From Malacoraja senta (lineage: Eukaryota), in assembly GCA_038087875.1 (NCBI GenBank), contig CM075988.1, forward strand, positions 11,596,001 through 11,660,000: a DNA stretch of 64,000 bases, given 5' to 3'. The position numbers and the translations under genes are program-made. Each line of letters opens with the position of its first letter. Position 1 is the stretch's first letter. Below, in pieces: positions 1 through 64,000 of this stretch. The notes under the pieces were generated by a model. That model saw only the letters and a list, made by a program, of their open reading frames with translations, had not been told where the DNA came from and searched no databases.

Positions 1-933
1 AATGAACGGCTTAACAGAAGAAGCAGTTTGGCATTGTCTGATGCCCAGTTGGAACGTATGAATGATTCAGCAAACTTCACCATGTTGTTTTGATGTTTAT
101 TGAGCTTGTGTTTGGTGGATGCCCCAGTTTTACATGCAACTATTCAATAAAACAGGTGGACATGAAGCCTATTTTCAGGCACAGAATGTGAAGTCACCTT
201 CAGATTGAAGGCATGAACAGTATTGACACAGGTAGCATGAGGCCAGGTGCTAAAGTTTATTGGCAGGGTTGCCTTGTTAGATAGTGAAACATTTTCTATA
301 ATGGGTGTGTAATATTGGTCTTGAGTGAAAGGGGCAAGTAATAATGTTTGTAACACCCTAGAACTGTCTTGAGTGTTCAAATCAAATGCCTTGTTTATTT
401 TAGCTGCAACAGATCTTTTCACCTGTCTTATTTGGAGCTTAAGAGATACCAAATTATTCATGACATTAAATTAATTTTAAAATTAAAGGACATTTGCCCT
501 TTGACTTACAAAGGTTTCGAATAAAAAATTACAATGTATTGTTTAAAAGCCTGAAGTCATTTTTCTTAAAATTTCCTCCTCGGTGTGATAACATTCAATG
601 TTTGGGAGCATCATTGAACCTGGGATGACATAGCAAAACTATGAATCATAGGACATGGGATGACTGCAAAACAATAATGTGTTTGCTGGGGTCCTGAGAT
701 GGCAGGTGGGATGGCTACTTTTCCAGACAGTATGCAGTGAAATTAGGCCACAATCTCTCAGGATTGTTTTTCCTACAGTTTAACCCATTAAGTACTGAAA
801 TGTTTTAGAAAGGCAGGAAATCAAATCAAATGCATCCTTCTGCATTTGTGCCCACACAGCTCCTTTTTTTTTTAGAAGAACCCAATATTTGTTATATGCC
901 AGAGGATCTGATTTAAAATGTCATTGTTTTGTT

Positions 934-1134
934 GAAAATAGACACAAAAAGCTGGAGTAACTCAGCGGGACAGGCAGCATCTCTGGAGAGAAGGAATGGG
1001 TGACATTTCGGGTCAAGACCCTTCTTCGGTCTCCCATTCCTTCTCCCCACAGATGCTGCCTGTCCCGCTGAGTTACTCCGGCCTTTTGTATCTATCTTCG
1101 GTTTAAACCAGCATCTGCAGTTCCTTCCTACTTA
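934..1134. mobile_element. Palindromic Penelope-derived short element (hammerhead-bearing family A)
   Basis: Inverted arms GCTGGAGTAACTCAGCGGGACAGGCAGCATCT / AGATGCTGCCTGTCCCGCTGAGTTACTCC; 11-bp TSD ATTGTTTTGTT at 923-933 and 1135-1145. Confidence 0.85.
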
Positions 1135-1877
1135 ATTGTTTTGTTTTTTAGTTCCCTATCGGTGTAGTGCTGATGAAACCTTCCTTTGATGGTTTTTCAC
1201 AGATTTACACACTCAATGCTAAAAGAGATTGGGAAATTAATTTAATAGTTGAACTAGAAGTGGCCATCAGTCTTGATTGCACTTCCGCAGTATTCCACAT
1301 GCCCTTTATTTGTCAGTCAGTTGAGTAGACTAATTCACAATCCCAAGTACTGGTAAATAAAGCATAAAGAAGGGATTTACAGTAAATGCTATGTAAACAG
1401 GGAAGGATCAAAGCAAACTGCATCAATCTACTGAACAATGTTGTTTTTAATTTTTCAATTCTGTATGTTACCACAAAAGTGCCCAAACGTGCTGTCCTTT
1501 CAAGATGATTTCACTGTTATTTTTGCCAAATCATCTAGTCTTGTCTCTCAACCCAGAACCACAATCGCAACAGGGACAGAGCCCCCCTAGTCCTTACCTT
1601 TCACCCCATCAGCCGTCGCATACAACACATAATCCTCCGACATTTTCTCCACCTCAATGGGGTCCCAACACCAGTCACATCTTCCCATTTCCACCCCTTT
1701 CCGCCTTCTGCAGAGACTGTTTCCCTCCGCAACTCTCTGGTTAACTCGCCCCTTCCCACCCAAACTACCATCTCCCCAGGTACCTTCCCTCACAGGAGAT
1801 GCAACACCTGTCCCTGCACCTCCTCCCTTGACTCTGTCCAGGGACCCCCGACAGTCATTTCAGGTGAGGCAGACGTT

Positions 1878-2010
1878 CGGCGGAGTGTTTAATGTTTTAT
1901 GTGTCATTCATAACGGTCACTGTATGTCATGTTGTCACTTGCGGGCGGAGCACCAAGGCAAATTCCTTGTATGTGAATATACTTGGCCAATAAACGTATT
2001 CATTCATTCA
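1878..2010 (+). mobile_element. Short LINE 3' end (L2/Rex-like, (ATTC)n tail) nested in the Penelope fragment
   Basis: Interrupts the Penelope sequence between ...GACGTTC and ACTTGCACC..., which are contiguous in the 35 kb copy; ends AATAAA-CGT-(ATTC)3. Confidence 0.7.
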
Positions 2011-2307
2011 CTTGCACCTCCTCCAACCTCATCTACTGTATCTGTTGTTCAAAATGTGGACTCTTATACATCAGCAAGCCCAAACGTAGATTGGGCGATA
2101 TTTTTGCTGATTACCTTCGCTCACTCCGCCTGGACCTACCTAATCTCCCGGTTGCTAAACACTTTAATTCTCCTTCCCATTCCCACACTGACCTTTCTGT
2201 CCTAGGTCCATTGTCAAAGTGAGGCCAAATACAAATTGGAGGAACAGCATATTTTATTTTGCTTGGGTATGAATATTGATTTCTCTAACTTCAAGTATCC
2301 CCAGCAT

Positions 2308-2310
<3 letters not shown>

Positions 2311-2369
<59 letters not shown>
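2311..2369. repeat. (CT)n microsatellite
   Basis: Perfect CT dinucleotide run. Confidence 0.98.
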
Positions 2370-2374
<5 letters not shown>

Positions 2375-2533
2375 ATCCCCCACCCAAGTCTCACTAGCTT
2401 CTCGTTTCACCCAACAAACAGCTAATAATGACCTGTTTCCTTTATCATCGTTACATTTCAGCATATCTTTCATTCATTGTTCTTTATCTCTCTACATCAT
2501 CATCTGTATCTCTCATTTCCCTGTCCCCTGTCT

Positions 2534-2568
2534 AGTCTGAAGAAGGGTCTCGACCCGAAACATCACCC
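2534..2568 (+). ncRNA. Minimal type I hammerhead ribozyme motif (CpG-decayed copy)
   Basis: CUGAAGA, stem II GGGUC/GACCC, then GAAAC(A)UC; the consensus of other copies has GAAACGUC. Confidence 0.7.
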
Positions 2569-2854
2569 ATTCCTTCTCTCCAGAGATGCTGCCTGTTCCG
2601 CTGTGTTACTCCAGCTTATTGTGTCTAACCACTGTTCCCAATCTTCTCATGGGACATGGATACATTGGGCTGAAGCCCCTGTTTCTGTACTGTATGACTC
2701 CATGACTATGAAAGTTTGAGAATCAAATATGGCCAATCATCTTGACTTTCCAAATCCTGGGCTGAATTCTTTCTCACGGTTTTTGGAGTTAATAAAACTA
2801 GAAAAAGGGTTTTTGCCAGCTGTAAAACCTGGCTTGTTTAATTTAAATACTATC

Positions 2855-2911
2855 ATGTGTATATATATGTGTGTGTGTATGTATATATATATGTGTGTGT
2901 GTATATATATA
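2855..2911. repeat. (TA)n/(TG)n compound microsatellite
   Basis: Visible dinucleotide runs. Confidence 0.9.
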
Positions 2912-3064
2912 TTGGCATAATATTTGGAGATATTAAAGTATAACACAGTAATTTAAACAAAGCAAATTCATTCCCTCCCTCCTAATCTGAGATACTACAG
3001 ACACCAGTGGGATTAATGGGAGTCTTGGATTTAACACATGGTCTGACCTGGTCCAAAAGGTGAC

Positions 3065-3375
3065 AGCGTCATAGTCATATAGCACAGAAACAGGTCCTTC
3101 AGGTGAACTCATCCATGTTGATTAAGATGTCCCATGTAACTTCGTCCTGTTTGCCCACATTTGGCTTGTATGCCTCGAATCCTTTCCTATCCCATGTACC
3201 TGTCCATGTGTCTTTTAACTGGTGTTACTGTATCTGCCTCAACGACGTTTCCAGCAACACGTTCCATATACCCGCCACCCTCTAAGTGAAAAAGTTCCAC
3301 TGCTGGTTCGTATTAAATCTTACCCCCTCTCAACTTAAACATATTTCCTTTTTTGATTCCCCCAACCTGGGTAAA
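3065..3375 (-). mobile_element. CR1 LINE 3' end fragment
   Basis: Similar to the other CR1 3' ends at 37.6, 39.6 and 51.5 kb (GAAACAGG.CCTTC...GTGAAAAAGTT). Confidence 0.75.
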
Positions 3376-3431
3376 ATATTCCTCTTCCTTCATCAGGTGA
3401 CTTCACTGAAAGTCCAGTCACAAAGTGAACT

Positions 3432-3557
3432 CTGGATAGAAGGAATGAGTGATGTTTCGGGTCGAGACCCTTCTCCAGTCTGAAGAAGGTCTTGGCCCAA
3501 AATGTTATTCATTCCTTCTATCTAGAGATGTAAACCAGCATCTGCAGTTCCTTCATG
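3432..3557. mobile_element. Internally deleted palindromic hammerhead element
   Basis: Opposed cores ...GAGACCCTTCTCCAG / CTGAAGAAGG...; 13-bp TSD CACAAAGTGAACT at 3419-3431 and 3558-3570. Confidence 0.8.
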
Positions 3558-4234
3558 CACAAAGTGAACTGATGTATTTATTTTTCCAAAGTTGTAAATT
3601 AGTCCCACATTTCTGCATTTTGCATTTTCAAGAGTTTCTGCAGTTTCAGCAGCTTGAACTCCAATGGTCCTGATTGGCACAGGTAGAAATAACTGGCAAG
3701 ATTGAGGCCTAAACTTAATTTAGATTGAGAACTGTCACTTTCTCTACATATTGCATTTGTCTGAATGCCAAGGCAACACATTCTGAGATCCAAAATCTTA
3801 TTGTTTAATCCATCCTTGAGGATACATCAAAGGCTTGCATTCAACATTCTGTTCCCTAAATAACTCGACATGTATTATGGATAATGCAATAATGTTTAAA
3901 CATGCCTCGGTAATCTCTTTCATGGTTGAAATCCAATTCTTAAACTTTAATTATTAAGTAGGTTTGTTTTAAAACTAAGTGCGTGCAGTATGTCTTTTCT
4001 CATACAAGGTAATGCCTGTCACACATTGTTAGAGAATGAATGCTTATTTAGATATACTTTGCTGAGAAGGGCAATGATGCAAGAACTCAGTGCTGCAGAG
4101 GTCTGGATTCTGTAGGAATAATGGTTTAACATATGTATCATGCTGCTGGAACTCTACTCCTTTGTCACTGCTGCAGTTCAAAATATCACAAGTATTAGAT
4201 TAGTCACAAGGTATAACACAAGTATTAGTATAGA

Positions 4235-4372
4235 CCTACAGGTTCATAGGTTAATTGGCTAGGTATAATGGTCAAATTGTCCCTAGTATGTGTAGGATAG
4301 TGTTAGAGTGCGGGGATCACGTGTACTTGGTGGGCTGAAGGGCCTGTTTCCACACTGTATCTCTAAAATAAA
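4235..4372 (+). mobile_element. HE1/V-SINE 3' portion
   Basis: TAGGTTAATTGGC...GGGCTGAAGGGCCTGTTTCC...GTATCTCTAAA, shared with the full copies. Confidence 0.8.
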
Positions 4373-4567
4373 CTCTTAGATTTATGCTAACATTTTTGCT
4401 CCATCTCTCAGAATCCAATATCTAAGCCCTGAAATTTAAAATACAAGACATTTATTCATAAAAAATAAAGAAGAAGAAATAGACTATTTATGTTTTCACC
4501 AAAATAGTTTAATAGTACTTTTTTTTATCATGGGTACCAAGACGAAGCAAATTTTTTTTGCATACAA

Positions 4568-4900
4568 GGAATAGATAGGGTGAATGCACAGAATGTTTTA
4601 CTCCGAGCAGGGGAATAAAGATCTAGAGGACATAGGTTTAAGGGGAGAAGGGAAAGATGGGAACCTAAGAGGCAATCTTTTTCACACACAGGTTGGTGGG
4701 TGTATGGAAGTAGCTGCCTGAGTAGGTAGATGAGACGGGTAATATAACAACATTTAAAAGGCATTTGGACAGGTACATAGATGAAAGGTTTAGAGAGATA
4801 TGTGTGAAACATGGGCTGGTGGAACTAGCATGGATGTGGCATCTTGGTCAGCAGGGGCAAGTTGAGCCAAAGGGCCTATTTCCACGCAGCATGACTCTAA
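4568..4900 (+). mobile_element. CR1 LINE 3' end fragment
   Basis: CR1 ORF2 C-terminal and 3' UTR motifs ending AAGGGCCTATTTCC...CATGACTCTA. Confidence 0.75.
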
Positions 4901-6270
4901 TCAGTGAAATCATACAATGCATGAGGACAATCATACATAAGTAAAAAAAACTGTCATGACCGGGGAGTGCGTGTAAAAAAACAAATAAATAAATAAATAA
5001 ATAAATAAACTAGATTTCTTATAAGACAGTATACAAAGTCGCCATGCTTATGGCGCATTGTTGTACCTTTCAAGTATCAAGTTCTTAAAAATATTGAGTC
5101 TTATCTTGGCTTTAAATGCACGTTGTCCCAGCGGCGGTACTGGGTTTGTGATGCTGTCTGTGTTGTCCTCTGCTGCTCCGCCGTTCCATGCCACAACAGG
5201 CCAGGGGACATGTAAATGAGGACTTGTGGGTTCTGCACCTGAGGACTTTCTTCCAAAGTCCATTTGGCCCTTCAAGCTCAATATGTCAGAGTTGCAGAAC
5301 TGTCCCTAAACCTGATGTTAGCACACAATGAAAAACAAGCAGAGTCCGTCTCTTCATCTTATTGCAAAAGCAACATCCATTCCATGTTCCAGGCAAGGTC
5401 AGCAGAAGATTTGATAACACTGCAGTTTTGTATATCTTTTCCCAGCCCTCTCAAACCTGGCTTTCTGCAGAATAAACAAGGGATGAACTAAAGGTGGAAT
5501 GTTGCTGTCAACCACAGCAAAGTCAATTGTAGTGACCTTGCTCCTGGTCGATCAAATCGTGTTGAAGTAGGGGAGGCTGAAGGCAAATGGGGCGAGTGTA
5601 TAAGTCTTTGTACTTGTGATATGCCGGGTCATGCTTTAATCATTTCAATGGCTGCACTCGCAATCCCAGTTCTCCATGTGACGATGAGCATGCTACTTGA
5701 GTTTGTTTCTTGTTCGGCCATCTCATGTATAATATTAAAGTGCCAGGCATCATCAGAAAGAGCTGGCTCTATTTGTACTGGAAGTGCAGGTCATTAAATG
5801 GCAATATGATTTTTCATGGTTGCCGTCCACGGCATCATCTGAAACATTGATGCTCTTATTGGATGCATCCGAAATCTAACCACACTTGACCACAAAAGTG
5901 AGAAACAAGGGGAATTTGGTTATTGTGAGAAGGAGAAAAATAATGGCTTGCTTTTATCAGAATGTCTCCAATACCCTATATTGATTTGTGACTTGTGGTT
6001 GCACTCCATGTGATCCATAATGGGTAAGTAGTTCCAATAATTTCAATGAATGATCCGGGCACAAATTGCACTCAAAATTGTGCAGGTTTCGGGAAATGGC
6101 CTTTTTAATCACATTAGCGAACTGCTGAATAAGAAGCTAAAGCAATGAAAAAGGCTGCTGGGGGTTTTAGTAATTAGTAATTTAATAAATTTTTAGTTTT
6201 AGTAATTTATAAATTATTTTTCAAAGTTTGCTTGAAGATGTATTCCGTGGGACATGTGATGGTAATCTGA

Positions 6271-6369
6271 GGTAGACAAAAATCCTGGAGAAACTCAGCG
6301 GGTGAGGCAGCATCTATGGAGGGAAGGAAATGGGCAACGTTTCGTGTCGAAACCCTTCTTCAGACTTCA
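6271..6369 (-). mobile_element. Single-arm hammerhead element (family B)
   Basis: Minus-strand core CTGAAGAAGGGTTTCGACACGAAACGTTG; perfect 13-bp TSD GATGGTAATCTGA at 6258-6270 and 6370-6382. Confidence 0.85.
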
Positions 6370-6940
6370 GATGGTAATCTGATGCAGCTTGATTAATGCA
6401 TCATGATGATGATAATGATGATGATAATTAAAGTTATCATTAGAAGGTGAGCACCTCTGATGTATCCCGATTTTACTAAACCAACAGCAATTAAAACAAA
6501 GTCATGCAGGATCATTAATGGCCCACCTGCATACAGCTGACAATTCCTTTGTTAAATAACCAAATAACTTCACAGATTTTAAAATGTGACCTTGCTCCTT
6601 AAAAAGATTTATATTAAGAACTTCAACAAAGTCCAGCATATCAACTTCAGTGGAAATTGTAATTATGTTTGACGTAGAGACAAGGGCATGTTTCATTGAG
6701 AAGTGTTGGCGCAGCAGTTAAGTGGCCAAACTGTAGAACTAATGGCTAGGAGGAGCACTTCAGAGTCTTGAATTCAAATCCCTACGTTGGGAAATTTACA
6801 TTCATAAGTAAATGCTTTTATTAAAAAATGTAACTAATATGATGATCTCAAATTTATCAGATTCCTTTGAAATCTGTCTGATTTGCTCATGTTCTTTGGA
6901 GATCCTCCACTCCTGGCCAAAGTCCAATTTGTTCCAAGGT

Positions 6941-7081
6941 CTTATTCTTCTTGCATATGGCGTGCACAGCCTAAACTTGTAGGACAACTTGTTCCATTTG
7001 ATCGTATTTGATTGTGCACACTGGCTTGATTGCATTCGTCGAAACAGGACGGACCACATGAAGGTTGCAATCTTCCACACC
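6941..7081 (-). mobile_element. Short retroposon with a 5' HDV-like ribozyme and (AAG)n tail, family 1
   Basis: Near-identical to 19552-19689 and to the partial copy at 17314-17380; 5' end folds as an HDV-like double pseudoknot. Confidence 0.8.
7028..7081 (-). ncRNA. Minimal HDV-like ribozyme
   Basis: GGUGUGG(P1) AA GAUUGCA(P2) ACC(P3) UUCAUGU(L3) GGU(P3') CCGUCCU(P1') G UUUCGA CGAA(J4/2) UGCAAUC(P2'); one P1 mismatch. Confidence 0.75.
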
Positions 7082-7691
7082 AGACATACTGCCTGACCCA
7101 CAGTTACTGTAGCACTTGGTGTCTTTTTTTGATGAATTGAACCTCAGTTCATAAATCGCTAAAAGTAGCTGAAAGTGAGTTGGCATAATAAAAGGTGACA
7201 CAGTGTGTTTCTCAACCATTGTTGATCCAACCTAATGCTGTAATTAATTCATCTTGATATTTGCCTTGAGTCTATTTTGTCCACTCATCAGTGCAAGGCT
7301 CCATCTTGACATCCTTATGAGTTGCAAATTTGTTAAAAGTGTCAGTTTTTTTTTTAATGAACAGTGTATACCCTCCTGAGATTGTAAATATGTTATCCAC
7401 ACAATAATTGCATTTGAAGCTTTTGCACAATTGACTTTGAATGAATGTTTCTGGGAAAATTTGCAAACGAGTAAAAATGTGGGTTAAAAATAGAACAGCT
7501 AATGGTGTGTGGTTGCAAGACCAAGGTCAATGATTCAGCCAGGCCACCTTCATTAGAATGAATGTTCTGTCATGCCAGAAAGGTTAACGCATTAGTTTAT
7601 CTGTTCTCAAATGTCGAACACCTGATTTGCAATTTCATAACATTCCTCTTGTTTGCTTTTCCATGCTGCTATCTGGTAGATAAGAAAGGAA

Positions 7692-7913
7692 GGTAGACAA
7701 AAGTGCTGGAGAAACTCAGTGGGTGCAGCAGCATCTATGGAGCGAAGGAAATGGGCAACGTTTCAGGCCGAAACCCTTCTTCAGACTGGAGAAGGGTTTC
7801 AGCCCAAAACGTTGCCTATTTCCTTCGCTCCATAGATGCTGTTGCACCCGCTGAGTTTCTCCAGCATTTTTGTCTACCTTTGATTTTCCAGCATCTGCAG
7901 TTCCTTCTTAAAC
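7692..7913. mobile_element. Full palindromic hammerhead element (family B)
   Basis: Inverted arms of ~90 bp with opposed cores; 14-bp TSD AGATAAGAAAGGAA at 7678-7691 and 7914-7927. Confidence 0.88.
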
Positions 7914-8639
7914 AGATAAGAAAGGAATATATATTAGGATCTAACCCAGGTTTCCTGTGGGTTTTAACACGTGGGCATGCTAGCGGGTAAGGAGTGGACT
8001 TGTAACCTGAACGTTTGGATCTAGGTGGTGATTGTCAGTTGTGGACACAAGTAACTGCAAATGTTGGTTTACAATAAAAGACACAAAGTGCTGGAGTAAC
8101 TCTGAGTCGGCTTTGGGATCAGCACCACAGGTGTTAAAGTGTCAACCTTGCAGTTCCAGATGACTATGCAACGGTTTGGGACTTGCAGATTTGGAGGCCT
8201 GAATCTGACCATTTGCTCAACATGAAGTCCAATTTTGCTGTGATTCTCAAGCTTGATGTTGGACTATCAATTTGTGAATCAGATCAGAAATATGTTTTTG
8301 GTCCTTTGTTGTCCCTGGGTTTAAATCCTGAATCAGCCAACCCAACAGTATTTTGGAAAGTCTTTCACCAGAAGCAGTGCAGCAATTCAAAACCTCCTCA
8401 AGGGCTATTTCAGACGGATACTAAATGCCTGAAGTCCTGCAGCCACCCAGAATCTAACAATGAATATAAAATATACATTCCAGTGGGACAGTTTGACATG
8501 ATTTAGAAGGCAAAGGAAAGTTGTTTCCTTCTGAAATCAGTTTGTTTTACTTTGGGAGTTATTTATTAATGTGTTGTGTGTTTTTATCTAGAGTTGTCAA
8601 GGATTTAGATTAGAATGGAAATATATCCCTGAGAACTGT

Positions 8640-9420
8640 TCAAGTGCACTCTGTTGACATTGAGGGAAGCTAGGGAAGAAACTGGTGGGCCATGAGCACA
8701 GATATCTGCATCATCAATTGCCTCCGGGAAGATTGGAGGGTGGCTAATGTTCTTCTTCTATTTAAGTTAGGCCTAAGGAAAACCCTGGGAACAACAAACC
8801 AGTGAGTATTGGAAGGGTTTCTGAGAGGCAGGATCTTGTGTGCATTTCGAAAGCCATGGAGTGATTAAGGATAATTAGCTTTGTGCATGGAAAATCATGT
8901 CTCACTGATTTGAATCAGTTTTTTGAAGAGGTAACAAAGAAGCTTGTTGAGGGGAGTGAGGTAGTGTTGTCAAAGTGGATTATTGAAAGGCCTTTGACAA
9001 TGTACTACATGGTACTCTGGATCGAAAGATTAGATCATGTGGATTCCGAGGCAAGCGGGCCAAATGGATATAAATACAAAATGCTCAGACGATGATAGAA
9101 GATTTTTTTTCAGTCGTTCAGTATATAAACAATTTGTATGTGAATGTAGATGACGTTGTTACTCAGTTGGTGGATTTCACTAAAATTGGTGATATACTGG
9201 ACAGTGAAAAAGCTTTTCTACAATTACAATGCAATCTTGATCAACTGGGCCAATAGTCTGAGGAATGGCAGACAGTGTTTAATTCAGATAACAGTAGGGT
9301 GCTGGATTTTGATGGGACATATCAGGACAGGACATGAATAGGCATGTGGGACTGGATCGCTTAAGAAGCTTGGTTGGCATGGAAGAGTTGGGCCAAAGGA
9401 CGTGTTTTCATGCTGTATAC
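8640..9420 (+). mobile_element. Old CR1 RT relic
   Basis: Fragment GKSCLTDLNQFFEEVTK matches the CR1 RT motif GKSCLTNLIAFFEDVT; many stops and deletions. Confidence 0.8.
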
Positions 9421-9499
9421 AATCAGGAGATGTCCATTTGATGTTCTTTCTAAATGCATATTAGAAATTGCACCACCTCCACCATTTAGTAATGTCAAT

Positions 9500-10010
9500 T
9501 CTGGCTTTGTATCTCAGCCTCGCTTATCTGTACTAATTACACATCCCTTATTTCCTTAAAATCCAAAATTCTATTGATATCTGTATTGACTATCATCAGT
9601 GACTGTTCTTCCAGAGGCATTTCACTGGAGAATTCCAAATTTTCAATACACTTTGCTGAAGAAATTTATTTATAACTCTGAGTCTTTATTTTGAGAAACT
9701 GTGATCGTAGTTTCCGGATACCACAGCCAGGGCAACATCATTCCTGCGACTATTCTGTCAACCTGCAAGATTGTTGTGTGTTTCAATGAGATCAAGTCAC
9801 ATTTATTTGAACTCTTGAGTGTGTAGGTCAGTTTGCTAAATCTCCCCTCGTAGGAAAATTCTCCCAAGAATCAACTTGGCAAACTTTCACTGCACTCCCT
9901 CTATCACCAATGTATATTTTCTTTATGAGAGGAGAACCAGACCTGCGGACAATATTCTCATGAGATCTGACCAGGGCTCTATGTAACTGCTGCAAAACAT
10001 CTTTACTCAA
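9500..10010 (-). mobile_element. Old CR1 ORF2 C-terminal relic
   Basis: Fragments SKDVLQQLHRALVRSH and FSYEGRFSKL match CR1 C-terminal motifs. Confidence 0.75.
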
Positions 10011-10249
10011 ACCTTTTTGTTCTCTTTTTTAATTGTGTACTTATCTGCATTTTAATTTTCCCTTATTCATCCACAAGGAAATCCATTCTCCTTTGAAAGT
10101 CAACACTTTCCCACAAATCTCTCAGTACTTTCTCACAAATCTCTCAGTAAATTAAGATCAATTGCAGCTTTTCACACTGGCAATGGCCCAGCTTGTGCTG
10201 TGCCGGTTGCCAAAAACTCTCGGGGACACCTCTGGCCACTATCTCTGCT

Positions 10250-10346
10250 CAGACCAGTCTGAAGAAGGGTCTCGACCCGAAAAGTCCCCCATTCCTTCTC
10301 TCCAGAGATGCTGCCTGTCCCACTGAGTTACTCAAGCCTTTTGTGT
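10250..10346 (+). mobile_element. Single-arm hammerhead element (family A)
   Basis: CTGAAGAAGGGTCTCGACCCGAAAAGTC; 11-bp direct repeat CTATCTCTGCT at 10239-10249 and 10347-10357. Confidence 0.8.
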
Positions 10347-11118
10347 CTATCTCTGCTAAGACTCTGCTGGACTGAGAGACTTTGGGGACCGTGTGAAGAG
10401 TAGTAGGATAACTCTTCTACATATGAAGAGAATAAGTGAAAGGTATGAGGTTGCCACAAATGGCAATAGATTCATATAGCACAGAAAGAGGCCCTTCAAC
10501 CCACCATGCCCATGCTGATTATGGACTACCCATCATAACTAAATGCATTAACAACAGTTGGTCTATAATCTTAAATGTTTCAGCAATTTACAGTGCTAAT
10601 CGAGATACTTCTCAAATGTCATGAGAAAACCAATTTCCACCACCATTCAGGTAGTGTGCTCCACAGATTCCATGCAAGGATATAGTGCCAGGAAATCTGG
10701 TCCACTCTCTTGAGAAAGACCTGATCGACTCCACATTTAAATTTACTGTCCTGAGATTTTGTACGTCCAAGATTTTGACACTTGTTCATGCAGATACAAG
10801 ATTTGATCAATATTAATTGAGGAGTTTCTCAGCAATTAACTTTTGGTCAGCACTCGGTATCATTGATCACTGGGAGCAGGCATCATCCTGGTTCAGCTGC
10901 ACAGAGCAGACTGCCGATGCTGGTGATAATGCTGCAGAAGCAAGAAGACCATAAGTGAGCTGATCTACAAAAACAAACCCAATTCTTTGTGGAACCGAGA
11001 TCGAAAGGAAAAATGTGCTTCCGACCATCATTACTGTGAGTCTTAGAGTTCCGTGTCCAATTGGTGCTTCCTTAATATGTAAGACCACCAGGTAATTTCA
11101 ATCAAGAAAATGTTGTGG

Positions 11119-11436
11119 GTGGCAGGCAGAGTGGTGCAGCTGGTTGAGCCGCTGCCTCATAGTGCCAGAAACCTGGGTTTGATCCTGACCTCGGGTGCTG
11201 TCTATGTGGAGTTTGCACATTCTCCCTGTCCCCGCATGGGTTTCCTCCGGGTGCTCCAGTTTCCTTCTGCATCCCAAAGACATGTGGGACTGTAGGTTAA
11301 TTGGCCTCTGTAAACTGCCCTTGGTGTGAAGGGAGAGGATGAGAATGTGGGATAACAGAACTAGGGTGAACGGGTGATTGATGGTCAGCATGAACTCGAT
11401 GGGACGAAGGGCTTGTGATTTCATGTTGCATCTTGA
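11119..11436 (+). mobile_element. HE1/V-SINE (tRNA-derived)
   Basis: A-box-like TGGTGCAGCTGG, B-box-like GGTTTGATCC, V-domain GGAGTTTGCACATTCTCCC...GGGTTTCCTCCGGGTGCTCC, CR1-like tail. Confidence 0.85.
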
Positions 11437-11902
11437 AATCAATCCCCCTCCTCCCTCCCTCCCTTTCTTCCCAGTTTCTTATTTGTTCATGCTGGCTTAC
11501 TTTCTGCTTTTTAACGTATGCCACTTTGTCTAGAAACTCACCTTTGGTCAAAGACGGTGAAAATGAAGACTAATGGCCAAGCAGCACCTTTTAACGCTAC
11601 TCGATGGGGCAGTTAGCCGTACAGAACAAGGGATCGTCTTTTACTGTAGTTGGCTTCCCTGTGGAGAACAGCTGAGGCAGTAATTGTGACTAATCTGAGA
11701 CTATTGATTGTGGATGCCACAATAGTGGATGTGCTGTACATGTTCCAATGACTACAATGGCATTTAAATGACAGAATTTGAAGGCAAAGCTAATTGAAAA
11801 ACTTGACTGTACCTAGAGCTGTAAACAAGTTGATCTCCATTCCCAAAACAAAATGCACCAGAAATGTGGATTACAACGCTCCTTATGCAAGTATTGAAAT
11901 AG

Positions 11903-11952
11903 CGTTTCACCTGCGGCACTTTGGGTAATGTCAAAGTGCCGCAGGTGAAACG
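11903..11952. repeat. Perfect 21-bp inverted repeat (hairpin)
   Basis: CGTTTCACCTGCGGCACTTTG-ggtaatgt-CAAAGTGCCGCAGGTGAAACG. Confidence 0.95.
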
Positions 11953-12225
11953 TTCAGTCAAACTTTATTACCCAATCTTCTTTCCAAGTAATATAGCACC
12001 ACTGAAGGAGGGTCCTAATCCAAAATGTTGCCTGTCCATTTCCCTCCATAGATACCTTCTGACCTGTTGAGTTCCTCCAGCACATTGTTTGTTGAGACAA
12101 CATCTTAACAAATCTGCATCTGTAGTGTCTTGTCACAAACATATCACCACTTAACAGTTTATTTAAATAATTTCATGGAAGTTTTCAAGACAATTTATTT
12201 CCTGTACCTAGCATATTTTTTTATT

Positions 12226-12483
12226 TGAAGGTACACAAAAATGCTGGAGAATCTCAGCAGGTGCAGCAGCATTTATGGAGCGAAGGAAATAGGCAACGTT
12301 TCGGGCCGAAACCCCAAAGAAGGGTTTTGGCCCGAAAACATTGCCTATTTCCTTCGCTCAAAGAAGGGTTTTGGCCCGAAACGTTGCCTATTTCCTTCGC
12401 TCCATAGATGCTGCTGCACCCGCTGAGTTTCTCCAGCATTTTTGTGTACCTTCGATTTTCCAGCATCTGCAGTTCCTTCTTTA
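12226..12483. mobile_element. Palindromic hammerhead element (family B) with an internal duplication
   Basis: Inverted arms; the segment AAGAAGGGTTTTGGCCCGAAAC..TTGCCTATTTCCTTCGCTC is present twice. Confidence 0.85.
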
Positions 12484-14191
12484 ATATTTTTGATTGGTTT
12501 GGTTAGGTTAATTTGTACTCTAGAAGGTAGTGAATAAATTAATATACACCAAATACTATCATCTCCAATGTATTTTTGGTATATTCAATTTATGACATCT
12601 AATTCTAATACTTTTTTAAAAATTTTGACTCAAATACAAAATGAGATTTCACAAATATACAATAAACCATTTAAATCTACAATTGATGTTTAAAAGGTGA
12701 TACAAGCAGTCCTTAAAAATTATTTTTAAAAACGAATGGTAGATTTGAAACGTAATTTGAATGATCTGTGTCACATAGGAAGAATCATTAAATCCACAAA
12801 TTAATTGAGAGAAAGAATTCATTGAAGTGTAAGTGCTTAACACAAGCTTAACATTTTGGTCTCGTGCTGTTGAGGGGAATCTACACATAAAATAAATAGT
12901 TTATTGGGAAGAAAATTATATTAAAATTAATAATCTGTGCTCTTCCATCTCTCACTGTAATTAATTGATTTGGGGAACTAAATAACTGTTCAAAGTGGTG
13001 TCGGTCAAACTCAAAGATTATAATAGTTTTGCATATCACATTGATGATTAATGAGATTGAATTAGATCAAATGATACATAACATGCTCAACTTTATTAGA
13101 AATTGGGTTTTGGAAGCTTTGAAGTTGTGGATGGATGTAATCCAATTGCCCCATGTAATTAGACTGAATTATTTTCAATTGGTTAGCTCCAGCTATTCTA
13201 ATTAAAATCTGCTAAATTGTGTCAATATGCTCTTCTGACATTGCCTATGGTTGTTTTAAGGTGATACTTGCAAGCAGCACACTTTTTAAAAATCACTTTA
13301 AAAAACAAATGGTAGATGCGATATTATGGGATTAAGTCTAGTCTGTATCGCAAAGGAAGAATCATTAAATCCACAAATTAATTGAGATGAAGAATTCAGT
13401 GAAGTATCAACGTTCCATGCACTGATGTACCATTTGGCTTATTTAAACCTTGCGTGTCTGGAGAAGGGTCTCGACACAAATTATCATCTATCCATTCCCC
13501 CCATAGTCACTGCCTGATCTGCTGAGTTGCCCTAGCACTTTGTGCTTTGCGCATTTAAACCTCTGGTGTTACATGATGCGTAATTGTGTGATTTGGGAGC
13601 ACCCACATTCTTTCCACAAAAGGTGTAATTTGGAAGAATGCAAAGAAACTTTCTTGGACCCACAACGTAACTTTCCTTTTCTTCAATGCATGATTGGTTT
13701 GCTGGCCAGACCTAAAACTCCAGTCTATTTTCTGCACTAAGCAATTTTCTGGATTCGGAACTTATCATTTCAATATTGATTTTCATATTTGAAAAGACCA
13801 TTGCAGAATGAGCAATGCGAAAAATGCTCAGTATGGTTTTTTTTTCTCCTCATTTGGTAGTACTCAAGAAAATTAAGGAGCATAAGGAATCAAGGTTGGT
13901 ATGGACTAGTTGTCTGAAGGGCCTGTTTCTGTGCTGAATTATTCTGTCTTTATTAAGATCATGTGATGACGGACATAAAAGCTGAGCTAAAGCCTATAAC
14001 TGGATTCAATCATCTTCTTGCTCAGTTCTATTCCAACATTTATTTTATCTTTTTGTTTCTTTCTCCCATATTCAACATTCAAGATTTTCTCATGCTTGTG
14101 TAATTTTTTTTTCATATTCACACAAAGGTACATAGGTACATACGTACACATCAATACATTTGATTGACGTACACATCAATACATTTTCTTG

Positions 14192-14324
14192 GTGTGTAGG
14201 AAAGAACTGCAGATGCTGGTTTAAATCGAAGAGGCACAAAATGCTGGAGTAACTCAGCGGGACAGGCAGCATCTCTGGAGAGAAGGAATGGGTGACGTTT
14301 TGGGTCGAGACCCTTCCTCAGACT
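14192..14324 (-). mobile_element. Single-arm hammerhead element (family A)
   Basis: Minus strand AGTCTGAGGAAGGGTCTCGACCCAAAACGTCACCC followed by the family-A arm. Confidence 0.82.
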
Positions 14325-14959
14325 CTTTTTTTTTCTCTGGAAGAGGGGTTTTGCTGGAGAGAGGACAAAAATTGTCTTAGAAGCAATTCTGTTTTTACTT
14401 TCTATCATCTCCATATCTTTACCCCTTTTTATTTCAAACAATTTTCACAGCAGTTGAAGCACACAAAACCACGCTCAGTTCAGTGCAATCATACAGTCAT
14501 AGCATAATCGGCCGGGCTGTGAGATTTCTACGTCTTTACCATGTAGATCTATGGAGCTGGTGGAGGCAAGGCCTGCGTTTTGCTGAGTCAGCGTCCTGCA
14601 TGAAGTTGTAAGTTAACTTGGCAGAAACACCTGCTCAAATCAGTCATCGCTGACTGCACATTCATCATTAATGAGGTCCCATATATCTAAAGCAAACCAG
14701 CTAAACCTGTCTAGATTTCAGTAGCCCATTCATCCTCTAGACTGTTCATGGTCTCCAGGGGGTAATTTCAATCCTTTTTGTACATCCTAAGCATAAACTT
14801 CACGGTAACATAGAGAGCCTTCTGTTATCCAACTCCGCCCCCAACACCTCCCCTTCCTCCTGCAAACACAACTCCCCGCCCCCCGCCCCCCCCCCACCCC
14901 ACCATTCTCGGCTCCTTCAAGGTTTTTGCAACATGTTCATTTACCAGCCTATAGTCATT

Positions 14960-15620
14960 CATCATTTATTGCCCATCTCTAACTGAGCTTCAAGGTGATG
15001 ATGAACCACCTCTTGAACCATTGCACTCCTGGCGAATGCACTGCAATGGCGGAGTCCCAGAAGGGAGTTCCAGGGTATCCACCCAAAGACAAATAAAGGG
15101 AGAGGAATGGATCATCAAGTTAGAATGGTAGATGACTTGCAAAGGAACCTGCAGGTGATGGAGTCCCATGTACCTGAAGATTTATTCTTTATGATGGCGG
15201 AAGCCCTCGCAAGTAACCACTCTTCCAGTTTATAGATGATACACACTCCAGCCTCTATGTGCCAGTGATGGAAGGAATTAATGTTTGGAGTGGTGGCAGA
15301 GGTAGCAATCAAATGAATTGTTTTGTCCTGGCTGCTATTATGTTTCTTTAGTGTTGTTGGACTCAAACCTATCCAGACAGCATGTCATTATATGTGTGAG
15401 TTGTGCTTTATAGATGGTGGGAAGGCTTTGAGGTATCAAGAGACTCGCCGTACATTATACAATCTCTGACCTGTTCTTGTAGCCACAGTATTAATGTGGC
15501 TGGATAGTTGAATTTCTAATCAATAGTGACCCTAAAGATGTTGATTGTAAGTGCAATACTAGTAATGTCATTTAAGGTGGTTGGATTCTTCTCCGTTGGA
15601 GATGACAATTGCCAAGTTCA
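14960..15620 (-). mobile_element. Old LINE 3' relic (CR1/L2 group)
   Basis: Shares motifs (TTGCCC..., GGAGTTCCAG, GGAACCTG...GGTGATGG) with 63465-63650. Confidence 0.55.
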
Positions 15621-16201
15621 TAATTGGTAATTACTTTCTTTATCGACTATTTTATCTCATTTGAAACTTGAGATCCTTAAACCTGGATGAATTTTAATTT
15701 GGGACCTTTGGAAACCAATTATCTGTTAATGAATATTCAGTTAAGTGTCATATGGTGTATGCAATATTGATTGGTACCTTGCTGTAATCTGACTCTGTTT
15801 ATATTGCAACAAGTTTTAGTGTGAAATATGCGGGAGAAACACTCCATGCTTTGTGGAGAGCTGCCTGTCTCTGTGGTGCTGGGCATGTAATAGAGTAATG
15901 CAACGGAAGCAAAATACTGCAGAGTTTGCAATTGGAAAAACAAAATGGAGCAAATGCAATATAGAAATGTGCGAATTGTGGTGTAGATGTAGCAAGAGAA
16001 TTAACTTTTCAAGCTGATGGTATTTTCACAACAAAATCTTGCATGTCCTGTAATTTATTTTGTTTGATAACGCACTGTATTAGTGTATATAAGAAGCTAT
16101 TCCCCATGTCAATTTTGAGTGTAAGACATAGCTACAGAGACACTACATATGGGAACCCTTGCACTATTGTGACCAATTAATACAGAAGAATACAACATAA
16201 A

Positions 16202-16500
16202 GGACGGCACAGATGCACATTTGGCAGAGCTGCTACCTCATAGTGTCCGAGACCCAGGTTCGATCCTGACCTCGGGTACAGTCTATGTGGAGTCTACACA
16301 TTCTGCCTGTGGGTTTCCTCCAGGTGCTCCGGTTTCCTCCACATCCCAAAAAGGTGCAGGTTTGTAGATTATTGGCCTCTGTGAAATTGTCCCTAATATG
16401 TAGGGAGTGGATGAGGAAGTGGAATAACATAATGGGTGAATGGGTGATCGATGGTTGAAGTGGACTCCATGGGCTGAAGGGTGTGTTTCCATCCTGTATC
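16202..16500 (+). mobile_element. HE1/V-SINE
   Basis: B-box GGTTCGATCC, V-domain and 3' tail. Confidence 0.85.
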
Positions 16501-17313
16501 CCCATGCTGCAAGTCCAAACTGATAAAGTTATTTTATTTTAATAATGACACTGGTATCATCTATTGGCCAATTGACTCAAAATCATAGGAATTGCTCAAA
16601 CTCTTTGAAATCTTACTCCTCAGCTCAAGTAGGAGCTATCTGAATTTTGGCTCAATTAAGGAATGGGTCCTGTAACCAAAGGATTGAGAGCCTGAATGTG
16701 ACTGAAACATCAAAGGTTTGCGCCAGAGCGCCTAGAAGCTGAGGCTTTATTGGTTTGGTCCCAGCTGTTCCGGTGAAGACGATAGAAGAGAAGAGCAATA
16801 TTACCAGGGATATTGTATTTCATCCAATTTATATGAGACATTGTACAGTTAACCAAGACTAACATGATTGAGTTGTGCAGGAAGGTGTATCAATCTTTTT
16901 CTGCTGCCCTAACACTAACTGGTGAAGTGATTCTGCAGAAATGTAATAGGAACTGAAAATTGTTTCCTGGTACATGTTAGATTTCAGTTTCTCAAATCTA
17001 CAGCATATAATTATTGTTTCAACCCGTTCAGATCTAAATCCAATGTGAAGTTCTGAGTCTCAAGTTTGCTATTGCCCATATTATTTGGGGCTATTTATTG
17101 CAATTTTGAGCAAAGTCCAGTCAAAATCATGTTACGTTTCTTGCATGAAGCACACACAGGTGATTCATCAAACCTTCTTCAATTTAAACTGCTTTTTGTT
17201 CATTGCCACATTAATATATGCATGTTTTTGTTTCACTTCATTTGTTCCACAGGCTTAATTTTAAATATTTTGATGCCATTGCACTCTTCACTTTAAGTAC
17301 CTAATTCCCAGTG

Positions 17314-17380
17314 AACAAAAGATCAAAGAGAACAAGTTGACCTACAACTTTAGGCTGTGCACGCCTTGCGCAAGAAGGAA
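17314..17380 (+). mobile_element. 5'-truncated copy of the HDV-ribozyme retroposon family 1
   Basis: AAGATCAAAGAGAACAAGTTGACCTACAACTTTAGGCTGTGCACGCC.TGCGCAAGAAGGAA equals the 3' half of the 6.9 and 19.6 kb copies. Confidence 0.85.
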
Positions 17381-17684
17381 AAGTGATGCACAATCCTTTA
17401 TGTGATTAATAGATTCTGTGTTGACAATTTGCCATTTATTCTGGGCATTAAAATGAAAAGAAATGCAGATAATACAAACACAATAATGTTTTGTTGAAAC
17501 ACTAATGCAATTATTGCAACAATCTCAAGCAACTATTTGTTAAAGTTAGTTTCACTCTCTTCACAGAATAAGTTACTTTAATGGAATAGAGATTATTGAA
17601 TTCAATTACATGTAATAATAGAATATAGTGTCCAGATATGTTTACTTATGAACAAGCTACTTTCTGTACATTGTACATTGAAAA

Positions 17685-18050
17685 GCACAGCATAGAATAG
17701 GCCATTCAGCCCACTATGTCTGTACCAAATATGATGCCAAGTTAAACTAATCTCATTTGCCTGCGCATGATTCATATCCCTCCATATCCTGCATATTTGT
17801 GTGTCGATCTAAAAGCCTCATAAATTATGGTATCGTACCTGCCTCCATTACCGCCCATGCCCTGTAGACCTCCTTTAAACATTGCCCTTCTCATCTTAAA
17901 GCAATGCCCTCTAGTCTTTCATGTTGCCACCTTGTGAGTGAAAACATGTTCCGAGTATCTACCCTTACTCTGCCTCTCAAATTTCTGTACTTCCAGAAAT
18001 TCCAGAGAAAACAATCCAACTTTGCCCAACCTCTCCTTGTAGCTAAAACC
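17685..18050 (-). mobile_element. CR1 3' fragment
   Basis: Fragment SYKERLGKVGLFSLE and a CR1 3' UTR. Confidence 0.75.
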
Positions 18051-18069
18051 ACCCACTCCAGACGGAGAC

Positions 18070-18170
18070 AAAGAGAATGCAAACTCCACACAGACAGCAC
18101 ACGGGGTTAGGATCGAACCTGGGTCCCTGGCGCTGTGAGGCAGCGGCTCTACCACCTGTGCCACTGTCCT
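18070..18170 (-). mobile_element. HE1/V-SINE 5' (tRNA) portion
   Basis: Reverse complement contains GGTAGAGCCGCTGCCTCACAGCGCCAGGGACCCAGGTTCGATCC. Confidence 0.8.
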
Positions 18171-19250
18171 GCACTGGGTATTGAAAAGCAAAAGCTGGAA
18201 ATATGTAAGGAAACACTCCATGGATCAGACAGCATCTCGGTGAAACAGAGTTAAATGTTTCAGGTTGAAGATCATTGATCTTTGGATTAAAACTCTTCAA
18301 CCACAAATGTCTACTCAGTTTCTGTTCCCAAATGCTGCCTGGCCCTCTGAGTATTTGCAGCATTTGCTTTTACTCAGATTTGTATCAGTTGGTGTGTTCT
18401 GCCATTCATCACTCCAGTACTTGACTTCTCATTGTTTCCATGGCCCCCATGAATCTTCTATTTTTGTTCCACCAAACCAATCTGCTGTGATCTACAAGCA
18501 TTCATCTCCCTCTCTTCAACAACACGAAAAGGAATTCTGTCATCTGATCATCTTGGGTCTGCATCCTATCACTGATTTTCTTGTCTCTTCCCTCATTTTC
18601 CCCCCTTCCCAAACGCTAATCCTGCCTTCTGTGCAGCTGGAAAAAAAACCATGTGCATTCTCACTGTTCAAGTGCTGATGAAGAATCATCAACTTAAAAG
18701 TTAGCTTTGTTTCACTCTCCACAAATGCTGCCTGATCTGAGTCTTTCTAATGTTGTATGTTCTCGTGTCAACATTTTGTATTTGGTCAGTGTCCTGACAT
18801 TCCAGTATTAACCTATCACAACCAGCATCCTTTTATTTATGTTAATTACAACTTTAAATTTGTTGCTTATTAGATTTGAAATCAAAGCAATAAATCCTTG
18901 TTGTTAAGATTATGACAAATGTATTGAAATGTCGGCTCTAATTCATCCCAATTATTGAAATTCATGGGCGATTATTTCATGTGCCTGCTATCATCAATAA
19001 AATTGATATACAGTGCCTTGTTAGTAATTTAAAAAAAAACAATTAAAAAAAAAGATCAAATAAAATTAATAACGCAGTAAAAAAAGACAGATCAGAAACG
19101 TCTAGTTGGCAACCATGTTTCTTCATCTTTTTCTTTCGACAATAAGTTGTGTTTCATCAAGGGAAAGATTGTGAGTGTTTGAGGAATTGAACATGTAATA
19201 TCTTGGTCTCCTGATTCCATCATGCATTTCATATCAGACGCTTGTCAATG

Positions 19251-19414
19251 GTTGTGTAGAAAACAACTGCAGATGCTGGTTTATACTGAAGATAGACACT
19301 AGGTGCTGAAGTAACTCAACGAGTCAGGCAGCATCTCTGGAGAAAAATGTTGCTTTCCTCCAGAGATGCAGTGTGACCCGCTGAGTTACTCCAGCACTTT
19401 GTGTCTATCTTCTC
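19251..19414. mobile_element. Palindromic family-A element with its centre deleted
   Basis: Inverted arms; short direct repeat GTCAATG on both flanks. Confidence 0.75.
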
Positions 19415-19489
19415 GTCAATGTTGCTTTTCTCTACATCAACATTATGCCCCAGTTTTAATCTGAGAAAAGATAATGAGGCTAGCATTAA

Positions 19490-19760
19490 GTTATAAGTGA
19501 AAGGAGCAGAATTAGGCCATTCGGCCCATCAAGTCTACTCCGTCACTCAATCTTCTTCTTCTTGCGTATGGCGTGCACAGCCTAAAGTTGTAGGACAACT
19601 TGTTCTTTTTGATCTTGTTTGATTGTGCACGCCAGGTTGATTGCATTCGTCGAAACAGGTTCCACGTGAAGGTTGCAATCTCCCACTCCGTCATTCAATC
19701 ATGGCTGATCTATTTCTCCCTCGTAACCCCATTCTCCTGCCTTCTGACACCTGTCAGAGG
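19490..19760 (-). mobile_element. CR1 3' terminal fragment hosting the nested HDV-ribozyme element
   Basis: GGAGCAGAATTAGGCCATTCGGCCCATC...TTCAATCATGGCTGATCT, as at 42.7 and 54.1 kb. Confidence 0.8.
19552..19689 (-). mobile_element. Short retroposon with a 5' HDV-like ribozyme (damaged P3'/P1') and (AAG)n tail, family 1
   Basis: Direct repeat ACTCCGTCA(C/T)TCAAT at 19537-19551 and 19685-19699; (CTT)4 at the left end. Confidence 0.85.
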
Positions 19761-20029
19761 TTTGTGACTTTATGAAATCTAACTGGATTTGGAGTATTTT
19801 TGAGCCATGCCACGAGGAAATAGAGTCCATCCACCAACTTATTTCAGGTTTAATCCATCCAATGTGCATCCATAATTTCTTCTGGTATTTATTTAAACCC
19901 TGAAGTAAAGCAATTGTGTTTTCAGCCTGTGTGAACCACTTGGGAGCGCAGTCTTGTGCTCTGCATCCAGTAACATGCATCTCATTGTATATGATTTCAT
20001 TGATCCATATCCAAGAATATTACTTGATT

Positions 20030-20320
20030 GGAAGAAACAGCCTGGAAGCAAGCCTTCCGGCCCACCAAATCCATACTTAACACCAGTCACCCATAAACAC
20101 AAATTCTCTGTAATCCTACTTTCTCGCCCACTCCCTATACACTGGGGGCAATTTTACAGAGACCTATTAACCCACGAACCGCATGCCTTTGGGAAGAGGG
20201 AGGAAACCGGAGCAACCGGAAGAAACCCAGGCATTCACAGGGAGACCGGGCAAACTCCACACAGATGGCACCCGAGGTCAGGATCGAACACGGGTCTCTG
20301 GCACTGAGGCAGCTGGTCAG
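20030..20320 (-). mobile_element. HE1/V-SINE
   Basis: Reverse-strand B-box (plus strand GGATCGAAC) and V-domain. Confidence 0.8.
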
Positions 20321-20967
20321 CATATTTTCCCTTTGCCTTCACACCCTAATGACAGCTATTTCTATTCCATCTGACTGCCTGGACTGTGCTACCTGCCTGC
20401 TTTAACCAAGTTCTTCCATTCCTGCCAAGAGTTTCTGTACATCACCTTCAGCTGCAACTGTGTGGTGCCCCAGTCACCACCTCCTTCAGTTGCCGCTGAC
20501 ATAACCTTCCAGGTCATTGATTGCTACTAACTCACCCGGCAAGCTGCTTGTCACCTTTCACAGTTCACTGGCTTTCCATTTAACAGGGTTTCCGGAGCCT
20601 GAAAGAAGGGTCCTGACCAGAAATGCCACCTATCCATGCTCTCCTGACCCGCTGAGTTACTCCGCCACTTGTGTCATTTCCACTAAAAATCTGAAACCCA
20701 AATTCAGGTCGGCTTCAACAGCTGCCGCTCCCACCTTTAGTTCATAAGTTGTGGTTAACCATAAGTTGTGGTTAATGAATTATCCAGGTCAGATTGGATT
20801 GACAAGTTGTCCATCTGATTGTGATTTATGAGTTCAAATTAAGATATCCAGATGCAGGTCTTGGTCCTTCTGTGCTCCTCACTACCAGTCTGTTTTCAAC
20901 TTTGCCAGACCATATTTGCCAACCCTGTGGTAGTATATACTTGCTGATATTCTAATATCTGCAATAA

Positions 20968-21370
20968 ATGGGTGGCACAATGGCGCAGCTGGTAGATCTG
21001 CTGCCTCACAATGCCAGAGACCTTGGGTGCTGTCTATGTGGAGTATGTATGTTCTCCCTGTGACTGCAGAGATTTCACTCCTGTTGCTCTAATTTCCTCC
21101 CTCCTCTCAAAGTCATCCAAGTTTGTAGAAGGGACCCAACCCAAAACGTCTCGGATTATTTTTCTCCAGAGATGATGCCTGACCCGCTGAGTTACTCCAG
21201 CACTTTGTGTCCATCTCGGGTTTGAGGGTTAATTGACCTCTGTAAATTCCTCGTGTGTTGGGAATGGATGCGAAAGTGGAATAACATGGAATGGGTGTGA
21301 GCGGGTGATCAATAATCTGCAGCGACCCGGTGGGCCGAAGGGCCTGTTTTCAAGCTGTATCTCTAAAATA
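20968..21370 (+). mobile_element. HE1/V-SINE interrupted by a hammerhead-element arm (~21129-21225)
   Basis: SINE head, then GAAGGGACCCAACCCAAAACGTC...GCTGAGTTACTCCAGC; the SINE resumes at GGTTAATTGACCTCT. Confidence 0.8.
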
Positions 21371-21923
21371 AATTGCAAGTGTAATATTGACAGGAGTCCC
21401 CGTGTATTTAATGAGGCTTCAGGAAAATCTGCAGACTTTTCTCCTAACATTTGCTCCGACAACAGCTTGTTTCCTCAAACACAAAACCACCTCCTCTCCT
21501 CACCCTCTATCTGCCCCAAGCACCTTTCTCTTCGGTTGCATTTCATTTGGTCACTCATCAGCGGCACAGGAATGTGAGAGTGTGGTCAATTCCACCAATC
21601 TATCCTGTCAGCAATCCATCAGATCCCTGGATTTATTTCAGAATGTATTTTATATTAATAGCGGCAGCTTACCTTTATTACTTTTGGATGGACCGTATGG
21701 TATCTAGGCGACAGCTGTGACTCACTCAGGATTTGGGAAATAGCACATCGTTCTGAGAGACTGCTGCAAATCTGATGGAAAGGGTTAACCCTTTCGATGG
21801 AAGAAATGAGATCTAAGATGGCTTGTTTCTCAGAAGTACAAAAGTTTTCAAAAGTGCGCATATAAAAACAATTGTCTCCTGTTTACTCGTTTAAAAAATG
21901 GCACAAAGTGATAGAGAAACTTA

Positions 21924-22240
21924 CGGGGCATGGTGGCGCAGCGGTAGAGTTGCTGCCTTACAACACCAGAGATTCAGGTTTGATCCTGGTTACGAGTAGT
22001 GTCTGTGCAGGATTTGTACATTCTCCCTGTGATCGCCTGTGTTTTATAGACAATAGACAATTTCTGTAGGTGCTCTGGTTTCCTCCCACAATCCAAAGAC
22101 TTATAGGATTTAGGTTAATTGGCTATTGTAAATAGTCCCTAGTGTGTAAGGCAGTGCTAGTGTACATGATGATTGTTGGTCAGTGCGGACTTGGTGAATT
22201 CAAGCATCTGTTTCCACAGTGTATCTCAAGTCTAAACTCA
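21924..22240 (+). mobile_element. HE1/V-SINE
   Basis: GGTGGCGCAGCGGTAGAGTTGCTGCCTTACA head and a typical body. Confidence 0.85.
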
Positions 22241-22921
22241 GTGGGTAAGGCAGCATCCCTGGAGAACATGGACATGTGATATTTCAGACTGAACAAGCAT
22301 CCTAGCCTGTCCATGTGTCTTTATTTTGTGAACTCGCATTTGCAGTTCCTCATTTCTACCCTCTTGTTTATTCATGCTGTTCCCATTCATTGCAACCTGG
22401 AAAAATATTGTGGTAATTCTTGGCTGCGATTCTTAATCTATGACCATAGTAAAGCAGACAGGCTGCTGATAGACAATCTTGCTGTGATCGATGCTTCCAG
22501 GATTGCTCTGTTTGATTTGAGTGGCAGCAAGGCCTTCAACCATCCAGTGAGGAAACCCTGGCCTTGAAATGGCCCTCTCAGCTTTGAGAGCCATAAAACT
22601 CCACCCACAGTTTGGTGGAGATCAGAGCTGCAGGACTTTAATGTTAGCGATATTTACAAACTATTAAGACTGGCAGGAGTTATATTAATAACATTAAAAA
22701 TGAAAGCTGAAAGGGCCTTATAAATAAGTACAAATGTTGAACAAATGTAAAAATAATTAAGATAAAGGCTTTCCCTTTCTAATCTGATCTATAGTCCTAC
22801 AAACCCCAATGAAGTCAATGGGATATTGGATCCTACACTCATCTGAGTACGAGACCCAAGACCAATTCCCCAGCAAGGTGGAGCTGTGCCATTGAACTCT
22901 AAATGAAGTCTAATGAATCTT

Positions 22922-23056
22922 TCAGTCTGTATAAAGGTTCCGATCCAACATGTCACCTATTCCTTTTTCTCCGGAGATGCTGCCTGACCCGCTGACTTAC
23001 TCCATCATTTTGTGTCTATCTTTGGTATAAACCAGCATTTGCAGTTCCTTCCTACA
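22922..23056 (+). mobile_element. Single-arm hammerhead element, degenerate core
   Basis: Family-A arm AGATGCTGCCTGACCCGCTGACTTACTCC...AAACCAGCATTTGCAGTTCC. Confidence 0.75.
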
Positions 23057-23940
23057 AATACCCTGGATCCGTTCTGACTATAGGCATACAACAGGCAAGA
23101 TCCAGGCCATTGGCATATACGGGGTAGGTCTGAGCACCTTTTCTCGAGCATTAGCATCCCTCTAGCATTTCCCTCAAATGACCCTGATGCACATGTCAGT
23201 CTTTGCTGACAATGTCAGGAGACTTTGACACTTCAGTCAGGTTCACACCTGTGTCTGCATCACCTTTAGCACTGAAAAGTGACCAGGGGCAGGTAACAAA
23301 ACAGACCTGTATCCACTTAACCGAATTACTTCATGCCAGCTATAGTCTCACTGCTCTGACTGAGACAAAATAACTTTGTACAGATGGGCATCAATGTTGT
23401 GGCTGCTTGGCCAGATGGCTTAGCTACACAATACTGGTTATTCCCTGCTATACCACATTTCTAACCCTTGAGTATTCACTGGCTTTCCTGCAGATGGACC
23501 TGTGAGATTCTGAAAGCAACAATACCACAGTACAATCTTCCATCGGGCTCATTTTGGTTCTTCTTATATTCCTGTTTTGTCTGCACAATTTTGTAACCAT
23601 CCTCGTAGACAGATGTGGGAAGTGAAGCTTTGAATGTTATCTTAAAAGTGGGTTATTCACAGGGAAATGCTTGAGTTCACAAACAGGGCAGGTAAATATG
23701 CTTTCTTATAGAAGATTTCAGTGTGCTCCTTACAATGGTTACTGGCTGAAATTGATGTCCCTGAGTAGTACGGAATACCGCCAGTCAGATGCGTTTTTGA
23801 AATGAAGTTGTCTTCCTGAGAGCTAATCAGGTCATTGCGTTTAAGTCTGAAGAAGCATCTAGACCCGATATGTCACCCATTCCTTCTCTTCAGAGATACT
23901 GCTTGTCCCACTGAGTTACTCCAGCTTTTTGTGTCTATCT

Positions 23941-24560
23941 CAAGAGTCAAGAGTGTTTTATTGTCATATGTCCCGGACGGGACAATAACATTTTTACTTG
24001 CTGCAGCACAACAGAATATGTGAATATGTAAACATTGTATATAACGGGGGACAAAAAAAGAAAAAGTTCAATTAATAACAAATATAGTGTAAATAACAAA
24101 TAGTAATGTAGTCTTTTGCAGTTCAGAGCTCATAGCTTATTCATTGTGTTTAATAACCTGATGGCTGTGGGGAAGAAGCTGTTCCCAAAACTGGATGTTA
24201 GTCTTCAGGCTCCTGTACCTTCTTCCTGATGGCAGTGGTGAGATAAGTGTGTGGCCAGGATGGTGTGGGTCCTTGATGATTTTGGCTGCCTATTTGACAG
24301 TGGGGAGGTCTAAGCCGGTGATGGACTGGGCAGTGGTCACAACTTTTTGTAGTCTTTTTCGCTCCTGGACGTTCAAGTTGCCGAACCAGGCCACGATGCA
24401 ACCAGTCAGAATGCTCTCTACCGTGCACCTGTAGAAGTTTAGGAGAATCCTCTTCGACATGCCGAATCTCCATAATCTTCTCAGGAAGTAGAGTCGCTGA
24501 TGTGCCTTCTTTACAATTGCATCGGTGTGCTGGGTCCAGGAAAGATTTTCTGATATATGC
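23941..24560 (-). mobile_element. Rex1/Babar-like LINE 3' fragment inserted into a hammerhead element
   Basis: Translation HISENLSWTQHTDAIVKKAHQRLYFLRRL...LLNFYRCTVESILTGCIVAWFGN; the host arm (23846-23940) resumes at ~24572 with TATCT repeated. Confidence 0.85.
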
Positions 24561-25593
24561 ATTCTGATATATATCTTCGGTTTAAACCAGCATCTGCAGT
24601 TCATTTTATTGCTTTTAATAGTTTATCCACATTGCTTTTAATAGTTTTGAAGTGTCTGAAACAGGCCACAGTTCAGGACTGGAGTGCTCGAGGATGTAGC
24701 AATTTCTGCTATGTTTACACTATTCTTTTCTCTCGGAAAATGTGTTATTTTCTCCAGTGGTACATTTGTATGCTGTTCACGAGTCTGTATAGCTAAGGTA
24801 CACAGCAGCCTGCTGCTTCTTGACACAGTTAAGAAGCTTTGAAAAAAAGGCAAGACTCAGACCTGCAGCGGTACTTCCGATTTGGAATTGGAATTTCCAT
24901 TTTCTAATGATGCTTCAGATTATTCTCTTTCATGGTGGCAGCTTTGATGTACAACCATTAATACAAATGTAAGGGTTGTGGTGTTCAAATTATTAGCCGT
25001 ACAGTAAGAAGATGGATTGTTGGTGATTAACCTGAGTATCCATCAAAACCTCTCAATGTTGACAACAAGTGACACAAAAAGACTCCGCAGTTCATATTTT
25101 AAAGTATATTGTGATTAAAACACGTCATTAATGTATAGAATAAATTGAATAGGAATACAAAAGTGAGTTTAGCAACCAGCTGCAATTATTTGCATTCCTT
25201 CTTTAATCAATTTGCTTTGAGTGATTAGTGTAGGGGAGGAGTCATACAAAATAATCTAATTCTAAACCGCTGTGTGCATTTAGTTTGTCTTGACCCAAGC
25301 TTTCTGCTATTGTCTTTTACACCATTGCAGTTCATTTTTATACTTGCGAATACAGTATAATCTACAATCCACACTAACTAGATTTTATATTAAAGCTATT
25401 TACCTTTTACTCTATTATCCAGAAGACCTTTAGCTGAAGTGCTGGTGTAATTCAGTGGGTCAGGCAGCATCTCTGGAGTATCTGGATAGGTGACATTTTG
25501 GGTCGGGACCTGAAACGGCACTGATCCATGTTCTCCAGAGATGTTACCTGACCTGCTGAATCACCCCAGCACTCTGTCTTTTTTTGTAAACCA

Positions 25594-25949
25594 GGAGAGT
25601 CTAGGACTAGAGGTCATCTGGGACGACAGATGGCGCAATGGGCTAAGTGTTCGGCTGGCAACTGGAAGGTAGCCGGTTCGAATCCCGCTTGGAGTGCATA
25701 CTGTCGTTGTGTCCTTGGGCAAGACACTTCACCCACCTTTGCCTGCGTGTGAATGTGTGTAAATGTGTGTGAGTGATTGGTGGTGGTCGGAGGGGCCGTA
25801 GGCGCAGATTAGCAGCCACGCTTCCGTCAGTCTGCCCCAGGGCAGCTGTGGCTACAGAAGTAGCTCACCACCACCGAGTGTGACTGAGGAGTGAATGAAT
25901 AATGCGATGTAAAGCGCCTTGAGTATTAGAAAGGCGCTATATAAATCCC

Positions 25950-25991
<42 letters not shown>

Positions 25992-26280
25992 CGCCTCAGA
26001 ATTAAAGGACGTTATTTTAGGAAGGAGATGAGGAGAAATTCCTTTAGTCAGAGGTTGGTGAATCTATGGAATTCTTTGCCACAGAAGGCTGTGGATGCCA
26101 AGTCAGTGGATATTTTTAAGGCAGAGTTAGATAAATTCTTGATTTGTACACGTGTCAGAGGTTATGGGGGAAAAGGCAGAAGAATGGAGTTAGGAGGGGG
26201 AGAGAGATCAGCTATGATTAAATGGCAGAGTAGACTTGATGGGCTGAATGACCTAATTCTACTACCATCACTTATGAGCA
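25594..26280 (+). mobile_element. CR1 3' fragment split by a SINE insertion
   Basis: GESRTRGH | LRIKGR...MRRNSFSQRLVNLWNSLPQKAV. Confidence 0.85.
25620..25991 (+). mobile_element. tRNA-derived CORE-type SINE resembling teleost AFC, with an L2-type 3' stem-loop and (ATT)n tail
   Basis: A box TGGCGCAATGG, B box GGTTCGAATCC, CORE GTGTCCTTGGGCAAGACACTT, tail GTAAAGCGCCTTGAG...AAGGCGCTATATAAAT followed by (ATT)n. Confidence 0.85.
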
Positions 26281-27065
26281 CCAGCAGTTCTTTGTTTTGA
26301 TAACTGTTATTGTGCTATTCTTTGATTCTTGAGATGTGTCATGTAAATACACTGCAAGTACAGTATAAATCCAGTGAAAGCTGAACACATTTTAGGCTGG
26401 CAATCTGGCACTGTGTCAGCTGTAGGTAGGTACCCACCCTGTAGGTAAAATATTTGGTGTATGTACTCTACCATGCAAAAAGGAACTGAGATTCACCTTT
26501 GAGTGTAATCATAAATGATCTGGATTTGGAAAAGGAGAAAAGACATCAACATTAACTAGAATGTCTGCTTTCCTTTATACTGGTCCCTTATGAGCAACAA
26601 TGAGTTTCAGCATATGCTTAGATATGGAAATTTCCATTTATTTTTTTATCATTTTTGATTAAATTATATATTGTCTGCAGATGAAAAGGCTGGACATCAC
26701 TCATTCACACAAGACATTTCAGACTTCCATAATTCAGAAACCTCTCACGGATAAGTTGTAGTTTCCTGCCTCCAGGGAAGAGTTTTTCACTTGCTTGGAT
26801 TTACAGCTGGAATTTGTGGCCTGCCTGTGTAACAACAGAGAAATCTTTGCAATTTATTTCAGCTGAAACTTCCACTCTTTGTCTTCCTGGTCCCTTATCA
26901 ACTTCAACATGGCAGAAATCAACACCGTTCAAAAATAAGTAGATGGTTCTAAAATCACAATTTTTACATTAGCGCTTGTGACAATTTATATTACAAGGTT
27001 ATAAGCAGTAATGATTTCTTCTCAATGTTTTAAACACAGTACAGTGGCACAGTAGTAGAGTTGCT

Positions 27066-27190
27066 TCAGACTGAAGAAGGGTCTCGACCCGAAACATCAC
27101 CTATTCCTTTTCTCCAGAGATGCTGTCTGACCGGCAGAGTTACTCTAGCTTGTTGTGTCTGTCTTCGGTTTAAGCTAGTTCCTGCACAAT
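27066..27190 (+). mobile_element. Single-arm hammerhead element fused to an HE1 5' stub
   Basis: CTGAAGAAGGGTCTCGACCCGAAACATC preceded by CAGTGGCACAGTAGTAGAGTTGCT. Confidence 0.78.
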
Positions 27191-30100
27191 AAAATCTGTC
27201 ACATCTTTATAAACTATAGGTAAAAAATCACTTCATAATTAAATCAGTGAAACTAAATACTTTTTGAAACTTAATTTGTCTTTCCTTAAAATCTAATTTG
27301 AAACCAGTGGGTATTCAGATCTGCATCATGTCTGACCAGATGCAAGGTTCAAGAGTTGAATTTCCAATGTACTTTTGGGGAGTGCCGCAAGATGGGTCTT
27401 TGCTGTTGGTTTCTATGGGCTCCAATGGTAGGTTAACAACAGAAACAATAATGGACCATGTGTGGCTGCTCTACCGTTCAGTAACATCATAGTTTATCTT
27501 TTACCTCGGCTCCTGACTGCATTTTTTAGTTATCGCATTAACTAAATCTATCAACAAGAACACGAGAAATAGAATTTATGAAGTTTGACTTCCAAATCTG
27601 TCAGTATTTTTTGTAGTGGCAATTTTCACAACGCATCTAAGTGAGAGTGGGTACAATGAAGTTTGTTCAGCTGAATATCAGGGCTTCCATTCAGCACCTG
27701 CCAAAATGTAATAGATTGATTCAACAGAATTTTCTTTCTGCATTTTTTTATTGTTCAGTCAACCGAGTAAACGTAAGATCTTCAAATAACATCCTGCATG
27801 CACTGGTATCTTTAAGATGGTTGGATTGAGGGATATGGTACAAATATTACCCATTCCAGTATCACAACAGCCATTTCTGCTCGGAAAAAGCAGGTGCTTT
27901 TCAACGGCACAGCAGAAATATAAATATGCATCATGATATGCAATTTGTTTCTTGGTTATATGCTGCATTTAACTTTAGAATCATGAAGCAAATAGGTTTC
28001 AAAGGTCTTTTATTGTCAATTAAGGTGCAGTGATATTCGTATTACCATGCAGCCACATTAAAAAAAAGCAACAAGCCACATAACTACATAAACATCTACC
28101 ACGGCGGATTCCCCACATTCCTCACGGTGATGGAAGGCAATAATGTCTAATCATCTTCCCTCATTTTTCTCCCACGGTTGGGGCAGTCGAACCATCCGCA
28201 GTCGGGGCGATCGAAGCTCCCGATGTCGGTCTCTAACCAGAGACAGCAAGCTCCGTTATGTTAAAGTCCAAAGGCTCCCGCAGTTGGAGTTCCAGCAACC
28301 CCCCACATTAAACAAGCTATAGAACACTAAAAAACATACATTTAACACATACTAAAAAAACAACAGAGAAGGAAGGGACAGACAGACTGTTGGCGAGGCA
28401 GCCATTGCTGGCGCCTCCTGTTAGAGATGGAAGAAAAGGACATCTGTTTCCATCAGTGCAAATATTAGTTCCCCTCTGACTGTCTGCCTGCACTTTTTAA
28501 AGCTGTACCAAGAATACCAATCAAATACATCAATCTTGCCCAACTGATGGTGTGTGTTGAACAGACTGGAGATGCGATCATAGACCTGCTGCAATACACA
28601 GAACGAACAAAAAATGTATGTGCCACAGGGAATGTGAAATGGTTCAATATGTTGTCTGAAATTGAACCCTCTGTATGAGGGGTGCCTTGGGAAGTACTTT
28701 GTTTAAAATGGTGGTTATTTTTAAAATGTACCTGACACTAACTCTTCTAAACTCTGAAGCATCCACTGTATTTCTTCCAAGACCTTGCCAAGTTGACATG
28801 GACTAAAGAACGTTGGAATAAACTAGGACATTAAAACCTAAGAATAGAAACTCTCGACTATTGTTCGTGTGTCAAAAATTGTTATTTTGGGAAAAAAAAA
28901 CATTCAGTTTAGATTGTGTGGCAGCATAAGACGTCAGCAGATGTGCATCAGGCACACACACACAGCAAGAATACTTGTAAATGAAATTTTCTGTGTCATT
29001 TACCACTTGGAAAAATCTTCCATGATAAAGTTTCACTACATGAGATTTCAATTTGATTCTCACTTAATTACTTCTTCAAATCAGTTCAATTCCATTGAAT
29101 ACATCTCTATTTAATTGTTTTATTCCAGTTGCTTGACAAGAATGAGCACAATATATTTTCCACGAAAATATGTTCTTGTTCTAGAAACATTCAAAGTTTG
29201 TTGTGCAGACTGAAGGAGAGTCCTGACCTGAAACTTTGTTTCAGACTAATTATGGGTGACTCTTCAGTAAGTGCCTACTTTGAAGTTTCTGGAAATCTGA
29301 AAATTAAACTTAAATTTTTGCAACTTTGAATGTTGTTTCACATAGATGAACATCTCTGCTTTGGGAAAAATATGTTTGCCGCAATCTTTTAGAGAATTTA
29401 ACTTATTTTTTCCTCTTTTTCCAGGTTGCCCATTGCATTCAGTCATATCCATCGCATTTTTATGATGAACAACACTGTAAAATATAACTGATTTAAGAAT
29501 ATAAAATCAAATTTTTGTCGCAGTCTTTCAAATTATAGAGTATCTTCCTCAAATAAACCACCAGAAAAAAATTAAAAAATATCTAACGCATTGATTTTAA
29601 ACCTTCGTAACAGTTTACTATCGAAAATAGTGGTGAAAAAAGAATAGTAACCGTCATAACTTTTCACCAACTTCCTCTAAAACTATATTAACTTCAGATG
29701 AATAGGCTGAAGCATACCGTTCATTTATCAATTACAATTGATAATTATGGTCATTGTTGTATTATTTTACATGAGCATAAAATGCTCATGTGACGGCTAT
29801 GACGCGGCGTGACGGAGATGATCAATCGAGTCATCCCCATCACGCTCAGGTATATCCGTCGCGTGACGGAGATGACTAAAACTATCTTAAGCCTCCAACA
29901 ATTGCTAAAGGTTGAGAACAGGAAGCAATATAATGAACAGGGATTAATGTTTCCTTAATACTGGTGTTTCATACTTTTTTAATCAATTTTTTCATGTGAA
30001 AATACAAGGCAGCTACTGTAGATAGAATCTTGTTTACTCAGGTGAATTTTCAATACCCTGTATTTAACAGTTTAACAGTGTACAGCTTAGTATGAATCAA

Positions 30101-30249
30101 TATTGTCAAGATGTACAAGAATTCCTTTCCAGAAATCTACAACAACCCCGGTGATGCCTGTTGGTCACTTTCTCAGGTGGCGGTAACCAAGTTATGACAT
30201 TATCATAATTATACCATATCTTGTCTTCTCTTGCTGGCACAAAAGCTGT

Positions 30250-30650
30250 GGGCTTGGGCTGGGGATCTGGGGCTGGGGATCTGGGGCTTGGGAGCTGGGG
30301 CTGGGAATCTGGGAGCTGGGGCTGAGGGGTGAGGGCTGGGGATCTGGATCTGGGGATCTGGGGCTGAGGAGTGAGGGCTGGGTGCTGGGTGCTGGGGCTG
30401 GGGATCTGGATCTGGGGATCTGGATCTGGGGGGCTGGGGATGTGGATCTGGGGCTGGGGATCCCCCTGTGGCTGGAAGTCTGGGGAGCTGGGAGCTGGAA
30501 TCTGGAGCTGGAATCTGGGAGCTGGGGGCTGGGGATCTGGGGCTCGGGGCCTGGATCTGGGGCTGGGGATGTGCATCTGGGGCTGGGGATCCCCCTTTGG
30601 CTGGGGATCTGGGGCTGGGGATCTGGGGGGGCTGGGGGATGGGAGTTGGG
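30250..30650 (+). repeat. G-rich hexamer satellite (GGGGCT/GGATCT/GGAGCT units)
   Basis: About 400 bp of degenerate 6-7 nt units with strong G/C strand skew. Confidence 0.93.
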
Positions 30651-31551
30651 GTTAGCGTTGGGGTTCGCGTTGGAGCTGGCTTTGGGGGAAAAAGTTTTAA
30701 AAATAACTCTTTATTCATTTAGGGTTTAATCTTTAGTTATTAGGATTATGTTTATTAACAATACAGAAAAAGAAGAAATGGGGTAGAATTACAGATTTTC
30801 CTTATATACAGCATCAAAATAGCGGGACACCAAAGTAGACGCTTACTGAAGAATCACATTTATAGTTTGTGGGGGGGGGGGGTGAAACCTGGGAGGGAGG
30901 TAGGGGCGGGACATAGGTTGGCAAATGATAGTTAGATACAGTAAGGGGGAGGGGGATTTGATATGTAGAAGTTGAACAAAGGTCAGATATGAAGACAAGA
31001 AGTGTGGGATAAGGAAAATGTGAAGCCAGGGGAAGTAGTATAGCGGGATGGGGAAGGGAGGGGGGGGGGGGTGGGAGAAATGGGTATGTAATCAGGTGGG
31101 CACAGGGGAAAGAGAGGGGGAAAGGAGTTGCTGTGAGTGGCACTGGCTTGTTCAGGTCTGTGCTCCAAAGTATAGTTTTTCCTCATAATCTGGACCACTC
31201 AGTCGAGAGTGGAACTGGAAACTCAAAAAATAATGTACATCCTGTTTGACATCAAAATGTATGCTTTCAAACGTCATTGAAGGCTTAAGTGTACAAGAAC
31301 ACTTCCATCATCGATTCTCGCCTATTTTCTCGTGCCTTGTGTACAATTATAATATGATCATTGAATGGAAACACTGCGTTTAAAAACTAATCTTGGCAAA
31401 AATGCCAGGAGTGCCAATAGGAAGTCTTCAAAAATAGATATGGCAAAGCACATAACTATATGGTGGTATGATATCACAGGGGACATGGTATGCATTATAT
31501 GCCTTTTTTTTTAAAGAGCCACAGGGAGCCAGAATTCTTTTGGAAAGATGG

Positions 31552-31780
31552 TTAGTTAGTTTCATTTATTGTCACGTATACCGAGGTGCAGTGAAAAGCT
31601 TTTATTGCGTGCTAACCAGTCAGCGGAAATACAATACATGATTACACTCGAGCCGTCTTCAGTGCACAGATGCATGATGAAGGGAATAACGTTAATAATG
31701 TTTAGTGCAAGATAAAGCCAGTAAATCTCGATCAAAGTGAGTCCAAGGGTCTCCAATGAGGTAGATAGTAGTTCAGGAAA
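31552..31780 (-). mobile_element. LINE 3' UTR fragment (L2/Rex group)
   Basis: Short tandem tail plus TTTATTGTCAC...GGTGCAGTGA, a motif shared with 28.0 and 36.9 kb. Confidence 0.55.
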
Positions 31781-34700
31781 GTTTAAGTTTTGAGCAACAT
31801 TAAAAGCAAAAATGTTGTGTGATCATCATTATAATAAGCTTCATCTAAAACTCATCATTTGTACTCCACATCCCCTTCAGATTATAAATCCTGACTCTTG
31901 GAGTAAATCTCCAGCCCATTCAGAACCTCCGCTGAGACCAGCAGTCACTGATTTCTTGGTGAAACCTCAGCTCTGCCCTCTGACCCTATAAGTAGATTTG
32001 CCAACTGGCTTCTGAATGGCCACTCATCTTCTCTTACAACCTTATCTATTCACAGTACATAAAGTATTTTGGATCTCTTTGTATCTCTGCTGACAATATC
32101 CTCACTCTACACCTCTAATTCCTTTTAAGCTTCCCTTCAGAACTTCATCAATCTGGTTGTCACTGGTGTGTTAATAACCTGACATTTGTCAGATGCTCTT
32201 TTTTTCTCCTGTTGTACAATGGAGAACCGTTGGACTGGAGATATCAAAATGTGTGCGTCATTCAGGACCGCCATTTTAAAGTTCATTGTCATATTAATTT
32301 TGGAAAGTTCTGGACTTCCCTACTCTTTGCTTTGTGCAGTAGCGGTGATCAACATATGTAGACACAAAATGCTGGAGTAACTCAGCGGGACAGGCAGCAT
32401 CTCTGGCGAGAAGGAAAAGCTGTTCATATGTATAATGACTAATACAGTTCGGAAACAGGCTCTTTGGTCCACTGAGTTGACATTGACTTACAATTACCCA
32501 TTTACAGTAATCCTACACTAATCCCATTTTATTCTCCTCACATTCCCATCAAATAACAAATTTAAGAGGTCGGAAGAAACCAGACAACCTGGAGGAACCC
32601 CATGTTGTCATTGGAAATAACTCGAAAACCCAGCATTTAAATCACCATAGATTACGGTTGAATCTGGGTTGCCAGAGCTCTGCTTACTGTGTCACCATTG
32701 TGCCCAAATCTGTATCCTCAATATGGAATTACTGATAGGTTAAGACTACTCACGGCTAACTTATCTAACTTAAATGATTCCATCCATCTTTTTACATTAT
32801 CCCTGCTCTTTCAAATTCCATTATTGAAGTTATCACTAATTCCACCCACACACAATTTGTCATCCACTTTAACAGTTTGTGTTGCTGTAATTTTTCATTT
32901 CCTTCACTTTCTCTTTTGTGGCAAAGATGTTGTTTTAGTACAGACCTGTAAATTAATGGCATGTTTTAATGTTAACACCTTTTGGGTGAGTTTAACTACT
33001 TGACTGCAATAGCAATGCCAGTGAAAGCAGTTAATTAAAGAGTGTTGAGAAGTGTTTTGCAATTCAGAAGGTAGATTTAACATTGTGCTGTAATGTACAT
33101 AATTGGAACTCAATCAATGGAACACAATTAAATACTAAGACAAATTCTGGAATTGTAGTGACCTGCACTTGATGACAATGTGGCCAGACTAGAAACATAG
33201 AAACATAGAAAATAGGTGTTGGAGGAGGCCATTCGGCCCTTAGAGCCGAATGGCTGATCGTCCCCAAACTAGTGTCATCAAGATTGTAGCTGGGATAACT
33301 CATTGTCGTATAATCCTGCCTCCCTCGCTCTCAGGGGACACGATCCATTACCCTTTGTCACAGTCATTGATTAAGGCAGATACTGGTTTGTGCACACTGA
33401 TGCTCCAATGCAGAATTCCAACAAAAAACACAGACTTTTCCATCCTTCCATGCTACAGTTTTCTGGCATGTAATGATTAAACTACCCTTTTCTCTGAGTC
33501 AGTACAAACACGGATCCATTCTTGTATTTGTGTGTGACTGAAGTTGCTCGGAAGAAAATACATTAACCCTTTCAAGACTAATATTTTTTTGTGAAATATG
33601 TTTCTGTGGTGTTTTTAAGCTGGTGTGCAATATTGAAGACAGATTAAGTGTGATTTTGGTCATTTTGATTTGATTGGATTGGTTGCTCTTTCATTTGCAC
33701 ATAAATTAGAAGGGGTGAATTATTTGAGCTCCTGGTTTTCAAAGCACAAATGTTTGAGACTGGAACTTGAAACAAACCTATGCTATAATCCCAAAAGCTT
33801 GCTCCTTACAGGCATTCTCGGCTCATCCCCAAGGAATACCTTTTCAGGCAGATGAGAAATGTTTAAGTCATTAGGTTCTAAATCCTCTCTTGTTTTAGGG
33901 ATTTTTGTAGGTTGTGTCGGTTTGAAGCAAGGAAGACAGATGACCTGTCACGTCATTAATACCATATAGCTTTCCCTGCAGATGTACTTCACAAAAATCT
34001 TGCCCTCAGCACCAAAGGAATCCTTTAGTTTCTAGCTCTTTATGTTTCCACGTCACTGACCTGGTATCCTGGGCAGCAGCATGTTAAACAAGAGCTGTTT
34101 GCGGAGTTGGCTGGTGCAAGGTTAATGACATTGCTGCTCTACACCTCATGAGAACCAGCGGAAAAAATTGTTAAAGCCAATTGTAAGATCCACAGCAACT
34201 GCAGCTGAAAAATAGACCTGGGAGAAGAACAAGATTGATACCGCGTGCTGCGAATGAAGGAGTTGCCATTGCCAACTGTGAGGTCAATAACAAACTAAAG
34301 TGGAAGCCACAACAGGTCTCCCAGGCTAATGTTTCCAAGATGTCCTACAGAAGCTAAAGGATAAAATACATTTATTGATGGGAAAAAATAGGTTATCTGT
34401 TTTGTTGTTTTTCACTCTTATTTTCTCCCAGGCCATGGAATGTCAAAATGGTTCATCTATCAGGCTGGTCGTATTGTCCTAACAACTGTTCAAATGCTCG
34501 AGGAATAAGGTACACAGTTGGAGTAGTGTCACCTAGGTGATGTATACTTTTTCAGTCTCCCAAGCAGAATTATTTGGTTATCGTGCAAAGCTCAGTGCAT
34601 TGAAATGCCTCAACCTGACAAAACTCATCAAGCTTAAGCTATAAAGTCTGAATGACAAGTAGATCTTGAATTTGACTCCTGATCTTGTGGAATTATTGTC

Positions 34701-35129
34701 TATTCATCCATGGAGCTCGATTCCTTCAGTATAGATTTACCCTCCAACATTATTTCTGACCCTTTCAGTGATACCGTTCGAAAATCCGTGTCAGATTCTG
34801 TCTGTTAGACTCTGTCTGCTTTATGTGACACTTGATTTGCAGCTGATGAGTTTATATTTTTATTGAGCACTTTGGTCTTGCGGGTGTTGTGTAGCGTAAA
34901 AGGTTTACCCAGCTGAATTGTGTTTTTATTACCTGGTTACCTGAACTGAATCACATGTCACCTGGTTCAAGTCACGTCAGCTCTGAAATGAATTATGTCC
35001 TTGGGTTCAGAGTGGATTATTTCCAGGTTCGTGGCCTGGAGGGGACACTGAGGAATGAAGCTTTGAACTGGAGCAGACCAGGACCAGGCAGATTGAGCAG
35101 CACGGTGATGTAGGGGAGGATACATTTTC

Positions 35130-36170
35130 ACAAATGTATCCTCTGTGTCCCATAAAACGTGGGTTCCCCACCTTCTGTCATAATTGAGACCCTCACACAT
35201 GTCTCCTCTGTGTCCTGTAGTTCTGCTCTTGTTCCCCAATCTCCCCCCCCCCAGACGCAACAAGGACAGAGTTCCCCTAGTCTTCACCTTTCACCACACC
35301 GCACCTCCGCATCCAACACATCCTCCCGACATTTCCGTTACCTCCTACGGGTTCCCACCACTAATCACGTCTTCCCATCTCAACCCTTTTGCTCCTTTTG
35401 CAGAGACTGTTCCCTCCGCAACTCCTTGGTTTATTCAACCCTTCCCACCCAAACCATCGCCTTCCCAGGTTACCTTCTCCTTACAACCGCAGGAGACGCA
35501 ACGCCTGTCGTTATATCACCTCCCTCACTTTCATCCAGGTACCATGACAGTCCTTTCAGGTTAGACAAGAGGTTCACATGCACCTCCTCTAATCTCATCT
35601 ACTGCATCCGCTGTTCTTGATATAGATTCCTGTACAGCGAGACCAAACGTCGACTCCGGTTGCCAACCATTTCAACCCTAACTCCCCATCTCATTCCCAT
35701 ACTGACCTTTCAGTCCTGGATCGCCTCCATTTCCAGAAGGAGGCCAAATTGATAGGAACCGCACCTCATACTTTGCTTGGGTATCTTATAACCAGTCAGT
35801 ATGAAGTTGAATTGGCTAATTTTAAGGAACCTCTACCTACAATCCCCTCTCGTGACCCCCCACCCCCCTCCCTCATTCCACCCTCCCACACTCGGTTCTC
35901 CACATTGTATCGCTCTTGAATTCACACCTTCCCCAGCCAACAATGGGCCCACCAAGGCACCACTCTGCCTGAGGACATTAGTGGCTTGCCCAGATTGCTC
36001 CTGGATCTTTCTAGCCTCCAGTTCTTCACCATCCTTGCTTCCCCCCACCTTTCCCACACCCTCTAGTTTCAGTCTGAAGAAGCATCCTTTCCTGAAACAT
36101 CGCCTATGCGTTTTCTCTAGAGATGCTGCCTGACCCACAGAGTTACTCCAGCACATTGTTGTCTATCACT
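35130..36170 (+). mobile_element. Penelope-like element 3' fragment (GIY-YIG region plus terminal repeat)
   Basis: RNKDRVPLVFTFH...RDCSLRNSLV...KRFTCTSSNLIYCIRCS; paralog of 1555-2630; decayed CTGAAGA...GAAAC at ~36075. Confidence 0.88.
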
Positions 36171-37312
36171 GGGGTTCAATCCTGACTTCCCGTGCTGTCC
36201 CTGTGGAATGTGTGTGTGGCTGCATGGGGTTCCACTGGGAACTTTAACGTCCTCAGCATAACGCAAGGTGATGGACTCACTCTGTGGGACAGGCAGCATC
36301 TCCAGAGGACATGGATAGGCAACGTATTGGGTTGGTACCTTTCTTCAGGCTGAATTACAATTCAGATTATAAATCCTGACTCTTGGAGTAATCTTTCCCG
36401 ACATCTGTCAACTATTTTCCCCCTTCTTTAAGACATCACTTAAGACTTATTTGATGAAACCTTTGGCTATCTGCCTTGATACATCCTGCTTTTTTTCTTC
36501 TTGATAATGGTTCTATGAGACAGCATGTAGATTTTGTTCCATTAAACTGGCTACATAAATAGAACCTGTTGTTTGTTTTGTTCAAATCTCTGTAGATCAA
36601 ATAACCTGCAGCGTGGAACAGCTACAGGTACAAATAGACGATCTATGTCCATTAGAATAACATCGCTTTTTGTGGCTTCGACAACAGGTTTAACCTTATC
36701 GCTCAATTTCTAAAGCACTATACCACTATTATAAATGTTAGAAATCTGTTGGTACTATCTAAGTTTTTTAAAAACAGAAACAGGGGCCCTTGTGGTGCTA
36801 AAATAGCCTTTTGAAATTGTGCCAGTTCTTTCAAATAGCTTGCACACTGCACCTCTGTCCTATATTACACCACTTAAATAAAATAATCAGAATTAGGCTT
36901 TGTGGAAATAAGAAAAAAAATTACAAGAGTTTCAAAGATACAACAGTGTTTTATTTGTCACATGTGCAACTGCACCGTGAATTTATTTGCCTATATTACA
37001 CATGCAGGCACCAACATTATTGGCGCTATTATTCAAAGTCCAGTCACCCAACGACCCAACATGGTGCAATGATACTTAAATCCAAACACCTAAGGCTCGA
37101 AATAGGATTTGTTCCGAACTGTTTTTTCAGTGCCAGTTGTGCATCAGTTTTACCCTGAATAGATCACAGTAGAATCACTTCTGGATAAGATGGTTTCCAT
37201 AGTAAAACTCAGTCGGGCACTTCTATCATCCACATGAGCATACTTGATGATCGCCTTGCACCTGAGGCACAACTAGTGTCATCACCTTGCCGATTTTTAA
37301 TCTCCTTAACAT

Positions 37313-37480
37313 TCTTCTTCTTATCGTGTCCACACACAAGATTAGAAGTTGTTGAGCCAGAGCTGAACACACTTCTCGGCATCTGCATACAATAGTGTCT
37401 GTCTTGTCACTTCTTGTGCGTGGTGGTGAAAAGATTGGTGGAAACAGGGCCGCGACGTGAATGCTCTTTTCTTGATCCCC
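37313..37480 (-). mobile_element. Short retroposon with a 5' HDV-like ribozyme and (AAG)n tail, family 2
   Basis: (CTT)3 left end; imperfect direct repeat TCCTTAACAT/TCCTTATTAT at 37303-37312 and 37481-37490; same architecture as family 1. Confidence 0.75.
37428..37480 (-). ncRNA. Minimal HDV-like ribozyme (family 2)
   Basis: GGGGAUC(P1) AA GAAAAGA(P2) GCA(P3) UUCACGU(L3) CGC(P3') GGCCCU(P1') G UUUCCA CCAA UCUUUUC(P2'). Confidence 0.72.
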
Positions 37481-37624
37481 TCCTTATTATTAATGAAAAC
37501 TCAATGGTGCAACGTGTGGATATTATAGAAATGTCTCCGTTAGTTATTTTCCTTGCTCTGTAAAGGAAAAAAGTCTGTTGACATTGGGAGATTTGACTGC
37601 AGCTTCAGAACTGAATTCACTTAG

Positions 37625-37985
37625 TCGTAGAGTTGTCGAGTGATACAGTACGGAAACAGGCGATTTTGCCCAAGTCGTCCATGCTCACCAAGGTGCCACA
37701 TTTGCCCCCGTTTCTCCAATATCCCTCTAAAGCTTTCATATTCATTTATCTGTCCAAATGTCTTTTAAATGTTAAATGTATCTGCCTTAACTACCTCCTC
37801 TGGCAGCTTGTTCCATATAACCACCACTCTCGGGTGCCCCCGAGCTTCCTATTAAATCTTGTCCCTCTCACCTTAAACCTTTGACCCCTATTTTCTATTC
37901 CCCTGAATAAAAGATTGTGCTTTCACCCTATTCCCCTCATGTCATACACTTTTATAAGGTCACCCCTCAACCTCCCGCGCTCCCC
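37625..37985 (-). mobile_element. CR1 3' fragment
   Basis: Similar to the 39.6 and 51.5 kb CR1 ends. Confidence 0.75.
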
Positions 37986-39574
37986 AGAAAAATTGCTTGT
38001 GCAATAATTTTCCATATTTCCTCACCAGATACATGGCTGATTTGATTGCTTCACTTCAAGCATAATTGTTAATTGTGTGGTGATATGAAGTACATTACCA
38101 GTTCCTGCCCTTTGCCATGTCAAACTCTGCCTCTCTTCATCTTCTCTGTGTGGGTTGGAAGGTAAATGAAATGGGATTGTGCAGTTGGGAATAAGTTCCA
38201 AATTGGCACTTTGATGAAAAACAATTAAGTATTCCATTGGTAGTTTTATTTTGAGGATGCAGTGATTCCTTTTGTGGAGAAAACAGTGATATAAAAGCAA
38301 GTCCTTTCTGAATTTGAAGTGGTGGTGTAAATGGACATTATTTTTTGCGTAGGTATGAATAGGCTACATGATATTGGATGATAGATATGAATTGGATGCT
38401 TAAGTTAAAGATGACAATTACTTTTGAAGTTTTGTCATGGCACCAGGCTTCTGCTTAATAAAGTGCACATAACCTTGAATGCCATTGCGGCATTTTTTCT
38501 TAATTAATTTGCTTTAAAATATTAAATGGCATCAAGTTGTTTCCTAAATTGTCTTGCAAGTGTCTTGCAATCTCTAGCTCTCTGGGTTCTTGGCTCTTTG
38601 CCGGCTCTCCTCAGTGATCTATTGATGCAAAAGTTGGTGGCGTTACATCTAATAAGAACAATTTATCTGTGTCTTAAAATGCGCGTGTCCTTAAAACCTT
38701 GTCCTGTACGTTACACGTTATTTAAAGTAGCAATAAAGCATTTAACAGTGTTGACGGATGAGGGGGAAATACGGTAATGTGTACACTTGTAACAGCACAC
38801 TGAGCAATTAAAAATTAATAAGGATCACAGCTACTATTTAAAAGAGGGCTACAGCAAAAAGTAAATGTTGTTTGGGGAAGTACAATATGTGCTCAACAAG
38901 AGATTTGGCAGCAGATCTAATTAGTTCTTACAGAAAATTAATCAGCCTAATTATGGACATCGTTAACATAAAACAAGGAAAGAAAAACAATGTGTAACAC
39001 TGGGAGCACAAAGGGACACCTTTCAGCAGAGATTTTTCAAGAGTTCTTCAGGAGACGCTGTAAGCATTACAGTCAGTAACAACTGCAAACAATAAGCTAA
39101 TGCCTGAATGCACTTAGTCTTATTCCGTGCATTTTATTTTACTTCGTTTGCCCTCTAGTATACATTTGTACTTGTCATGTCAACTCCCCGATCTGATAGC
39201 AAGATTCCAATTAGTAATTGATGATACTAAATGTGCAGAATCTGCATAACTAAATGAGCTGGTGCCAGACTGAGGTGAGGACTTGTATTAATCACTGTAC
39301 TGGGGACGAGGATGGAGCGGGAGGGCCCACTTCTGTTGTCTCATTATTTAAAGCGATATTGTCAAGGCGATAAGAACAGCTCATTACTGAGACTGAGCTG
39401 AAAGAAGCCGCAATGTTAACCAATAATCTCCAGCATGCTTTTGTTTTACACAAATTTAAAATCGCCCTAAAAATGATAAACGAGATTGATGCATTACACA
39501 GTGGCACACGTAATGGCTGATTGTGGTTCTTGGTAGTTTCTCTTCCACACAAGGCCCTGCACAGTCACCACTTA

Positions 39575-39820
39575 GTGTCATAGAGTGATACAGCATTGAA
39601 ACAGGCCCTTCGGCCTAACGTGCCCCCACCGGCCACCATGTCCCATCTTCACTAGTCCCACCTACCTGCGTTTGGCCCATATCCCTCCAAGCCTGTCCTA
39701 TCTTTGCACCTGTCTAAATGTTTCTTAAACGTTACGATAATACCTGCCTCAATTACCTCCTCTGGCAGCTCGTTCCATACATACATCCACCACCCTTTGT
39801 GTGAAAAAGTGACCCCTCTG
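39575..39820 (-). mobile_element. CR1 3' fragment
   Basis: GAAACAGGCCCTTCGGCC...CACCACCCTTTGTGTGAAAAAG. Confidence 0.8.
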
Positions 39821-40289
39821 GTTGCTTTTTAAAATTTTACAGCCAGCTTTAATCAATTGTTAACATCAGCTTGCCTTTGATCCCTGATGGATTTAGGTTT
39901 TCCATATGCATTGGCACATAACCCAGGATGAGACTCCAGATTAGCATCGAAAGTGTATGGTGTCCTATGGCTACTTTCAGAGAAAGGGCAAATATCTTGG
40001 TCAATAGTTTGCCCTCAATCAATACCATGAAGAGAAGATGAACTATTTGTTCACTTAATTAGCTTGCTTAAGGGCCTTCACTACCTGCTTTGATTGCACT
40101 TGCAAGGTAATAAAAATGCAGCAAACTGCTTTGGGATGCCAAGCATGTCAATGGCACTACCACTGTGACAGCTAGGAAATTTAAATTGAATTAATTAGCT
40201 AAATCCAAAAACGTAAGGTTGGAATTGATAAATAACAAAATTGTAAAATGTAGACACAAGGCACTTTTTTTTGTGTTAGCAAAAATGAC

Positions 40290-40610
40290 TTGGTTTAGTT
40301 TAGATTAGTTCAGTTTAGATACAGCTCGGAAACAGGCCTTTCGCCCACCGAGTCCGCGCTGACCAACGATCCCTGCACACTAACACTATCCTAAACAAAC
40401 TCAGGACAATTTACATTTATACCAAGCCAATTAACCTACAAACCTGCACGCCTTTGAAATGTGGGAGGAAACTGAAGATCTCAGAGAAAACCCACGCAGG
40501 TTATAGGGAGAATGTTCAAACTCCATACAGACAAGCACCTGCAGTCAGAATCGAACCCGGGTCTCTGGCGCTGTAAGGCAGTAGCTCTACTGTGACACCG
40601 TGCCACCCAA
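40290..40610 (-). mobile_element. HE1/V-SINE, near full length
   Basis: (TTTAG)n tail at the left, GAATCGAACCCGGGTC B-box at the right. Confidence 0.88.
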
Positions 40611-41474
40611 ATTGCTGGAGTAGCTCAGCGGGTCAGACAGGATCTCAGGAGAACATGGATTGGTGATGTTTCAGGTTGGGACTCTTCTCCAGACTTTTGC
40701 AAGCCTGCATTTGCTGTTTCTACTTTAATTGACCATCTCACTTTGAATGTGAATAATATGTTGTTAAGTTTTAAATCTCCTACAAAGTCAACTCTTTTCC
40801 CAATATTATCATAGCCCCATTTCTTCTGCTTGCTTTATCGCTTTACCTTTAATTGCAATCGGTCAGTTTCTATGTTCTGCATCAGAAGTTAACAAGAGAA
40901 GGAGAATTGAGGTTACGGCAGAGTTCACTTCGCAAGGCAGCACAGACATAGTTCCAGTGACCAGACTGCTCAGTGCAGATCCCGAAAGGATATTTTAACA
41001 AAAGCCCCATCCTTTGTAATTTTATGTTTGCTCTGTCTTAATCCCAATCTCTCTGGAAGAAAATGGTTGGACATCTAATGTGTGTAATTCTCCACAACTA
41101 TAAACCTCATCTTTTCAGAAAACCCACTCAAAATAAAATCAAAATTTTGCAAGCCATTAGGTTGAATAGGCATAACAACAAAAGTCTGTCAATTGATTAT
41201 GAAACCATGCTTACACACATAATCATGGAGTCTCACATTTTGGAAATTATATTAGTATGCAGTTTTGCTGCTGGCAGCTAAATTATACTTCCTTCAAGGA
41301 TACAAAAGCCATTGGAACATTGCTTAACTCTGCACCAGCCTCTGCAAAACATTTATTTAAGTTTGGGTTTCCTTGCTGTTTTGCCTCTGATGATGGTACA
41401 AGCCAAATTTACTTTCAGGCTTGGACTCGTGTTTGTTTTCAATGCTCTAACATAAGCTGAAAAGGACACAGCAA

Positions 41475-41910
41475 GACATAAGAGGATATTGCCAGGACTC
41501 GAGGGCCTGAGATATATGGAGAGGTTGGATAGCCTCTGACTTTATTGCGATTGAGGAATTCTCTTCTAGAAGTGTATCAAATCATGAGAAGCACAGGCAG
41601 GGAAAATGTACACAGTCTTTTCCCCAGGATTGGGGAACCAAGAACTAGAGAACATTGGTTTAAGGTGAGAGTGGAAAGATTTAATAGGAAACTGAGGGGT
41701 AACTTTTTCAAAGCTAAGAGGGAACGATGTGCCGGAGGAAATGGTTGAAGCAGGTACATTAACGACTTTTAAAAGACATTTGGATAGGCACATGCATAGG
41801 AAAGGTGAAGAGTGATATTGGTCAAGCACAGGCAAATGGAACTGGGGCAATTTGGTCAACATGAAGAAGTTGGATAGAAGGGCCTTTTTCCATGCTGCAT
41901 GACTCTAATT
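41475..41910 (+). mobile_element. CR1 3' fragment
   Basis: RLRNSLLEVYQIMR...LFPRIGEPRTREH.FKVR. Confidence 0.8.
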
Positions 41911-42343
41911 ATTCACCATCCTGGAGTTTCAATGTGAGCAGGGCAACTGCGGGAGAGTAACGTGGGCCAAGTAACATACAGTTCTACCCAATTTCCATTG
42001 TCATCCTCACATCTCATTAAAAAATGCTTCTGCCTACACTGATAGATTCCAAATCTGGCTGTTTGTTTATCTTGAAAATGTTTGCCAACTTCTTTCTATC
42101 GTACCTTTCTACATAAGGAAAGTTTCAATGCCAATGTCACGCTGTGGAAACACTATCATAAGCGGTGTTTTGTTTTAAATTTATTGGATTGCATGGTCCC
42201 TCACCTTCTATCTTTTTCCGAGAAATAATGGCAAATAAAATTACGTAATGACAGTGTACATCAAAGGGACCACTGCACATAATGACATTGTATTTTACCC
42301 TACCAACTGTCCCGTGAACATTGTCCTCTCACCTGTGTATCAT

Positions 42344-42635
42344 GGGGGCGGCACAGTGTCACAGTGGTAGAGTTGCTGCCTTACAGTGCCAGAAACCCAG
42401 GTTTGATCCTTACTATGAGTGCCTTCTGTATGAAGTTTGTACATTCTCTCTGTGACTACGTGGGTTTTCTCCAGGAGCTCAGGTTTCCTCCCAAAATCCA
42501 AAGACGTACAGGTTTGTAGGTTAATTGGCTCTGGTAAAATTGTAAATTGTCCCCAGTGTGCAGTATAGTGCTAGTGTATGGGGTGATCACTGGTCAGAGC
42601 AGACTCAGGGGCCGAAGGGCCAGTTTTGTCTAAAG
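42344..42635 (+). mobile_element. HE1/V-SINE
   Basis: GGGGGCGGCACAGTG...GGTAGAGTTGCTGCCTTACAG head with a full body. Confidence 0.88.
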
Positions 42636-42714
42636 ATTTGGAGACTGGATTTCACGTCCCCCATACGTACTGAAAGGAACCTGTCGTAATGAGAGCTTTG
42701 AAGGGGTGGGGGTC

Positions 42715-43195
42715 ATAAGGTCATAAGTGATAAGGTCACAAGGAACAGGAGTATGATTAGGCCATTTGGTCCACCAAGTCTACTCTGCCATTCAATCATG
42801 GCTGATCTATCTCTCCCTCCTAACCCCATTCTCCTGCCTTCTTCCCATAACCTCTGACACCTGTACTAATCAAGAATATATCTATCTCTGCCTAAAAAAA
42901 TATCTAATGACAGCCTCCACAGCCTTCTGTGGCAAAGAGTTCCACAGATTCACCACCCTCAGACTAATGAAATTTCTCTTCATCTCCTTCCTAAAAGAAC
43001 GTCCTTTAATTCTAAGGCTATGACCTCCAGTCCTAGACTCTCCCACTAGTGGAAACATCCTCTCTGCATCCACTCTATACAAGCCTTTCACTATTCCGTA
43101 TGTTTCAATGAGATCCCCTCTCATTCTTTTAAACTCCAGCGAGTACAGTCCCAGTGCGAAAAAACGCTCATCATAGGTTAGCCTACTCTTTTCTG
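42715..43195 (-). mobile_element. CR1 3' fragment
   Basis: MRGDLIETYGIVKG...RVVNLWNSLPQKAVEA plus a short tandem tail. Confidence 0.9.
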
Positions 43196-43694
43196 GTGTA
43201 AAGGCAGGTTGTGGGCTACAGAGCCTGGCACAGCCAGGTTTCCTGCACCCTTGCTTATAAGCATTGTAATAGATCTTTGACCAAAATCACCTGTAATCAG
43301 AGAGCTTTAAATGGTCTGCAGAACTAATGATACTTAAGTACATGCAATAGAATTTGGTTAAAAATAAATATATTTACTCCATTGAGGTAAAACTGAACAA
43401 TTAAATGCATGGGCCTCAAAATTCTACCAAACTCAATAGGTTGTGTCTGAGTGGTGTTAATGTGATGTGGCAAATATTATTTTCATTGTTGTCCTTCGGC
43501 CCACTACATAGAGGCAACAAATCAAGTGTTGCCCTTTATTGCAAATGAAAATGTGTTACTTGGTTTTCTTCTCCAAGGCCAGGTTTAGAATATCGCCAAT
43601 GGACATAGAAACATAGAAAATAGGTGCAGGAGTAGGCCATTCGGCCCTTCGAGCCTACACCGCCATTCAATATGATCATGGCTGATCATCCAAC

Positions 43695-46600
43695 TCAGTA
43701 TCCTGTACCTGCCTTCTCTCCATACCCCCTGATCCCTTTAGCCACAAGGGCCACATCTAACTCCCTCTTAAATATAGCCAATGAACTGGCCTCAACTACC
43801 TTCTGTGGCAGAGAGTTCCAGAGATTCACCACTCTCTGTGTGAAAAATGTTTTTCTCATCTCGGTCCTAAAGGATTTCCCCTTAATCCTTAAACTGTGAC
43901 GTCCTGGACTTCCATAACATCGGGAACAATCTTCCTGCATCTAGCCTGTCCAACCTCTTAAGAATTTTGTAAGTTTCTATAAGACCCCCCCTCAATCTTC
44001 TAAATTCTAGCGAGTACAAGCCGAGTCTATCCAGTCTTTCTTCATATGAAAGTCCTGACATCCCAGGAATCAATCTGGTGAACCTTCTCTGTACTCCCTC
44101 TATGGCAAGAATGTCTTTCCTCAGATTTGGAGACCAAAACTGTACGCAATACTCCAGGTGTGGTCTCACCAAGACCCTGTACAACTGCAGTAGAATCTCC
44201 CTGCTCCTATACTCAAATCCTTTTACTATGAATGCTAACATACCATTCGCTTTCTTCACTGCCTGCTGCACCTGCATGCCTACTTTCAATGACTGGTGTA
44301 CCATGACACCCAGGTCTCATTGCATCTCCCCTTTTCCTAATCGGCCACCATTTAGATAATAGTCTACTTTCCTGTTTTTGCCACCAAAGTGGATAACCTC
44401 ACATTTATCCACATTATACTGCATCTGCCATGCATTTGCCCACTCACCCAGCCTATCCAAGTCACCTTGCAGCTTCCTAGCATCCTTCTCACAGCTAACA
44501 CTGCCCCCCAGCTTCGTGTCATCCGCAAACTTGGAGATGTTGCATTCAATTCCCTCGTCCAAATCATTAATATATATTGTAAATAGCTGGGGTCCCAGCA
44601 CTGAGCCTTGCGGTACCCCACTAGTCACTGCCTGCCATTCTGAAAAGGGCCCGTTTACTCCTACTCTTTGCTTCCTGTTTGCCAGCCAGTTCTCTAGCCA
44701 CATCAATACTGAACCCCTAATACCGTGTGGTTTAAGTTTGTATACTAATCTCTTATGTGGGACCTTGTCGAAAGCCTTCTGAAAGTCCAGATATAACACA
44801 TCCACTGGTTCTCCCTTATCCACTCTACTAGTTACATCCTCGAAAAATGCTATAAGATTCGTCAGACATGATTTACCTTTCGTAAATCCATGCTCACTTT
44901 GTCCAATGATTTCACCACTTTCCAAATGTGCTGCTATCCCATCTTTAATAACTGACTCTAGCAGTTTCCCCACTACCGATGTTAGACTAACTGGTCTGTA
45001 ATTCCCCGTTTTCTCTCTCCCTCCCTTTTTAAAAAGGGGGGTTACATTAGCTGCCCGCCAATCCTCAGGAACTACTCCAGAATCTAAGGAGTTTTGAAAA
45101 ATTATCACTAATGCATCCACTATTTCTGGGGCTACTTCCATAAGTACTCTGGGATGCAGCCTATCTGGCCCTGGGGATTTATCGGCCTTTAATCCATTCA
45201 ATTTACCTAACACCACTTCCCGGCTAACCTGCATTTCACTCAGTTCCTTCATCTCCTTTGACCCGCGGTCCCCTGCTATTTCCGGCAGATTATTTATGTC
45301 TTCCTTAGTGAAGACAGAACCAAAGTAGTTATTCAATTGGTCTGCCATGTCCTTGTTCCCCATGATCAATTCACATGTTTCTGACTGCAAGGGACCTACA
45401 TTTGTTTTAACTAATCTCTTTCTCTTCACATATCTATAAAAACGTTTGCAGTCAGTTTTTATGTTTCCTGCCAGTTTTCTTTCATAATCTATTTTCCCTT
45501 TCCTAATTAAGCCCTTTGTCCTCCTCTACTGGACTCTGAATTTCTCCCAGTCCTCTGGTAGGCAGCTTTTTCTGGCTAATTTGTACGCTTCATCTTTTGT
45601 TTTGATACTATCGCTGATTTCCCTTGTTATCCACGGATGCACTACCTTCCCTGATTTATTCTTTTGCCAAACTGGGATGAATAATTTTTGTAGTTCATCC
45701 ATGCAGTCTTTAAATGCCTTCCATTGCATATCCACCATCAACCCTTCAAGAATCAATTGCCAGTCAATCTTAGCCAATTCACGTTTCATAACTTCAAAGT
45801 TACCTTTCTTTAAGTTCAGAACCCTTGTTTCTGAATTAATAATGTCACTCTCCATCCTAATGAAGAACTCAACCATATTATGGTCACTCTTGCCCAAGGG
45901 GCCACGCACAACAAGACTGCTAACTAACCCTTCCTCATTACTCAATACCCAGTCTAGAATAGCCTGCTCTCTCGTTGGTTCCTCTACATGTTGGTTTAGA
46001 AAACTATCCTGCATACATTCCAAGAAATCCTCTTCCACAGCACCCCTGCCAATTTGATTCACCCAATCTATATGTAGATTGAAGTCACCCATTATAACTG
46101 TTTTATCTTTGTTGCACGCATTTCTAATTTCCTGTTTGATGCCATCCCCAACTCCACTACTACTGTTAGGTGGCCTGTACACAACACCCACTAGCGTTTT
46201 CTGCCCCTTAGTGTTTCGTAGCTCTACCCATATCGATTCCACATCCTCCAAGCTAATATCCTTCCTTTCCATTGCGTTAATCTCCTCTCTAACCAGCAAC
46301 GCTACCCCACCTCCTTTTTCTTTCTGTCTATCCCTCCTGAATATTGAATATCCCTGGATGTTCAGCTCCCAGCCTTGGTCACCCTGGAGCCATGTCTCCG
46401 TGATCCCAACTATATCATAATCATTAATAGCTATCTGCACATTCAACATCCACCTTATTACGAACGCTCCTTGCATTGAGACACAAAGCCTTCAGGCTTG
46501 TTTTTACAACACTCTTACCCCTTATACAATTATGTTGAAAAGTGGCCTTTTTTGATTTTTGCCCTGGATTTGTCTGCCTGCCACGTTTACTTTTCACCTT

Positions 46601-46798
46601 GTTACCTATTGCTTCTACCCTCATTTTGCACCCCTCTGTCTCTCTGCTCACACATTTAAGAAACCCACCACCTCTTATTCTCTGTTTATTATTTTTTTCT
46701 TCTTTCCCCCCTACCTGTTGGGTCTGAGTGCTTCCCTTCTCTGCCTCCTGCCTCACACACTGTCTACAAGCTTTCTCTATTTGAGTCCCTCCCCCCAA
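43695..46798 (-). pseudogene. CR1 ORF2 (APE endonuclease plus reverse transcriptase), disrupted
   Basis: EN motifs LNARS, DIVGITETW, IMGDFN, SDHN; RT motifs YLDFQKAFDKVPH, GVPQGSVLGP, KFADD; frameshifts near 46445 and 43900, stops at 45526 and 44317. Confidence 0.95.
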
Positions 46799-46803
46799 CC
46801 GTT

Positions 46804-47157
46804 CTAGTTTAAAGTCTCCGCAGTAGCCTTTGCAAATCTCCCCGCCAGGATATTGGTCCCCCTCGGGTTCAAGTGCAACCCGTCCTTTTTGTACAGGTCA
46901 CACCTTCCCCAAAAGAGGTCCCAATGATCCAGAAACTTGAATCCCTGCCCACTGCACCAGTCCTTCAGCCACGCATTAATCCTCCACCTCGCTCCATTCC
47001 TACTCTCACTGTCGCGTGGCACAGGCAGTAATCCCGAGATTGTTACCTTTGCGGTCCTTCTCCTTAACTCTCCTCCTAACTCCCTAAATTCTCCTTTCAG
47101 GACCTCTTCCCTTTTTCTACCTATGTCATTGGTACCTATATGTACCACGACCTCAGG
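46804..47157 (-). pseudogene. CR1 ORF1 C-terminal SGNH/GDSL esterase-like domain (partial)
   Basis: VVVHIGTNDIG and KKDGLHLNPRG (GxND and DxxH blocks). Confidence 0.9.
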
Positions 47158-47324
47158 ACACCATGAGACAATAAGAGAGGCAATGTATGAGAGACTGAAG
47201 CCTAGATATTGAGGTGGCAGGGTAGGTTTGTGGTGGGGAGTAGAGTAGGAAGAGTGCTGTGAGATGTGGAGGGAAGGGAAAGAGATCAGATGCCCGGACA
47301 TAACGAAAATAAATAAAATTAATA

Positions 47325-47453
47325 GGAAGGAACTACAAATGCTGGTTTACACCGACGATAGACACAAAATGCTGGAGTAACTCAGCGGGACAGGCAGCAC
47401 CTCTGGAGAGAAGGAATGGGTGACTTTTCGGGTCGAGACCCTTCATCAGACTG
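47325..47453 (-). mobile_element. Single-arm hammerhead element (family A)
   Basis: Minus strand CAGTCTGATGAAGGGTCTCGACCCGAAAAGTCACCC. Confidence 0.82.
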
Positions 47454-47820
47454 AAAATGGGATAACAGAACTAGTGTGATGGTCGTTGTTGACTCAGTGG
47501 ACCAGGGGGGGGGGGCTGTTTCTGTGCTATATCTTCCCATTAATTAAAACAAAGTCCACCGTGTTCTTGGAGTGATCAGTGATGGGCGCCCATGGACGGT
47601 GTGGTCCAAGTTCTCTTCCAGCCCTCCCAAGATAGTGCTGCATGGTGAGCAATGCAGAACGATGTAGACTGTCACAGGAATCGCATTGGGCTTGCAGAGG
47701 TGACGTGCATCAGCAAATCCCCCGTAAAACACAAAGCAACCCAGAAATGGTTACTATTTCTTTAACTTTGAGAATGAAAAAAAACACAGATTTACTATAG
47801 CAAAAACTTCAAAAAAACAA

Positions 47821-48342
47821 AGGTAGACAATAATGTTGGAGAAACTCAGAAGTGAGGCAGCATCTATCAAAACTCAGAAGTGAGGCAGCATTTATAGAAA
47901 CATAGAAACATAGAAAATAGGTGCAGGAGTAGGCCATTCGGCCATTCAATATGATCATGGCTGATCATCCAACTCAGTATCCTGTACCTGTGAAGGAAAT
48001 AGGGCTATTTCCTTCGCTCCATAGATGCTGCCTCACCCGTTGAGTTTCTCCAGCATTTTTGTCTACCTTCGATTTTGTCTATCTTCGATTTTCCAGCATC
48101 TGCAGTTCCTACTTAAACATTTTGTCTACTCCACTGCGAAAGCTCCTCAAGGTATGCTTGTTCTCCTCTCTCCAGAGGGTTTAACAGCCTCCTCTCTCAC
48201 TGTCCCCCCTCTGTGATTCCCCCTTCCCTCCAACTATAAAAGGCCTATTTCCTTCGCTCCATAGATGCTGCCTCACCCGTTGAGTTCCTCCAGCATTTTT
48301 GTCTACCTTCGATTTTCCAGCATCTGCAGTTCCTTCTTAAAC
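47821..48342. mobile_element. Rearranged family-B hammerhead element with a captured CR1 tail and duplicated arm
   Basis: Tandem AAACTCAGAAGTGAGGCAGCAT x2, CR1 terminus at 47894-47990, right arm present twice (~48003-48118 and ~48243-48341). Confidence 0.75.
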
Positions 48343-49209
48343 TGCAAAAAAACAATCTGTGTTATGCAATTGAATGTTATGCAAATGAATAATACCTGCA
48401 GTATGTGAACAATGGGTCACTATAATTTCTGCAAGGCAAACTTCTGCCATGCTGAGGGTTTTTTTAATTGATTTTTAAGTGTTGCATTAAAATAATTATT
48501 ATGGTTTGACATGACCAATTGTGATAATGTGATCGGACCCAAATAGATCATTACCTATTTTTCCATATTAAAAGGCTTGCAAGACATGTTATGAGGCTGC
48601 AATATCTTTCGCAGGCACAGAGTAATTCTTTCCATTAACCAGTTCACTGGCATTCAACCAAGTTTAATCAATGCAATAAAACTTGCACTTATCTTAGGTA
48701 CATTCATCTTAAGTGAAGCATGTTTCTAATCTACCCCCATTCCCATACAAGTTGAGTGTATTCCATTCTAAGTGTTACAACACACAAAAAAACCTTTACA
48801 ACAGAGTAAACTGTTAAAATGAATTGCCAGACGACTGGATCTCTCTCGTGCACAGTAATTCTGAAATAATGGGAAGATAGGAGGTGATGTTGAGACATCA
48901 CTTGTTTCAAATCACCTCCTTTGTGTGCTTAAGTGTCACTTTTGTATTTTATGACTCCTTCAGAAGCCTTGAAATGCATAATTGCTTTCCCCGTGTCTCA
49001 TTATAACCTGGATAGTATTATAAAATGGAATGGTCGTGGCTCAGACACAACTCCAGTAAAATCAGATTCCAGTTATTATCCCATGGAACCTCTGGATTTA
49101 CAGCTGATGGTCTCAACTGTCAAGGGCAAATCCGTGTGGATTGTTACTTGAACTCTTTGAAATGAGGAAATAGCAGGTATGTACGACTATTCTGTGAATC
49201 ATCAGAGAA

Positions 49210-50430
49210 TCACTGAACCTTGAAACACAGTAGGAGGCCATTTGACCATCATGCTTGTGTCAATTTTTTTGAAAGTACCATCCAATTAGTTCCACTCTCC
49301 TGTTCTTGGACAGCACTCCGATTATTTGTTTTCTGTTTCAAGGACATACAGTGTACAATTCACTTCTCAAGTTGTCATAGAGTTTTGTGGCACAGTGACT
49401 GGAACTTCGGCCCATCGAGTCTAGCTGCACTAAATCCATTTGCCCGCTTTAGGTCAGTATCCTTCTACACCTGGCATATTTACATATCTATCTAAATGTC
49501 TCTTAAATGGAATGATCGCATCAGATTCCACACCTCCGCTGGCTGTACATTCCAGATGTCAACCACTCTTTTTTTTAAACTGCCTCTCAAATCCTCTTTA
49601 AAAAGCCTTCCTCTCAAAAACAAATTTGACTATTTACCCAATCAATGGTTCTCAGGATCTTGCATTTTATCAGATCGCTCCCCAGAGCCTTGTCCTCTCC
49701 AGTGTAAACAAGCCCAGCCTATCAATCTCTTCCCATTACTAAATTACAACGTTTCAGACCACATCCAGGTGAATCTCCACTCTCTCCATGGCAACCTACA
49801 GTGTGGCAATCGGAACTGCAAGCATGCATCACTCCAAGTGTAGCCTCTAGACTGTTTTGTAAAGTTGCAACACTACATTGCAAACTCTTGTATTTCATGC
49901 CCTGAGCTATGAAAGCAAGATGCCATTGGCCTTCTTCCCAGTGGTATCAACCTGCGTTGACACTTTTAGGGAACTATTAAATTGGACCCGAGGTCTCATT
50001 GTTTACCATCATTCCTTTGATTTACTGTCCATGTCCTAGCTCTACCTGACAACCACACTTGTTGTAGCCTTTGACAACTTCTCTATCTGTAATAATAACC
50101 CCTCTATCTTTCATACCACCAATTTTTATGCCATCCATAACCTTGCTAATTGTAGCTCCTACATTCGCATCTAAGTTGTTAATGTGTATCACAAACATTA
50201 AAGGTCTTGGTACCAATCCCTGTTGCACCATTTGTCATGGACTTTCATCAGAAAACATCTTTTTTTCTGCTGCACTCTGCCTCCTATCACCAAGCCAATT
50301 TTGAATCCAATTCGCCAGCTTGTCTTTGATCCCTTCTGGAGTAGCCTTGCTAAAGGCCATATAAATCACATCTACTACTCTGCCTTCATCAATGCCTCTG
50401 TTAAAAGTTTCCTTCTCTGCGTTACATAAC
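49210..50430 (-). mobile_element. Old CR1 relics (3' end and RT pieces)
   Basis: Fragments DEGRVVDVIYMAFSKA, LANWIQNWLGDRRQ and PLMFVIHINNLD. Confidence 0.75.
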
Positions 50431-50612
50431 TCCTTGATATTGTTCAAATATCCACACGTTGCAGTCTCACCGAGCCCTTGGCCCACTTCTGAAAACACGG
50501 TCTCTGCGGTCTCAGTCTCAAAGCATTATCCTTTCCTCCTCCCCCCCCCCCCCCCCCCCCATATTTAGGTCGCCTCCTAGTAAGAGGAAGACTAGAAAGT
50601 GAAATAGTCCAA

Positions 50613-50782
50613 CTCTCCCTCAGCCCACTGGCTCCACCTCTTCCTTTCTTCTTCCCGCCCCCCCTCCCCCCACCCCCCACCCTCACATCAGTCTGAAGAA
50701 GGGTCTCGACCCGAAACGTGGCCTATTTCCTTCGCTCCATAGATGTTGCCTCACCCGCTGAGTTTCTCCAGCATTTGTGTCT
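50613..50782 (+). mobile_element. Penelope terminal fragment with a hammerhead core (family B)
   Basis: C-rich tract followed by CTGAAGAAGGGTCTCGACCCGAAACGT; 9-bp TSD ATAGTCCAA at 50604-50612 and 50783-50791. Confidence 0.82.
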
Positions 50783-51499
50783 ATAGTCCAATGCACAGCT
50801 CCTTAAATAATGCCAAGTAGAGCAATGAGATTGTCACTGTCCTTCACTCCCAGTTTCAGTAAAATAACAATGGAAATGGACTCTGGGAAACAAGATGAAT
50901 CTTTCTAACCTGGTGCAGAAGCACTGGTGAAGTATGATGGCAGGCAGAATTAACATTTTGCCTTTCTCTGGGGAGCAGTGTACAGTGGAATTTCCACAAT
51001 TACCAAGTCCACAGCAGCAAGATTCTAATTTTCGGAACACTTAGGAAGGGGTGACACGGTGGTGCAGCCTGTAGTGTCGTTGCCTCACATTGCCAGAGAC
51101 CCGGCTTCAAACCTGACATTGGGCGCTATCTGCGTGGAGTTTGTACGTTCCCTTGTGGCCATGTAGGTTTCGTCCGAGTACTTCAATTTCCAGACTCCAT
51201 TTGCGTATCACACAGATTTTGTTGTACAATACAGAACTTAAACATATTTTAACTCTCAAGTAAATATTCGAGAATAGTTTGAGTCCATCTTCATCAATGA
51301 TCCAACATTTGAGATTATCGGAGGCAGGCCCGTGGGCTATCTCGGTTTGTATTGTTCATTTTTAACCATTTTTAATGTTGGCTGGATCTTTATTTTTTTT
51401 GCTGACCTTTGAACATCCTGGCAACTCAAATACATCATGGACTGCCTTGGTGAAAAAATAAGTGCATGTCACAATTGTTTATGGATAGATGATAGCGTC

Positions 51500-52090
51500 T
51501 TAGAATGATACAGTGTGGAAACAGGCCCTTCGGCCCAACTTGCCCACACAGGCTAACATGTCCCAGCTACATTAGTCCCACTTGCCCGCGTTTGGTCCCT
51601 ATCCCACCAAACCTGTCGAATCCATGTACCTGTCTAACTGTTTCTTAGATGTTTGGATAGTCCCAGCGTCAACTACCTCTTCTGGCAACTTGTTCCATAC
51701 ACCTACCCTTGTGTGAAAAAATTACCCCTCAGATTCCGATTAAATCTGTTCCCCTTCACCTTAAACCCATGTCCTCTGGTCCTCCATTCACCTACTCTGG
51801 GCAAGAAAAGGGCCTGTCCCACTTTCACGACCTAATTCACGACCTCTGCCGAGTTTGTCCTTGACTCATACTCGCAGCATGGTCGTCACGAGGTCGTAGG
51901 AGATCGTAGGTAGGTCGTAGCATGCCGTGATGCTAGTCATAGGTACTCATGGCATCAAGTAGGACGGGGTGTTTTTTCTAGCATGATGAAAAATGTCCAC
52001 GAGTAAAAAAGGTTGTGAAATAGGTAGTGAAAGTGGGACGGACCCTAGACTGTGCATCTACCTGATCAATTCCTCTCATGATGCGGAATT
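51500..52090 (-). mobile_element. CR1 3' fragment interrupted by a MITE
   Basis: CR1 sequence ...CTGGGCAAGA | GACTGTGCATCTACC... flanks the MITE. Confidence 0.8.
51809..52046. mobile_element. PIF/Harbinger-type MITE
   Basis: TIRs AGGGCCTGTCCCACTTTCAC / GTGAAAGTGGGACGGACCCT; no ORF. Confidence 0.8.
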
Positions 52091-52449
52091 GTTTTCCAAG
52101 TTCCTCATCTGGGACCCCACCATTGACACTATTCTCCTCAAAAGTCTCATCCTCTCTGAAATCAGATATCAAGAGAAGGTTACCTTCTCCATCGTCCCCA
52201 GTACACTCACTGATGCTACAAAGCCTGATTCAGAGTCCTCGGGGAATAGTGTATCAATGGGGCTAACTGCCAGGCTGCAATCTTATCATAAGATGAGGGG
52301 GAAAAAATCTCCCTCACATGTGGGGAAAAGCCAAAATGTCAAGAGTTCCTCAATTGAAATGCCTCCTCGCACTCAGTCTGGTAAACTGGATCTGGCTATT
52401 TCAAGGACTCGGTGTTTGAGTAAAATGACAGTAGAGATTAGTATTTTAA

Positions 52450-54000
52450 TGGGATTAGTATTGGAATGGGATTACCTTGTTAAAGTATTGCAAACATTTC
52501 AAATGGGAGAGAATTTTATCGCTTGGGTAAAACTATTATATGACAGGGCTACTGGATTGGATAGTAATGGCGAGAGAGGATTGTTCCCCTTTTAATATAG
52601 GAGCGATCCTTCTCTCACCAACAAAATTGAAGAATACAATGTACAGTAAAAATCCAATTATTCATAGTACAATTAGAATTTGGAAACAAATAAAATTAAC
52701 TTTAAAATTAAGAAATCTATCGCTTCTTTCACCTATAATGAATAATCCTTCGTTTAAACCATCTATTATAGATAAATCTTATACTGGGATAGATTAGGAA
52801 TTAAAACGTTTGGAGACATGTATGATAATGGAAGTTTTTTTTATCATTTCACCAACTACAACTTAAATACAACTTGAGTAGTAATCAATATTTTAAATAT
52901 TTTCAAATACGTGACTATTTGAAAAAATATACACAAGAATATCAAAATATGTCTCCAGACCTATTAGACGAGACAATGAATATAAAAGCGGAATCAACTA
53001 ATTTACTATCATAACTGTATAATACTATCCTAAATATAGCAATACCATCATCTGATAAGATTAGAAGAGATTGGGAAAAAGAACTAGCTATAAAAATCTC
53101 GAAAGAGAGTTGGGATAAACGCTTGTTATATGTGCATAAATGCTCGATTAATGTAAGACACATACTAATTCAATTTAAAATTTTACATAGATTATACTAT
53201 TCAAAAGCTAAAATAAGTAAATTTTACCCAAATGTCTCTTCTATCTGTGATAAATGTCTAACCCAAGAATCAACTATAGCACATTTTTTTTGTTTTTTGT
53301 ATAAAAATTGAAAAATTTTGGAATGAAATCTTTGAAATTTTCACGAAATTATTTAAAATAAAACTGAAACCGAATGCAGAACTAATTATTTTTGGAACAA
53401 TTGAAGCCAGTTTGGAGCTGACTTCGTTTCAAAAGAGCTTTCTTAATTATGGCTTAATAATGGAAAAAAAACCTACACTGAAATTTTGGAAAAACGCTCC
53501 CACGCCAACGATAAAAATGTGGATTTCTAATATGTCGGAGCTGTTACACCTAGAAGATATGAGATTCCTCTTAGCAGGTAAACCAGACCATTTCCAACAG
53601 ATTTGGTCTCCATTTATCGACTTATTACAAACATAGGGTGCAACAAAATGTTGATAATAAATGGTTTCAGGACCTGGCGAGGGGTTAGTAAAGATATGAA
53701 GTAGGTACATCCCTCTTATCTTGTCTTATCTTATCTTACTTTATTTTTTTTATTTTTCTTCCTTTTGGTTTTTTCTTTTTGTTTAACTCTTGCTTGTGGT
53801 TTAGGTCCCTATGGGGTTTCTTGGACCACTGTTTCACTCACTCACTTACTATCTCTGCTAACTCTCTATCCTTTTTCTTATTAAAGTTTAAGATAAGAAG
53901 TGGTACAAGAAATGTATAATTTTAAGTTTGTTTGAGATTATTGTACTGTACAATACTTCTAATAAAAAATAAAAAATAAAAAAATAAAAATAAATAAAAA
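52450..54000 (+). mobile_element. L1-clade LINE 3' portion with a poly(A) tail, internally deleted
   Basis: EWDYLVKVLQTFQMGENFIAWVKLLY (L1 RT region), IQFKILHRLYYS...CDKC...H (Cys-rich C-terminus), AATAAA and an A-rich tail at 53961-54000. Confidence 0.88.
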
Positions 54001-54144
54001 GAGATTAGTATTTTACTCTGCTCTGAATATTAACACAACTGTGACAGACAATGAGTGGGATGTGAGGCTCTGAATACCTGGCCAGCTCCAGCTTACACTG
54101 GATAAAATGGCACCAAAATCTGGTGATTATTGCAAAAGTTCCTA

Positions 54145-54472
54145 AGTTCATAAGTGATAGGAGCAGAAATAAGCCATTCTGCCCATCAACGCAGCTCTGC
54201 CATTCAATCATGGCTGATCTATCTTTCACTCTCAACTCTATTCTCCTGCCTTCTCCCATAACCCCTGACACCTGTACTAATCAAGAATCAATCAATCTCT
54301 GCCTTAAAATGTCCATTGACTTGGCCTCCACAGGCTTCTGTGGCAATGAATTTCACAGATTCACCACACTAAATAAACTCCTCCTCATCTCCTTCCAAAA
54401 GATGCATCCTTTTATTCTGAGCCTTTGGCCTCTGGCCCTGGACTCTCCCATTAGTGGAAACATCCTCTCCAC
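54145..54472 (-). mobile_element. CR1 3' fragment
   Basis: Paralog of 42715-43195. Confidence 0.85.
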
Positions 54473-55236
54473 ATTGCATATGGACTCAGTGGGCTGTTTC
54501 TATGGATGGGGTACTTAATCGGGGATTGTCTTTATGTATGATAATAATCACACTGATCAATATGTTAAAAATATATTCCACTGTACTTTTGGTGCATGTG
54601 CCAATTTAAAAAAAACCTATGTAATAGGAAACTGATTGCAGCATATTATTTCCCCCAGTAAAATGTAGCAAAAGGAAAATACTTACCTAATGCAAAGTAT
54701 GCATGTAAAATCAGTCCCAGTGTTCAGGCCTGTTTAACATAATAATTTCCTAACATCTCTGTCCTAGCTGAAAAGCCTGGTGTCATGATGTGCGGCAATA
54801 TTAATGTTCAGATCATAAGTATGATAATTGATAAAAGATTGAGGCCTGTGACACTTCTTACTTTCTACATCTGTTCTTCCTGTATTCCATAATCCAAACA
54901 ACAAGATAGGGGATGTGACTCTATGGTGATTATTACTATTGGGTTGTAAAACAGATCAAACTGCTACTGTTAAATTGGTCAGGTGTAATCAGTAGGTTTT
55001 GTTCTCACAATGGTTATATCTCCACATGCTGTAAGATCACTGTTCTACCAATTCATCTCGTGGGATTTCACTGAACCTCTCAGCAATGAGTCTTGAAGAT
55101 CCCACAATTTTCTGTTCTAATACTTATCCCAATGCTTCAGACAAGTGGCATTCATAATCAGGCGGTGTTCATGTGGATGGCAGCAATGAATAGAAGCCTA
55201 AAACATGGCCTCTCTTGTGTACTAACTCACTACAGT

Positions 55237-55539
55237 TCACTGGAGCAGTAGCATTGCTGCCTTTCAACGCTAGAGACCTGGGTTTGATCCTGACTACGGG
55301 TGCTGTATGTAAGGAGTTTGCATGTTCTCCCCGTGACCTGCATGGGTTCTCACCGGGAACTCCGGTTTTCTCCCGCACTCCAAAGACGAACAGGTTTGTA
55401 GGTTAATTGGCTTGGTAAAATTGTAAATTGTCCCTAGAGTGTGTAGGATAGTGTTAATGTTCAGGGATCGCTGGCTGGCACCGACTCGGTGGGCTGAAGG
55501 GCCTGCTTCCATTTGATATCTCTAAACTAAACTAAACTC
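55237..55539 (+). mobile_element. HE1/V-SINE
   Basis: B-box, V-domain and (CTAAA)n tail. Confidence 0.88.
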
Positions 55540-55544
55540 AGTGT

Positions 55545-55648
55545 CCTTCAGTCTGAAGAAGGGTCTCAACACGAAACGTCACCCATTCTTTCTCTCCAGA
55601 GATGCTGCCTGTCCTGCTGAGTTACTTCAGCATTTTGTGTCTAAACTC
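55545..55648 (+). mobile_element. Single-arm hammerhead element (family A)
   Basis: CTGAAGAAGGGTCTCAACACGAAACGTC; direct repeat AACTCAGTGT at 55535-55544 and 55649-55658. Confidence 0.8.
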
Positions 55649-56037
55649 AACTCAGTGTGGTCTTCTATCTTACACTCTCATACTTAGTATGAGTGTGCCC
55701 AATGTGTTGTAAGATGTTAACTGAACTGTATGCAAAAAAAATGTACTTGGGTACACATGACAATAAGATACCATTGAAGTGATTTCATTTGCTGAATCCC
55801 AGGTGGGATTTGAATCCATGTTACTAAATTATTAGCTGCTTGATTGGTAATAGCCGAAGAGCAATATGACCAGTCTGCTATTATAACTGAATATGCAGCT
55901 TTAGTGGTCTTTTACTACGTTGCAATGTTCCATGTTACTTTATAACGAGAGGTCACGGTACCTATTCTCAAACTGGAATGACTTATTAAGGTAGGTTAGG
56001 AACCCTGTCTTCCAGCTGTAAAGAGAAATGTTTCAGT

Positions 56038-56280
56038 TTGAAAGGCTTGGATAGAGTGGATATGGAAAGGATGCTTCCACTAGTGGGATGGAGGTCAAAG
56101 CTTCAGAATTAAAGCATGTTCTTTTAGGAAGGAGGTGAGGGGGAATTTCTTTAGTCAGAGGGTGGTGGATCTGTGGAATTGGTTGCCACAGATGGCTGTG
56201 GAGGCAAAGTCAGTGGATATATTTGAGGCAGAGATAGATAGATTCTTGATTAGTATGGGTGTCAGAGGTTATCAGGAGAA
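56038..56280 (+). mobile_element. CR1 3' fragment
   Basis: RGNFFSQRVVDLWNWLPQMAVEAKSVDIFEAEIDRFL. Confidence 0.85.
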
Positions 56281-58006
56281 GTGTCGCAACCAGCTTCATT
56301 CAGATTTAAATTTTATTCAACTTTTTTGCTGCTAATGAAATAATTGTTTGAAGCCGTCAAACCTCTTAGTAATATTCTCACTGGTGATTCCTTTTATTTA
56401 CTATTCTTATGCACTTGTTTAAAAATCAAATTGAGTTTTTAATTACCAATGCCCTTATAGTATTTAAACAGTCTAAAAGTGGATACATTGATGTCTTAAG
56501 AACTGTGCTGTGCGTGTCCTTTCATTAAGTAAATGACTTGATGAAGGCTGCTAATGGCATCTCATCAGAGTCAGTGCAGCCTCCACTGTGGCTCCAGTCA
56601 CTTCTCCTGCTATGAATGGAATTTGTCTGCTGTTCATTACTCACAATCTCCTTTGAGATGCAGTCTAATCAGTGCCAATGCCTTCCAAATAGCTGCCTTG
56701 ATCCAACATGGATATTGGTAATAGCTCCTCAGAAGGCATCATTTCAGTGTTCTGATAATATCCCAGTAGAATTGTGTTATTTGTACAGAGACATGTGCAA
56801 CATGAATAGCAGCACAGGAAGAATCCCAGTATCCCTCTATAGAGAGTATGCGATTTTGAATGCACTTTTTCAATGGTTTGATGGTACTTTATTGTCATAT
56901 ATAACTAAGTACGGTAAAATTCTTATTTTGCATGCAGTTCACTAAACATTTCTTGTATATTTTTTTGAAAGGAAGGACAAAAAACTAAAGATGGGGTTGA
57001 CAGTGAACCCTGCTAAGAAATGGAAGAAGGAGTCAAAAAGGCAATGAATAGAGATGTGCGGGACAACTTTGTTTACACAGAGGGTGGTGATAGCCTGCAA
57101 TGCACTTCCAGGGGTGGTAGTTGAGGTAGATACAATACTGGTATTTAAGAGGCTTTTGGATGGGCACATGGATATGGAGGGATGTGGATTATGCGCAGGT
57201 AGATAAGAGATGGTATTGGCATCGCATTTGCTCAGACATTGTGGGCCAAAGGGCCTGTTCTTGTGCTGCATTGTTCAATGTTGCATGAATTAATGATTGG
57301 GAGTAAATCAACCATCCAGGCAAATATCATGCAAGTCGTGGTGTAATTTACATTTAATTGTGATTTTTGGATAAATTCTGTAAATACTAACTTTTACCTT
57401 AGTTGATGGGAAACTTCTTGAAACAATGAACGTAGATAAGATTGCTTGGACATGGAGATTGATTATGGAAAACCAGCATAGATTTGTTTAAAGTTATCCA
57501 TGTCTAACTAACTTGACAGAGTTATTCGATGAAGGAATAGAGAGGGCTGTTTTCTAGGGCATATTGTTCATGCATAGAGAGACTTCCAAAGAGTATTTCA
57601 TGAGAGGTTTGTCATCAAGACTGAAATAGATAGAATAAAATGATCTGTTGCAACATGGATAGACACCAGTCTAAGAACAGCAAATACTTGGAGGCAAAGA
57701 TTATCTTTCAGATGAGATGGGAGGGTGCAGTTGAGTTTCTTGGGGATTCAAAATGGGGCTCCTGGTTTTGACTTGGAAAATGTAGTGCACAACATGCAGA
57801 AATCTCAAAACTTGAAAGCATTATGATCTATGTGGAGGAGGAGAGTCATGAGCTAAGAGGCTATAGAGATGTGATTTAATGCAGAAAATAAAATGTGTTA
57901 CTTTTTGATAAGGAGAGTAAGAAGAGCCTAAAATAACTAAAGATTCAATTGCAAAAGGGGTACAAGAACCAAGAGATCTGGAGATAGACACCAAAAGTTG
58001 GAGTAA

Positions 58007-58248
58007 AGGGCCTGTCCCATTTGGCAATTTTTTTGGCGACTGCCGGCATCATATCAGTGTCGCCAAAAGATTTTGAACATTTCAAAATCAAGCGACGACA
58101 CAAAAAATGCTGCGACACTTGAAAAAACACCGCGCGTCATACGTCATCATGCCATCTCACGCCGCATCACACCACGTATTTTTCGATGACCTGATACGTC
58201 AGTCAATGATGCCGGCAGTCGCCGAAAAAATTGGCAAGTGGGACAGGC
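58007..58248. mobile_element. PIF/Harbinger-type MITE inserted at TAA within a hammerhead element
   Basis: Long imperfect TIRs GCCTGTCCCA.TTG.CAATTTTTT.GGCGACTGCCGGCATCAT; left flank TAA. Confidence 0.85.
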
Positions 58249-58650
58249 AGAATCTCTGGAGAGAAGGAATGGGTGACGTTTTGGGTCAAGACACTTCTTC
58301 AGACATCTGGAGGTGTATATGGAGACATAAATAGGAACAACAGATGCTGGTTTACAAAAATGGACACAAAGTGGGAAAATAACTCAGTGGGTCAGGCAGC
58401 ATCTCTAGAGAACAGGGATAGGCAATGTTCCGGGTCGGGACTCATCTTCAGACCGACCTGAAACGTCACCTATTCATGTTCTCCAGAAATGCTGCCTGGC
58501 CAGATGAATTACTCCTGTATTTTGCATCTTTTTCTGGAGGTATATGTGTTTGTTTATTTGAATGTCACAAAAATAATCAAACAATCATGCTGGATCCTAG
58601 GCTTTATAAGGAGAGACATGGAGTAGGGAAGTCACCATGAACTTTAATAA

Positions 58651-59318
58651 AGGGCCTGTCCCACTTGGGCGACTTTTTAGGCGAGTGTAGGAGACTCTGC
58701 GCTCGCCACATGATCGCCACATGGTCACCACATGTTCGCTGGTGGTCTCAGGTGAGTCTCCTTCATGGTCGCGAGGAATTCCCGCATTCTGGGAACTAGT
58801 CGCGGCCTCAGTATGGTTGCCACAAATTTTTCAACATGTTGACATTGAAGAAAATTGATACTTTGTATTTGTAGGTGCAGTGGTAGTGGGGTCGCCATGT
58901 AGTTATAGGTAGTCGAGCTAGTTGTAGGTAGTTTTAGTTAATCGCCTTTGCTGACCGGGCATTTTCATTGGCTCACTGGGGGGAAAAAAACATAAGCACG
59001 TGTGTTTTCAGAACCAAGGAGAACCGACCGGTAATGTTAAATGCCCACCAAACTTCACAGCTGTGTATCTCTGGCTTATTAAAAGTTGTCTGGCTTCTTA
59101 AAAGTGTCTCCACTCCTTCTCCCCCCTTCTCCCCCCCCTTTTCCCCCTTCTCCCCTCCCCCTTCTTTTAAAGGACTTACCGTACACTGTGCTAGCCGTCT
59201 TAACCTTCCTGTTCATCGCGGTGTGTGTCTGTATCACCTTGGCTTTGAACCGTGTGAATTTCAGACAGCGCTCCCCCACTTTCCCTGGCCCCGCCTTTGC
59301 TGTGTGTGTGTGTGTGTG

Positions 59319-59359
<41 letters not shown>

Positions 59360-59455
59360 GACACTCGCCATTCCAGTTCCCGGTTTATGAGCGAGTGCCG
59401 CGAACTAGACAGCGCCTGCAGTCCGCTGAAAAATCGCCCAAGTGGGACAGGCCCT
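58651..59455. mobile_element. PIF/Harbinger-type non-autonomous DNA transposon
   Basis: TIR AGGGCCTGTCCCACTTGGGCGA / TCGCCCAAGTGGGACAGGCCCT; TAA TSD at 58648-58650 and 59456-59458. Confidence 0.9.
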
Positions 59456-62339
59456 TAAGTGTTGGATTCAACACAACTCAAGTATTGAATAGAGATTTGG
59501 GAAAGATGTGAGGCCTAAAGAGAATTACAGAAGAAATTTACCAAAAAGATTCCAGAGAAAAGTGGCTTCAATTGGTGGGTAGACTGGAGAAGCTGGGATT
59601 GTTCTTCTTTGAACAGAGGAGGATGCAAGGGGATTTGATAGAAGTATTTCAAGTTTAAAGCATGTCATACAGATGGGGAGAAACTGTTCCCATGTATGTT
59701 CTCTGCACAAAAGCCAGAGGATCCAGTTTGAAGGTGGTTGGCATAAAACAAAAGTGACATGAGAAGTTTGTTAACGCCAGGTTTGGTTACAAAAAGAATC
59801 AAGAGACACACGAAATATCTGTTGGCAAGGTATTGATCATTGAGCATTTAGCCATGAGGTGGGAGTCCACCAGGTTTAATGTAACTGGTCAAATATTGGA
59901 TTGAAGTAGAACAGGTTTCCAATGATATTTTCCAGGCAAGTGTCAAGACAAATACGTAGTATATTGAGAGCTTGGCTATGACCGTTATGATCTATCTTGA
60001 TTTGTGGAGTGTAAAGCAAGGCAGTTTAATGATTAGTCTTGAGCCTCTTCTCTCAAAAAAATGTCTCAGTCTTTCACTAATTTCTACATGTAGTTCTTGT
60101 TACACCTGTGATAAGCTCCGATTGCAGGAAGACGTAAGTTGGTGGGAAGCATGGAACATCAGGTTGGCAAAAGACTAATTGTTATAAACCTTCCTTCTGG
60201 GTTGCAGAAAAGCAACTCATGATGTTGAGTTTCAAAAGTGTGGCCTCAATGGCCCGACGGGTTTGTTTCCACACTGTATCTCTAAACTGGCTCATCTCAG
60301 TTCCTCCGACAGCACTTCCTACATCAGGAACCACTACCACCGGAACAACAGAGGAGCAGAAACATGAGCACACTAACAGCACAGTGAAATTGTTTTGCAC
60401 AACCCACAAATGCACAGTAGGCGCCGTTTACAAAGAAGAACAAAAAGTTGAAAGACCAAAGTTTTATACGCATGTTGGAAGCCCAGGAAGGCCCTGGGTT
60501 GTTGCAGGTCCGCGACCCGACGTCCCTCTCCTCGCATCTGTGTTCCCGACAGGGTGGCCCCTCCTGCGGCCAAAGGGGTTGGAGCCGATACCCTCCCCTA
60601 CTGGCCCATTCCTACCGTCCATCGTCGCCAATCCCAGCGGCTCCCTCCTTGACTCTTACTCCATCATGACATGGAAATTTATAGCTGGTTCCTCTTTGTC
60701 ACTGTGCCTAGTGCCAGAAATCCTTATTCAACAACATTTGTGGAGTATCATCACTACAAGGGCTGCAGCAGTTCACCTGAGCAGCACACTGCTACCTCTC
60801 AAGAGCAGGTAGGGAAGGCAATTGCTAGCAATGGCCATATCCCGAGAAACAAATTAAAAGAACATTAGGAGGTTTGCTGTTGAACCTCAGCATATTTAAT
60901 TTGTGCATATCTAAGAAAATCTATGTTTATTCATTGCACGGGACTATCTTACTTGAATCCTTCATTTTTGCAAGTACAATATTCAGAAGCATGTGGTGTG
61001 TTTCCAATGAAGCCACTAAATAACGATGAAGAAGTAAGGAATTATGAGTCAAGGAGCTAAGCTCCCATCTTTGTTAGTTTCTGACAATCTCCATTTTCCT
61101 CATTGTGGAGATGATAGGATCCTGCCACTCTGCATAATAGAGTGTAATTGTTTGCTGAAGTAGGTCACAGCTGTGTTGTCTAGCTCTGTATTATCTCAGG
61201 GAATCAACTACTTCAATGCTAACTACATCCATGTCGATTGTTTATCATTTACACTGCGGCCATCAGGGGAGAATAGGTTATTACAATTAAGAGCATGCTG
61301 TTTGCATTGAAGCCAGATATATTTATGAGTTGATGTTATTGCAAAGAATGACTTTTCTTCTCCATCTGGGTTATTCTGTTCCTTTATTTTCCTGACTAGA
61401 ATGTTTGCAGGCTGTATGCTTCCCAATACACAAAGTCCCTGAAAATGCAGGAGTACGGAAACACTAATTAATTCACCCTCTAATTAACCTGCTTGAAAAT
61501 GTGTGCTTGGATTTTACAGCTAGTGACAAGTTGAATAAAAAACGCGCTGAGTTTGATTAAAATAGAAGGCTGCCCACAAAGTTTTAAGAGATTTTGTGAA
61601 GGTTTTTATACACAGACCGGTTGATATCTGGAACGTGCTGCCAGGGTAGGTTGTTGAATCGGATGCAATTACTGATATAAGAGGCATTTAAACAGGCACA
61701 TAAATAAGCAAAGCATTGAAGAACTTGGTGTAATGCAGGTTAAAAAATCGCAATGGACATGATGAGCTGAAGGGCCTGCTTCTGTACTGTACAAATCTCT
61801 GACGCTAAACCACAGTTGACAAATTGGCTTAAAGGGAAAATCCAATATGCATTAAAAAAATTATCTGAAATACCAAATGAAAATATATGTAAACATTAAT
61901 TTTACATGAACAATGAAACTCCAATCTTATGAGCAGTTGAAGGCTGGAGACATTGTTGACCAAAATTATAACATATTAAGCATTTTAAAAACTCTAGTTG
62001 ATTGAACGAGACTAAGCATTTTTATCCATCCTTACAATGAGAAGAATGAAAAAGAGGTATAACTTTGCTTTCGAAACCAGATAATATCTACAGTGCATCA
62101 GTTTACTGCAACATCAGGGCACTCTTCCTGCAGTGGGACAGTGCATTTATCTTGTGTTTAAACAGTGATAATTGATTGCCCTGTTGTTTCAACAACCTCA
62201 GTTTCCAGTTGAATGTATTTTATTTATTTCTCACACAGCTCTATCCCTATTCAACTTCCAAGGAATGTTGCTCAGATATACAGTAGTTGGAAATTCTGTG
62301 TCATAATAACCATTTGTTTTGAAATTAATATTGATGGTA

Positions 62340-62620
62340 GTTTGCTTTAGAGAAACGGGCCCTTCGGCCCACCAAGTCCACGCCGACCGGCGATCCACAC
62401 ACATTAACACTATCCTACGCACACGAGGGACAATTTACACTTATAACAAGCCAATTTACCGACAAACCTGTACGTCTTTGGAGTGTAGGAGGAAATCAAA
62501 GATCTCGGAGAAAACTCACGGGGAGAAATTACAAACTCCGTACAGATGGGATCGGATCCGGGTCTCCAACACTGCAAGCGCTATAAGGTAGCAACTCTAC
62601 CGCTGCGCCACCATGCCGCC
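62340..62620 (-). mobile_element. HE1/V-SINE
   Basis: Reverse-strand head GGCGGCATGGTGGCGCAGCGGTAGAGTTGC. Confidence 0.85.
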
Positions 62621-62632
62621 CGGTACAATAAC

Positions 62633-62752
62633 AACAGTGGCACAGTAGTAGAGCTGCTGCCTTATAGCACCAGAGACCCGGGTTCGATCCTAACTATGGG
62701 GTGCTGTCTGTGTGGAGTATGTACCATGCTGTATCTCTAAACTAAACTAAAC
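62633..62752 (+). mobile_element. Internally deleted HE1/V-SINE, head-to-head with the previous copy
   Basis: tRNA head joined directly to the GTATCTCTAAACTAAAC tail. Confidence 0.8.
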
Positions 62753-63654
62753 AACAGTTCTCCCAGTAAATGTAGTTTGGTTAGTGAAAGGCTTGGCTAT
62801 AGCTTGAAGGCAGCAGGCAGTGGGAATGTCTCTTAGGTATAACACGTACGGGAGTTATAATCCAGAAGACAGACTTTAGCATCTGAGACCAAACTATTTT
62901 TTCTCATTATCCTGAATGCATCATGTAATTTAAACATTTTTCTTAATATTAAGTTGTGCGCATGGCGAAGTACAAGAAAACACACCCGTAAAAAGCATTG
63001 TGTGTTGTGTGTGGTGCTTCATTCTTGTACATACTGTGAAGGGAATTCAGCAGTGAACATACAAGAGATATTTGAATTACATTTTGTGGAACCTGTGCAG
63101 TCACAGAGCTGAAATTTAAGATATAAATAGACCTGGCAACTTGCATGCATGCAACATGGATAAATAATTAAAATGCTTAGCATCCCATGTTGCATCTTCC
63201 TAGTGTGCCTTTGCAAATTATCTCCCACGTCTTGCCAATTCAATATTTATTGAAGGCTTTGGCCTGTCCCACAGGAGCAAATAAAAAAACAATTAAATAA
63301 CTACTCCCCCAGTTTTCCATCTGATGCAAATGTTCCACAAAAGAGATCTCCTTTAAAAAAGAGGCCATTTGCAGCCAACGTGGTTTTTTAAAATCAAATC
63401 TATTTATTCTTTTTAGGGGGATTCTGGTCATCACTACCTCAACTAGAATTTACTAACCATCTATAATTGCCCTTGTCTGGTGGTAAACCAGTTTCTTGAA
63501 TGACAACAGTCCTTTTTGTGAAAGTAGTCTGAAATGCTTCCGGGAAGGAACTTCCAGCGTTTGAACCCACCAACAATAAAGGAATGATTTTATATTTCCA
63601 AGCCCCAGGATTGCGTCTGTCTGGGAGTGGAACCTGTGGGTGGTGGTGTTTACA

Positions 63655-63895
63655 TTAGTTTAGTTTAGAGATACAGCACAGAAGCAGGCTCTTCGGCCCA
63701 ACGAGTACACGTTGACAAGCAATGCCTGCACACTTGCACATACACACTAAATACAATTTACAATTTTCACCAAAGCCAATTAACCTACAAACCTGTGCAT
63801 CTTTGCAATGTGGGAGGAAACTGGAGCAACTGGGGAAAACCCACATGGTCACAGGGAGAACGTACAAACACCATACAGGCAGCACCCATGGTCAG
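63655..63895 (-). mobile_element. HE1/V-SINE
   Basis: (TTTAG)n tail and V-domain. Confidence 0.85.
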
Positions 63896-64000
63896 ATCTG
63901 ATGACAAGCTGCCCTTTCCCTGCTTGGTAATTGTATTTGCAGCTTTGCTAGGGATAGCTTTAGTAACTGTAGTACTTGTTGAAGATGGTAAACTTGATGG

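What the first reader, a model, noticed from the sequence alone, without database searches (positions are those of the whole stretch)
6941..7081. A ~140-bp non-coding retroposon that begins with a minimal HDV-like self-cleaving ribozyme (family 1)
Seen: on the minus strand the first 54 nt read GGUGUGG-AA-GAUUGCA-ACC-UUCAUGU-GGU-CCGUCCU-G-UUUCGA-CGAA-UGCAAUC. This parses as the HDV nested double pseudoknot: P1 opens with a G.U pair (one mismatch in this copy), P2 is a perfect 7 bp, P3 is 3 bp with a 7-nt L3, P4 is reduced to a UUCG stub, and J4/2 is CGAA with a C at the catalytic position. The element then has a long stem (perfect GGCGUGCACA/UGUGCACGCC in the 19.6 kb copy) enclosing an AAGUUGU/ACAACUU hairpin, and ends in (AAG)n. 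It has no tRNA or Pol III boxes. Established: HDV-like ribozymes process the 5' ends of R2, RTE and L1Tc-type retrotransposons. Inference: this is a promoter-less SINE that cuts itself out of read-through transcripts and is retroposed by a LINE with an (AAG)n tail, possibly of the RTE group. I cannot confirm whether it has been described.
Basis: partly seen in the sequence, partly recalled or inferred. Interest (0 to 1): 0.9.

Follow-up and report, generated by a model that had tools for sequence, protein, structure and literature searches.

The report
Self-cleaving-ribozyme-headed short retroposon in a skate
This is one worn copy of a very abundant 141-base mobile element of a skate-like fish that starts exactly at the cutting site of a miniature HDV/CPEB3-type self-cleaving RNA and is most likely copied by an RTE-type LINE that carries the full-size version of the same ribozyme.

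Summary
Window 6941-7081 (-) is one decayed copy of a 141-nt retroposon. A 35-nt core occurs 1,882 times in the 1.94-Gb genome, which RAG1 places among the skates. Target-site duplications abut G1 and follow an (AAG)n tail.

The first 54 nt fit the HDV double pseudoknot. My descriptor hit only this family in 155 kb and nothing in 60 shuffles.

The decisive evidence is comparative. The same genome holds full-size ribozymes that pass Rfam's CPEB3_ribozyme cut-off (up to 64 bits). One family heads a 3.14-kb RTE-like LINE with the same (AAG)n tail. Against that LINE, the element keeps J1/2, L3, P1.1 and J4/2 identical, while 8 of 17 helix pairs differ on both sides and all stay paired. P4 is replaced by a 5-nt linker.

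Across six families, 95% of cells pair and 17 of 26 pairs show double changes. Of 20 copies chosen only by their 3' half, 16 reach G1, and none shares sequence upstream of it.

Catalysis itself is untested, and no RNA data were available. No Pol III promoter was found.

The kind is known (ribozyme-headed RTEs, R2 SIDEs). The P4-less vertebrate form and its closeness to CPEB3 appear new.

The parts
6941..7081 (-). One full-length but decayed copy of the 141-nt retroposon ('SINE-1'): ribozyme head, stem-loop body and (AAG)n tail.
   Evidence: It is 92-94% identical to the 39 other scored genomic copies. In one search, contigs of other copies lose similarity at 6940/6945 and at 7078/7082.
7028..7081 (-). 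54-nt minimal (P4-less) HDV/CPEB3-type ribozyme module. The predicted cleavage site is 5' of G1 (7081).
   Evidence: In one search a near-majority copy, L006, gave CPEB3_ribozyme 22.2 bits, HDV_ribozyme 19.0 and HDV-F-prausnitzii 14.4, all in this register.
7075..7081 (-). P1 5' strand, GGTGTGG here and GGGGTGG in the majority. It pairs with 7046-7052 (CCGTCCT here, CCGCCCT in the majority). G1.U is the first pair.
   Evidence: In one search, helix 1 is 94.7% paired and 3 of 7 pairs change on both sides.
7066..7072 (-). P2 5' strand GATTGCA, pairing with 7028-7034 (TGCAATC).
   Evidence: In one search, helix 2 is 96.6% paired and 6 of 7 pairs change on both sides.
7053..7065 (-). P3 (ACC 7063-7065 with GGT 7053-7055) enclosing L3 at 7056-7062. 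L3 reads TTCATGT here and TTCACGT in the majority, the same as the Rfam CPEB3 consensus.
   Evidence: In one search, helix 3 is 100% paired.
7035..7045 (-). G37 U38 (the P1.1 partners of C22 and U21), a 5-nt linker TTCGA in place of P4, and J4/2 CGAA. The putative catalytic C44 is at 7038.
   Evidence: C44 nearly invariant; A46 and A47 invariant. In one search, the C22-G37 pair is present in 14 of 17 rows.
6953..7027 (-). 3' body. The outer stem is 7013-7022 with 6959-6968. The inner hairpin is 6984-6992 with 6974-6980. It ends in ..CATATGC. This is the presumed recognition domain for the reverse transcriptase.
   Evidence: In one search, the minimum-energy fold of a near-majority copy forms both stems.
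6941..6952 (-). (AAG)n-type tail, AAGAAGAATAAG here.
   Evidence: The LINE has the same tail type.
19552..19689 (-). Second copy, 86.5% identical to the first. A 4-nt deletion destroys the P1 3' strand. It is flanked by duplications at 19685-19699 and 19537-19551 and sits inside another repeat.
17321..17383 (+). Third copy, 5'-truncated at about position 79, so only the 3' hairpin and tail remain.
   Evidence: No long open frame lies upstream.

Best explanation
The element is a promoter-less, LINE-dependent, non-autonomous retroposon of a skate-like cartilaginous fish. Its master copies are transcribed as part of longer host or read-through RNAs.

The first 54 nt fold into a P4-less HDV/CPEB3-type double pseudoknot. 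This cuts the RNA immediately 5' of G1 and so makes the exact 5' end of the template. The 3' stem-loop domain, together with ..ACGC-AAG(AAG)n, presents the RNA to the reverse transcriptase of an RTE-type LINE. That LINE has the same kind of ribozyme at its own 5' end and the same ..ACGA-AAG(AAG)n end. Target-primed reverse transcription then gives copies with duplications of about 6-15 bp.

Shown here: the repeat family, its limits, the duplications, the fold with covariation, the homologous full-size ribozymes, and an RTE-like LINE with the same tail.

Inferred: catalysis by the P4-less form, transcription by read-through, and which LINE is the partner.

The window copy itself is a dead, mutated insertion.
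For: Family and limits:
- The exact 35-nt core occurs 1,882 times against 0 for the reversed control.
- All 40 scored copies are 92-100% identical, and nearly all are full length.
- Contigs of other copies end at the element's two ends.

5' end:
- I took 20 copies chosen only by a 100% match to the 3' 70-mer.
- 14 start at G1 with a duplication abutting it.
- 2 have extra Gs.
- 2 lack 3-5 nt.
- 1 is cut at position 48.
- 1 is unclear.
- No copy shares sequence upstream of G1.

Fold:
- The descriptor hit 29 of 29 sites in this family and 0 sites in 60 shuffles.
- Against the LINE ribozyme, J1/2 AA, L3 TTCACGT, P1.1 GT and J4/2 CGAA are identical.
- 8 of 17 helix pairs differ on both sides and still pair.
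- Over 17 ribozymes of 6 families, 95.1% of cells pair, against 74.4% shuffled (0 of 500 shuffles reach it).
- 17 of 26 pairs change on both sides. Slid controls give 37-47% paired and at most 5 such pairs.

Rfam:
- The three best plus-strand hits of a near-majority copy are all HDV-type models in the same register.
- Relatives in the genome pass the CPEB3_ribozyme cut-off in 39 of 59 scored candidates, the best at 64.2 bits.

Partner:
- The LINE is 3.14 kb with one 940-aa frame carrying endonuclease and reverse-transcriptase domains.
- Its copies are 97-98% alike, with an (AAG)n tail and a duplication.
- 8 of 11 printed relatives end ..ACGA plus a microsatellite.

A second P4-less family shares the linker pattern but has covaried helices. 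It gave 1,191 core hits.

Literature:
- P4-less HDV-like ribozymes cleave in vitro (bioRxiv 10.1101/2023.06.13.544163, passages).
- RTE ribozymes cut at the element's 5' junction (PMC3774820, passages).
Against: - No cleavage assay and no RNA data exist. No RNA run was listed.
- The element itself scores below Rfam cut-offs: 22.2 against 35 bits for CPEB3_ribozyme, and 19 against 50 for HDV_ribozyme. The window copy gave no hit at all.
- Nested-only folding energy of the 54-mer is no better than shuffles, z +0.31. Pseudoknots are not modelled there.
- The covariation rests on about six related families, so the events are few and not independent of phylogeny.
- My test for constraint in master copies was mixed. 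At the J4/2 CpG, the harmless G45>A variant is twice as common as the C44>U variant (601 against 303). At the L3 CpG the two decay products are equal (465 against 452).
- The LINE found does not contain the element's 70-nt 3' stem-loop, so the true partner may be another LINE.
Confidence: 0.8

Rival explanations
1. The head is a structural relic of an HDV-type fold that no longer cuts after losing P4. It would be kept for another role, such as binding the LINE protein or protecting the 5' end. The precise G1 start would come from an unrecognised internal promoter or some other end-defining step.
For: Catalysis is untested. The element is below Rfam cut-offs. The L3 CpG shows no asymmetry of decay products. 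R2 protein is reported to bind its ribozyme region (PMC6765202, passages).
Against: The catalytic-core single strands (C44, A46, A47, L3, P1.1) are kept identical to those of full-size ribozymes that pass the CPEB3 model, while the helices drift. This is what selection for catalysis predicts. P4-less natural HDV-like ribozymes are active. The start of the copies coincides to the base with the predicted scissile bond. No promoter motif was found.
Confidence: 0.12
2. It is an ordinary Pol III SINE whose head only happens to be drawable as an HDV pseudoknot.
For: It is short, very abundant, has duplications and a LINE-type tail. Earlier notes of this scan on other genomes found such ribozyme drawings to be chance.
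Against: There is no tRNA, 5S or 7SL match. A and B boxes match only with 3 mismatches. The descriptor found 0 sites in 60 shuffles. Compensatory changes occur in 17 of 26 pairs. The three best Rfam hits are all HDV-type.
Confidence: 0.03
3. It is a short internally deleted derivative of a LINE not yet found, which has this very ribozyme and this very 3' stem-loop. The RTE-like LINE found here would be only a cousin.
For: R2 SIDEs arise this way (PMC3414825, abstract). The found LINE lacks the 3' stem-loop domain. Several other ribozyme families exist in the genome.
Against: No such LINE appeared among the 40 best matches to the 3' 70-mer, of which I fetched and examined 20. None appeared in the loci I held either. 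This variant does not conflict with the main explanation. It changes only the element's origin and partner.
Confidence: 0.3

Closest known systems
HDV-like ribozymes at the 5' ends of non-LTR retrotransposons (RTE, R2, R4, L1Tc, baggins)
   Same: The ribozyme sits at the very 5' end, so cleavage defines the element's first base. The elements lack promoters and ride on co-transcripts. RTE elements have microsatellite tails (PMC6765202 and PMC3774820, passages). The LINE found here fits this fully.
   Different: The element studied has no open frame, is 141 nt long, and its ribozyme lacks P4.
R2 SIDEs of Drosophila and NARTc of Trypanosoma cruzi (non-autonomous elements made of a ribozyme head and a LINE 3' end)
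   Same: The architecture is a 5' HDV-like ribozyme joined to a 3' end used by a LINE's reverse transcriptase (PMC3414825, abstract; PMC3383444, abstract in search listing).
   Different: SIDEs are rare, rDNA-specific, and carry the parent's own 3' UTR. This family is dispersed, with thousands of copies, in a vertebrate. It shares only the last ~10 nt and the (AAG)n tail with the LINE found, and its ribozyme is miniaturised.
Mammalian CPEB3 ribozyme (Rfam RF00622)
   Same: L3 UUCACGU, P1.1 (one C-G plus U-U), the 4-nt J4/2 CGAA and residue numbering up to position 38 are the same (PMC4836649, passages). Full-size relatives in this genome score 35-64 bits on the model.
   Different: The element itself scores 22.2 bits, below the 35-bit cut-off, and has no P4. 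It is a dispersed repeat, not a single conserved intronic locus, and it lies in a skate rather than a mammal.
Minimal (P4-less) HDV-like ribozymes, including theta ribozymes of gut phages
   Same: P4 is absent and the double pseudoknot is otherwise complete. Such forms self-cleave in vitro (bioRxiv 10.1101/2023.06.13.544163, passages).
   Different: Those were reported from metagenomes and phages, next to tRNAs. This one heads a eukaryotic retroposon and is by sequence a CPEB3-type ribozyme.
Hammerhead-bearing SINE-like elements (schistosome Sm-alpha) and retrozymes
   Same: They are short non-coding retroelements that carry a self-cleaving ribozyme (PMC6765202, passages).
   Different: The ribozyme class and its position differ. 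Those ribozymes process multimers or circles, not a 5' end for target-primed reverse transcription.

Membership tests
HDV-like (delta-like) self-cleaving ribozymes | Nested double pseudoknot in the order P1-J1/2-P2-P3-L3-P3'-P1'-P1.1-(P4)-J4/2-P2' | tested here: met
   The descriptor matched 29 of 29 sites in the family and 0 sites in 60 shuffles. 95.1% of cells pair, and 17 of 26 pairs change on both sides.
HDV-like (delta-like) self-cleaving ribozymes | G1.U wobble closing P1 at the cleavage site | tested here: met
   G1 with U36 is present in the window copy and in the majority. It is GU in 12 of the 12 rows that have letters there.
HDV-like (delta-like) self-cleaving ribozymes | Catalytic cytosine opening J4/2, followed by purines (C-N-R-A) | tested here: met
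   C44 G45 A46 A47 are present. C44 is nearly invariant, and A46 and A47 are invariant over 17 ribozymes. Subfamily variants are CAAA and CCAA.
HDV-like (delta-like) self-cleaving ribozymes | L3 with U20 and G25 (the metal-binding wobble) and C22 for P1.1 | tested here: met
   The majority L3 is UUCACGU, the same as the CPEB3 model consensus. The residue roles come from PMC4836649 passages. The window copy has C24>U.
HDV-like (delta-like) self-cleaving ribozymes | P4 helix | tested here: not met
   Five nucleotides (UUCGA) stand where relatives have 8-bp or longer hairpins. P4 is not required in known minimal members.
HDV-like (delta-like) self-cleaving ribozymes | Site-specific Mg2+-dependent self-scission | not testable with these tools
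   This needs a transcription and cleavage assay. No RNA run was listed.
Rfam RF00622 CPEB3_ribozyme | Score at or above the 35-bit gathering threshold | tested here: not met
   The near-majority copy L006 scores 22.2 bits, E 7.7e-4. The window copy gives no hit. The LINE's ribozyme scores 59.7-64.2 bits.
Classical SINE (Pol III, tRNA/7SL/5S head) | Internal Pol III promoter derived from a small RNA gene | tested here: not met
   ARAGORN finds nothing at the element. There is no Rfam small-RNA hit. A and B boxes, taken from recalled consensus motifs, match only with 3 mismatches.
LINE-dependent non-autonomous retroposon | Target-site duplications, 5' truncated copies, and a 3' end of the same type as a LINE in the same genome | tested here: met
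   Duplications were found in 13 of 20 copies by script and in 4 more by eye. Truncated copies are seen. The LINE ends ..ACGAAAAG(AAG)n, against ..ACGCAAG(AAG)n in the element.
SIDE (short internally deleted element) | 5' and 3' ends identical to those of a full-length parent LINE | tested here: not met
   For the LINE found, the ribozyme helices differ and the 3' UTR shares only the terminal motif. A closer parent was not found.
RTE clade (for the LINE partner) | About 3.2 kb, a single frame with N-terminal AP endonuclease and reverse transcriptase, a short 3' UTR and a microsatellite tail | tested here: met
   The LINE is 3.14 kb with a 940-aa frame carrying Exo_endo_phos and RVT_1. Its tail is (AAG)n. 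Its relatives lie mostly on 3.0-3.5 kb contigs. Placement on a tree was not done.

The most novel reading that the evidence does not exclude
The skate elements would belong to an RTE-borne lineage of HDV-type ribozymes that includes the mammalian CPEB3 ribozyme. On this reading, the CPEB3 ribozyme is a domesticated 5' ribozyme of an RTE-type retrotransposon. It was reported as never found outside mammals (PMC8233481, passage). The P4-less heads of the two skate retroposon families would then be the first natural minimal HDV-like ribozymes shown in a eukaryote.

Support:
- 39 of 59 scored candidates in the skate genome pass the CPEB3 model.
- The LINE ribozyme shares uninterrupted runs AGAAGCGUUCACGUCGCG, CCCUGUCA and UGCGAAUUCU with the model consensus.
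- RTE relatives of about 50% protein identity on unrelated metagenome contigs carry the same type. 4 of 18 loci have RF00622 at E<0.01, and one of them is over the cut-off.
Probability: 0.4. Interest if true: 0.85.

Novelty: new variant of a known kind. Interest (0 to 1): 0.7.

Why it matters
Ribozyme-headed RTEs and a few ribozyme-plus-tail derivatives are known. This case adds three things.

First, it is a vertebrate short retroposon with thousands of copies whose only recognisable 'promoter substitute' is a self-cleaving RNA. That broadens what counts as a SINE.

Second, it is a natural 54-nt P4-less HDV-type ribozyme in a eukaryote. It has a sister family and full-size relatives in the same genome, which gives a ready-made series for asking what P4 contributes.

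Third, the family is close in sequence to the mammalian CPEB3 ribozyme. It therefore offers the missing outgroup and a testable origin, from an RTE 5' end, for a ribozyme linked to memory whose ancestry is unknown.

Tried and rejected
- Rfam on the window at gathering, and at E<=10 on 6850-7200, found nothing for the window copy. The copy is too decayed. A near-majority copy did give hits.
- Nested-only folding energies were uninformative: z +0.31 for the 54-mer and -1.70 for the 141-mer. Pseudoknots are not modelled.
- The CpG-decay asymmetry test for constraint in master copies gave one site in the predicted direction (601 against 303) and one site with no asymmetry (465 against 452). I do not lean on it.
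- No RNA holder was listed. Only contigs could be laid, and these cannot show RNA ends.
- The search for a LINE carrying the element's 3' stem-loop found none. I looked in the LINE loci, in 8 kb downstream of three other ribozyme families, upstream of the truncated window copy, and in 20 of the 40 best matches to the 3' 70-mer.
- The LINE in the window at 43.9-47.3 kb (-) has a GDSL esterase, endonuclease and reverse transcriptase. It is another kind and has no link to the element's tail.
- Earlier notes of this scan held nothing on this genome or sequence. Notes on other genomes were only cautionary.
- Three papers were not held: Ruminski 2011, Webb and Luptak 2011, and Webb 2009. I therefore cannot exclude that they describe non-autonomous RTE derivatives or a retrotransposon link for CPEB3.
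- Searches that found no vertebrate ribozyme-headed SINE and no CPEB3-retrotransposon link.
- Dfam and Repbase could not be consulted.

Full report
**What is there.** A 54-nt head is parsable as P1-J1/2-P2-P3-L3-P3'-P1'-G-linker-CGAA-P2'. A body with a long stem around a small hairpin follows, and then an AAG-type tail.

Two more copies lie in the window.
- 19552-19689 (-) has a perfect outer stem and a 15-nt target-site duplication with one mismatch. A 4-nt deletion has destroyed its P1 3' strand.
- 17321-17383 (+) is a 5'-truncated tail fragment.

**The family.** The window belongs to a 1.94-Gb assembly.
- A search with the 141 nt gave 2,852 first-look candidates. All 40 that were scored matched at 92-100% identity, and nearly all were full length.
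- An exact 35-nt core with two Y positions occurs 964 + 918 = 1,882 times. The reversed control occurs 0 times.
- The majority sequence starts GGGGTGG AA GATTGCA ACC TTCACGT GGT CCGCCCT GT TTCGA CGAA TGCAATC, so P1, P2 and P3 are all perfect.
- The window copy differs from the majority by G3>U, C24>U and C33>U in the head. This explains why Rfam saw nothing in it.
- When contigs of three public runs were laid on the locus, thousands piled up on 6941-7082. Unrelated loose ends began at 6940/6945 and 7078/7082, which are the element's two ends.
- A RAG1 fragment of the genome is 97% identical to the thorny skate protein, 84-88% to rays and sharks, and about 75% to mammals. The host is therefore a skate-like batoid.

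**Where copies begin.** The first 30 loci were chosen with the whole element and so are biased toward full length. I therefore took 20 of the 40 copies that match a 3' 70-mer at 100%.

| Start of copy | Copies (of 20) |
|---|---|
| At G1, with a duplication directly abutting it | 14 |
| A few extra Gs before G1 | 2 |
| Lacking 3-5 nt | 2 |
| Cut at position 48 | 1 |
| Too diverged at the 5' end to call | 1 |

The script found duplications in 13 copies and I saw 4 more by eye. In none of these, nor in the 30 earlier loci, is there shared sequence upstream of G1.

**Is the fold more than a drawing?**
- A descriptor of the HDV core found 29 sites in the window plus 29 loci (155 kb, both strands), all in this family. 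It requires G1..U, a 7-bp P1 with at most 1 mismatch, a P2 of at least 6 Watson-Crick pairs, a 3-bp P3, an L3 of 6-8 nt with a C, a G after P1, and C-N-R-A before P2'.
- The same descriptor found no site in 60 dinucleotide shuffles of the window. I wrote it after seeing the sequence, so this is only a first filter.
- Nested-only folding energies say nothing either way: z +0.31 for the head.

**The comparative evidence.** This is the decisive part.
- The Rfam CPEB3_ribozyme model, run over the genome, scored 59 candidates. Of these, 39 pass its 35-bit cut-off, the best at 64.2 bits with E 2.7e-14.
- They fall into several families.
- One family reads GGGGATC AA GGTAGAA GCG TTCACGT CGC GATCCCT GT [8-bp P4 hairpin] CGAA TTCTACC. 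It sits at the first base of a 3.14-kb element with a single 940-aa frame carrying Exo_endo_phos and RVT_1 domains. The element has a short 3' UTR, an (AAG)n tail and a duplication. Its copies are 97-98% alike.
- Only 7 exact copies of that LINE's 35-nt P4-to-P2' segment exist, as expected for a LINE whose copies are mostly 5'-truncated.

Segment by segment, the short element and this LINE compare as follows.
- They have identical J1/2, L3, P1.1 and J4/2.
- They differ on both sides, while staying paired, at three P1 pairs, three P2 pairs and two P3 pairs.
- P4 is replaced by UUCGA.

Over 17 ribozymes of six families (alignment A1), the pseudoknotted structure scores as follows.
- 95.1% of cells pair, against 74.4% after shuffling. 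None of 500 shuffles reaches the observed value.
- 17 of 26 pairs change on both sides. Controls with the partner slid by 1-3 columns give 37-47% paired and at most 5 such pairs.
- Three family-B rows and one family-D row are misaligned by one column in A1. I left them in, which counts against the structure.
- The families are few and related, so the number of independent events is modest.

A near-majority copy of the short element gave, as its three best plus-strand Rfam hits among 4,227 families, three HDV-type models.

| Rfam model | Bits | E-value |
|---|---|---|
| CPEB3_ribozyme | 22.2 | 7.7e-4 |
| HDV_ribozyme | 19.0 | 0.98 |
| HDV-F-prausnitzii | 14.4 | 1.9 |

All three are in the same register, from G1 to the end of P2', with P4 skipped, and all are below their cut-offs.

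Passages of an NMR study of the CPEB3 ribozyme name U20, C22, A23 and G25 in L3. They describe a P1.1 of one G-C plus one U-U, and a 4-nt J4/2 of C57-G58-A59-A60 (PMC4836649). The element has the same residues at the same numbers up to position 38.

**A second minimal family.** Family B reads GGGGYC AA GGAAAGA GCG TTCACGT CGC GGCCC(C)T GT TTCCA CCAA TCTTTCC, followed by about 115 nt ending ..GAC(T/A)CGATAAG(AAG)n.
- It shares the linker pattern with the element but has different, complementary helices.
- It gave 1,191 exact core hits.
- One copy lies in the window at 37312-37480 (-).
- The P4-less form has therefore persisted through the divergence of two abundant families. That argues the form is functional.

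**The partner.**
- The LINE's protein has relatives of 46-63% identity in amphioxus, sea urchins, fishes, a lizard, psyllids, moths and crabs, mostly on contigs of 3.0-3.5 kb. This fits the RTE clade by size and domain order. No source names it so, and I built no tree.
- On metagenome contigs, 18 relatives with room upstream of the frame were scanned. Four have CPEB3_ribozyme hits at E<0.01 just 5' of the frame: L095 at 43.3 bits (over the cut-off), L097 at 31.0, L096 at 30.5 and L111 at 26.5. One more, L102, has an HDV-F-prausnitzii-type hit at 30.9 bits, E 0.088. The other 13 gave none.
- Of 11 relatives whose 3' ends I printed, 8 end ..ACGA followed by (AAG)n or (ATG)n. The skate LINE ends ..GACACGAAAAG(AAG)n.
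- The short element ends ..CATACGCAAG(AAG)n. It thus mimics the last ~10 nt and the tail of this LINE group.
- The element's 70-nt stem-loop has no counterpart in the LINE. The assignment of this LINE as the driver is therefore an inference, and a closer parent may exist.

**How it most likely works.**
1. Master copies have no promoter of their own. There is no tRNA, 5S or 7SL similarity, no credible A or B box and no T4 run. They are transcribed within longer RNAs.
2. The head folds and cuts 5' of G1.
3. The freed RNA is recognised through its 3' end by an RTE-type reverse transcriptase and copied into a nicked target. This gives duplications of about 6-15 bp and occasional 5' truncation.

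The repeat, its limits, the fold with covariation, the homologous ribozymes and the LINE are shown here. Cleavage by the P4-less form, read-through transcription and the partner are inferred. P4-less HDV-like ribozymes are reported to cleave in vitro (bioRxiv 10.1101/2023.06.13.544163, passages).

One test of mine for selection on catalytic residues in master copies was equivocal.
- At the C44-G45 CpG, the G45>A product (601) is twice as common as the C44>U product (303).
- At the C24-G25 CpG, the two products are equal (465 and 452).

**Against what is known.**
- HDV-like ribozymes at the 5' ends of RTE, R2, R4 and L1Tc elements are established, and so is cleavage at the 5' junction (PMC3774820 and PMC6765202, passages).
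- Non-autonomous derivatives made of a ribozyme and a LINE 3' end are known as R2 SIDEs (PMC3414825, abstract) and NARTc (PMC3383444, abstract in listing). The kind is therefore known.
- Three things look new. The first is a dispersed, thousands-of-copies vertebrate family of this design. The second is a natural P4-less HDV-type ribozyme in a eukaryote. The theta-ribozyme preprint states that minimal forms were detected only in phage genomes and that their origin was open. [quoted passage not shown]
- My literature searches found no report of any of these. However, three key papers were not held, and Dfam and Repbase could not be checked.

**Verdict.** I rate it a new variant of a known kind, with interest 0.7. 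The boldest reading the data allow is that the CPEB3 ribozyme descends from this RTE-borne ribozyme lineage.

Noticed in passing
L031-L042 (genome loci), e.g. L040:92-175 and L039:99-3235: The skate-like genome holds many full-size ribozymes that pass Rfam's mammalian CPEB3_ribozyme cut-off: 39 of 59 scored candidates, up to 64.2 bits. One family forms the first 73 nt of a 3.14-kb RTE-like LINE with an (AAG)n tail. That LINE's ribozyme shares long identical runs with the CPEB3 model consensus.
   Followed up: partly
window 37312-37480 (-): This is a copy of a second P4-less ribozyme-headed retroposon, family B, about 169 nt long. It has a TAAGGAG duplication and the tail ..GACACGATAAG(AAG)n. 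The genome has 1,191 exact 24-mer core hits.
   Followed up: partly
L092-L165 (metagenome contigs), e.g. L095:5-84, L097:22-111, L096:111-200, L111:200-251, L102:1269-1333: RTE relatives of about 50% protein identity from unrelated metagenome contigs also start with CPEB3-type or HDV-type ribozymes. Of 11 whose ends I printed, 8 end ..ACGA plus an (AAG)n or (ATG)n microsatellite.
   Followed up: partly
L043-L051, L059, L111:200-271: In several families the DNA copies have one G fewer at the 5' end than the P1 3' strand (CCCC plus U) could pair. It looks as if the terminal G of the cleaved RNA is often not copied, or P1 is 6 bp with a G-C first pair. Unexplained.
   Followed up: no
L096:90-140 and L097:1-50: The P1 5' strand of these RTE ribozymes seems to be split by an inserted hairpin, GGGG[GAAGG..CCTTC]TAGTC. 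The CPEB3 model aligns only the last bases of P1.
   Followed up: no
window 43882-47346 (-): Another LINE lies here, with frames for a GDSL-type esterase, an AP endonuclease and a reverse transcriptase. It is unrelated to the (AAG)n elements.
   Followed up: partly
window 937-1097, 7717-7854, 19309-19391, 58398-58491 and many others: A very abundant hairpin-forming repeat with arms of about 95-110 nt at 85-94% complementarity gives sub-threshold matches to assorted miRNA precursor models. It is probably a MITE-like or SINE-derived palindrome.
   Followed up: no
window 25623-25697 (+): ARAGORN calls a tRNA-Ala (GGC) here, beside copies of a dispersed repeat (direct-repeat families D5/D7). It may be a tRNA-derived SINE head rather than a gene.
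   Followed up: no
L011:1501-2362: Two copies of the short element share an identical 40-nt upstream flank. One breaks off after position 85. This suggests a local duplication or an insertion within the element.
   Followed up: no

What the first reader, a model, noticed from the sequence alone, without database searches (positions are those of the whole stretch)
37313..37480. A second, sequence-divergent family with the same HDV-like fold shows compensatory covariation
Seen: the minus strand reads GGGGAUC-AA-GAAAAGA-GCA-UUCACGU-CGC-GGCCCU-G-UUUCCA-CCAA-UCUUUUC. P2 has a different sequence from family 1 (GAAAAGA/UCUUUUC vs GAUUGCA/UGCAAUC) but still pairs perfectly. P3 also differs (GC[A]/CGC, probably a CpG-decayed GCG, vs ACC/GGU). 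L3 UUCACGU, the CCU-G-UUUC segment and the A-C-N-A-A junction are conserved. The body again forms a long stem (CCACGCACAAGA/UCUUGUGUGUGG) with an inner AGAAGU/ACUUCU helix, then an (AAG)n tail and an imperfect 10-bp TSD. Structure conserved despite sequence turnover is the strongest in-window evidence that the ribozyme is functional and that this is a class of elements, not a single family.
Basis: partly seen in the sequence, partly recalled or inferred. Interest (0 to 1): 0.87.

Follow-up and report, generated by a model that had tools for sequence, protein, structure and literature searches.

The report
Ribozyme-headed SINE-like retroelement copy
This stretch is one decayed copy of a short, more-than-thousand-copy mobile element whose first 52 bases fold like a self-cutting HDV/CPEB3-type ribozyme, and the same genome holds LINE-type elements that carry the full version of that ribozyme.

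Summary
Window 37314-37479 (-) is a 166-nt non-coding retroelement with an (AAG)3 tail and target-site duplications at 37302-37313 and 37480-37491. The genome holds at least 1310 copies.

Its first 52 nt (37428-37479) have the HDV-like nested double pseudoknot without P4. The majority sequence pairs perfectly in P1, P2 and P3. The window copy has decayed at one P1 pair and one P3 pair.

Against family 1, 8 of 16 shared pairs differ on both sides and still pair; none differs on one side only. Only 3 of 20 unpaired positions differ.

Rfam's mammalian CPEB3 ribozyme model found 39 matches above its cut-off in this genome, best 64.2 bits. These keep P4. One lies about 100 nt upstream of an ORF that opens with an AP-endonuclease domain, so it is a LINE 5' end. 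Over 14 distinct ribozyme sequences, 18 of 25 pairs show compensatory change.

A LINE 3' fragment with a 12-nt 3' UTR and an (AAG)n tail shares family 1's last ~28 nt.

Verdict: a bipartite non-autonomous derivative of an RTE-like LINE with a minimal CPEB3-type ribozyme head. This is a new variant of a known kind. Self-cleavage is untested.

The parts
37480..37491 (-). 5' target-site duplication (12 nt; the last 7 match the 3' copy exactly)
   Evidence: Read directly. The same arrangement is seen in 26 of 31 family copies.
37428..37479 (-). HDV-like (CPEB3-type) ribozyme without P4. P1 37474-37479 with 37446-37451. P2 37465-37471 with 37428-37434. P3 37462-37464 with 37452-37454. L3 37455-37461. 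GU 37444-37445. 5-nt linker in place of P4 37439-37443. J4/2 37435-37438, with the candidate catalytic C at 37438.
   Evidence: Model R1 scores 48.1 bits; this row was part of the model. Rfam CPEB3 scores 18.4 bits, E 0.017, in a 301-nt search. Majority sequence and pair counts.
37323..37427 (-). Element body: 4-nt spacer, long stem (37412-37423 with 37330-37341) enclosing an inner helix, then a 7-nt 3' terminal stretch (37323-37329)
   Evidence: Minimum-free-energy folds, z-scores not significant. The body is conserved in all 31 aligned copies.
37314..37322 (-). (AAG)3 tail
   Evidence: Tails of 2 to more than 6 units are seen in the other copies.
37302..37313 (-). 3' target-site duplication
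6940..7081 (-). Family-1 copy (ribozyme 7028-7081), the comparison family
   Evidence: R1 42.8 bits; this copy was not in the model.
19551..19684 (-). Family-1 copy, 5'-truncated and with a deletion in the 3' strand of P1 (ribozyme remnant 19639-19685). 14-nt duplications at 19685-19698 and 19537-19550.
   Evidence: R1 28.6 bits.

Best explanation
Window 37314-37479 (-) is an old, mutated insertion of a 'bipartite' non-autonomous non-LTR retroelement (family 2). The element is a 52-nt ribozyme head, a stem-loop body, a short 3' terminus and an (AAG)n tail.

The head is a minimal version, lacking P4, of the HDV-like ribozyme that sits at the 5' end of an RTE-like LINE lineage in the same genome. 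The LINE versions resemble the mammalian CPEB3 ribozyme closely enough to pass Rfam's cut-off for that family.

Proposed cycle, with each step marked:

1. Master copies have no promoter of their own and are transcribed within longer host transcripts (inferred).
2. The ribozyme cuts immediately 5' of G1, so the RNA starts exactly at the element's first base. The structure, and the 5' ends of genomic copies lying at G1, are shown. The chemistry is inferred.
3. The endonuclease and reverse transcriptase of the LINE recognise the 3' stem, 3' terminus and (AAG)n tail, and copy the RNA into a nicked target by target-primed reverse transcription, leaving 7-15 bp duplications. The duplications and tails are shown. 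Shared 3' sequence with a LINE is shown for family 1 only. Trans-mobilisation is inferred.

The window copy has one broken P1 pair and one broken P3 pair and is probably inactive.
For: Family and insertion signature:
- 1437 candidates, 40 scored at 91-100% identity.
- 1310 exact 21-mers against 0 in the control.
- All 31 aligned copies have unrelated flanks up to the first G.
- A script found duplications of 7-15 bp in 26 of 31 copies. In 21 of those 26 the 5' duplication ends within 2 nt of G1.
- Mean divergence from the majority sequence is 2.6% (n = 31); the window copy differs at 8 of 168 positions.
- Contigs of coded organisms A, B and D run from single-copy flank into the element on both sides, so the insertion predates their split.

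Ribozyme:
- The majority sequence pairs at 16 of 16 positions in family 2 and 17 of 17 in family 1.
- Between families, 8 pairs are identical, 0 changed on one side and 8 changed on both sides. Unpaired positions differ at 3 of 20.
- On 14 distinct sequences (families 1 and 2 plus five P4-bearing variants), 92.2% of cells pair against 77.5 +/- 1.2% in shuffles (0 of 500 reach it). 18 of 25 pairs changed on both sides against 8.7 +/- 1.7. Slid controls pair at 38-45%.
- P2 is not part of the Rfam model's structure line, yet 6 of its 7 pairs are compensatory and 96.9% of its cells pair.
- Near-majority family-2 copies score 30.4 and 33.1 bits on Rfam CPEB3, whose cut-off is 35. One family-2 variant scores 43.7.

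LINE link:
- The genome-wide CPEB3 model search gave 51 matches at E <= 1e-3 out of 59 scored, 39 over the cut-off, best 64.2 bits, and 0 in 14 control genomes.
- The 63.8-bit match (L093) is followed about 100 nt later by an ORF with an Exo_endo_phos N-terminus (24.4 bits, E 2.8e-5).
- A relative with 53% identity (P0004, 995 aa) carries the AP-endonuclease and RVT_1 domains.
- A 5'-truncated LINE in L061 ends with a zinc-knuckle C-terminus, 41% identical to the C-terminus of P0004. Its stop codon is followed by 12 nt and then (AAG)3.
- That fragment shares about 28 nt with the family-1 3' end: local score 38, against a shuffled maximum of 26. It has 480 candidates in the genome.

No tRNA-like head. 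No 7SL, 5S or tRNA match at E <= 10.

Literature:
- P4-less HDV-like ribozymes self-cleave in vitro (bioRxiv 10.1101/2023.06.13.544163, passages read).
- RTE, Ingi/Vingi and R2 LINEs are known to carry 5' ribozymes and to give rise to bipartite non-autonomous derivatives (PMC5786205, passages read).
Against: - No cleavage or RNA data. None of the 20 runs that hold part of the stretch is on record as RNA.
- The window copy has two broken pairs.
- P4 is missing, and activity without it has been shown only for phage and metagenome ribozymes.
- Minimum-free-energy folds are not more stable than shuffles.
- 30 family-1 copies share an uncompensated change in the 3' strand of P3. This fits neutral decay but gives no support.
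- No LINE sharing family 2's own 3' end or its exact ribozyme was found.
- The ribozyme-bearing LINE 5' end (L093) and the (AAG)n LINE 3' end (L061) were not shown to belong to one element. None of the 40 3'-end places lies within 5 kb of a ribozyme place.
- RTE clade membership rests on architecture, not on a tree.
- Rows for one search were picked from matches to a model that already encodes P1, P3 and P4, which favours those helices.
Confidence: 0.8

Rival explanations
1. The head is a dead relic. The compensatory differences between families 1 and 2 arose in two different P4-bearing LINE lineages. Each short element lost P4 separately and spread only because it kept a LINE-recognised 3' end. 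Cleavage plays no part in its spread.
For: Several P4-bearing variants with different P1 and P2 sequences exist in the genome, so helix turnover does occur in that pool. No activity data exist. 30 family-1 copies carry an uncompensated P3 change.
Against: Families 1 and 2 share the same 5-nt replacement of P4, identical at 4 of 5 positions. They also share a U-A pair at the P4-closing position, where all 10 distinct P4-bearing rows have C-G. This points to one loss before the two families diverged. The 5' ends of the copies still lie at G1.
Confidence: 0.13
2. The conserved 5' region works mainly as DNA, as an internal promoter that starts transcription at G1, like Pr77 of L1Tc. The uniform 5' end would then reflect initiation, not cleavage.
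For: In L1Tc and NARTc the same 77 nt are both promoter and ribozyme (PMC3383444, abstract seen in the search listing). The uniform 5' ends fit either reading.
Against: A promoter does not explain compensatory changes that keep four RNA helices paired. The two roles are not exclusive.
Confidence: 0.05
3. A chance resemblance to the HDV fold in an ordinary repeat.
For: The window copy alone scores only 18.4 bits on Rfam CPEB3 and gives no match at E <= 1 when the whole window is searched.
Against: Covariation statistics. Relatives in the same genome score up to 64.2 bits. The control genomes give 0 matches.
Confidence: 0.02

Closest known systems
Mammalian CPEB3 ribozyme (Rfam RF00622)
   Same: Same HDV-like nested double pseudoknot. 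L3, P3 and most of the 3' strand of P1 are identical in sequence to family 2 (alignments). P4-bearing relatives in this genome score 46.5-64.2 bits, above the 35-bit cut-off. One variant class (L098, L100) also resembles the model consensus in P2, P4 and J4/2.
   Different: CPEB3 is a single-copy intronic element of mammals, reported as 'not found outside of mammals' (PMC8233481, passage read). Here the motif is multi-copy and sits at the 5' end of mobile elements. Families 1 and 2 lack P4. The window copy itself is far below the cut-off.
HDV-like ribozymes at the 5' end of non-LTR retrotransposons (R2, RTE, L1Tc/Ingi, LOA, R1, R4)
   Same: Position at the first base of the element. Presumed role in freeing the element RNA from a co-transcript. 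An RTE-like partner with AP-endonuclease and reverse transcriptase, a very short 3' UTR and a short-repeat tail. Described in PMC5786205 and PMC6765202 (passages read). The primary paper, Ruminski 2011, is not held and was not read.
   Different: CPEB3-type sequence, and loss of P4 in the short derivatives. I found no report of this lineage in the searches listed under Tried and rejected.
Bipartite non-autonomous LINEs, SIDEs and NARTc
   Same: A short non-coding element made of a LINE 5' end and a LINE 3' end, with no Pol III head. Dispersed, with target-site duplications (PMC5786205, passages; PMC3414825 and PMC3383444, abstracts in search listings).
   Different: The head is not identical to any LINE 5' end found here: it lacks P4 and has other P1 and P2 sequences. 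For family 2 no LINE with the same 3' end was found. There is a long internal stem of unknown origin.
Minimal HDV-like ribozymes (drz-Mtgn, theta ribozymes of gut phages)
   Same: The P4 domain is replaced by a few nucleotides, and P1, P2, P3 and J4/2 are kept. In vitro self-scission is reported for that class (bioRxiv 10.1101/2023.06.13.544163, passages read).
   Different: Those were found only in bacteriophage genomes next to tRNAs. This one heads a retroelement in a large eukaryotic genome and has a CPEB3-like core sequence.

Membership tests
HDV-like self-cleaving ribozyme (nested double pseudoknot) | P1 of 6-7 bp that opens with a G.U pair at the cleavage site | tested here: met
   The majority sequence has a 6-bp P1 opening with G.U. 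The window copy has one mismatch, at 37476. The first-pair column is G.U in 6 of the 10 distinct rows that have letters there; the other 4 are 5'-decayed or truncated rows.
HDV-like self-cleaving ribozyme (nested double pseudoknot) | P2 pseudoknot, with its 5' strand inside P1 and its 3' strand after J4/2 | tested here: met
   7 bp. 6 of 7 pairs changed on both sides, and 96.9% of cells pair.
HDV-like self-cleaving ribozyme (nested double pseudoknot) | P3 of 3 bp closing a 7-nt L3 | tested here: met
   2 of 3 pairs are compensatory. Five of the seven L3 positions are invariant across alignment A2. The window copy has one A.C mismatch.
HDV-like self-cleaving ribozyme (nested double pseudoknot) | Catalytic cytosine in J4/2 just before the 3' strand of P2 | tested here: met
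   An invariant C at the first J4/2 position in all 16 rows of A2; window position 37438. That it is catalytic is inferred from the family's known mechanism.
HDV-like self-cleaving ribozyme (nested double pseudoknot) | P4 helix | tested here: not met
   Replaced by 5 nt in families 1 and 2. P4 is dispensable in the described minimal class (bioRxiv 10.1101/2023.06.13.544163).
HDV-like self-cleaving ribozyme (nested double pseudoknot) | Site-specific self-scission 5' of G1 | not testable with these tools
   No RNA run is listed. A cleavage assay is needed.
Rfam RF00622, CPEB3 ribozyme | Score at or above the gathering cut-off of 35 bits | tested here: not met
   Window copy 18.4 bits. Near-majority family-2 copies 30.4 and 33.1 bits. 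Met by one family-2 variant (43.7) and by six P4-bearing relatives (46.5-61.3), and by 39 of 59 scored places genome-wide.
Rfam RF00622, CPEB3 ribozyme | Single orthologous locus in an intron of the CPEB3 gene | tested here: not met
   Multi-copy, with unrelated flanks and target-site duplications.
Bipartite non-autonomous LINE | 5' end derived from the 5' end of an autonomous LINE | tested here: met
   The same ribozyme type heads a LINE ORF in L093. The head is homologous but not identical, and P4 is lost.
Bipartite non-autonomous LINE | 3' end shared with the partner LINE | tested here: inconclusive
   Family 1: about 28 nt shared with the LINE fragment in L061, score 38 against a shuffled maximum of 26. 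Family 2: no LINE with its 3' end was found.
Classical SINE (Pol III head from tRNA, 7SL or 5S) | Head derived from a small RNA gene with an internal promoter | tested here: not met
   ARAGORN finds no tRNA-like gene. Rfam at E <= 10 lists only CPEB3 and a weak snoRNA match.
RTE clade LINE (for the partner) | One ORF of about 1000 aa with AP-endonuclease and reverse transcriptase, a very short 3' UTR and a short tandem-repeat tail | tested here: inconclusive
   The architecture fits: relative P0004 is 995 aa with both domains, and L061 has a 12-nt 3' UTR followed by (AAG)3. The list of RTE features is recalled, not read. No tree with reference RTE sequences was built.

The most novel reading that the evidence does not exclude
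The mammalian CPEB3 intronic ribozyme, reported as having no known relatives outside mammals, belongs to a ribozyme lineage carried at the 5' end of RTE-like LINEs. It would have arisen when such an element, or its ribozyme head, landed in the CPEB3 intron. This genome would then hold living or recently living outgroups of it, together with P4-less derivatives that spread to more than a thousand copies.
Probability: 0.4. Interest if true: 0.8.

Novelty: new variant of a known kind. Interest (0 to 1): 0.62.

Why it matters
HDV-like ribozymes at LINE 5' ends, and short 5'+3' derivatives of such LINEs, are established. Three things go beyond that.

1. A P4-less minimal HDV-like ribozyme heads a high-copy element in a large eukaryotic genome. 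That class has so far been described only from phages.
2. There is a natural series within one genome: P4 of 10, 8 and 4 bp, and none. All four helices covary across it, which is good material for asking what the fold needs.
3. LINE-borne ribozymes here pass the curated cut-off of the 'mammalian CPEB3 ribozyme' family by up to 29 bits. This makes the origin of that conserved mammalian ribozyme directly testable.

The organism was not identified. If it is a mammal, the third point weakens but does not vanish.

Tried and rejected
- Rfam at gathering cut-offs on the whole window: 0 matches. At E <= 1 on the whole window: no ribozyme match, only sub-threshold miRNA-like hairpins.
- Minimum-free-energy folding: not more stable than shuffles. 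It cannot see pseudoknots.
- Hunt for a third family with the same L3 and junction motifs by IUPAC patterns that exclude families 1 and 2. The result was 81 hits (19 for the reversed control) and 97 hits (5 control). The 30 places that I read with their flanks were decayed family-1 copies apart from one unrelated place (L068). The remaining hits were judged from the matched strings alone. They look like decayed family-1 or family-2 copies, apart from about ten strings that fit neither family and were not followed.
- The 30 family-1 copies with a G-to-C change in the 3' strand of P3 are mostly uncompensated: 24 of 30 keep the majority 5' strand and none of the other 6 restores the pair.
- Hunt for a LINE with the family-2 stem-loop or last 20 nt preceded by other sequence: 5 and 29 hits, heterogeneous, mostly deletion variants or truncated copies.
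- Hunt for the family-2 or family-1 ribozyme followed by other sequence: 16 and 55 hits, mostly indel variants. One candidate was fetched (L092) and has no long ORF.
- A family-1 copy spaced 5.56 kb apart on contig C1707 lies in a host tandem repeat, not in a LINE.
- Linking the LINE 5' end to the LINE 3' end by coordinates: none of the 40 3'-end places is within 5 kb of a ribozyme place.
- Sequence downstream of two copies of the most CPEB3-like variant (L104, L105) diverges about 37 nt after the ribozyme. What element they belong to stays open.
- The weak R1 match at L091:7004-7087 (19.2 bits, E 0.009) was judged to be chance.
- The LINE in the window at about 42.7-47.4 kb (-) is a different LINE: 27% reverse-transcriptase identity to P0004, a GDSL esterase ORF, and no ribozyme match.
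- No RNA holder is listed among the sequencing runs.
- The search of earlier findings by place, by sequence and by words: nothing.
- The Protein Atlas gave no usable taxon.
- Literature searches for an earlier description: (poorly chosen terms). None returned a paper describing CPEB3-like ribozymes in LINEs, or P4-less HDV-like ribozymes in eukaryotic retroelements. Repbase, Dfam and most subscription journals were not searchable. Supplements were not read.

Full report
**What is in the window.** The unit is a 166-nt element at 37314-37479. It is bounded by a 12-nt duplication with two mismatches (37480-37491 and 37302-37313; the last 7 nt match perfectly). It ends in (AAG)3 at 37314-37322. 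It has no tRNA-like head. An Rfam search at E <= 10 gave no match to 7SL, 5S or tRNA models.

**It is a repeat family, not a chance match.**
- The own genome (1.94 Gb) gave 1437 first-look candidates. The 40 that were scored are 91-100% identical over nearly the full length.
- An exact 21-mer from the 3' half of the head occurs 1310 times, against 0 for the reversed control.
- I aligned 31 copies: the 30 fetched loci plus a second copy in L021. Similarity starts abruptly at the run of G's and ends in (AAG)n, and the flanks are unrelated.
- A script found duplications of 7-15 bp in 26 of the 31 copies. In 21 of those 26 the 5' duplication ends within 2 nt of the first G, and most of the offsets involve flanking G's. 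These 31 are the best-scoring copies, so they are biased towards full length.
- The copies differ from the majority sequence by 2.6% on average. The window copy differs at 8 of 168 positions.

**The insertion is old.** Runs of nine coded organisms hold 17-26% of the sampled words of a 1-kb stretch around the element. I laid four of those runs on the stretch. The element bins reach summed depths of 10^5 to 10^6, while the flanks lie at single-copy depth with about 5-6% other letters. In organisms A, B and D, contigs run from the flank into the element on both sides, so the insertion is older than the split of those species.

**The head.** The majority sequence of family 2 has these parts, in order:
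- a 6-bp P1 that opens with G.U;
- a 2-nt J1/2;
- a 7-bp P2 whose 3' strand lies beyond P1, forming the pseudoknot;
- a 3-bp P3 (GCG/CGC) closing the 7-nt L3;
- GU;
- five nucleotides where P4 would be;
- a 4-nt J4/2 that starts with C;
- the 3' strand of P2.

- The first G (37480) belongs to the duplication, and P1 starts at 37479.
- The window copy has A at 37476 where the majority has G, which breaks one P1 pair.
- The A at 37462 is indeed a decayed G of GCG.

The window's P2 differs from the majority at two partner positions (37470 and 37429), turning G-C into A-U. In four other organisms' runs the majority letters at 37429, 37470 and 37476 are the family majority.

**Family 1.** This family has copies in the window at 6940-7081 and 19551-19684. 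It has at least 769 candidates in the genome and the same plan with a 7-bp P1.

- Of 16 shared pairs, 8 are identical, none changed on one side only, and 8 changed on both sides while staying Watson-Crick.
- Of 20 unpaired positions, 3 differ.

Within each family the individual copies simply decay: 93-94% of cells still pair. Thirty family-1 copies share a change in the 3' strand of P3 that no copy compensates: 24 of the 30 keep the majority 5' strand and none of the other 6 restores the pair. The constraint was therefore on master copies, not on the insertions.

**Relation to the CPEB3 ribozyme.**
- In a 301-nt search the window copy gave one notable sub-threshold Rfam match, the mammalian CPEB3 ribozyme at 18.4 bits.
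- Near-majority family-2 copies reach 30.4 and 33.1 bits against a cut-off of 35. Family-1 copies give nothing at E <= 1.
- Searching the whole genome with that Rfam model gave 51 matches at E <= 1e-3 among the 59 candidates scored. 39 are above the cut-off, the best is 64.2 bits, and 14 control genomes gave none.
- The best matches are 74-89 nt long, which means they contain P4.
- I fetched 11 of the 51, chosen to span the length classes; the other 40 were not examined.
- They fall into at least five sequence variants, with P4 of about 10, 8 and 4 bp. Six of these P4-bearing loci and one family-2 variant were rescored, and all seven pass the curated cut-off at 43.7-61.3 bits.
- One variant class (L098, L100) also resembles the model consensus in P2, P4 and J4/2. 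P2 is not part of the model's structure line.

**Covariation over the whole set.** Alignment A2 has 16 rows, 14 of them distinct: 10 P4-bearing rows, 4 of family 2 and 2 of family 1. I wrote P1, P2, P3 and P4 onto it and counted pairs.

| Measure | Observed | Control |
|---|---|---|
| Cells that pair | 92.2% | 77.5 +/- 1.2% in shuffles (0 of 500 reach it) |
| Pairs changed on both sides | 18 of 25 | 8.7 +/- 1.7 in shuffles (0 of 500 reach it) |
| Cells that pair with partners slid by 1-3 columns | n/a | 38-45% |

Two caveats apply. The rows were picked from matches to a model that encodes P1, P3 and P4. MAFFT also shifted one row (L099) by one column in P1, which lowers the P1 figure. P2 is free of the selection bias, and 6 of its 7 pairs are compensatory.

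**The autonomous relative.**
- In L093 the 63.8-bit ribozyme is followed about 100 nt later by an ORF that runs to the end of the 476-nt locus.
- The start of that ORF matches the start of the Exo_endo_phos profile: 24.4 bits against a cut-off of 24.5, E 2.8e-5, with only the first 45 profile positions present.
- Its relatives in the protein collection include P0004. This is 53% identical, 995 aa long, and carries Exo_endo_phos, Exo_endo_phos_2 and RVT_1.
- Four copies of this variant have unrelated flanks right up to the first G. The fifth (L093) has two changed bases at the start of its P1.
- Separately, one fetched locus (L061) holds a 5'-truncated LINE 3' end. Its ORF C-terminus carries a zinc-knuckle motif (zf-RVT, 19.9 bits, below the cut-off). 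That C-terminus is 41% identical to residues 925-967 of P0004. The stop codon is followed by 12 nt and then (AAG)3.
- The last ~28 nt of that fragment are shared with the 3' end of family 1: local score 38, against a shuffled mean of 15.8 and maximum of 26.
- The fragment is itself multi-copy, with 480 candidates, and 39 further copies at 92-94% identity.

This architecture is what I recall of the RTE clade. That attribution is recalled and was not tested by a tree.

**What stays open.**
- I could not show that the ribozyme-bearing 5' end and the (AAG)n 3' end belong to the same LINE.
- I found no LINE with family 2's own 3' end.
- Nothing here shows cleavage. No RNA run is listed.
- The organism was not identified. 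The flanking repeats recall cartilaginous-fish genomes to me, but that is recollection only.

**Most likely mechanism.** Master copies are transcribed as part of longer transcripts. The head folds and cuts 5' of G1, which explains why the genomic copies begin there. The LINE's endonuclease and reverse transcriptase use the 3' stem, terminus and tail for target-primed reverse transcription, leaving the duplications.

Families 1 and 2 share the same 5-nt replacement of P4, and a U-A pair at the closing position where all P4-bearing rows have C-G. So P4 was probably lost once. The later compensatory changes in P1-P3 then argue that the P4-less fold stayed under selection. P4-less HDV-like ribozymes do self-cleave in vitro in the one class described (bioRxiv 10.1101/2023.06.13.544163, passages read).

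**Comparison with what is known.**
[quoted passage not shown] So are 'bipartite non-autonomous LINEs' from RTE, Ingi, Vingi and R2.
- PMC6765202 (passages read) states that RTEs and some non-autonomous SINEs carry HDV-like ribozymes.
- SIDEs of R2, and NARTc, are earlier examples of ribozyme-headed short derivatives (PMC3414825 and PMC3383444, abstracts in search listings).
- The kind is therefore known. New here are the loss of P4 in a high-copy eukaryotic element and the CPEB3-type sequence.
[quoted passage not shown] My searches found no paper linking it to LINEs. Repbase, Dfam and much of the subscription literature could not be searched.

**Verdict.** The object is a dead copy of a ribozyme-headed bipartite LINE derivative, a new variant of a known kind. 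It also gives a testable lead on the origin of the CPEB3 ribozyme.

Noticed in passing
window 42700-47400 (-): A different, largely intact-looking LINE. It has ORF pieces with a GDSL esterase domain (46807-47346), an AP-endonuclease (45529-46491) and a reverse transcriptase (44320-45525). Its reverse transcriptase is only 27% identical to the ribozyme-LINE relative P0004, and there is no ribozyme match. Its 3' end motif recurs in many flanks, including the site where the family-1 copy at 19.6 kb was inserted.
   Followed up: partly
window 937-1097 and 7717-7854; also L008:337-459: Long, near-perfect palindromic hairpins that match plant miRNA and plastid 3' UTR models on both strands, below their cut-offs. 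They look like hairpin-forming repeats (MITE-like), not like RNA genes.
   Followed up: no
L091 (G000:C1707:24000-33999): A family-1 copy is carried in a host tandem repeat with a 5.56-kb period: three copies on C1707 and two on C2937. The element was amplified there by DNA duplication rather than by retrotransposition.
   Followed up: partly
L098 and L100 with L104 and L105: The variant most like the mammalian CPEB3 consensus (51.4 and 47.7 bits) has decayed or truncated P1 5' strands. The two copies share only about 37 nt downstream of the ribozyme before their sequences diverge. Whether it heads a LINE, a short element or neither is unknown.
   Followed up: partly
window 3087-3107 (-): A 2-mismatch match to the L3/P1 motif lies in an unrelated context and is not part of a ribozyme. 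Model R1 finds nothing there.
   Followed up: yes
window 37429 and 37470: The window copy's two private changes fall on the two partners of one P2 pair, turning G-C into A-U. One other copy (L009) has only the 5' change. With about 8 changes in 168 nt this may be coincidence, or it may mark a minor subfamily.
   Followed up: partly
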